A program made the translations under genes and the position numbers. From a virus (taxonomy: Duplodnaviria > Caudoviricetes): a DNA stretch of 24,261 bases. Shown here piece by piece: positions 1-24,261 of the stretch; positions within the stretch are counted from its first letter, which is position 1; every line of letters begins with the position of its first letter. The notes under the pieces are model-generated. The model did no database searches. It saw nothing but the letters and a program-made list of their open reading frames with translations, and was not told the origin of the DNA. The stretch is from IMG/VR virus record IMGVR_UViG_3300044676_000826, positions 1 through 24,261 of that record; one strand, given 5' to 3'.

Positions 1-33
1 CAAGATGGTATAACCACCTCACCATTTGAGTTA

Positions 34-67
34 GAGCGAGATTATGGGTTGCAGCCCTGTCTCGCTC
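34..67. other. Stem-loop in putative transcript leader
   Basis: GAGCGAGA (34-41) pairs with TCTCGCTC (60-67), with an inner GGG/CCC stem (46-48/55-57). A second short stem is ATGGT (5-9)/ACCAT (21-25). Confidence 0.5.
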
Positions 68-73
68 ATTTCG

Positions 74-101
74 TTTATATCACGCCGAAATCATAATGCA
101 A
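74..101 (-). promoter_or_regulatory. Putative sigma70-type promoter reading leftward out of the window
   Basis: Minus strand TTGCAT (101-96), 16-nt spacer, TATAAA (79-74) with an extended -10 TG. A/T tract upstream (106-122). Confidence 0.5.
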
Positions 102-113
102 TCACTTTTTTAA

Positions 114-290
114 TTATTTTTTCTGCGACCCTACATTATTTCTTTGCAGTTCATATTTCCGCATCAGGATGATCTGACGCTCTTCTTCGCTCCACTTGGG
201 CAGATCCACGCCCAACACTTTTCTGCGATTGGCGAAGCCTTCTAGCTCCTCCAAGCATGAAATTGCATTAACCTTCTCTTCAAACGTCAT
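114..290 (-). CDS. Hypothetical protein, 58 aa (not in ORF track)
   Basis: Hand translation MTFEEKVNAISCLEELEGFANRRKVLGVDLPKWSEEERQIILMRKYELQRNNVGSQKK*. Co-oriented with the replication operon; weak GGGA SD. Confidence 0.65.
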   Translation of the reverse strand: MTFEEKVNAISCLEELEGFANRRKVLGVDLPKWSEEERQIILMRKYELQRNNVGSQKK

Positions 291-307
291 AAGTCAAAAT
301 CCCAGTC

Positions 308-533
308 TTGGACACTTGGACACCCCTTAGGGGTGTGTCCTGTCTGTCCAAAGATGACCAAATGGTTGGACACTTGTCCAAACTGCTTGTCCTTCATGTC
401 CAACCTTTGCATAACTTATTGTTATCTATGAGAAATTGTTGGACATCCACTAGCCTCTTGATATGTCTATCCGCTGTCCTTTGAGACACACCTAGCTCTA
501 TTGAGACAGCCTCTTTTAGGACACGTCTGGACA
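308..533. repeat. GGACA/TGTCC iteron-like array with central palindrome; candidate replication origin
   Basis: 12 copies of GGACA/TGTCC (starts 310, 318, 336, 345, 368, 375, 388, 397, 441, 475, 519, 529). TTGGACAC occurs three times (308, 316, 366). Palindrome ACACCCCT-T-AGGGGTGT at 320-336. Confidence 0.75.
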
Positions 534-2214
534 CCCAATTTTCACCGAAATTTTCCACAATTTTGTGATATTCGTCCTTCACGACATCTTCAGCACGATC
601 TTCTTTTGACATGCTTTTGCGGCTATCTTGTATCTCCATGAGCGCCACTGACTTTGCAGGATTGCCATCTGCGCCCATCAATTCTTTCTCCACGTGAATG
701 AAGTTTTTTGGCTCAGGTATCATGGCGTCCTTCATTTTTGTCCACTTAACTTCCACCTTGGCGATCTGATCGTCGCCCCATTTCTCCACCATAAATTCGC
801 AATCGACAGCCCCCAGAAGCGCAGAGCTACCCCTAGCGCGATCCTTATTGCCGTGTCCTGTGTGATGTACTGCCAGCACAGTGCAGGAATAATCATCCCG
901 CATATCATCGACTGCCCTAATGATTGCGCCCATCTGCTGGGTGCTATTTTCGTCTGCTGCACCCATTGCTCTTGCCAGCGTGTCGATCACGATTAGCGCC
1001 GGTTCTCCATGCTCTTCAACCATGCTATCCACTACGCTGCGTAGCTCTTGCACATGCTCTTCATCTGTCAGCACAATGGAGCGGCTTGATTTAAAGAAGG
1101 GTAGCCCCTTGAGGCTGACATCATTCTCTGCTGCCCATGCTGCGGCACGTCTAGCAAAGCCATTATGTCCTTCACCGGCAATATAAAATACTGGCCCGCC
1201 ATCCACTGCATGACCGTGAAACTCTTTCTGTGCAGCTATGCAGAGCGCCATATCTATCGTGAGGAACGTTTTTCCTGCTGCTGGAGCGCCAAAGCATACT
1301 GCAAATGTATTCTTCTCTAGCAAACCATCTATGATCCACTCTGGCGCTTTAAACTCCAGATCCCCCAGCGGAACAAATAGCTCCCTCTTTTTGCGCACCT
1401 TCTGCAACTCAGCGGCCACTGCTGGTCTGCCATCGCGCAGCATAACGTCATTCCAATCGTCGCCCTTTCTGCGCGGCGCTCTATATGGCAATCCTGTTTT
1501 ATTTGCTGCATCTATGCCTGCACTATCGTTATCTGCTGCTATGACAAACGTGGCGTTTGGTTTGGCTTCTTGGAGGATAGCTGCCACCTTTGGTAGATTA
1601 CCGCTGCTCAGCGCGTATATACACGGCCTGTCGGTGCTTATGTGAACTGATACTGCTGTGGCCCAACCCTCTGCAATATAGGTCAGCCCCTCAGCGGAGC
1701 CTCCTATAACAGCAAATGCATTTTCCGTTTTGCTGCCTTTGTTGAACTTCTTATCACCATCTGGGCTAATCTTTTGCGATCCTGCCTTTTGCAGCTTGCC
1801 ATCTGTTAGGTGATAGAACGGCACAACTACGTTACCGTCTAGTTCCTGAGCGCCTATTAGCGGCACTCCTTTGCGCTCATGGTAAGCCTTTGGGGTTTCA
1901 TCCTTGAACGGGTTTTTTGCGCTTGGCAGACTTGGCCAATCGCTTACCTCCATGATTGGCCATAGCTCCATGTCCAGCAGTCTTTTTTGTATTGCCTTCC
2001 AGTCACCACATTGCCTGCAATTCACGCTGACATTGCCGTTATATTCCTTGACCCAGAAGCGGTCATTCCCGTTGCAATTCGGGCATGGCCCTTTATATTC
2101 GCTGCCATGCCTTTTCAGCCCTAGCTGATTGGCTATTAACTCGCCCCAGACGTGCCATTGTGCATCTGGATACTTGTCTTTTTTATTGTTTCCCATTATA
2201 AACTCCATATTCAT
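394..2214 (-). CDS. Primase-helicase (Zn-ribbon + TOPRIM + RecA-like/AAA_25 helicase + C-terminal winged helix)
   Basis: CPNC...DRF...CRQC zinc ribbon; TOPRIM motifs IAEGWATA and AADND; Walker A GAPAAGKT; Walker B LIVIDT; HHTG..RGSSA; HTH-like C-terminus. Start moved to ATG 2214, which follows an AAGGAG SD; 2196 is an alternative. Confidence 0.92.
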   Translation of the reverse strand: MNMEFIMGNNKKDKYPDAQWHVWGELIANQLGLKRHGSEYKGPCPNCNGNDRFWVKEYNGNVSVNCRQCGDWKAIQKRLLDMELWPIMEVSDWPSLPSAKNPFKDETPKAYHERKGVPLIGAQELDGNVVVPFYHLTDGKLQKAGSQKISPDGDKKFNKGSKTENAFAVIGGSAEGLTYIAEGWATAVSVHISTDRPCIYALSSGNLPKVAAILQEAKPNATFVIAADNDSAGIDAANKTGLPYRAPRRKGDDWNDVMLRDGRPAVAAELQKVRKKRELFVPLGDLEFKAPEWIIDGLLEKNTFAVCFGAPAAGKTFLTIDMALCIAAQKEFHGHAVDGGPVFYIAGEGHNGFARRAAAWAAENDVSLKGLPFFKSSRSIVLTDEEHVQELRSVVDSMVEEHGEPALIVIDTLARAMGAADENSTQQMGAIIRAVDDMRDDYSCTVLAVHHTGHGNKDRARGSSALLGAVDCEFMVEKWGDDQIAKVEVKWTKMKDAMIPEPKNFIHVEKELMGADGNPAKSVALMEIQDSRKSMSKEDRAEDVVKDEYHKIVENFGENWVSRRVLKEAVSIELGVSQRTADRHIKRLVDVQQFLIDNNKLCKGWT

Positions 2215-2227
2215 ACTGCTCCTTATA

Positions 2228-2257
2228 AGGGCGCTGCGCTCTCCCACGCAGCGCCCT
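2228..2257 (-). promoter_or_regulatory. Perfect 11-bp hairpin between SSB and primase-helicase (attenuator or mRNA-stability element)
   Basis: AGGGCGCTGCG (2228-2238) and CGCAGCGCCCT (2247-2257) with an 8-nt loop. No long U-tract; directly upstream of the primase SD. Confidence 0.65.
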
Positions 2258-2265
2258 ACGTTTAT

Positions 2266-2892
2266 TTAGAACGGGATTTCATCATCAAATGTTCCGCTTG
2301 CTGGTGCATCTATGACAGCCGCTTTTGGTGTGGCCGCTGGCAACCCGAATGGATCATCTTTTGGCATTGTGTCTGCAATGCTGACGAACCCTTCCATTGC
2401 CGCAAATGGTGATGCTTGTTCCAGTGGCTTATGCTCTATGACTTGCACAGCCCGCAGCCTGAGCGACACACCGGCATCGCGCATGTTATATGGCACGAAT
2501 GTCACTGCCACGTTTACGGTGCTGTCTGTGGTTAGCATAAAGTCATCTGCCAGCTTATTACCTTTGGCGTCATATTGACCAACGCCATCGGTTAGCTCTC
2601 CGTTATAGTTGCCTTTAAGCTTGGCCTTAGCGATAAAGATTTCATCGCCATCCTTCTTGAATGGCATGTTAAACTCTTCTGGCCATTCTGGTTTGCGCTT
2701 TGCTGCATATGCTTTTCGCATTTCATCTAGCAAAACCTTCGCCTGATCGCGTGTCATCTTGATTGACATCTCATATGCCGCATTGGGATCTTTGGGATCA
2801 CATGGCACTGATCTTTGTTCCTCAGCGGAATATTTGTAGGTTTTGTTGATACGTGGCCACAACGCTTTAACGTTCTTGATGGTATATTGCAT
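2266..2892 (-). CDS. ssb: Single-stranded DNA-binding/annealing protein, T7 gp2.5-like
   Basis: GVSLRLRAVQVIE motif typical of gp2.5-like OB folds; acidic C-terminal tail ending DDEIPF; lies between exonuclease and primase. Confidence 0.85.
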   Translation of the reverse strand: MQYTIKNVKALWPRINKTYKYSAEEQRSVPCDPKDPNAAYEMSIKMTRDQAKVLLDEMRKAYAAKRKPEWPEEFNMPFKKDGDEIFIAKAKLKGNYNGELTDGVGQYDAKGNKLADDFMLTTDSTVNVAVTFVPYNMRDAGVSLRLRAVQVIEHKPLEQASPFAAMEGFVSIADTMPKDDPFGLPAATPKAAVIDAPASGTFDDEIPF

Positions 2893-3681
2893 TTATTGCT
2901 CCTTTGCTTTTAACCATTCTGGTAGTTCAATGATATTAACCTCAGGCCAATCAGTCGGGTATGACTGCTCATCCTGAGCCTTCTTTATGCGCCGCAAAAT
3001 ATTCATCATTCGTTGGTGCGCATAATCCAATACGCCATTGCTTAGGACGTGAACCCCTACAGCGTATGGCGGTGATTTTTCCACTGCGGCGAATATGCAG
3101 TGTGTCACAGGCAGCTTTTCGATTGCAAGCACATATCTGTAGAACGCCATTTGCAAATCATAATTGTATGACCAGATATGCTTCTGAAACTCACGCTCTG
3201 ATGGCCCAGCGTCTAAAGTGCTTTTTAGATCCAGCAGCAGGCCACCTTCTTTTACATAGCAGTCTGGCCTACAGCGAAGTCCAAGCCCCGTTTCTGGACA
3301 GGTAACAAATATGCTATGCTCTATCATTGCGCTTGGATGCTTCACGATTGAGGCTACCCTTGGGTGGCGCAATGCACTTTCTGCCATTGCATTACAAATG
3401 TCGTAATCGCCTTGCGTTAGCAGAACCTTACCTTGCGCCTCTGCTTCTTCCTTGGCCTCGCTCCACGCTTTACCTCTGCGCGTCTCTGGGCCGCGTATAA
3501 CGCGCCCTTCGCTTGGCTCTAGGGTTAGCTCGTGAAAAGCCGTTCCCAGCGCCAGCGCAGGCGTTTCAGAGCGTACAGCGCCCTTCCAGTGAGCCAATGA
3601 TTTAGACGCAGCTTTGACATCACTGCTGCTGATTTCTTCACGCTCATGGTAGGCGTGGTTGGACATGCTGGGATCAATCAT
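2893..3681 (-). CDS. PD-(D/E)XK exonuclease, RecE/exonuclease VIII-like
   Basis: YH...ISSS, GTAFH..LEP, RCRPD, LDLKST, YDLQMAFY and VEKSPPY motifs. Confidence 0.88.
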   Translation of the reverse strand: MIDPSMSNHAYHEREEISSSDVKAASKSLAHWKGAVRSETPALALGTAFHELTLEPSEGRVIRGPETRRGKAWSEAKEEAEAQGKVLLTQGDYDICNAMAESALRHPRVASIVKHPSAMIEHSIFVTCPETGLGLRCRPDCYVKEGGLLLDLKSTLDAGPSEREFQKHIWSYNYDLQMAFYRYVLAIEKLPVTHCIFAAVEKSPPYAVGVHVLSNGVLDYAHQRMMNILRRIKKAQDEQSYPTDWPEVNIIELPEWLKAKEQ

Positions 3682-4072
3682 TCATCATCTCCCTAACTAA
3701 GTAGCAAAATCCCTCTAAATCCAAGACAGCGACAAATCCGTTGTCTTTTTCTTCGTACATGACCGCGTGTAGAGGAACGACAACACGCACGTCACGATGG
3801 TCAAACTTATAGACAACACACGGCAGCTTTCCTGCGCGATTTGCGGCGCGACTGGCTTGGCCCCACCAGTCTGGGCGCATTCCATCGCCAGATTTGTAGC
3901 GCTTGCATTCTATAACGAATGGAAAGTTTACGCCTTTTTCTGGCACTAGATCACCGTGATCGCCTTCGCGGTATTGCTCAAGATCACGCTTGAACTTAAT
4001 CCCAAGATTATCCCATAGGTAATTGGCTATACTGCGCTCAAACTGTGCGCCTTTTGCGCGTGAATTAACCAT
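3674..4072 (-). CDS. Holliday junction resolvase, Hjc-type PD-(D/E)XK
   Basis: SRAKGAQFERSIA...GDL...IECK pattern; 132 aa. Confidence 0.85.
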   Translation of the reverse strand: MVNSRAKGAQFERSIANYLWDNLGIKFKRDLEQYREGDHGDLVPEKGVNFPFVIECKRYKSGDGMRPDWWGQASRAANRAGKLPCVVYKFDHRDVRVVVPLHAVMYEEKDNGFVAVLDLEGFCYLVREMMND

Positions 4073-4232
4073 CTACTGCTGGTTGCTCCACATGAATGCC
4101 ACGCTTTGCGAGGTAATCCCGCAATGCGCCTTCTACTATGCCTGCCATACTACGACGCTCTTTTTTCTTTATGATCTTCATAGCCTCAACTAAATCTGGG
4201 TCTATGCGCACCAACAACTGATGTAATTCCAT
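4065..4232 (-). CDS. Ribbon-helix-helix (Arc/CopG-like) DNA-binding protein, 55 aa (not in ORF track)
   Basis: Hand translation MELHQLLVRIDPDLVEAMKIIKKKERRSMAGIVEGALRDYLAKRGIHVEQPAVDG*. AAGGAG SD; alternating beta strand followed by two helices; overlaps the resolvase start. Confidence 0.85.
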   Translation of the reverse strand: MELHQLLVRIDPDLVEAMKIIKKKERRSMAGIVEGALRDYLAKRGIHVEQPAVDG

Positions 4233-4245
4233 TGCAATTCTCCTT

Positions 4246-4305
4246 TGCTATATTTTTGATATATAAGTGCTTGCAAACTGTCAAGGGATAGCATAATGAT
4301 ATATT
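4246..4305. promoter_or_regulatory. Divergent promoter/operator region
   Basis: Minus strand: perfect TTGACA (4284-4279), 17 nt, TATCAA (4261-4256). Plus strand: extended -10 TGaTATATT (4297-4305) and TTGCAA (4271). TGMTAT boxes at 4246, 4257, 4297 and inverted at 4288-4293. Confidence 0.7.
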
Positions 4306-4329
4306 CACTACCTAATGAAAGGAAATGAA

Positions 4330-4467
4330 ATGAATAATATAACAAAACTCCGCGTCATGCTGCGCGATATGGAAAACAGCCTTGGCATCTTTGGAGATGT
4401 CATAGGCGCTATCTGCATCTTCGGAATACTAATTGTCGGTTTATTTTTTGCAGGAGTTTACCAATGA
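4330..4467 (+). CDS. Small membrane protein, 45 aa (not in ORF track)
   Basis: MNNITKLRVMLRDMENSLGIFGDVIGAICIFGILIVGLFFAGVYQ*. AAGGA SD; C-terminal hydrophobic helix; ATGA overlap with the next gene. Confidence 0.8.
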   Translation: MNNITKLRVMLRDMENSLGIFGDVIGAICIFGILIVGLFFAGVYQ

Positions 4468-4997
4468 ACCTCACAACAACACATGATTTTGTAATCACTC
4501 ACATGATGGACAACGGCACGACATTTGGAGTGCGCGTTGATACTGGCGAAAGCGTACATGTTTCGCCGCGTTTATCTCAGCAATGTGATGCTCAGATCGA
4601 TGACATCTGCACCGGCATCTTAGTGCGCAATACGCAGTATAACGCAGACCGCACACCTTGGGTTGCCGCCTATGTAGAAAAAGCTCGTCCTGCGAAGGAA
4701 ATGTTCAGGGAAATGTTTGGCGATATGCGCCCTGAGCCAGTCGAAGAAGCGCCAAGGGAGCGCACTTGGGATGAGATAGCAGATGAAATTATTGCTTTCC
4801 TGAGCAGCCCAGAGGTCTCATACTGCGAAACATCAGACATTAGCGAGGCAGTCGATATGGAAACCCGAAGGTTAAGTAATGTGCTGGAGCATATGCATAG
4901 CCACGGCAGAATATGCAAAGCAGAGGTGCGCCAGAAGGCAGATCAGGAGCGCGTATCTATGGCGCTGTGGTCTATTGATATGAGCGTGTACCAATGA
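4464..4997 (+). CDS. Hypothetical protein, possible C-terminal winged-helix domain
   Basis: 177-aa ORF with GGAG SD and ATGA overlaps at both ends. TSDISEAVDMETRRLSNVLEHMHSHGRI is wHTH-like. Confidence 0.75.
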   Translation: MNLTTTHDFVITHMMDNGTTFGVRVDTGESVHVSPRLSQQCDAQIDDICTGILVRNTQYNADRTPWVAAYVEKARPAKEMFREMFGDMRPEPVEEAPRERTWDEIADEIIAFLSSPEVSYCETSDISEAVDMETRRLSNVLEHMHSHGRICKAEVRQKADQERVSMALWSIDMSVYQ

Positions 4998-5149
4998 GCT
5001 ATTGCAGAGAATGTGATGGTACGGGCCGCATAGAGCGCCGCAGCTTTATGCAAACGCCTGATAGTGCAACATGGGAAACATGGACAGAACCTTGTCCTTA
5101 TTGCCAAGATGAAGATGATTATGATTGGCGCGGGGAGGATCAAGAATGA
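4994..5149 (+). CDS. Small zinc-finger protein with DnaJ-like CxxCxGxG repeat, 51 aa (not in ORF track)
   Basis: MSYCRECDGTGRIERRSFMQTPDSATWETWTEPCPYCQDEDDYDWRGEDQE*. ATGA overlaps on both sides. Confidence 0.8.
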   Translation: MSYCRECDGTGRIERRSFMQTPDSATWETWTEPCPYCQDEDDYDWRGEDQE

Positions 5150-5322
5150 CAAAAACAACATGGATTGCTCTAATGGTATTTTCATCGCCATATGAATGCG
5201 CAGAATTTATCGAAAAGTACAAAGCCAACCTATATGGCCCTGTGCAATGCGTTATTCAGCATGAAGAAACAAACACCGTGCGCCCCAAGCGCAAGCCAGA
5301 GCAAACAGATGCGCCACGTTGA
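5146..5322 (+). CDS. Hypothetical protein, 58 aa
   Basis: MTKTTWIALMVFSSPYECAEF..., with GGAGG SD and ATGA overlap. Start reassigned from 5125 to 5146. Confidence 0.7.
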   Translation: MTKTTWIALMVFSSPYECAEFIEKYKANLYGPVQCVIQHEETNTVRPKRKPEQTDAPR

Positions 5323-6166
5323 TTTGTGTTCTGGGATTGGCGGCTTTGCATTAGGCTTTGAGTGGGCGGGGTTAAGCACACCTGTGCTGTTCTGTGACAT
5401 TGAGCCGTGGAGCCGCCAAATATTACGCAAACATTGGCCTGATGTGCCGATTGCAGAAGATGTAAAGGAGTTAGCCAATGACCCAAATAGAAATGTTCCC
5501 GATTGCGACATCCTTACAGCAGGATACCCCTGCCAGCCCTTTTCACTTGCCGGGGAGCGCAGAGGCACAGAAGATGACAGACATATCTGGCCATACATAT
5601 TTTCCATTATTCAGGCCAAACGACCCGCTTGGTGCGTTTTCGAGAATGTTTATGGGCATGTCTCTATGGGCCTCGACGAAGTGTTATCTGACTTGGAACG
5701 TGAAGCCTACGCCACAAGGCCGTTCATTGTTCCAGCTTGCGCCGCAGACGCACCTCACAGAAGAGACAGAGTTTGGATCATCGCCAGAGATGTGGGCGAC
5801 ACCAGATGCGGCGGCAGGAAAGAGGGGAGGAACGCTGAAGAGAGGCAAACGCCCATCAGGTGCAAATCGTCAAGTGTCAATAAACGATCAGGTAAAGATG
5901 TGGCCGACCCCCACAGCGCACATCAGCAAAAAAGGGGCATATCCAGCCGAGTACAATCGCAACACAACAACGCTAACGGCAGAGGCGACAGCATCGGAAG
6001 GGAAGCCCCACAGTTCTGGCTCCCTGAACCCGCAGTGGGTAGAGTGGCTAATGGGATACCCAGAAGGGTGGACAGACTTAAAGGATTAGGTAACGCGATT
6101 GTGCCGCAGATTGCACAGCGCATAGGAGAAACAATTAAGGCTATAGAGGAGAACAACAATGGCTAA
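5309..6166 (+). CDS. DNA (cytosine-5) methyltransferase, large (alpha) subunit lacking motif IX
   Basis: Motif I DLCSGIGG, IV AGYPCQPFSLAG, VI FENV, VIII APHRRDRVWII, X LKGLGNAIVP. Start at MRHVDL (5309) places motif I at the N-terminus. Confidence 0.92.
   Translation: MRHVDLCSGIGGFALGFEWAGLSTPVLFCDIEPWSRQILRKHWPDVPIAEDVKELANDPNRNVPDCDILTAGYPCQPFSLAGERRGTEDDRHIWPYIFSIIQAKRPAWCVFENVYGHVSMGLDEVLSDLEREAYATRPFIVPACAADAPHRRDRVWIIARDVGDTRCGGRKEGRNAEERQTPIRCKSSSVNKRSGKDVADPHSAHQQKRGISSRVQSQHNNANGRGDSIGREAPQFWLPEPAVGRVANGIPRRVDRLKGLGNAIVPQIAQRIGETIKAIEENNNG
5478..6089 (+). CDS. Nested +1-frame methyltransferase small (beta) subunit, M.EcoHK31I-beta-like
   Basis: 203-aa stop-free frame inside the MTase gene. 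AAGGAG SD at 5465-5470, 7 nt before the ATG. Ends in motif IX-like LNPQWVEWLMGYPEGWT; two WxTP repeats. Confidence 0.8.
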   Translation: MTQIEMFPIATSLQQDTPASPFHLPGSAEAQKMTDISGHTYFPLFRPNDPLGAFSRMFMGMSLWASTKCYLTWNVKPTPQGRSLFQLAPQTHLTEETEFGSSPEMWATPDAAAGKRGGTLKRGKRPSGANRQVSINDQVKMWPTPTAHISKKGAYPAEYNRNTTTLTAEATASEGKPHSSGSLNPQWVEWLMGYPEGWTDLKD

Positions 6167-6389
6167 ATGGGATCTTACCAAGATCGAAAACTGCTCAACC
6201 GTGGGCGATTATATTGATGAAGATGATACACAGCCAAATCAGCCAACGTCGCTGATGATTGTGCGCTCTATTAATCGCAAAGCAGATATTATGCGAATGG
6301 ATGCTGGGCGCAATCCAGAGCGCCGCACAATGAAGCAACGCGCTGAGGAAATCATAGCCCTCTGCGCGATGCTGGAGAAGCGCCTATGA
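6159..6389 (+). CDS. Hypothetical protein, 76 aa
   Basis: GAGGAG SD; overlaps the MTase stop and the next start. Confidence 0.75.
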   Translation: MAKWDLTKIENCSTVGDYIDEDDTQPNQPTSLMIVRSINRKADIMRMDAGRNPERRTMKQRAEEIIALCAMLEKRL

Positions 6390-6718
6390 ATGAACAGATG
6401 ACGCTGCTAGACCGCTGGAAAGAAATGGCTGTCATAGAAAACGCAAGGATGCACCGCCGCATGATTGGACGGGATGATATGCACCCTTATTCTCACAAGC
6501 CTTGGGCAATAGAAAAGCTGCGCAAGGAAATTGAGCGCTGCCTAAAGAGGCATGGTGAGCTATCTGTGGGTGATTTGTGCAGTATGATTGAGCAGGATGT
6601 GACGCATATTGACCTTGGCTTAAAGACCCTACGCGACCGGCGTAGGATTGTTAAAACGTCTTATATTCATGGCCAGCAGCTATATCGCATTAGCACAAAG
6701 GATGAGCGCCGCTTGTAG
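6386..6718 (+). CDS. Hypothetical protein, probable winged-helix DNA-binding domain
   Basis: GGAG SD; ATGA overlap; LKRHGELSVGDLCSMIEQDVTHIDLGLKTLRDRRRIVK is wHTH-like. Confidence 0.7.
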   Translation: MNEQMTLLDRWKEMAVIENARMHRRMIGRDDMHPYSHKPWAIEKLRKEIERCLKRHGELSVGDLCSMIEQDVTHIDLGLKTLRDRRRIVKTSYIHGQQLYRISTKDERRL

Positions 6719-6742
6719 ATCACCCGCAAAATATAGAGATAC

Positions 6743-6782
6743 AAAATACCGCGTGGTCAAATCATTGATTATGCGGTATTTT
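6743..6782 (+). promoter_or_regulatory. 18-bp RNA hairpin upstream of the nuclease start (terminator or translational block)
   Basis: AAAATACCGCGTGGTCAA-ATCA-TTGATTATGCGGTATTTT. All three non-Watson-Crick positions are G:U on the plus-strand RNA. Confidence 0.75.
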
Positions 6783-6787
6783 TATGC

Positions 6788-7156
6788 GTGGCCAACAGAA
6801 ACAGTATCGGACGTGCAGGCGAGTTTCTCGTCGCAGCCGAACTTGAGCAGCGCGGGATACGCTGCCATCGGGTAGATATGGAGGGTGATGACCTTTGGGT
6901 TAAGTCAGCCAACGGTGAGCTTGTCACTTTGCAGGTCAAGACAACCTTCAGGCCACGACCAGATCGCAAACGCCCACTGTACTACTCATTCACACGCGCC
7001 AATGGCGATGCGCAAATATTTGCGTATGTAGCTATGGATATACGTTTGTTTATACTGCGTGGCCCACCAACCGGCAAAACGGTACGCATAAAGCCTGCCG
7101 ATTTTACGCAGCAGGCTATGGATGACAGCATATTAAGATTTCTGGGTGGTTCGTGA
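6788..7156 (+). CDS. PD-(D/E)XK endonuclease-like protein
   Basis: GRAGEFLVAAEL...DDLWV...LQVKT pattern (E-D-QxK). GTG start without a strong SD. Confidence 0.78.
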   Translation: MANRNSIGRAGEFLVAAELEQRGIRCHRVDMEGDDLWVKSANGELVTLQVKTTFRPRPDRKRPLYYSFTRANGDAQIFAYVAMDIRLFILRGPPTGKTVRIKPADFTQQAMDDSILRFLGGS

Positions 7157-7177
7157 GGCCAGCCGAAGCTGACCCCA
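7154..7177 (-). terminator. C(UUCG)G hairpin at the end of the late operon, between convergent genes
   Basis: Minus strand TGGGGTCAGC-TTCG-GCTGGCCTCA with two G:U pairs, 5 nt after the endolysin stop. No clear U-tract. Confidence 0.6.
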
Positions 7178-7182
7178 AATCG

Positions 7183-7647
7183 TCATATCATTAGTTCAAA
7201 GTGAGGGCCATCAATAAATGGCCTTCGACCCTGACCTCTACGCAGATCCACATATTCGTTCATGGCATCTTCCATAGATCGACCTTGGCTCTTCCATGTG
7301 CCAATGCAGTCGATCTGCCATGCAGCCCCCCAGCGTACTTTTATGCCAAGTGAATTAGCTGCCTCTGCCATTGCGTCTGCCAGATCGTCATAAAGGTTTA
7401 GCTCCCATGATCCCCTACCCGAAATATAAGCCATTATATCGACTGCAAGGCCATCCAGATGCTTGCTCTTCATGGTTTGGCTAGCACCCTTAGCAACCAA
7501 TGCTTTCTGCATCTCCAGTGTGCGCACACCCTGCACAACGCCAAAGTCAGTTTTGGTTAGATTGATGGCCATCTTAACAACGGCCACCATGCGGCTGTCT
7601 ACGCCTTCTAGCCGATCAAGGCTACGCTGTGATAATTTGAATGTCAT
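7183..7647 (-). CDS. Endolysin, peptidase M15 family (L-Ala-D-Glu peptidase-like)
   Basis: LSQRS...GVRT..Q, SKHLDGLAVD, WG and DGPHFEL zinc-peptidase motifs. Confidence 0.92.
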   Translation of the reverse strand: MTFKLSQRSLDRLEGVDSRMVAVVKMAINLTKTDFGVVQGVRTLEMQKALVAKGASQTMKSKHLDGLAVDIMAYISGRGSWELNLYDDLADAMAEAANSLGIKVRWGAAWQIDCIGTWKSQGRSMEDAMNEYVDLRRGQGRRPFIDGPHFELMI

Positions 7648-8033
7648 TTGTTCCCCCTAAAGAACTTTGTTGCAGAGCGAACTCCGAAGCTAGCAGCGAC
7701 TATAACGCCTAAAGTGTACTGATACCAGTCTGGCATGGCTTCCAGCGCTACAAACCCCTCTGCAACGGCTGTGCGCCCCCATTCACCGCAGAAGGAAAGC
7801 ACCAGTGGCACAGAAAACAAAGCCACAAGCCATTCATCTTTAAAGCTGTTCTGCGAGCCTTCAGCCATGATGCGCTCCCAATCGGCAACGCTGGTCTTTT
7901 CAGACAGCATGATTTTAGCTTTGGCCTCTGCCTCAGTCAGCTTTAGTTTGGCCGCTGCTGCATTTTTATCAGCCTTGCCTTGCAGCCATGATCCAGCAAG
8001 GTTTGCTATTGGCCCTATAAATGCTTGTATCAT
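7644..8033 (-). CDS. Holin-like membrane protein
   Basis: Amphipathic N-terminus, KDEW followed by two hydrophobic helices, basic C-terminus; directly upstream of the endolysin. Confidence 0.65.
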   Translation of the reverse strand: MIQAFIGPIANLAGSWLQGKADKNAAAAKLKLTEAEAKAKIMLSEKTSVADWERIMAEGSQNSFKDEWLVALFSVPLVLSFCGEWGRTAVAEGFVALEAMPDWYQYTLGVIVAASFGVRSATKFFRGNK

Positions 8034-8230
8034 TTCTCAGACCCCAACCACACAGCAAATGCGCCAGTCATAGCGCCACTAACAACACTAATTAGCGCAC
8101 TCTGCTGCGTACTAAGATCAGGCTGTTGAAGCGCCCATTCTATGCAGCGTATATACATCACCGTCATTACCAGCATCATCAGACGCGGCATAAGCTTGTA
8201 TTTCAGGATCTTCTCAAAGGTATTTGACAT
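8030..8230 (-). CDS. Small two-TM membrane protein (possible holin/antiholin)
   Basis: 66 aa with two hydrophobic segments; GAGGT SD; lysis region. Confidence 0.65.
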   Translation of the reverse strand: MSNTFEKILKYKLMPRLMMLVMTVMYIRCIEWALQQPDLSTQQSALISVVSGAMTGAFAVWLGSEK

Positions 8231-8231
8231 G

Positions 8232-8486
8232 TTAAACCTCTATGTTGATGTTTGTGCCTTGCGGCCTGTCAGCAGTGGTCTTGGTGCCAAACCTATCATA
8301 AGCTTTTCCTAAGTCCAACTTTTGCTCTCTCAGCGCGTCCAGATGCGCGTGGTTAGCCCTATGCTCCTTGGCTACCCTCTGCTCTGCCAGATGCGCTTCT
8401 ATGCGCTCACGCGACTGCGTCTGCTGGTGTATGTCCGATTGCACGTTAAACGGAGCAGATCCTATCCCGCTTACACCGTCAGCCAT
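8232..8486 (-). CDS. Hypothetical protein, 84 aa
   Basis: Abuts neighbours on both sides; GGTGG SD-like sequence. Confidence 0.7.
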   Translation of the reverse strand: MADGVSGIGSAPFNVQSDIHQQTQSRERIEAHLAEQRVAKEHRANHAHLDALREQKLDLGKAYDRFGTKTTADRPQGTNINIEV

Positions 8487-8969
8487 TTACCACCACCCCG
8501 CGCCAAGCCCAGTCAACCATGTGCCGCCTACTATAATCGCCGCTAACATCACAAGCAGTAATATCAGCAGTAGCATTTCAAAGAATGCCGCTTTGCGCTC
8601 TTGCTGGCGGTACAACGTTTCTTCGCGCTCTTTCTTAATCTTGCGCCGTAGCTCCACCATCTCACGCCAAGTGCCATAGCCAAATCTATTATTTAGCAAC
8701 TGCTGTAAGTCTTTTTCCTGCTCAGCCAGCTTCTTCTGGTGGATTATGATTTGAAGCGCCTCTTGCTCCACAGACCCTGATGAAAAAAGCTTAGTGAAAA
8801 TTGGCGGGTTTTTACGCTGCTGCTCTGCGCGACCCAGATCCGCTGCCGCGCCATACCACTTGCCTAGCTGACCAGCCACGTCCTCTAGCTCACGCCCAGC
8901 GTAAACTAGCTTTTTGACCATGTTATAGGCTTGTGTGGCCCCAGCAATGGCTGTGATCGGATCTATCAT
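8487..8969 (-). CDS. Coiled-coil protein with C-terminal membrane anchor
   Basis: Start MIDPITAIAGA at 8969 (TGATG overlap); helical core; C-terminal hydrophobic helix. Confidence 0.75.
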   Translation of the reverse strand: MIDPITAIAGATQAYNMVKKLVYAGRELEDVAGQLGKWYGAAADLGRAEQQRKNPPIFTKLFSSGSVEQEALQIIIHQKKLAEQEKDLQQLLNNRFGYGTWREMVELRRKIKKEREETLYRQQERKAAFFEMLLLILLLVMLAAIIVGGTWLTGLGAGWW

Positions 8970-9142
8970 CAGGCACCTTTGCCCACCTTTGCGACTGGAG
9001 GGCATTTAAAGTTATACGGTATTCTTATAACATATGGGTAGTGATAATAAAATCCGCTTGGGCATCTATAGATACAAGCGTTGTACAGAACATGACCTTC
9101 TACTATAACGCCAACCGCTATACCGGCCAGCGCACAGATCAT
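8969..9142 (-). CDS. Small Cys/Tyr-rich protein, 57 aa (not in ORF track)
   Basis: MICALAGIAVGVIVEGHVLYNACIYRCPSGFYYHYPYVIRIPYNFKCPPVAKVGKGA*. Fills the gap exactly, with ATGA and TGATG overlaps. Confidence 0.75.
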   Translation of the reverse strand: MICALAGIAVGVIVEGHVLYNACIYRCPSGFYYHYPYVIRIPYNFKCPPVAKVGKGA

Positions 9143-9372
9143 CTTTCCATCAGCCTATCTATTTTTTCTTCTATGCGATCAAATCGCGCCACGATTTGGC
9201 TCATTACAGCAGAGCTATCCGTTTTCGTGACATATTCCCGCGCCATTTCTTCGCGGGTTTTGTTTAGCAATATGCTAATGCGCTGAACTTCAGCATACGC
9301 ACTGCGAAGCAGCCATCCCATTAAGCCTAAACCAGCAGTTAGGGCAATGCTCCACAGTGCGTCCATTTCCAT
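9139..9372 (-). CDS. Single-TM plus coiled-coil protein
   Basis: N-terminal hydrophobic helix followed by RFDRIEEKIDRL heptads; TAATG overlap. Confidence 0.75.
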   Translation of the reverse strand: MEMDALWSIALTAGLGLMGWLLRSAYAEVQRISILLNKTREEMAREYVTKTDSSAVMSQIVARFDRIEEKIDRLMER

Positions 9373-9575
9373 TAGTCCATGCTCTCCAAATGCATTTTTA
9401 GATCCGCAAAGAAAGCGTCACGCCCTCTTTGTATTTCTATCACGTTTAGTTTAGCAGCATTTAGCTTTTGATCCAATCGACTAATGTGATTTATGCAAGC
9501 CTTTGCTTCATCGCTCAGTTGATCTTCAGTGTATTCCACATCGTCAATCGTAATGACCTTTTTTTCTTCAGTCAC
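9372..9575 (-). CDS. Hypothetical protein, 67 aa
   Basis: AAGGAG SD with GTG start. Confidence 0.75.
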   Translation of the reverse strand: MTEEKKVITIDDVEYTEDQLSDEAKACINHISRLDQKLNAAKLNVIEIQRGRDAFFADLKMHLESMD

Positions 9576-9593
9576 GTTGATCTCCTTTCTAGG

Positions 9594-9905
9594 TTATGCT
9601 GCCCAAGGCACTCCCGCCTCAGTAGTTGGATTAGCTATTGCATCAATTTTACTAGCAATAGCAGCTTCTGTATCAGCTTGTGATACATGACCCCAGACCC
9701 AGCCTTGAGCTTGAGCCTCAGTAATATCGGCATACGGCGTGAAGTCAGCAGCAGAGGCATCATACTCTAGGCCACAAGTGCCATAGCTAGATGCTGAGTT
9801 GCCATCGTCATCAACGCCTTGGCAGCGCCAATGTGCAATGTAAACGCCACCATCTGATGTGTGACGCTCAAGGGTTGGAATTGTCCAAGTGTAAGTTATT
9901 GCCAT
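9594..9905 (-). CDS. Hypothetical protein, possibly fibre-associated
   Basis: AAGGAG SD; follows the fibre gene; ends VPW like many post-fibre proteins. Confidence 0.7.
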   Translation of the reverse strand: MAITYTWTIPTLERHTSDGGVYIAHWRCQGVDDDGNSASSYGTCGLEYDASAADFTPYADITEAQAQGWVWGHVSQADTEAAIASKIDAIANPTTEAGVPWAA

Positions 9906-9917
9906 AATGTTTCTCCT

Positions 9918-11729
9918 TTAGGCGTTTTCTAAGGCAGTAATTCGTGCTTCTAGTGCAGTAATAGTTGCTTGCTGTTCTTGGATTGCTTTAATAAGAACTG
10001 GAATAAGCTCAGTGTAACGAACACTCATGTATTCCGTGTCATCGTCATTAAGCATTGTTGTATCAACAACTTCGTCAAGCACCCCTTCTAAGTCTTGAGC
10101 AATAACACCAAGTTTCTTTTTAGCATCAGGCGCATCAACATTATTAAGCCTATATTTAACTGTTCTTATTCCACTTAAAGTTTCAACAGCGTTCTCAATA
10201 TTTTCAACATCGTACTTTAAACGCTCATCAGAAAAAGTCCCCCATGAAGTTGAGCCATTAGTTAAGGCAACACCTGCGGTTTCAGCACCAGAATAAATCC
10301 TAACCTGTCTGATACTTGAGTTTTGCCCAATATAGTAAGCAGTAGCATCTAACCAATGGAAACCAGAATATCCTAATCCTTCTATTTTAAAGTGAGGATC
10401 ACCTTCAGTTAGGTTACTAGATTCTTTTATATGTAGTCTTGCACTAGGCGAACTCGTCCCAATCCCAACATTACCGCTGCTGTCGATAGAGACAACCTGA
10501 GTGCCACTAAATGCGCTTGAGGCGTTGTCTGCGGATACCCAAACCCCAAGATTACCTGCAAGAGCAGACTCCGCTTTTACACCCCAAACCCGTCTGCTTG
10601 CAGTGTCTGTGCTAGTTCCAAGCTGGATGCCCCCAATGTTTTCAGTGCTTGTGCCTGCATTGATACCCCCAAAAAGAGCCGTGTCACCAACTCCCCCAAC
10701 TACATGCAATGCTTTATCAGGCGAAGTCGTACCAATGCCCAAACTCTCAGCACTCGCATCCCAGAAGAACGATTGGCTGCTACCCAGTGAATCGTAGAAG
10801 CTTATGTCGCCGTTGTTGGCTACCCTTAAGGTAGAAGCCCCTGACCCATTTTGAGTGAGTAAGGAGTATTTTAAAGAATTAGACCCACCACCCTTTACAA
10901 AAAGACCGTTGCCACTTATCGTGTCAGTATTAATAAATTGGCCAACAGCGATGTTTGGCAGTGAACCGCTTACAGTCAGCCCATCGCTGGTCAAAGTACC
11001 CGTGATGTCTACGCCTGTGTCGGTGGTGGCGAGTTTGGATGCGTTGTCGTAGTAAAGATCAACAGCACCTCCTGTTATGCCTCTGAAATACTTAGCATTT
11101 GCTGTTGATCTAAGTTGTAGGTCAGTAGCATCTATATACAGTGAACCTGTACCATTGCGTTCTTCAATATAACTATCTGTACCATCATGATATATCCAGA
11201 GGTCAGACCCTGCGCCGAAGATGGCTTTACCATTATCAGCAAAGGTGGCGTTGCCTGTTACGCTGATGCCTGTGCTGGTGGTGGCGAGCTTGGCTGAGCC
11301 TGCATGATACAGATCCACAGGCCCATCAACTTGAAACGTAGCCATATTAGTTAAATCATCTTTTGCTAGAAAAATGTAATTTCCATCAGTAGTTATGAAA
11401 AAATTACCGTTTCCCTGATCTCTGATAAATGAATTGGGATTGTTATGATATATGAGCAAATCACTATCATCTCCCAGCACAATCCTATCATCTGAAACGC
11501 CAGAGCTATCTCCAAGCGTAATATTTGCGCCAGACATGCTTAGATCACCCGTCATGGTGTCGCCAGTGATCCTGACAAAGCCAGTGGCCGTATCTAAGGC
11601 GTTCTTGAACTCATCTATCGTAATGCTTTTAGTCAGAGCAGCAGAGGTATCAACAATTACTAGCTGATCGTCTGTCGCTACATTAGCACCTGTGAGTGCC
11701 GTTAATTCACTTATCTTTTTATCAGCCAT
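9918..11729 (-). CDS. Long tail fibre with C-terminal intramolecular chaperone (peptidase S74-like)
   Basis: KKISEL N-terminus; repeated SDLxIYH, KLATTxTG and GIGTxSP modules; SDERLK...GVIAQ...LIKAIQEQQ..I..LE chaperone signature. Confidence 0.88.
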   Translation of the reverse strand: MADKKISELTALTGANVATDDQLVIVDTSAALTKSITIDEFKNALDTATGFVRITGDTMTGDLSMSGANITLGDSSGVSDDRIVLGDDSDLLIYHNNPNSFIRDQGNGNFFITTDGNYIFLAKDDLTNMATFQVDGPVDLYHAGSAKLATTSTGISVTGNATFADNGKAIFGAGSDLWIYHDGTDSYIEERNGTGSLYIDATDLQLRSTANAKYFRGITGGAVDLYYDNASKLATTDTGVDITGTLTSDGLTVSGSLPNIAVGQFINTDTISGNGLFVKGGGSNSLKYSLLTQNGSGASTLRVANNGDISFYDSLGSSQSFFWDASAESLGIGTTSPDKALHVVGGVGDTALFGGINAGTSTENIGGIQLGTSTDTASRRVWGVKAESALAGNLGVWVSADNASSAFSGTQVVSIDSSGNVGIGTSSPSARLHIKESSNLTEGDPHFKIEGLGYSGFHWLDATAYYIGQNSSIRQVRIYSGAETAGVALTNGSTSWGTFSDERLKYDVENIENAVETLSGIRTVKYRLNNVDAPDAKKKLGVIAQDLEGVLDEVVDTTMLNDDDTEYMSVRYTELIPVLIKAIQEQQATITALEARITALENA

Positions 11730-11732
11730 TTT

Positions 11733-12395
11733 CTACCTCAATTCTGCCCAATAGCCTACAGTTCCAGAACCATTGACTTTGTAATAATGATTATTCGGGA
11801 TGATCGCAGATACACCGTTCAAGGTTGTGCCAACGCTAATATATGTAGAATTATCGCTAGACACTTGCAGAACAACATCTGCGTTTGTATCGACGTTTAC
11901 CTGAATAGGCTTTCCAGTTGTGTTTTGATAAACTGTGCTGACAGCGCGGCTGCTGCTTACATCTTGCCACGTTTGACTGTTTCCTATTCCAGTCGTTGCA
12001 ACAAGTGTATCAACAGCAGTTTTAAAATTAGCGGGTGAAATTAACTGCCCCAAAGGGCTGGTCCCATTAGTCAATGAAGCCGAAGAGGCAACACTTAAAT
12101 TTCCATGAAGCGTTATACCTGTTGAAGCATTGCCAGAAATAATGCTTGTCGTGTTATAAATCTCGAAATCACTACTGGCTTGATCTATATAGCCTAAAGG
12201 AATGTCAGATGAGTTAGCCTCATTTCTGAGATAAAGCACATTCTTGCTTGTATCGTACCAAAGCTGATTAGCATAAGGCGTAGTCGGCGCAGATGTTCCT
12301 GAGCTTGTGCTGGCTAATGCTTGCAGCGCGTTGTTTAAATCTGCCCTTAAATCAGCCGCCGCTTGGTTGGCTATATCCATATCATGCTGTGACAT
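11733..12395 (-). CDS. Short tail fibre / virion structural protein
   Basis: SQHD..IANQ..RADLNNAL N-terminus with a P...QLWYDT motif. C-terminal QTWQDV..RA..YQNTTGKPIQV domain resembles fibre-tip domains. Confidence 0.7.
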   Translation of the reverse strand: MSQHDMDIANQAAADLRADLNNALQALASTSSGTSAPTTPYANQLWYDTSKNVLYLRNEANSSDIPLGYIDQASSDFEIYNTTSIISGNASTGITLHGNLSVASSASLTNGTSPLGQLISPANFKTAVDTLVATTGIGNSQTWQDVSSSRAVSTVYQNTTGKPIQVNVDTNADVVLQVSSDNSTYISVGTTLNGVSAIIPNNHYYKVNGSGTVGYWAELR

Positions 12396-13261
12396 CAGGT
12401 ATTATACTCCACATATGCTGTTAATGCGCTGACCTCTGCGCTGAAGCCTTGCGATGTTGAATTGAAATATACACGAAATCTAAAGGCTCGCCCAGAGAAT
12501 TGCCCAGCACGAAAAAAATTGTAACTCGACCATGTAGGTGATCCCGCTGGATCATCATCCGTTGTTGATATTTGAAAGACCAAATTAGTGTCGTTGTGAT
12601 TTGTTTTGTTGTGGACAAAATCAAAGCCAGTGTTCGTATATGTTTGAGAATTGTAGTCAGAGCTATAAACAATCCCTGTCGGCAGATCGTCAAACAGATT
12701 TGGCAAAGCATCAAAAAGACCGTTTGTAAGATCTTTGCGCACAGTCGTTGCATCAATGCGAATATTTGCCAACCTCACTGTGCTGTCATGCGTTTCAATA
12801 TAATTGCTGAAATCATATCGATTTAAGTTTTGAGCAGTGCCGCCACCCGTTGCATAAATCTTATTGCTCGCTACAGTCAGCCCGATTTTACTACCCGTAA
12901 AACTAGGTGCTTCCGCTTGCGTCAGGCTTTGGCTGTACGAATTAACATTAGCGGCTGGAACCACAGCAATAGAATAATCAGCGCTAGGCTTACCCGCTTT
13001 TGTATATGCTTTAATCATATATGAGCCGGATCTAGCTGGCACAGAGATAGAATTAGCTGGTCTACTAACCTTAGCGACTACTGTAGTAGCATCACTCCAA
13101 ATCGCGTTGGAAGTCGCCACAGAATGCCTGATCTGATAATAGCTCAGATTTGGGCTTGCAACTGGCTTCCATTCCAGTTGTGTTGTGTTGCCATTAACTT
13201 CAGCGCTGAAATCCTCAACATCCAATGGCAGTTTTCGTGCTGGTGCGATTTTTATAGTCAT
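12395..13261 (-). CDS. Tail tip protein J-like, C-terminal part (FN3-like domains)
   Basis: PLDVEDFSAEV...LEWKPV..LSYYQIR FN3 pattern; C-terminal WSSY..F..GQFSGRAFRFRV. The ATG at 13261 overlaps the upstream TGA. Confidence 0.75.
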   Translation of the reverse strand: MTIKIAPARKLPLDVEDFSAEVNGNTTQLEWKPVASPNLSYYQIRHSVATSNAIWSDATTVVAKVSRPANSISVPARSGSYMIKAYTKAGKPSADYSIAVVPAANVNSYSQSLTQAEAPSFTGSKIGLTVASNKIYATGGGTAQNLNRYDFSNYIETHDSTVRLANIRIDATTVRKDLTNGLFDALPNLFDDLPTGIVYSSDYNSQTYTNTGFDFVHNKTNHNDTNLVFQISTTDDDPAGSPTWSSYNFFRAGQFSGRAFRFRVYFNSTSQGFSAEVSALTAYVEYNT

Positions 13262-15369
13262 CTCTCTACCCACGGCCCCTTTGTTCCATGTGCATTGATA
13301 CCCCTAGCTCTGACAGTGTAATCGCCTTCCTCAATGTCCTTAAATTCAAACAATCCAAGATCACCTTTGTTGACCACGACAAATTCCTCTTGGTAAGGCT
13401 GAACCGTTACATAAGAGCCATATTTTACTGGATCATTGACCATCGTGGGAACAAACGTATTATCGATATAATTATCTTGAGCAGTCGTGTTTTCCAGACC
13501 GACTTGTCGGCGCAATAAGCAAATCACATCATCAATGGATATGTTTTGCGTTCCCAAGTCTGCAATGTTTCCAAAATATTGATTACTTGGATCTGTTTGG
13601 AATAAAAACAGTTCACTTGTAGTGGCGGTGCCTACGATAATACGCAAAAAGCTTATCACAATTCCCATAAAGTTTACATCGGCATCGCCTTTGGTTGTTC
13701 TAATAAGCTCAACCTCAACGCTATCAATTTGCTCTGGATGGGTGGATGAAACTGTCACAAATAAAGTGCTGGTGATTTTCTCGTTATAGACCACTTCAGA
13801 AACAGTGTGAGACAGGCCAACAGCGGGAACAGAAAAGGCTGGCGTTAATGTTGTATTATTGCTTTCAAAAGCAGTCTCATCGGCGTCCCAATTAAATATG
13901 CCAGAGCTTATTTCTTGCAGTGACATGCTGACTTGCAGCGTCATGTCAGAGGCCAGCCCAAACGTCCACTCAGTTACCTCAAACACCTTAGCATCAAAGC
14001 CCAGCCTATCGTAAGTAATCGTGACTAAATCTCCCACAGTTAAATTAAGCGCCCTCATGCCAAATGATCCGCTTATTTTTAGCTGCTCTCTGTTTCTATA
14101 TAGAGCAATTTTAGCTATGCGCTGCGCCGTTGCATTGGATGTGACAAACGGCAAATCCATTTCTAGCGTGTTTTCCTGCCCGCCATCTACGTTTAAAAAC
14201 GTTGGGCTGGTAATGCTAGGAAAGTTTGTCTGCTGCCAGTTTGTTTCTGGGCTGCGAAATAATCCAATAACTTTATTAAAACCATCTTTGCGGCTGTTTC
14301 GCGTCGAAATAGATAGCCCAGAGCGAAAATCATCCTCATTAAGAGCTAAGACTGGAGCCGTGTATTTTGCCGCTTTACAGCCCCATTTCCCTTGGCTGTA
14401 CCAAACCATGCCGCCCATCGTATCAACGATTGTGCCAATGATTTTTGCAGGGTCTACATCAGTCGTAAAGCTGCCATTGCAAGTGTATTTCTTTTCAGTC
14501 GTGCCATCCGTTAAGGTTTCATCTTCATCGCAGATATTTGCAGCCGCAGAAAATAGTGTTTCGTTGATTTCACTAGCATCAGCTATGCCACTGCTTATTA
14601 AATAATCACGCAGCACAAGCGCAGAGTTATTGCTGTATGCCGTTGTCTGCGTTCTAGGATCATATAGCTTTTTACCTTTTACAACTGCTGTAATCGTTGG
14701 TGCGCCATTTGGATATGCGTCTGCGCTGAATAAAAAGGTGCAGTGAAGATATGCAACGCCTGATGCAGTGTGACTTGCGTCCCAAACTTCGCTACCATCA
14801 ATCGGGCTGTAAGATTGATCTGCTGTGCCTAGCTTTTCTTGGATTTGGGCAATATACGCTACTGCGTATTCATCTGACGTAAAAATATCAATTTCATTAC
14901 CAGCAATGTCAGTTGCACCACTCACACGACCGTCATCGGCCAATGTAAGCTTGTATTCGTCAAGGTATACTTCTTCAAAGCTCTCTATCTCATGGTCTGC
15001 AAACGCAATCATTCTGTGCAGGTAATCATTTTCGATTGTAGTCTCTTGATAGAATATTGCGCCACCAATTTTAGTTTCACCGTAGACTTGAGCCGTTGGC
15101 AGGGCAGAGCCAAGTTGATTAATGTCATATGACCTGACTTGATTTCGGAAGTCGGGTAAGCTCGTGTTTCCTGCAAGTGCGCTGTAGGCGTAACCAGCGG
15201 CAAGACTAATTGCAGAAACTTGTGCAACCGCTAAAGCGCCAGCAGCAGAAAACGTGCTTAACCCCCCAGCCACGCCAGTAAATGCTGCCGTGCCGCCTGT
15301 TGCGACAAGAGCCGCGCCGGTTATAACAGCGCCGAAAAACCTGTTTCTATCTTCTTCCTCAATGCTCAT
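13258..15369 (-). CDS. Tail tip / central fibre protein J-like, N-terminal part
   Basis: VYGETKIGG, GVAYL, VKGKKLYDPR, NSALVLRDYL and LTVGDLVTI motifs; ends inside an FN3-like domain. Confidence 0.85.
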   Translation of the reverse strand: MSIEEEDRNRFFGAVITGAALVATGGTAAFTGVAGGLSTFSAAGALAVAQVSAISLAAGYAYSALAGNTSLPDFRNQVRSYDINQLGSALPTAQVYGETKIGGAIFYQETTIENDYLHRMIAFADHEIESFEEVYLDEYKLTLADDGRVSGATDIAGNEIDIFTSDEYAVAYIAQIQEKLGTADQSYSPIDGSEVWDASHTASGVAYLHCTFLFSADAYPNGAPTITAVVKGKKLYDPRTQTTAYSNNSALVLRDYLISSGIADASEINETLFSAAANICDEDETLTDGTTEKKYTCNGSFTTDVDPAKIIGTIVDTMGGMVWYSQGKWGCKAAKYTAPVLALNEDDFRSGLSISTRNSRKDGFNKVIGLFRSPETNWQQTNFPSITSPTFLNVDGGQENTLEMDLPFVTSNATAQRIAKIALYRNREQLKISGSFGMRALNLTVGDLVTITYDRLGFDAKVFEVTEWTFGLASDMTLQVSMSLQEISSGIFNWDADETAFESNNTTLTPAFSVPAVGLSHTVSEVVYNEKITSTLFVTVSSTHPEQIDSVEVELIRTTKGDADVNFMGIVISFLRIIVGTATTSELFLFQTDPSNQYFGNIADLGTQNISIDDVICLLRRQVGLENTTAQDNYIDNTFVPTMVNDPVKYGSYVTVQPYQEEFVVVNKGDLGLFEFKDIEEGDYTVRARGINAHGTKGPWVER

Positions 15370-15781
15370 CGCTTACCCCCCAGAAAATCATATCGCTAGA
15401 GGGCTGGCGCAAAACTAATCTGTCTGCGCCGACAAAGGCTATCAGCCTACCAACGCAAACGCCAAACTTAATCGGCAAAACCGCATTTGATAAATCATCT
15501 TGTTTGGCAACAATAGAGCCAATGGGTGGAATGTTGGTTTTCAATCTCTCAAGCCTATCATCTACCGCATCTATCAAACTACCATATTCCGTTAATTTGA
15601 TCCAACGCTGATAGGTTAAAAGCGCACCCTTCAATGTAGTATATTTGCCAAGAAACTCGTCTGCAAACCCGCAACCTCTTTGCGCCGCGCAAGCTTTGTT
15701 TGCGAATGTGATACAGTCATGATCGCCCCAAGCAAAAGGCTTCTGTCTTGATTGCTCTAAATATCTATCAAAGGCGCTCAT
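15359..15781 (-). CDS. NlpC/P60-like tail assembly protein
   Basis: FAWGDHDCITFA catalytic-Cys-like motif; occupies the position of lambda gpK. Confidence 0.75.
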   Translation of the reverse strand: MSAFDRYLEQSRQKPFAWGDHDCITFANKACAAQRGCGFADEFLGKYTTLKGALLTYQRWIKLTEYGSLIDAVDDRLERLKTNIPPIGSIVAKQDDLSNAVLPIKFGVCVGRLIAFVGADRLVLRQPSSDMIFWGVSDEH

Positions 15782-16443
15782 CTTTCACCGCCCCATTTAA
15801 GCTTTTGCGTTTGCAGGTCATTTAAGTAATCAAAAGCTTTGTCGTTTGGATAAAGGATCTTTTGGAACTCAGATGTGTACCTTTTGACCTTTCGGGTCTG
15901 CAAATCAATCAACTTGTTTTCAACAGACAGCGATATGACCGAACTATCAGGACTCTCTGCAATATCCATCCGATCCATATAGCCAGTGAATAAATCAACC
16001 AGCAGGCTGACAGTGCCAGCAGAGTTATCAACATCTGAAGTATCTTCGTAAAGAATAGCATCGCCATCTTCGTTCAGTGTTTTATTTCTGTTTGCGTCTA
16101 AAATGCCAAACTTAACGCGACACTCGCGCCCGTGATATGGCTCCTGAAGCGCCAAGGAGATTGTTTCTGATGGAACCCCCGACAGCGTAATAGTGGCGCC
16201 AGCGGCCCTTAAATCGGCTGTCTCAGTAACCTCAGAGATTTGCAGCATGTTGCCTGTGCCAATATAGGTTATTCCTTCATGCGTAAGATCACCAAGGCCA
16301 GTCCAAAGATACAACGGGCCATGTTGCACAATGCTCCCGTTGAATGTTGTTTTGCGCTCATCAAACATAAGCTGCATGGCAAAGAACGGGAATATTTCGT
16401 CAAGCTCAAGGACATCCGCTACAGTTCCTAAAACTCTGGTCAT
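15778..16443 (-). CDS. Minor tail (hub, gpL-like position) protein
   Basis: LWTGLGDL...YIGTG..LQISEV..ITLSGV; between the distal tail and NlpC genes. Confidence 0.72.
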   Translation of the reverse strand: MTRVLGTVADVLELDEIFPFFAMQLMFDERKTTFNGSIVQHGPLYLWTGLGDLTHEGITYIGTGNMLQISEVTETADLRAAGATITLSGVPSETISLALQEPYHGRECRVKFGILDANRNKTLNEDGDAILYEDTSDVDNSAGTVSLLVDLFTGYMDRMDIAESPDSSVISLSVENKLIDLQTRKVKRYTSEFQKILYPNDKAFDYLNDLQTQKLKWGGER

Positions 16444-17063
16444 GGCACGACCTCAATAGCAGCAAATGTAATCCCGTAAATTGAGGCGCTGTTAATAGTC
16501 CAATCTTGCTGACCACTATTCAATCTAAATCTGCCAACGCAATTTGATGTGGTTACAGTCGCACCATCTGAAGGTGCAGTTCTGATATACGGCCACAGAT
16601 CAATCGTGGCTTGCCCGCTGGCATTGGTATCAACATCTGTAAGAACCTTATGCAAGGTAGCAGATGCGCCACCCCCCAACTGAATGTAATCCCCAGCCTT
16701 CAGCCAACCAGTAACGCTATTGCTACAACCATCAATGGATAATGAGCCGCCAACCTGACTGGCCCCGTTTACAACAGGAGTGCCACCTAAAGCGCCTCTT
16801 GGTGTGGTATTTAGCGGATCAAAAAGCAAAAATGACCCAGCCATGCCATTTAAACTAAGCAGCCAAGCTATCCATTGCTCTGCATCTGCTCTATTCTGAG
16901 GCGGCAGTTGAATTTCGGCCTCCCATCTTTGGCCGCTATGATTATGGATCTGCTGCTTAAAGCTAAATGGTGACATCGTTAAAGCAGTTTGATTAACCGC
17001 TCTTAGCGTAATGCTCATTAAACCCGTGTGGGTAGGCAGCGATCTAGGATATGTAATAGCCAT
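16440..17063 (-). CDS. Distal tail protein (Dit-like)
   Basis: SPFS..QQ...GQRWEA..LPP pattern; immediately downstream of the tape measure gene. Confidence 0.72.
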   Translation of the reverse strand: MAITYPRSLPTHTGLMSITLRAVNQTALTMSPFSFKQQIHNHSGQRWEAEIQLPPQNRADAEQWIAWLLSLNGMAGSFLLFDPLNTTPRGALGGTPVVNGASQVGGSLSIDGCSNSVTGWLKAGDYIQLGGGASATLHKVLTDVDTNASGQATIDLWPYIRTAPSDGATVTTSNCVGRFRLNSGQQDWTINSASIYGITFAAIEVVP

Positions 17064-18545
17064 TTAAAATGCTCCTGCAAATGCGCCGCCACGCCGTTTA
17101 GCGTCTAATACAGCAGCTTTAGATGCCTCTGCTATCTGGGGCATCAAGCCTAGCACTTCAGCACGTACAGTTTGCTGTACGCCTGTGGTGACGTTGATGG
17201 TTTGCTGAACAACCACACCGCCACCCATTTGATTATTAGGCACAACGTGAGAATTACGGCTCGGAATGATAAGCTCTGGGCCACGCTCGCCAACCATATA
17301 CGCTCGCCCGCCAGAAACGGGACCACCCATTGCTCTGGGTGCAACTGGTGGTGCAACTGCTCCACCTGTGCCAGCCGCAGAAGCAGGGGCAAATGCTCCA
17401 GTAATTGCACTGGTGATAAATCCAGTTATTTGCTTAACCACAAATATTCTATAAAGTTCTTTTATAATATCACGCGCCATAGCACGAAAGGCATCTTTAG
17501 CAGTCATTGTTCCATCAACCATAGACATAAATGCATTTTCCATGCTGCTCTCTATAGTATCAGTGACACTTTTTAACCTTGATTTCATCTGATCCAATGC
17601 ACTCATAGCATTTTGCGTTGCTGATGTTATTTTTGATAATTCATCTTCAGCATTCCCGCCTATGTCTAGCGTGGCTGGCGTTCTTAATGCAGCATTAAGT
17701 GCTTCATAACTTGATGTAATTAAAGCTGCTGTAGCACTTCCAGCATCGCTAACAGCATCAAAGAACTCAGGGAATTTCTCCTTTAATTCATCCATTGCCT
17801 TAGTAATTAAACCAAGTTGGTCTGCCGCAACTCCAGCAGCAATTGCAATTAACATAATAGGATTTCGCCTTGTGACAGCATTTAATGCACTCATCAAAAT
17901 CTGCGTAGCGGAGACAGCTTTTGCAAGGCTCACAAAACTTCTAGCAGCTTTAAAGGCTATGTTTCCTAATTGTATTGCAACGAATATTCCCGCCGCTGTG
18001 GTTAATGCAGCTAAATTATCAGAAACAAAATCAATAACCCCGCCAAGCATATTGAAAGCACCACTAAGAACACCGCCGACAAAGCTTACTAAAGGCTGAA
18101 ATTGCATTAACAAAACGCCAAGTGTATTTGTGAAGTTATCTAATGCTGGAGTTATATCAGAAAAAACTCCACGAAACCTATCTAGCCCACCACTTGCCAT
18201 CAAGACCGCAGCACCAACGCCGGTCAAAGCACCTGCAATCATACCCAGAGGCCCAAATATGCTAAGTATTTGACCACCCTGCATGGAGAATATGCGAAGC
18301 GCATCAGTGCCCATGCTGGCTTGAACAGCAACGTCTTGCACTTGCAAACCAAGACTACCCATATTTCTAGTCATACGCTGCATACCACCAGCGCTAGATC
18401 TCATAGCTCTATTTTGATTAGCCATGTGACGGGTTGTGCGCGACATGGTTTGGTCAAGCGATCCGAGTTGCGCCTGCACCTTTCTCATCTCTGGCACGGC
18501 ATTGCCGACGGCGTTCATCTCAAAAGTTAGTTTTTGTACCGCCAT
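17064..18545 (-). CDS. Tape measure protein, about 493 aa
   Basis: QVQDVAVQ...QGGQI motif; Ala/Leu-rich helical body; C-terminal RAMGGPV...VGERGPEL. Start MAVQKL at 18545 after GGAG. Confidence 0.88.
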   Translation of the reverse strand: MAVQKLTFEMNAVGNAVPEMRKVQAQLGSLDQTMSRTTRHMANQNRAMRSSAGGMQRMTRNMGSLGLQVQDVAVQASMGTDALRIFSMQGGQILSIFGPLGMIAGALTGVGAAVLMASGGLDRFRGVFSDITPALDNFTNTLGVLLMQFQPLVSFVGGVLSGAFNMLGGVIDFVSDNLAALTTAAGIFVAIQLGNIAFKAARSFVSLAKAVSATQILMSALNAVTRRNPIMLIAIAAGVAADQLGLITKAMDELKEKFPEFFDAVSDAGSATAALITSSYEALNAALRTPATLDIGGNAEDELSKITSATQNAMSALDQMKSRLKSVTDTIESSMENAFMSMVDGTMTAKDAFRAMARDIIKELYRIFVVKQITGFITSAITGAFAPASAAGTGGAVAPPVAPRAMGGPVSGGRAYMVGERGPELIIPSRNSHVVPNNQMGGGVVVQQTINVTTGVQQTVRAEVLGLMPQIAEASKAAVLDAKRRGGAFAGAF

Positions 18546-18687
18546 CGTCTTTTTGCTCCGCTTTGATCCTGAAGAAAGCGATCCATTCATTATATTCTGA
18601 AAGACTGATTTGCTCTATTTCACTAATGGTCTTGCCAAGCAGTTCAGCCAATGCAATCAGATTATATCTAAAAGGATCGCCTCTTAG
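18520..18687 (-). CDS. Tail assembly chaperone GT extension (-1 frame; not in ORF track)
   Basis: After the slippery A AAA AAC (18693-18687), the -1 frame reads LRGDPFRYNLIALAELLGKTISEIEQISLSEYNEWIAFFRIKAEQKDDGGTKTNF*. Confidence 0.85.
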   Translation of the reverse strand, partial: LRGDPFRYNLIALAELLGKTISEIEQISLSEYNEWIAFFRIKAEQKDDGGTKTNF

Positions 18688-19028
18688 TTTTTTTCGTGTT
18701 CCTCTATAGTCACGCTTTCCAGAACTGCACCGAAAACCTTAGCAATGAGATTTATAGGCTCACCCATCAAGATAGGCTTGTCCTCTAACGTAAAAGCCTT
18801 TTCACCAGCATCACTCTCACATTTGCGAATGATCAGGTCGATCATAGCAGACATTGTTGGATTGTTGATGAAGTCTTTGTGCTTTCTCTGGATTTGCTCC
18901 ATATCACGCGCTGAGACTGTCGTGAAATAAAGGCGAAGAGGTTCATCCCCCTCGCCCCATGCTTCCACATCTAAAAAGCCTCTCTCTTGTTCTGCGCGTT
19001 TGGCCGCAATGCGTTTCGCTAATGACAT
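18684..19028 (-). CDS. Tail assembly chaperone (gpG-like)
   Basis: Between the tail tube and tape measure genes; ends EKN* on a slippery heptamer. Confidence 0.85.
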   Translation of the reverse strand: MSLAKRIAAKRAEQERGFLDVEAWGEGDEPLRLYFTTVSARDMEQIQRKHKDFINNPTMSAMIDLIIRKCESDAGEKAFTLEDKPILMGEPINLIAKVFGAVLESVTIEEHEKN

Positions 19029-19031
19029 CTT

Positions 19032-19421
19032 TTACACCGTTGTAGCTGTTAATGCCCCGCTACCTTGCACAGTTATTGATGCTTCCACAAGACCGTCAAA
19101 TGATGAAGAGCGTGTAATGCCTGTCACGATAGCCGAACCACTGTAATATGTATCGCCAGAAGCATCGCCCTCTGGATAAACATTCAGCGTTACTGAAGCT
19201 CCAATAGTCAAAGCGCCCTGACCGGCGGTATCCGTTTCATCCCAGAAAACATCAACAGATCCGGTGAATGTTGTCAGAGATGATTTATATGTGCGAGCAG
19301 TGTCGCCCATAGTTGTATCTTCTAAGGTATCCGCTGTTTCTTCTAAGCTGAAAGAACGAATTTCTGCAATTGCGTCAGAACCAACCTTCACAGTTCCTTC
19401 GCTACCCGCGTGAGTTGCCAT
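19032..19421 (-). CDS. Major tail tube protein
   Basis: Thr/Ser/Gly-rich 129-aa beta protein (EIRSFSLE..EDTTMGD...ITVQGSGAL); AAGGAG SD. Confidence 0.85.
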   Translation of the reverse strand: MATHAGSEGTVKVGSDAIAEIRSFSLEETADTLEDTTMGDTARTYKSSLTTFTGSVDVFWDETDTAGQGALTIGASVTLNVYPEGDASGDTYYSGSAIVTGITRSSSFDGLVEASITVQGSGALTATTV

Positions 19422-19433
19422 AGTAAAGTCTCC

Positions 19434-19877
19434 TTATCTGGCGGTTTCAACGTCATTAATAGCTGTATCATACCTTACATCAAATGTCAGCTTTGCGGAA
19501 CCTACTGGTTGTTCTGCTTCACCTGAAAAGTTAATGTCTGTACCGGATAACACAGCCGACTTTGCAAGACCATTGACAGTGAAGTCATTGGCTATTGCCT
19601 CTTCGATCTGAACAGCAATAGCGTCCACATCATTATCAAAATTAGTTGTTGCTCGTACATATGCGTCCACCTCAATGGAAACAACACGCGCAGATGTCTT
19701 TACACCAATGGTTTGCAGCGCAGATGCTTCTGATCCCGCATAAACCGTGATGGCTGGCAAGTCAGCGTCAGTCAAAGAATAAACCCTAGTGCCATATACG
19801 CGGTTGCTAACAAGCGTAACGTTAGAGTTAAGCACCGAAACTATGCGCTCTCTTATTTGCTGCCTAACGTGAGCCAC
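19434..19877 (-). CDS. Tail terminator / tail completion protein
   Basis: HVRQQIRE...RVY...DLPAITVY pattern; upstream of the tail tube gene. Confidence 0.75.
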   Translation of the reverse strand: MAHVRQQIRERIVSVLNSNVTLVSNRVYGTRVYSLTDADLPAITVYAGSEASALQTIGVKTSARVVSIEVDAYVRATTNFDNDVDAIAVQIEEAIANDFTVNGLAKSAVLSGTDINFSGEAEQPVGSAKLTFDVRYDTAINDVETAR

Positions 19878-20173
19878 TATGATTTCTCCAACTGAACGAC
19901 AGTGACGCCAGTGCCATCATGTATCCACGCCCGCACATAATACGTCACCGCATTAATAACCATAGCTTGGTTATACGCTATGCTTGAGATGTCCGTTGTT
20001 CTGCATGTCAAGCGCGGCTGCTCTTCGTGAACAGCAACATAACCACCCGTATCAACAGGAATAGTTTCATTGTCGAAAATGCCGTTGATCGTGCCGCCAT
20101 CATAAGTGACCGCAGTGGCAAATTCATCAACGTCGAATATGTTTGCTAGGTCATCAGCTAGTGGCAGCGCCAT
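19877..20173 (-). CDS. Head-tail joining protein (gpFII-like)
   Basis: FDVDEFA...GIFD...DGTGVTVVQL pattern and gene position. Confidence 0.72.
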   Translation of the reverse strand: MALPLADDLANIFDVDEFATAVTYDGGTINGIFDNETIPVDTGGYVAVHEEQPRLTCRTTDISSIAYNQAMVINAVTYYVRAWIHDGTGVTVVQLEKS

Positions 20174-20321
20174 CTTCTTCAGCCTTTTCTTCTTTTACAT
20201 ATGGCTTGGCATATCCGCGATCAATTAGCTTCTGAGCGATACGGTCATCAACTGTATGGCTTGCACCAGCCTTGCCATTCTTGCCGCTCCAAGATGCGTC
20301 TTTAATCAGCGTAATCTTCAT
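20154..20321 (-). CDS. Small post-capsid protein, 55 aa (not in ORF track)
   Basis: MKITLIKDASWSGKNGKAGASHTVDDRIAQKLIDRGYAKPYVKEEKAEEDGAATS*. ATGA overlap; resembles its upstream neighbour. Confidence 0.78.
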   Translation of the reverse strand: MKITLIKDASWSGKNGKAGASHTVDDRIAQKLIDRGYAKPYVKEEKAEEDGAATS

Positions 20322-20512
20322 TTTTTGGCCCTTGTGGTCTTAGGCTTTGCAGCCCGATCAGTCGGAGCCTTCACAGGCTTAGGCTCAGGAGCATTATCAA
20401 TGCGCCCATATCCCTTTAGCGCAGTCGCTTCATCTGCGCCTAACTCAACTATGTCACCGGCTTTTCTAGCTTGACCAGCAGCGACACAGGATTTCAGGAT
20501 AATATATTTCAT
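20318..20512 (-). CDS. Small post-capsid protein, 64 aa
   Basis: MKYIILKSCVAAGQARKAGDIVELGADEATALKGYGRI...; AAGGGG SD. Start reassigned to 20512. Confidence 0.78.
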   Translation of the reverse strand: MKYIILKSCVAAGQARKAGDIVELGADEATALKGYGRIDNAPEPKPVKAPTDRAAKPKTTRAKK

Positions 20513-20527
20513 CTTTCGCCCCTTATT

Positions 20528-20553
20528 GGAAAGGAGGGCCAAGTGGCCCTCCC
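20528..20553 (-). terminator. Intrinsic terminator-like hairpin after the major capsid gene
   Basis: GGAGGGCC-ACTT-GGCCCTCC followed by TTTCC on the minus strand. The short U-tract suggests read-through. Confidence 0.7.
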
Positions 20554-20565
20554 AAGTTAGCACTC

Positions 20566-23181
20566 TTATGCACCATCATTGTTGAATGCAAAGCTTACTG
20601 CGTGACGTACAGCTACGTCTACAGTTTGCAGTGCAACAATCCGTACTGTGCCTGAGCTAGACGCAGTATATGGATCTACAACAATGTCCAAACCGCCATA
20701 CATGCCGATCAGCAAGTCAGCAAAGTTGCCGAAATACAGATCACCAGCAGTAACTTGGTTTGATACGATTGCATTGTAACCGTTCATTGATCCATCAGGA
20801 GCAACAACAAACTGGCCTGAACCACTGTCTTTTACAGTTGTTTTCAACGCACCGTACATGCTGGCAGGTAAGATATACGCCAAGTTTCCTTGCAGAGCGT
20901 TATCTTCTGCTACCGCAGTTTCCATCGCTACAACTTCAGGAAATGTTGGATTAACCCCAGCAAAGTTAGTTGGTGTGTTAATGCCAGATGTGTTTTTCAC
21001 ACCAGTAGGCTGACCAGATGATCCTGTTCCAGCCAATGCACCCAGATCAATCGCCAGAGCGATAGAAGCTGTCAGATCATTACGCACCAATGCTTCAACA
21101 TCCAAAGATGATTGCTGCATCATAAGGCGTGTAATGTCTGTATGAGCGCCAAGCACTTTCGGCGTCATGGTGACTTGACCAACAGTAGGCTCGCTTTCGC
21201 CAGATGCGCCACCCTCAGATGAAATCCAACCAGCAGATGATGCGGCTGTTTTCTTTGGGATCTTCACGTTGCCTGACAAGCCTGTCAGCATTGTTGCACC
21301 GGCTTGCATGACTGATGAAGCATTCCGCAATACGTCGATGAAATCGCCGCCACGGAAATCGTCAGCAATGATGCCAGCATCGTCAGTTGTATTCATGTCG
21401 CGCACTTTCCAGCTACGCAATACATCTGCTGGGATCATAATGCCTTGTGCTTCAACACCCATCGCGTCTGACGCAGCAGCAGCAGCTTCTAATTCAAAAG
21501 CAGCAGCTTTTTGTGCAGAGCGATCAGTTGGGTTTGCATGAGCGCGGATAGCGCGAAGCAATGAGAACTGACGGGCCTCTTTCGGGGCAAGTCCGATTTC
21601 ATTTGGCGTATCCAATGGTGCATTACCGATTACGTCCAGCAATTCACCGCGAAATTCTGCGAGTGAGCGGCCTTCTGATACGGCTTTGTCTGCCAAATCA
21701 CGCTTGTTGTGCTTTGCAGCCAAGCGATACATTTCAGCAGTATCTTTTGCGGCGGCGCGAGTAGCTTCGGCCTTAACCGCATCGATGTCGATCTTGTTTT
21801 CTTCCGACATGATAGTTTCCTCTCTAATAAGAGTTTCAGTGATAGGTTTTGCGGGTGGCTTCTCTGCTGCGCGGCCCACCCCGACTGTCCTGTCTGCGGG
21901 TATGCTCACAACTGATACTTCCATTGGAAGCCAAGACTTCACGCGGTAGCTATCCGCATCTTGACGCTCCATGTCGTTGACATGATAGCCAACGCTGATG
22001 TTGCTTCTGATACCATCCACAACATCGTCGAAAACCTCTTTGGCAAGCCCGTTTCTTCCGAAACGCACAGTCGCCCGTAATCTACGGGCCGAGCCATCAA
22101 GGCTTACGTCCTCTACCACACCAATCTGCTGGCGTGGGTCATGATCCAAGAGAAGCGGCATACGTCCTGACTTAGCAAAGCTAAGATCAATGCTGCGCTC
22201 ATCGTGATCTAATATTTCATTGCCAAAGCTGCGCTCTACTGGCTCTTCGCTGGATACAGCAATTCGCACAGTGCGCTTATCTTCGTCAACAACTTTACCG
22301 TCAAATGACATGCCGCGAGTTTCCATCTTCTCACGGTCAAGGCGCTCTTCATCATCGTAATGCTGAATGCGCTCATCATCTTCCTGAGTAGTCTGCATTT
22401 CTTCTGGCTGATCTTCACGATCAGGCTTTGCAAAAGTGACAGTATAAGCATCATCTGTCTCTTCCACGTTCAATATGTGACGCTCTTCCATCTCTGTTGA
22501 TCCTTTTAGTTCAAGACCGATAATATCATCTTTTGCCATATCTGCGCTACCCCTTTCATCGTTAGCCATTGGATGACCCTTTGGCAGAAGGTCAGTATCA
22601 TGCTTTCCGCTGCGATATTTGCCATTGCGCAGCGCATATAAGAAACTGTTTACGCGGGCATATGCCCACTGCTCAGGTGACTTCACGTTTGGTCTGACGC
22701 TCTGCGGGTTTGTCTTATAAGCGCCAACGCCACGACGAAACACTGCGCTCAATGTGCGGGTGCTGGTGCGCTTAGACGCAACATCACCAACTTTATCGTT
22801 GTGATCCTTGGCCTTCTTGGCCAAGCCCACCTTCACAGCGTCAGTCAGTTCAGGGGCGCGATCTTCCTTATCTAAACGCTCTGCAATCTGTCTGCTCCAC
22901 GAAAAACCCGCATCACCGCCCCAAAGCGCCCATGCAATACGGCCATTTGATGGATAACCCTTTTCGCCTACGCGAAACCCCTCAGCCTTCTTATCCACCT
23001 CATGGCGGCTAAAGAAGCTGTACATGCGCTTGACTGTATCGTCTGACAAATTCTTGCCATTGGATATGTCACGCGCTCTAGCAATGCCAACTTCAGTACC
23101 ACCACGCCCAAACTCACGCCGCCACTCTAGGCCGCGCTTCGCTTCTTCCACCATTCCATCAGTCGGCTTGTTCGACATCAT
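20566..23181 (-). CDS. Polyprotein: two N-terminal accessory domains + HK97-type prohead protease + scaffold + major capsid protein (871 aa)
   Basis: Protease motifs LLLDHD, ISVGY and EVSVVSIPAD. HK97-fold capsid motifs FIDVLRN..V, IPK, LMMQQS and YFGNFADL..G..GGLDIVVDPY. Confidence 0.92.
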   Translation of the reverse strand: MMSNKPTDGMVEEAKRGLEWRREFGRGGTEVGIARARDISNGKNLSDDTVKRMYSFFSRHEVDKKAEGFRVGEKGYPSNGRIAWALWGGDAGFSWSRQIAERLDKEDRAPELTDAVKVGLAKKAKDHNDKVGDVASKRTSTRTLSAVFRRGVGAYKTNPQSVRPNVKSPEQWAYARVNSFLYALRNGKYRSGKHDTDLLPKGHPMANDERGSADMAKDDIIGLELKGSTEMEERHILNVEETDDAYTVTFAKPDREDQPEEMQTTQEDDERIQHYDDEERLDREKMETRGMSFDGKVVDEDKRTVRIAVSSEEPVERSFGNEILDHDERSIDLSFAKSGRMPLLLDHDPRQQIGVVEDVSLDGSARRLRATVRFGRNGLAKEVFDDVVDGIRSNISVGYHVNDMERQDADSYRVKSWLPMEVSVVSIPADRTVGVGRAAEKPPAKPITETLIREETIMSEENKIDIDAVKAEATRAAAKDTAEMYRLAAKHNKRDLADKAVSEGRSLAEFRGELLDVIGNAPLDTPNEIGLAPKEARQFSLLRAIRAHANPTDRSAQKAAAFELEAAAAASDAMGVEAQGIMIPADVLRSWKVRDMNTTDDAGIIADDFRGGDFIDVLRNASSVMQAGATMLTGLSGNVKIPKKTAASSAGWISSEGGASGESEPTVGQVTMTPKVLGAHTDITRLMMQQSSLDVEALVRNDLTASIALAIDLGALAGTGSSGQPTGVKNTSGINTPTNFAGVNPTFPEVVAMETAVAEDNALQGNLAYILPASMYGALKTTVKDSGSGQFVVAPDGSMNGYNAIVSNQVTAGDLYFGNFADLLIGMYGGLDIVVDPYTASSSGTVRIVALQTVDVAVRHAVSFAFNNDGA

Positions 23182-24261
23182 CCACCTCTGCCGGTACTGG
23201 TTGCTTCATGCCAAACGGCTGATAAGCCATAGATAAGCCAAATTGCTCAGCAAGCTCTTTGTCACGCTCAATTTGAGCAAAGGTATCTTCTGCATCACGC
23301 CCATAAGTAGCCGCAATGTCGGAATGGCTCAAGATGCCGTTCTGCAATCCCACAACCGCAGCATTCATCTCCTTGAGCGGGTCAACCCACTGGAATCCTC
23401 TGCCACGCCAAGTTACGTCCTGACTGAACTTAAACACCTTATTTTCACCAGAAATAGGTATAAATCCATGATCCATCACATGCTCAAGCCAGATGCGGTA
23501 GAATGGATCAAGGAAGTGATCGATCATAAATCTGTGCAACGTGCGATAGAAATCCCTCTCTTCCAATGCGCCCTGACGTATGGACGAATAACTTGTTCCC
23601 TCAAGATCGTTGGCTAATGATGTATAGCTTACGCCCAAGCCACCGGCTATGCCGCGCAGAACTGCCTTCTCAAAGTCAGCAAACGCAGATGTTGGATGCG
23701 TGGGATCAAATGGGGTGAAGTCAACGCCAGCAGGCAATTGATGGAATGTACCGGCTTCAGCGTCATAGATGGGAACAGTATTTTGCTCATCATCAAACCC
23801 ATCAGCAGTAAAACCATCCCCAGCAGGGCTAGTAAAGAAACCCATCTTAGCAGCGCCAGTTCTGGCCGCAATCAACTCAGCCTCACGATAGCCATGCAAC
23901 ATCTTCAATGACGCAATCGCAGCAACAGACCAAGGAACTCCCCTAGTCTGATCTGCGCGTTCTGGACGGTAGATGTGCATCATCTCATCCGCAGAAACCC
24001 GTGTATATTTGCGCTCTGCGGCTGGCGTCATGTAATCATAATCACCCTTGTGGTAATTCAGCACATAATACGCAATCGGACGCTTGGTTTTACTATCAAG
24101 CTCAACACCCATGCGAACCTGATTGCCATTTGCAGCAAGCTCATTCTTCTCTTCGTCCACTAAATCAGGCTCAATAAGCTGCAAACCTATGCCGTAACGC
24201 AAATAGTTGCCCTTAACAATCTTCAGGAACACCTCACCGTCACGCGCAACGCCAGATATGA
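23159..24261 (-). CDS. Portal protein, lambda family (5' end outside window)
   Basis: Frame is open to the window edge (ISGVARDGEVF...). Motifs QTRGVPW, IAGGLGVSY..LANDL...YSSIR and WVDPLKE. Confidence 0.93.
   Translation of the reverse strand, partial: ISGVARDGEVFLKIVKGNYLRYGIGLQLIEPDLVDEEKNELAANGNQVRMGVELDSKTKRPIAYYVLNYHKGDYDYMTPAAERKYTRVSADEMMHIYRPERADQTRGVPWSVAAIASLKMLHGYREAELIAARTGAAKMGFFTSPAGDGFTADGFDDEQNTVPIYDAEAGTFHQLPAGVDFTPFDPTHPTSAFADFEKAVLRGIAGGLGVSYTSLANDLEGTSYSSIRQGALEERDFYRTLHRFMIDHFLDPFYRIWLEHVMDHGFIPISGENKVFKFSQDVTWRGRGFQWVDPLKEMNAAVVGLQNGILSHSDIAATYGRDAEDTFAQIERDKELAEQFGLSMAYQPFGMKQPVPAEVDDVEQAD

Follow-up and report, generated by a model that had tools for sequence, protein, structure and literature searches.

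A methyltransferase gene with a second frame nested inside it

The window analysed here, a contiguous stretch of 24,261 nucleotides, belongs to a tailed phage genome whose minus strand carries portal, capsid, tail and endolysin genes and whose left end carries primase-helicase, SSB and exonuclease genes; the sequencing runs in which most of its words occur are metagenomes from estuaries and freshwater. One minus-strand gene (20566–23181) encodes an 871-residue protease-capsid fusion, which has an additional region at its N-terminus (matches to phrog_2859 and DUF5824). On the plus strand, within a short block of small genes, lies alpha (5309–6166), a 285-residue protein that represents the catalytic body of a C5 methyltransferase and is built of motifs I to VIII, a filler, a linker and motif X. 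Residues 1–220 match PF00145 (E 1e-37), residues 1–159 align to M.HhaI, and the protein matches phrog_363 (E 1.6e-70). The catalytic Pro-Cys of motif IV (5528–5533) is located by the M.HhaI alignment and is invariant in our alignment A2, and motif X occupies 6086–6127; as the original prediction had it, this main frame carries motifs I–VIII plus X, without motif IX. The motif numbering in both chains is taken to follow the general consensus, anchored by the M.HhaI alignment.

Entirely nested in alpha is beta (5478–6089, plus strand), a 203-residue protein encoded by 612 nt in the +1 frame. Its Shine-Dalgarno sequence AAGGAG (5465–5470), 7 nt upstream of the ATG, is written into the alpha motif III codons GAT GTA AAG GAG, upstream the beta frame is closed by an in-frame TAG at 5472, and the calculated anti-SD pairing is −8.2 kcal/mol at the beta start vs. 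−2.1 at alpha’s own. The N-terminal half of beta (5478–5792) lies over alpha motifs IV–VIII, where synonymous change in alpha is reduced. It is followed by two WxTP cassettes, candidate DNA-recognition modules of 36 and 41 residues (5793–5900, with WATP at 5793, and 5901–6023, with WPTP at 5901), and by a motif IX-like stretch (6024–6074) over alpha’s conserved pre-X linker, where both frames are constrained. The beta stop TAG (6087–6089) falls within the opening Leu-Gly codons of alpha motif X. The nested frame with its ribosome-binding site, the paired WxTP repeats and the IX-like end just before motif X had all been called beforehand and were recovered at these positions. Motifs I–VIII with the catalytic Pro-Cys and ENV identify alpha as a C5 methyltransferase, and the remaining motifs are found across the two frames, X in alpha and the IX-like motif in beta, the latter assigned from the consensus and the structure model of a relative (P0133).

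Profile searches of both frames, suggested earlier as a check, place alpha in PF00145 and beta in phrog_1008, a family labelled DNA methyltransferase (E 2.1e-30), though beta alone gave no match in Pfam, NCBIfam or PDB, no confident AlphaFold fold (pLDDT 42) and, in the ESM Atlas, matches to viral clusters without names only. With the beta profile, 34,366 clusters are matched at an E threshold of 0.001 and 16,001 at 1e-10, both counts being of profile matches. The expectation that standard annotation would miss beta is borne out sometimes, as in C72C1, where not both CDSs are annotated, but phrog_1008 exists and several GenBank phages list both, among them Paenibacillus phage Tadhana and coliphages K1G and K1ind3; two features lie under the beta match in 25 of the 40 records listed among 74 phage records.

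Both frames are maintained across the overlap

To assess conservation in viruses, we used the best 80 of 283 loci retrieved with alpha as the sole query (L001 being the window). In all 80, beta is intact from an ATG or GTG at the same position through the IX-like motif; conservation of the frame and of the Shine-Dalgarno sequence had been suggested as a check, and both, like the start, are conserved. The beta stop is found at the same place in 80 of 81 sequences. Overlap statistics were computed on 68 unique overlap sequences, the window included. In every one of these the alpha codon at the beta start is AAT, AGT, GAT, GGT or TAT and is followed by G; since this codon varies five ways and the G is always there, the beta start is kept while the alpha residue changes. 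The +1 frame contains no stop in 14,259 overlap codons, vs. 295 in 3,798 upstream codons, and the +2 frame has 813 stops in the same 14,259, counts that overstate independence because the loci are phylogenetically related. Stops in the +1 frame of close homologues, which the original prediction had named as the observation that would speak against it, are thus absent. Given the alpha protein and the codon usage of the window, the probability of an open +1 frame is 1.6e-4 (1 of 20,000 random synonymous recodings).

Third-position variability is 0.51 and 0.61 outside the overlap, 0.24–0.36 over motifs IV–VIII and 0.11 over IX. At fourfold-degenerate codons where no stop is possible, synonymous variability is 0.63 outside the overlap (n = 12) vs. 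0.43 under the beta N-terminal half (n = 18; p 0.013, a generous value considering the relatedness of the loci), in line with the anticipated suppression of synonymous change, and drops to 0.04 under IX (n = 5). The same test with Val codons included (0.62 vs. 0.26) is inflated by stop avoidance, and their removal leaves a weaker effect over the N-terminal half. Amino acid variability over alpha codons 236–259 is 0.15 in the beta reading and 0.24 in alpha.

Furthermore, the best 80 of 577 GTDB loci retrieved with beta as the seed span many phyla at 30–51% identity and include five copies from one assembly; in all 80, beta is paired with an alpha ORF and lies +1 to it. Seventy were scored automatically as nested with motif X, and X is visible by inspection in nine of the other ten. 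A Roseovarius assembly is the source of the five copies (L111–L115), all of the same nested gene. In the RNA run X15, contigs came from relatives only. We conclude that both overlapping frames are open and under selection, that the dual coding is conserved, and that beta is almost certainly a real gene.

Motifs IX and X move between the chains

A third set comprised 80 loci, 73 of them parsable, and over motifs VI–VIII the +1 frame is open in 71 of the 73 and the +2 frame in two. Motif IX in these 73 more distant relatives lies in beta in 62 cases, in alpha in six, and is absent or cut in five. In the six with IX in alpha, the +1 frame still encodes the beta N-terminal half together with one cassette or more, and the same holds for mycobacteriophage ShiLan gp70, which has IX in its main chain. 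In four of the six (L209, L212, L215 and L230) an IX-like motif is found in alpha, no cassette is found there, and the cassettes are in beta; in mycobacteriophages Kampy and Vorrps, IX and X are both on the second chain. Since relatives with IX in alpha keep the nested ORF, we take the N-terminal half and the cassettes to be what the nested chain constantly carries, with IX and X moving between frames. The original view of IX as beta’s contribution therefore holds for the window, where the only IX-like motif is in beta, but does not extend to IX as constant cargo.

We also considered true single-chain ancestors. Fused database proteins, which might represent such forms, mostly lack motif X in one set, share their ends and differ in their junctions, as sequences with frameshift errors would. 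In L166, L168 and ShiLan gp70 the main chain seems to have every motif and the nested ORF persists; with a nested ORF present wherever the DNA was seen, the single-chain ancestor reading was dropped. At L104:2301–5604, alpha has some 1,100 codons and its ORF runs far beyond motif X, which suggests fusion to another domain.

Exchangeable cassettes over a hydrophilic filler

The 68 betas contain 145 cassettes, zero to four in each, of which 113 are distinct; they fall into 34 clusters and occur in mixed combinations. One beta (L016) has none by the pattern used. The cassette 1 type of the window is joined to different partner cassettes in L002, L003, L004 and L033. Five long betas (P0005, P0013, P0018, P0019 and P0049) are extended by a conserved insert or tail of roughly 100 residues, placed among the cassettes or after them, and some of the five have cassettes beyond the IX-like motif.

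Alpha residues 161–235 (5789–6013, plus strand), which lie over the cassettes and stand out by variability and composition, had been described as low-complexity R/G/S sequence. The enrichment in these residues is evident (37% vs. 20% elsewhere) and hydrophobic residues are depleted (19% vs. 45%), but the entropy of 3.74 vs. about 4.1 bits indicates only mildly low complexity, and ‘hydrophilic filler’ is the better description. Within the variable region the pattern is turned round: it is the beta wobble position that varies most, alpha varies more than the beta reading does, and selection follows the beta frame.

Among the relatives of P0100, 64 of 120 have motifs I–VIII, zero to four cassettes, IX and X in one chain, with the cassettes between VIII and IX; tandem exchangeable units in that interval are the mark of the multispecific type. 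The multispecific label is that of Bacillus phage methyltransferases, to which the TL-motif concept also belongs. The same interval holds the recognition domain of M.SssI and M.HhaI, as described in the available text of PMC3404938. A 34-column cassette profile gave no match to the recognition region of SPbeta MtbP, the sole such enzyme compared; a few PTL-type cassette variants are visible by eye among the relatives. In the model of P0133, one of these 64 relatives, which superposes on M.HhaI with Z 24.6 and rmsd 2.7 over 220 residues (range 1–320), the IX-like stretch has a pLDDT of 86–97 and the cassette region one below 50, and an alignment of fused relatives against solved methyltransferases matched these over motifs I–VIII only. 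Position, hypervariability and shuffling thus point to the cassettes as recognition modules, which homology and structure do not confirm, and we consider it somewhat probable that the cassettes set specificity.

A second clade with a nested frame

In 10 of 71 related phages a phrog_116 methyltransferase is encoded just downstream. Enzymes of this clade have IX and X in the main frame, yet they contain a nested +1 ORF of about 150 residues with its own AAGGAG (for example L288:2412–2867 within L288:2234–3376; further loci L318–L397). All 59 unique close relatives keep it open; the +2 frame is open in none of the 59. Homologues include the beta protein of pneumococcal phage MM1, a nested ORF in SpSL1 cds15 (L400:528–1610) and a stretch of P1 dmt (L399:1921–4185), where the open +1 stretch is shorter and starts after motif IV; the +1 ORFs in SpSL1 cds15 and P1 dmt carry no annotation. 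MM1 orf13 and orf14 (DQ113772), by contrast, are annotated as ‘C5 methyltransferase alpha/beta subunit’, with the nested +1 ORF starting near motif III. In vivo methylation of phage DNA has been reported for the SpSL1 enzyme, the site being given as RCGRC and RCRGC in paper and record.

The MM1/SpSL1 clade differs from the pair in the window in that its nested ORF, of about 140–150 residues, ends soon past motif VIII and has no WxTP cassette or IX, whereas in its alpha IX and X are retained along with PTL-type repeats. Searches of ten nested proteins of this clade with beta profiles gave no match (best E 0.048). As the clade keeps a nested ORF without cassettes or IX, a nested chain need not carry specificity.

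A recent insertion next to a small upstream gene

The methyltransferase lies in an inserted segment of approximately 5298–6142, delimited by the joints and empty sites of relatives: contigs from three of four runs join 5297 to 6143, 6147 or 6148. The insertion interrupts the 3' end of a small upstream gene (5146–5322, plus strand), whose stop overlaps the alpha start. In relatives with an empty site the C-terminal residues encoded by this gene are those with which alpha now terminates, and alpha’s last seven residues and stop, with the Shine-Dalgarno sequence of the next gene (6143–6166), are its former 3' end. A longer alpha, starting at 5192, was rejected on the same comparison, as empty-site relatives place that DNA in the upstream gene. 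Among 70 related loci with a full downstream gene, 53 have an empty site, two a nested methyltransferase (one being the window), eight other inserts, and one is too short. The nested methyltransferase is a recent accessory insertion, and the site, a hotspot, may serve to swap DNA-modification cassettes.

Across 80 methyltransferase loci we found no conserved neighbour, the largest family of flanking ORFs being present in 14 of 80, and with neither a conserved neighbour nor a linked cognate endonuclease the enzyme is best described as an orphan. The ORF at 6788–7156 (122 residues, phrog_5018), in which a PD-(D/E)XK-like motif can be seen by eye, was considered as a cognate endonuclease and set aside, as it occurs in 7 of 80 loci and also in relatives without the methyltransferase insertion. 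Six of the 70 related loci (L249, L251, L268, L301, L302 and L314) carry a TGT-like gene (phrog_887) and a Vut_1 transporter at the insertion site.

Discussion

We favour a model in which the two conserved overlapping-frame proteins are likely parts of one orphan cytosine-5 methyltransferase, with beta supplying motif IX and candidate recognition cassettes, and regard this composite picture, drawn from sequence comparison, as probable. That alpha and beta form one enzyme is a firmer proposition, which we hold to be very likely; their binding to each other is inferred from analogy and from the complementarity of their motifs. The closest analogue is M.EcoHK31I of E. coli (YGGCCR), described as having beta nested in alpha and requiring both chains (PMC2836561). 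As in that enzyme, the phage beta lies wholly inside alpha in another frame with its own start, and motifs I–VIII and X are in alpha and IX in beta. The available descriptions of M.EcoHK31I assign a predicted recognition domain to alpha and only motif IX to beta (PMC2836561, PMC3404938), whereas at the sequence level the variable region of the phage alpha appears as filler and the phage beta carries tandem, shuffled cassettes. The phage pair is, moreover, an orphan insertion; the comparison with M.EcoHK31I is with its published description. Of the M.EcoHK31I design originally proposed for this locus, the dual coding and the split of IX and X are strongly upheld by conservation. A recognition domain in alpha, as described for M.EcoHK31I, is not seen here at the sequence level, and the originally suggested role of the WxTP modules in specificity is plausible.

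In the mechanism that we envisage, ribosomes would initiate beta internally from its own Shine-Dalgarno sequence, and alpha would contribute SAM binding and the catalytic domain with motif X. The N-terminal half of beta would dock on alpha, substituting for a covalent link, and add IX and the cassettes as a small domain, in which each cassette would act as a target-recognition module contacting DNA, so that shuffling would change or broaden the set of methylated sites. Methylation would then shield the phage from host restriction enzymes, the role with which such phage methyltransferases are usually credited (PMC8637289, in its available text).

A different division of labour within one enzyme is conceivable, in which beta would be structural only, providing docking and IX, the cassettes would be flexible, non-specific DNA-binding loops, and specificity would be relaxed or reside in alpha. 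Such an arrangement matches the published account of M.EcoHK31I, as far as available (PMC2836561, PMC3404938), and would accommodate cassettes that lack homology to the one known recognition domain compared, that of SPbeta MtbP, that are modelled as disordered and whose copy number goes down to zero or one. We nevertheless judge it unlikely: the variable region of alpha amounts to filler and varies more than what beta reads from that DNA, cassettes of a given type stay conserved from phage to phage and are shuffled whole, and in four relatives beta alone has cassettes.

If beta instead had a separate or regulatory role, for example as an inhibitor or DNA-binding partner and not as a needed subunit, its persistence beside the seemingly complete main chains of L166, L168 and ShiLan gp70 would be readily understood. 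This seems improbable to us: the sole IX-like motif of the window is in beta, and IX moves between frames among relatives, as expected for parts of one enzyme.

The two-chain organization also recalls M.AquI and genes 6 and 7 of mycobacteriophage Corndog, a type that differs in having motif X on the small chain and only a partial overlap; the second ORFs of Kampy and Vorrps, of the Corndog type, contain LPTP cassettes and IX. For the overlapping Corndog pair, the accessible portion of Cresawn et al. 2015 leaves two products vs. a frameshift undecided, and database proteins running from alpha into the beta frame do exist, so that a single polypeptide, produced when ribosomes shift from alpha to the +1 frame, deserves mention. 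We regard it as very improbable here. Beta has its own conserved Shine-Dalgarno sequence and start, motifs IV–VIII and codons 236–259 are constrained in both frames, which one chain cannot explain and which makes a frameshift product unlikely, and most fused entries of one set, lacking motif X and differing in their junctions, resemble sequencing frameshifts. Some +1 residues are indeed forced by conserved alpha codons, but the notion that the +1 frame is merely their shadow, with no gene in it, can be set aside with near certainty given the low probability of an open frame, the lack of stops in the overlap, the conserved start, Shine-Dalgarno sequence and stop, and a +1 frame full of stops in SPbeta mtbP. 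The product of that gene has tandem exchangeable units of about 40 residues between VIII and IX, like the cassettes of the phage betas, and differs from them in being a single chain with no match to the WxTP profile.

To return to the favoured two-chain enzyme, the nested layout as such is already known. K1G, K1ind3 and Tadhana, whose pairs fall into phrog_363 plus phrog_1008, belong to the same clade and share the layout, with a nested +1 CDS, WPTP cassettes and an IX-like end; these pairs are known from annotation, and we found no functional study of them in the literature. PMC6070908 and PMC2884959, in the text available, merely list the genes, and in a literature search covering few subscription papers neither the cassettes nor the layout across the family came up as the subject of a paper. 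We see the pair in the window as a variant of this known layout, one in which recognition likely resides in the hidden chain.

More speculatively, beta may be a swappable multi-specificity subunit and the WxTP cassette a new kind of recognition module, with phages retuning their methylation through the shuffling of cassettes that have to remain open in both frames. A hidden +1 subunit beginning near motif III may likewise be standard in large clades of phage C5 methyltransferases (the 34,366 clusters matched by the beta profile and the second clade of MM1, SpSL1 and probably P1 dmt), so that many ‘single-chain’ enzymes would be two-chain. We advance this wider proposal, built from sequence patterns, as a tentative one that may well prove wrong.

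If it is true, an arrangement known from experiment as a single oddity would be the norm throughout a very large family of phage enzymes, and the choice of the DNA target would fall to a part encoded in a frame often dropped by gene callers. Alpha cloned or recoded alone would then give a dead enzyme, and the annotated protein would be insufficient to predict specificity. The natural shuffling of cassettes would offer a direct test of how phages keep pace with host restriction, and the cassettes themselves may be a source of modular methyltransferases.

Follow-up and report, generated by a model that had tools for sequence, protein, structure and literature searches.

The capsid gene of a small tailed phage was found to encode a single 871-aa polyprotein in which domain A, the DUF5824-like domain B, an acidic linker, an S78 protease, a scaffold and an HK97 capsid domain follow one another from the N to the C terminus. 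We propose that nested starts would give three co-terminal products of this polyprotein, that the longest would bring A and B along as prohead cargo, that a predicted Arg-specific protease would free both there as small internal proteins, and that freed A and B would bind and protect packaged or just-injected DNA. Judged by comparison with related genes, this account as a whole is the one towards which we lean. Precedents exist for each element, i.e., for protease-capsid fusions, for nested starts, for internal proteins released by a head protease and for effectors attached to MuF or portal; what is new is their combination.

Architecture of the capsid polyprotein

The window, i.e., the whole stretch of 24,261 nt that was analysed, has the gene content of a small siphophage according to Pfam and phrog profiles: portal, capsid, head-tail, tail, tape measure and fibre genes together with endolysin, methylase, exonuclease and primase-helicase genes, amounting to a late plus a replication region. 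The terminase lies outside the window. The features discussed below are as follows.

23159..24259, minus strand: lambda-family portal gene, 5' part outside the window (PF05136, E=9.7e-66; TIGR01539 above cut-off)
20566..23181, minus strand: cargo-protease-scaffold-capsid polyprotein, 871 aa; likeliest first start M2 at 23178
22864..23172, minus strand: domain A, aa 4-106, five-helix module without a Pfam family, part of phrog_2859 (pLDDT 96.8)
22858..22860, minus strand: R108, predicted protease cut between A and B
22564..22851, minus strand: domain B, aa 111-206, three-helix DUF5824-like module (pLDDT 90.9)
22552..22554, minus strand: R210, predicted cut after B (Arg within 14 aa of the end of B in 16/20)
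22537..22556, minus strand: alternative linker restart M215, SD-like run plus ATG at 22539 (SD -8.0 kcal/mol)
22520..22528, minus strand: extended -10-like TGATATTAT, present, conservation absent
22489..22505, minus strand: AAGGA plus ATG of M231, candidate cargo-free protease-capsid start (SD -5.4)
21871..22314, minus strand: S78 prohead protease, aa 290-437, flanked by R289 and R437 (PF04586 above cut-off)
21808..21822, minus strand: GAGGA plus ATG of M458, conserved scaffold-capsid restart (SD energies, alignment)
21400..21810, minus strand: putative scaffold (delta-like) segment, aa 458-594, ending at the predicted maturation site R594
20566..21399, minus strand: HK97-fold capsid domain, aa 595-871, about 28 kDa (PF05065; PDB 8GTA)

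The 871-aa ORF is real and conserved, because contigs from three of the four sequencing runs span the stretch free of indels and joints (there were zero reads on it in the fourth) and cultured CRP-822-type relatives carry both domains. A frameshift or an assembly artefact was rejected on the same contigs and on abundant homologs of the 870-aa class. The stretch is present in estuary, freshwater and salt-marsh runs; an RNA run (X15) contains it as contigs, which give neither strand nor start. The 3' end of the portal gene (23159) overlaps the start of the polyprotein by 23 nt, and no MuF gene occupies the portal-protease slot of this phage.

Profile searches placed the S78 protease (PF04586; 31.3 bits, cut-off 21) at aa 334-432 and the capsid (PF05065; 123.5 bits) at aa 611-865 of the same ORF, with a sub-threshold DUF5824 match at aa 133-195. 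The ORF also matched the protease-capsid fusion family phrog_617 (E=1e-153) and PDB 8GTA (E=1e-51 over aa 604-864), in keeping with the statement of the earlier note that protease-capsid fusions occur in HK97-fold phages. The NCBIfam protease/MCP fusion model NF045541 scored 146.6 bits, below its threshold of 525 and over profile positions 1-314 of 634 only, and the MuF domain PF04233 was absent from the polyprotein in the Pfam search. The His347 and Ser396 columns, which we take from HK97 gp4 to be catalytic, were conserved in 13/13 aligned proteins, and the protease ended in xGR in 28/30 homologs. Both N-terminal motifs quoted in the earlier note (KRMYSFFSRH...IAWALWGGDAG for A and VFRRGVGAY...QWAYARVNSF for B) are present in the translation; its estimate of about 230 aa before the protease was wrong, since the core begins near aa 290 and about 288 aa precede it.

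The structure models of A and B are confident (pLDDT 96.8 and 90.9, respectively) and show a small helical domain in each case; a convincing solved relative emerged for neither. A PDB sequence search gave no match for A and one chance match for B, Foldseek of the A model against the PDB gave nothing at E<=0.001, and the best VIA-align Z scores (5.1 for A, 6.2 for B) are at noise level for helical domains, which does not by itself prove new folds. No DNA-binding fold appeared among the structure matches of either domain. That B resembles DUF5824, as suggested in the earlier note, was supported by comparison: B matched PF19141 just below cut-off (E=5.7e-5, 23.7 bits against 25; model positions 61-121 of 127), four B homologs exceeded the cut-off, and the top Atlas clusters were DUF5824 (score 0.93), with Foldseek hits to DUF5824-named entries being weak (E>=0.056). 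As for A, aa 4-108 matched solely part of phrog_2859, and no Pfam family covers it. A profile search with A recovered 4962 representatives at 50% identity, and 97 sequences, whose hosts belong to many phyla, had a mean column identity of 62%. A as DUF3140 (PF11338) was not supported: the two are colinear over 60 columns, yet the hhalign score of 14.3 (E=0.1) was equalled by 2/30 column-shuffled controls, and the Pfam scan found DUF3140 in 0/97 A members. DUF3140 occurred in 0/5, 0/301, 0/5 and 12/201 genomes of the sets counted, with Hva1 near none of the 12 loci. A and B as paralogues were rejected (hhalign E=0.53 and 0.59). The description of the two as basic domains held for B (net +11 here; family median +9), but for A the excess of positive charge is small, at +3 in this protein, with a median of +5 and extremes of -8 and +13 in the family; A is rich in conserved Arg, and certain members are net acidic.

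Predicted nested starts and cut sites

Two internal SD-ATG pairs lie in frame at the positions and spacings claimed earlier: AAGGA (22505-22501) stands 9 nt upstream of the ATG at 22491, and GAGGA (21822-21818) stands 7 nt upstream of the ATG at 21810, whose product is 414 aa long. SD strength was computed as anti-SD pairing energy (kcal/mol). Of the 33 homologs in which A, the protease and the scaffold are all present (a count that excludes three near-identical loci), every one had a scaffold ATG 7-25 aa after the protease. The median SD energy at this ATG was -8.4, compared to -6.85 at the gene's first start and -1.7 at 629 other in-frame ATGs, and energies of -6 or lower were reached by 27/33 scaffold ATGs vs 6% of the 629; the internal site is thus conserved, and we regard it as a predicted nested start of the lambda C/Nu3 type. 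When synonymous codons were shuffled with the amino acids kept (30 homologs, three further near-duplicates removed), the scaffold SD was -7.7 observed vs -4.1 shuffled (stronger in 28/30) and the best-of-k linker SD was -6.55 vs -4.56 (stronger in 26/30). Per-site p-values were modest (median 0.15 for scaffold, 0.26 for linker) because acidic codons mimic an SD.

The linker restart varies in position across homologs, and here M215 (22539; SD -8.0) is stronger than M231 (SD -5.4), which makes M215 as good a candidate as M231. At the beginning of the gene, M2 (23178; SD -10.3) appears a likelier first start than M1 (SD -5.2). The earlier proposal of three co-terminal isoforms is supported by comparison for the scaffold tier, but the linker tier is weaker and wanders. 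Relatives without cargo also have the scaffold Met (8/8: ECOO78, R4C, Persinger, PPpW-3, Mica, Alexa, Murka and S-LBS1), with an SD of -6 or lower in four of these phages, weak in three and missing in one; cyanophages S-CBS1 and S-LBS1 keep the Met with the SD absent. Since this Met is kept in cargo-less phages, the putative scaffold restart is a trait of the protease-capsid fusion family that is older than the cargo.

The extended -10 element described earlier (TGATATTAT, 22528-22520) is indeed present 28 nt upstream of the ATG at 22491, but its conservation is no better than chance: TGnTAnnnT occurred in 12/30 homolog linkers, where codon shuffling predicts 8.7, and 1/30 had the strict form. 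A sigma-70 scan of the coding strand from 20300 to 23400 gave no site, and these two results do not support an internal promoter.

Release of A and B by the protease, also proposed in the earlier note, is supported by the residues at the domain borders. Going back from the start of B, the first basic residue is Arg in 21/21 capsid fusions and Lys in 38/38 portal fusions, the latter with a Lys at a distance of nine residues upstream of the invariant Pro of A in 37/38; A-B linkers have no Lys in capsid fusions and 0.6% Arg in portal fusions. An Arg follows the end of B within 14 aa in 16/20, one locus is exceptional in having no Arg after A, and the scaffold-capsid junction is Arg in 26/27 capsid fusions, compared to a Lys before the shell domain in the nine capsid genes compared from portal-type phages. 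Other layouts had K/K pairs (four loci) or R/R pairs (three loci), and two Mu-portal fusions had Asn at the border. The border residue thus appears to track each phage's capsid maturation site; as the R/K split comes from few independent lineages, its very small p-value is an overstatement, and this is strong pattern evidence rather than a measured cut. The predicted sites here are R108, R210, R289, R437 and R594. With 13 Arg inside A and 9 inside B, the two domains might themselves be degraded by an Arg protease, as the scaffold is.

Carriers of A and B and free-standing A

Across the 80 best viral loci, A-B stood before a protease-capsid in one ORF in 26 and ended a long ORF in 48 (an HK97 portal in 10/10 checked); of the remainder, five were N-terminal but incomplete and one lay between a Mu portal and MuF. 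We also scanned 80 cluster representatives carrying A, the longer ones among the best 150 of the 4962 matches. Fifty were head proteins, namely 15 portals (four Pfam families), 21 free S78/XkdF/ClpP proteases, 12 capsid-bearing proteins and two MuF proteins; the other 30 comprised eight with just other cargo-type families, three odd or weak matches and 19 with no family, and no tail or replication family appeared among the 80. A was also found within halovirus portals and the HGTV-1 protease. Families sharing the cargo slot included Hva1-TUDOR, DUF3721, Dps, HAD, ParB, ChaB and ADP-ribosyltransferase; two loci had A-Dps-protease fusions, and phage CRP-811 has Hva1-TUDOR in the place of B. In a tree of A (85/97 sequences, 12 unlabelled rows excluded, labels partly by eye), 14 label changes were needed where the minimum is five, with poor resolution. 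Compared by sequence, A plus B is a mobile cassette that rides on portals, MuF, free proteases and capsids; neither this mobility nor the free-standing bacterial A described below appears in the earlier note.

The earlier note suggested a survey of homologs with the domains as separate genes, and A does occur in this form. Jumbo phage PaBG carries A by itself, surrounded by replication genes and away from the head module, and lone A genes of 100-130 aa occur in Rhizobiaceae, Henriciella, Roseobacteraceae, Verrucomicrobia and others (20/201 genomes sampled from one family), annotated 'hypothetical' in the clusters looked up. Hva1-TUDOR adjoins free A in 33/52 chromosomal-type loci; a complex prediction for the two scored 0.00, which is uninformative either way. 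An EcfG core promoter motif has been published (PMC3892343). Using a GGAAC-N16-CGTT type pattern whose -10 end is looser than the published motif, we found an EcfG-like promoter upstream of free A at 12/52 loci (about one expected; the genomes are related, so not independent) and none at the other 40/52. Free A lies downstream of phyR and an ECF sigma gene at loci L138 and L152, the latter also with nepR. On the tree, free A forms one side of a branch (SH-aLRT 96), which falls among phage forms under midpoint rooting, a rooting that leaves the direction unfixed.

In the open-access literature, we found no paper on DUF5824 or on A/B modules, no relevant paper on Hva1-TUDOR in phage, and no tested function for DUF5824, Hva1_TUDOR (PF11160), DUF3721 or DUF3140. 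Among these, DUF5824 is the family that B resembles, and Hva1 and DUF3721 share the cargo slot.

The closest known genes are those of the CRP-822-type roseophages (CRP-701, -821, -822, -823 and -831), which carry the same A-B-protease-capsid gene behind the portal (five GenBank records, 75-76% identity over aa 1-207, annotated 'major capsid protein'). Their downstream gene order matches that of the window, with the capsid, portal and head-tail order common to both; the terms 'protease', 'fused' and 'mass spectrometry' are absent from the main text of the paper on these phages (PMC12629253). CRP-811 is 79% identical across the protease-capsid part and carries A with Hva1-TUDOR, and CRP-406 carries A without B, compared to A plus B here. 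The phrog_617 fusions (Jilinvirus ECOO78, Cronusvirus R4C, PDB 8GTA) likewise have S78 protease, scaffold and HK97 capsid in one ORF, with the same catalytic motifs and an internal scaffold Met, but, unlike the gene here, have no N-terminal cargo. Gifsy-2 is also said to have a fused protease-capsid gene. The R4C gene is 629 aa long and the 8GTA chain is listed at 268 aa; the main text of the R4C structure paper has no mention of protease or cleavage.

Proposed mechanism and competing explanations

In lambda C/Nu3, an in-frame restart gives a protease-free, more abundant product; the restart here is similarly nested, with the difference that its product includes the capsid subunit itself. T4 gp21 has a second in-frame start at Met45, whose product likewise lacks the protease and is more abundant (PMC9026906), and in comparison to both systems the gene here has an extra upstream tier carrying cargo. 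We propose that the 414-aa scaffold-capsid form (43 kDa) would build most of the shell and that the 69-71 kDa and 95 kDa forms would co-assemble via their own capsid domains, so that start strengths would set the copy numbers of protease and cargo; this step is very probable. In all likelihood, cuts after the five predicted Arg would then free A (12 kDa, pI 9.4), B (11 kDa, pI 10.2), the protease and the capsid subunit (28 kDa). A and B would probably stay inside the head like T4 IPI-III, small basic internal proteins that enter the prohead and are then released by its protease (PMC9026906). T4 IPs come from separate genes with a short capsid-targeting leader, whereas A and B have no leader and are encoded in frame within the capsid ORF. 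MuF and portal proteins that bear effector domains have been described (PMC5512222); this carrier has no MuF, and A is MuF-fused in other phages. Unlike T4 IPs and MuF effectors, A and B would be loaded by direct fusion to any head protein, capsid included, are non-enzymatic-looking and highly conserved, and A is also chromosomal.

That the job of A and B is DNA protection is, by analogy, possible rather than probable. We favour it since free A lies in a stress setting, Dps occupies the same slot, B is basic and A is Arg-rich; against it count the failure to match a DNA-binding fold, the acidic A members and the position of PaBG A outside the head module. Our own pick ranks it above injected counter-defence, and that above an assembly aid. 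With loading and release unchanged, A and B might instead be injected in the style of T4 IPI or MuF cargo and, by binding a host protein in place of DNA, serve counter-defence or host takeover, which we consider rather unlikely. ADP-ribosyltransferase, HAD, ParB and zeta-toxin domains occur in the same polypeptides as A, a suite read as virion-delivered effectors in PMC5512222; A and B match T4 IPs in size and charge (PMC9026906), and the B model weakly recalls sigma region 2 at a Z of 5.0-5.2, within noise. However, A is highly conserved (62%, 97 sequences, many phyla, haloviruses included), T4 IPs are poorly conserved according to the same paper, and bacteria retain A in a stress-gene setting. 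It is improbable that A and B are inner-face assembly aids (portal or scaffold recruitment, start of DNA spooling) that are cut off and lost as the head matures: they do sit at the portal-protease slot where MuF genes often lie and where this phage is MuF-less, and among surveyed carriers they fuse solely to head-interior proteins, with SPP1 gp7/MuF as a model, but close relatives build heads with A alone, with Hva1-TUDOR or without cargo, and free bacterial A has no head to assemble.

The nested starts themselves could be fossils of once-separate genes, with the full-length polyprotein alone being made in a Gifsy-2-like manner. Gene fusion leaves SD-ATG relics, there are cyanophage homologs without a scaffold SD, and 415 cargo copies per head are conceivable given about 360 of each IP in T4 (PMC9026906). 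The scaffold SD, however, beats the first start in most homologs (median -8.4 vs -6.85), is encoded in varied amino-acid contexts and is kept across distant myo- and siphophages, and we hold this explanation to be very improbable in comparison to nested starts that are in use.

On a broader and doubtful reading, tailed phages of bacteria and archaea would share a stress-protection kit (A, DUF5824, Hva1-TUDOR, DUF3721 and Dps) with the bacterial general stress response, fuse it to any head-interior protein, retune the border residue (Arg, Lys or Asn) to suit their own protease and dose it by nested starts; A would protect DNA with a new fold, and bacteria may have acquired it from phages. If this were true, the kit would be a virion equivalent of spore DNA-protecting proteins. 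Function can be tested directly with purified phages CRP-822 and CRP-406 and with culturable free-A bacteria (Rhizobium, Henriciella), and the border residue predicts the protease specificity of a phage from its sequence. Each ingredient of our account has a precedent, and the combination would be a simple rule, open to testing, by which small phages could bring in internal proteins and set their amounts in the absence of a targeting leader. If A and B are protective, the finding bears on the survival of surface-water phages under UV and oxidation.

Domains A and B in other proteins

The five-helix N-terminal cargo domain A shares a polypeptide with Dps and an S78 prohead protease in the fusions A-Dps-S78 and A-HAD-Dps-S78 (L140:2543-4123 and P0391); we suggest that the ferritin-like Dps would be a head cargo. 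Diverged copies of A, two to three per protein, are present in the big phage-like proteins P0284, P0288, P0293 and P0375, two of which also contain DUF5872. A frame of 2213 aa at L141:3-6641 is a polyvalent-type protein that combines a helicase-like and a zeta-toxin domain with A and a ParB domain. The DUF5824-like domain B was observed without A within an unannotated 848-aa protein of Salinibacter phage 5_2 (L085:4080-6626), and this protein is present in 183 Salinibacter phage records.

Stand-alone domain A genes

Pseudomonas phage PaBG carries a lone A gene (L176:2501-2833), annotated as a 'putative DNA-binding protein' and flanked by an RNA 2'-phosphotransferase gene and topoisomerase genes. 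At two phyR loci (L138:5001-5303 and L152:5001-5309), free A lies immediately 3' of the ECF sigma gene and is followed by a phospholipase D gene. Free A was also observed amid housekeeping genes, without Hva1 at either locus, in MAGs labelled Patescibacteria (L127:3866-4183 and L137:4974-5300).

Other features of the window

4464-7156 (+): island between the lysis block and the replication block
5192-6166 (+): C5 DNA methylase, inside this island with small ORFs
8487-9005 (-): ORF of 172 aa, downstream of the tail-fibre genes
9918-11729 (-): tail fibre with an S74 chaperone at its C-terminus, then DUF7936
20533-20552 (-): GC-rich hairpin, perfect over 8 bp, then a short T run

The 172-aa ORF weakly matches the DnaB C-terminal domain (E=2.5e-4) and also matches phrog_32327; its position after the tail-fibre genes is unusual for a helicase-like piece. 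The hairpin lies directly 3' of the capsid stop, where the terminator scan assigned no terminator; it may serve as a leaky terminator, such that capsid transcripts would exceed tail transcripts.
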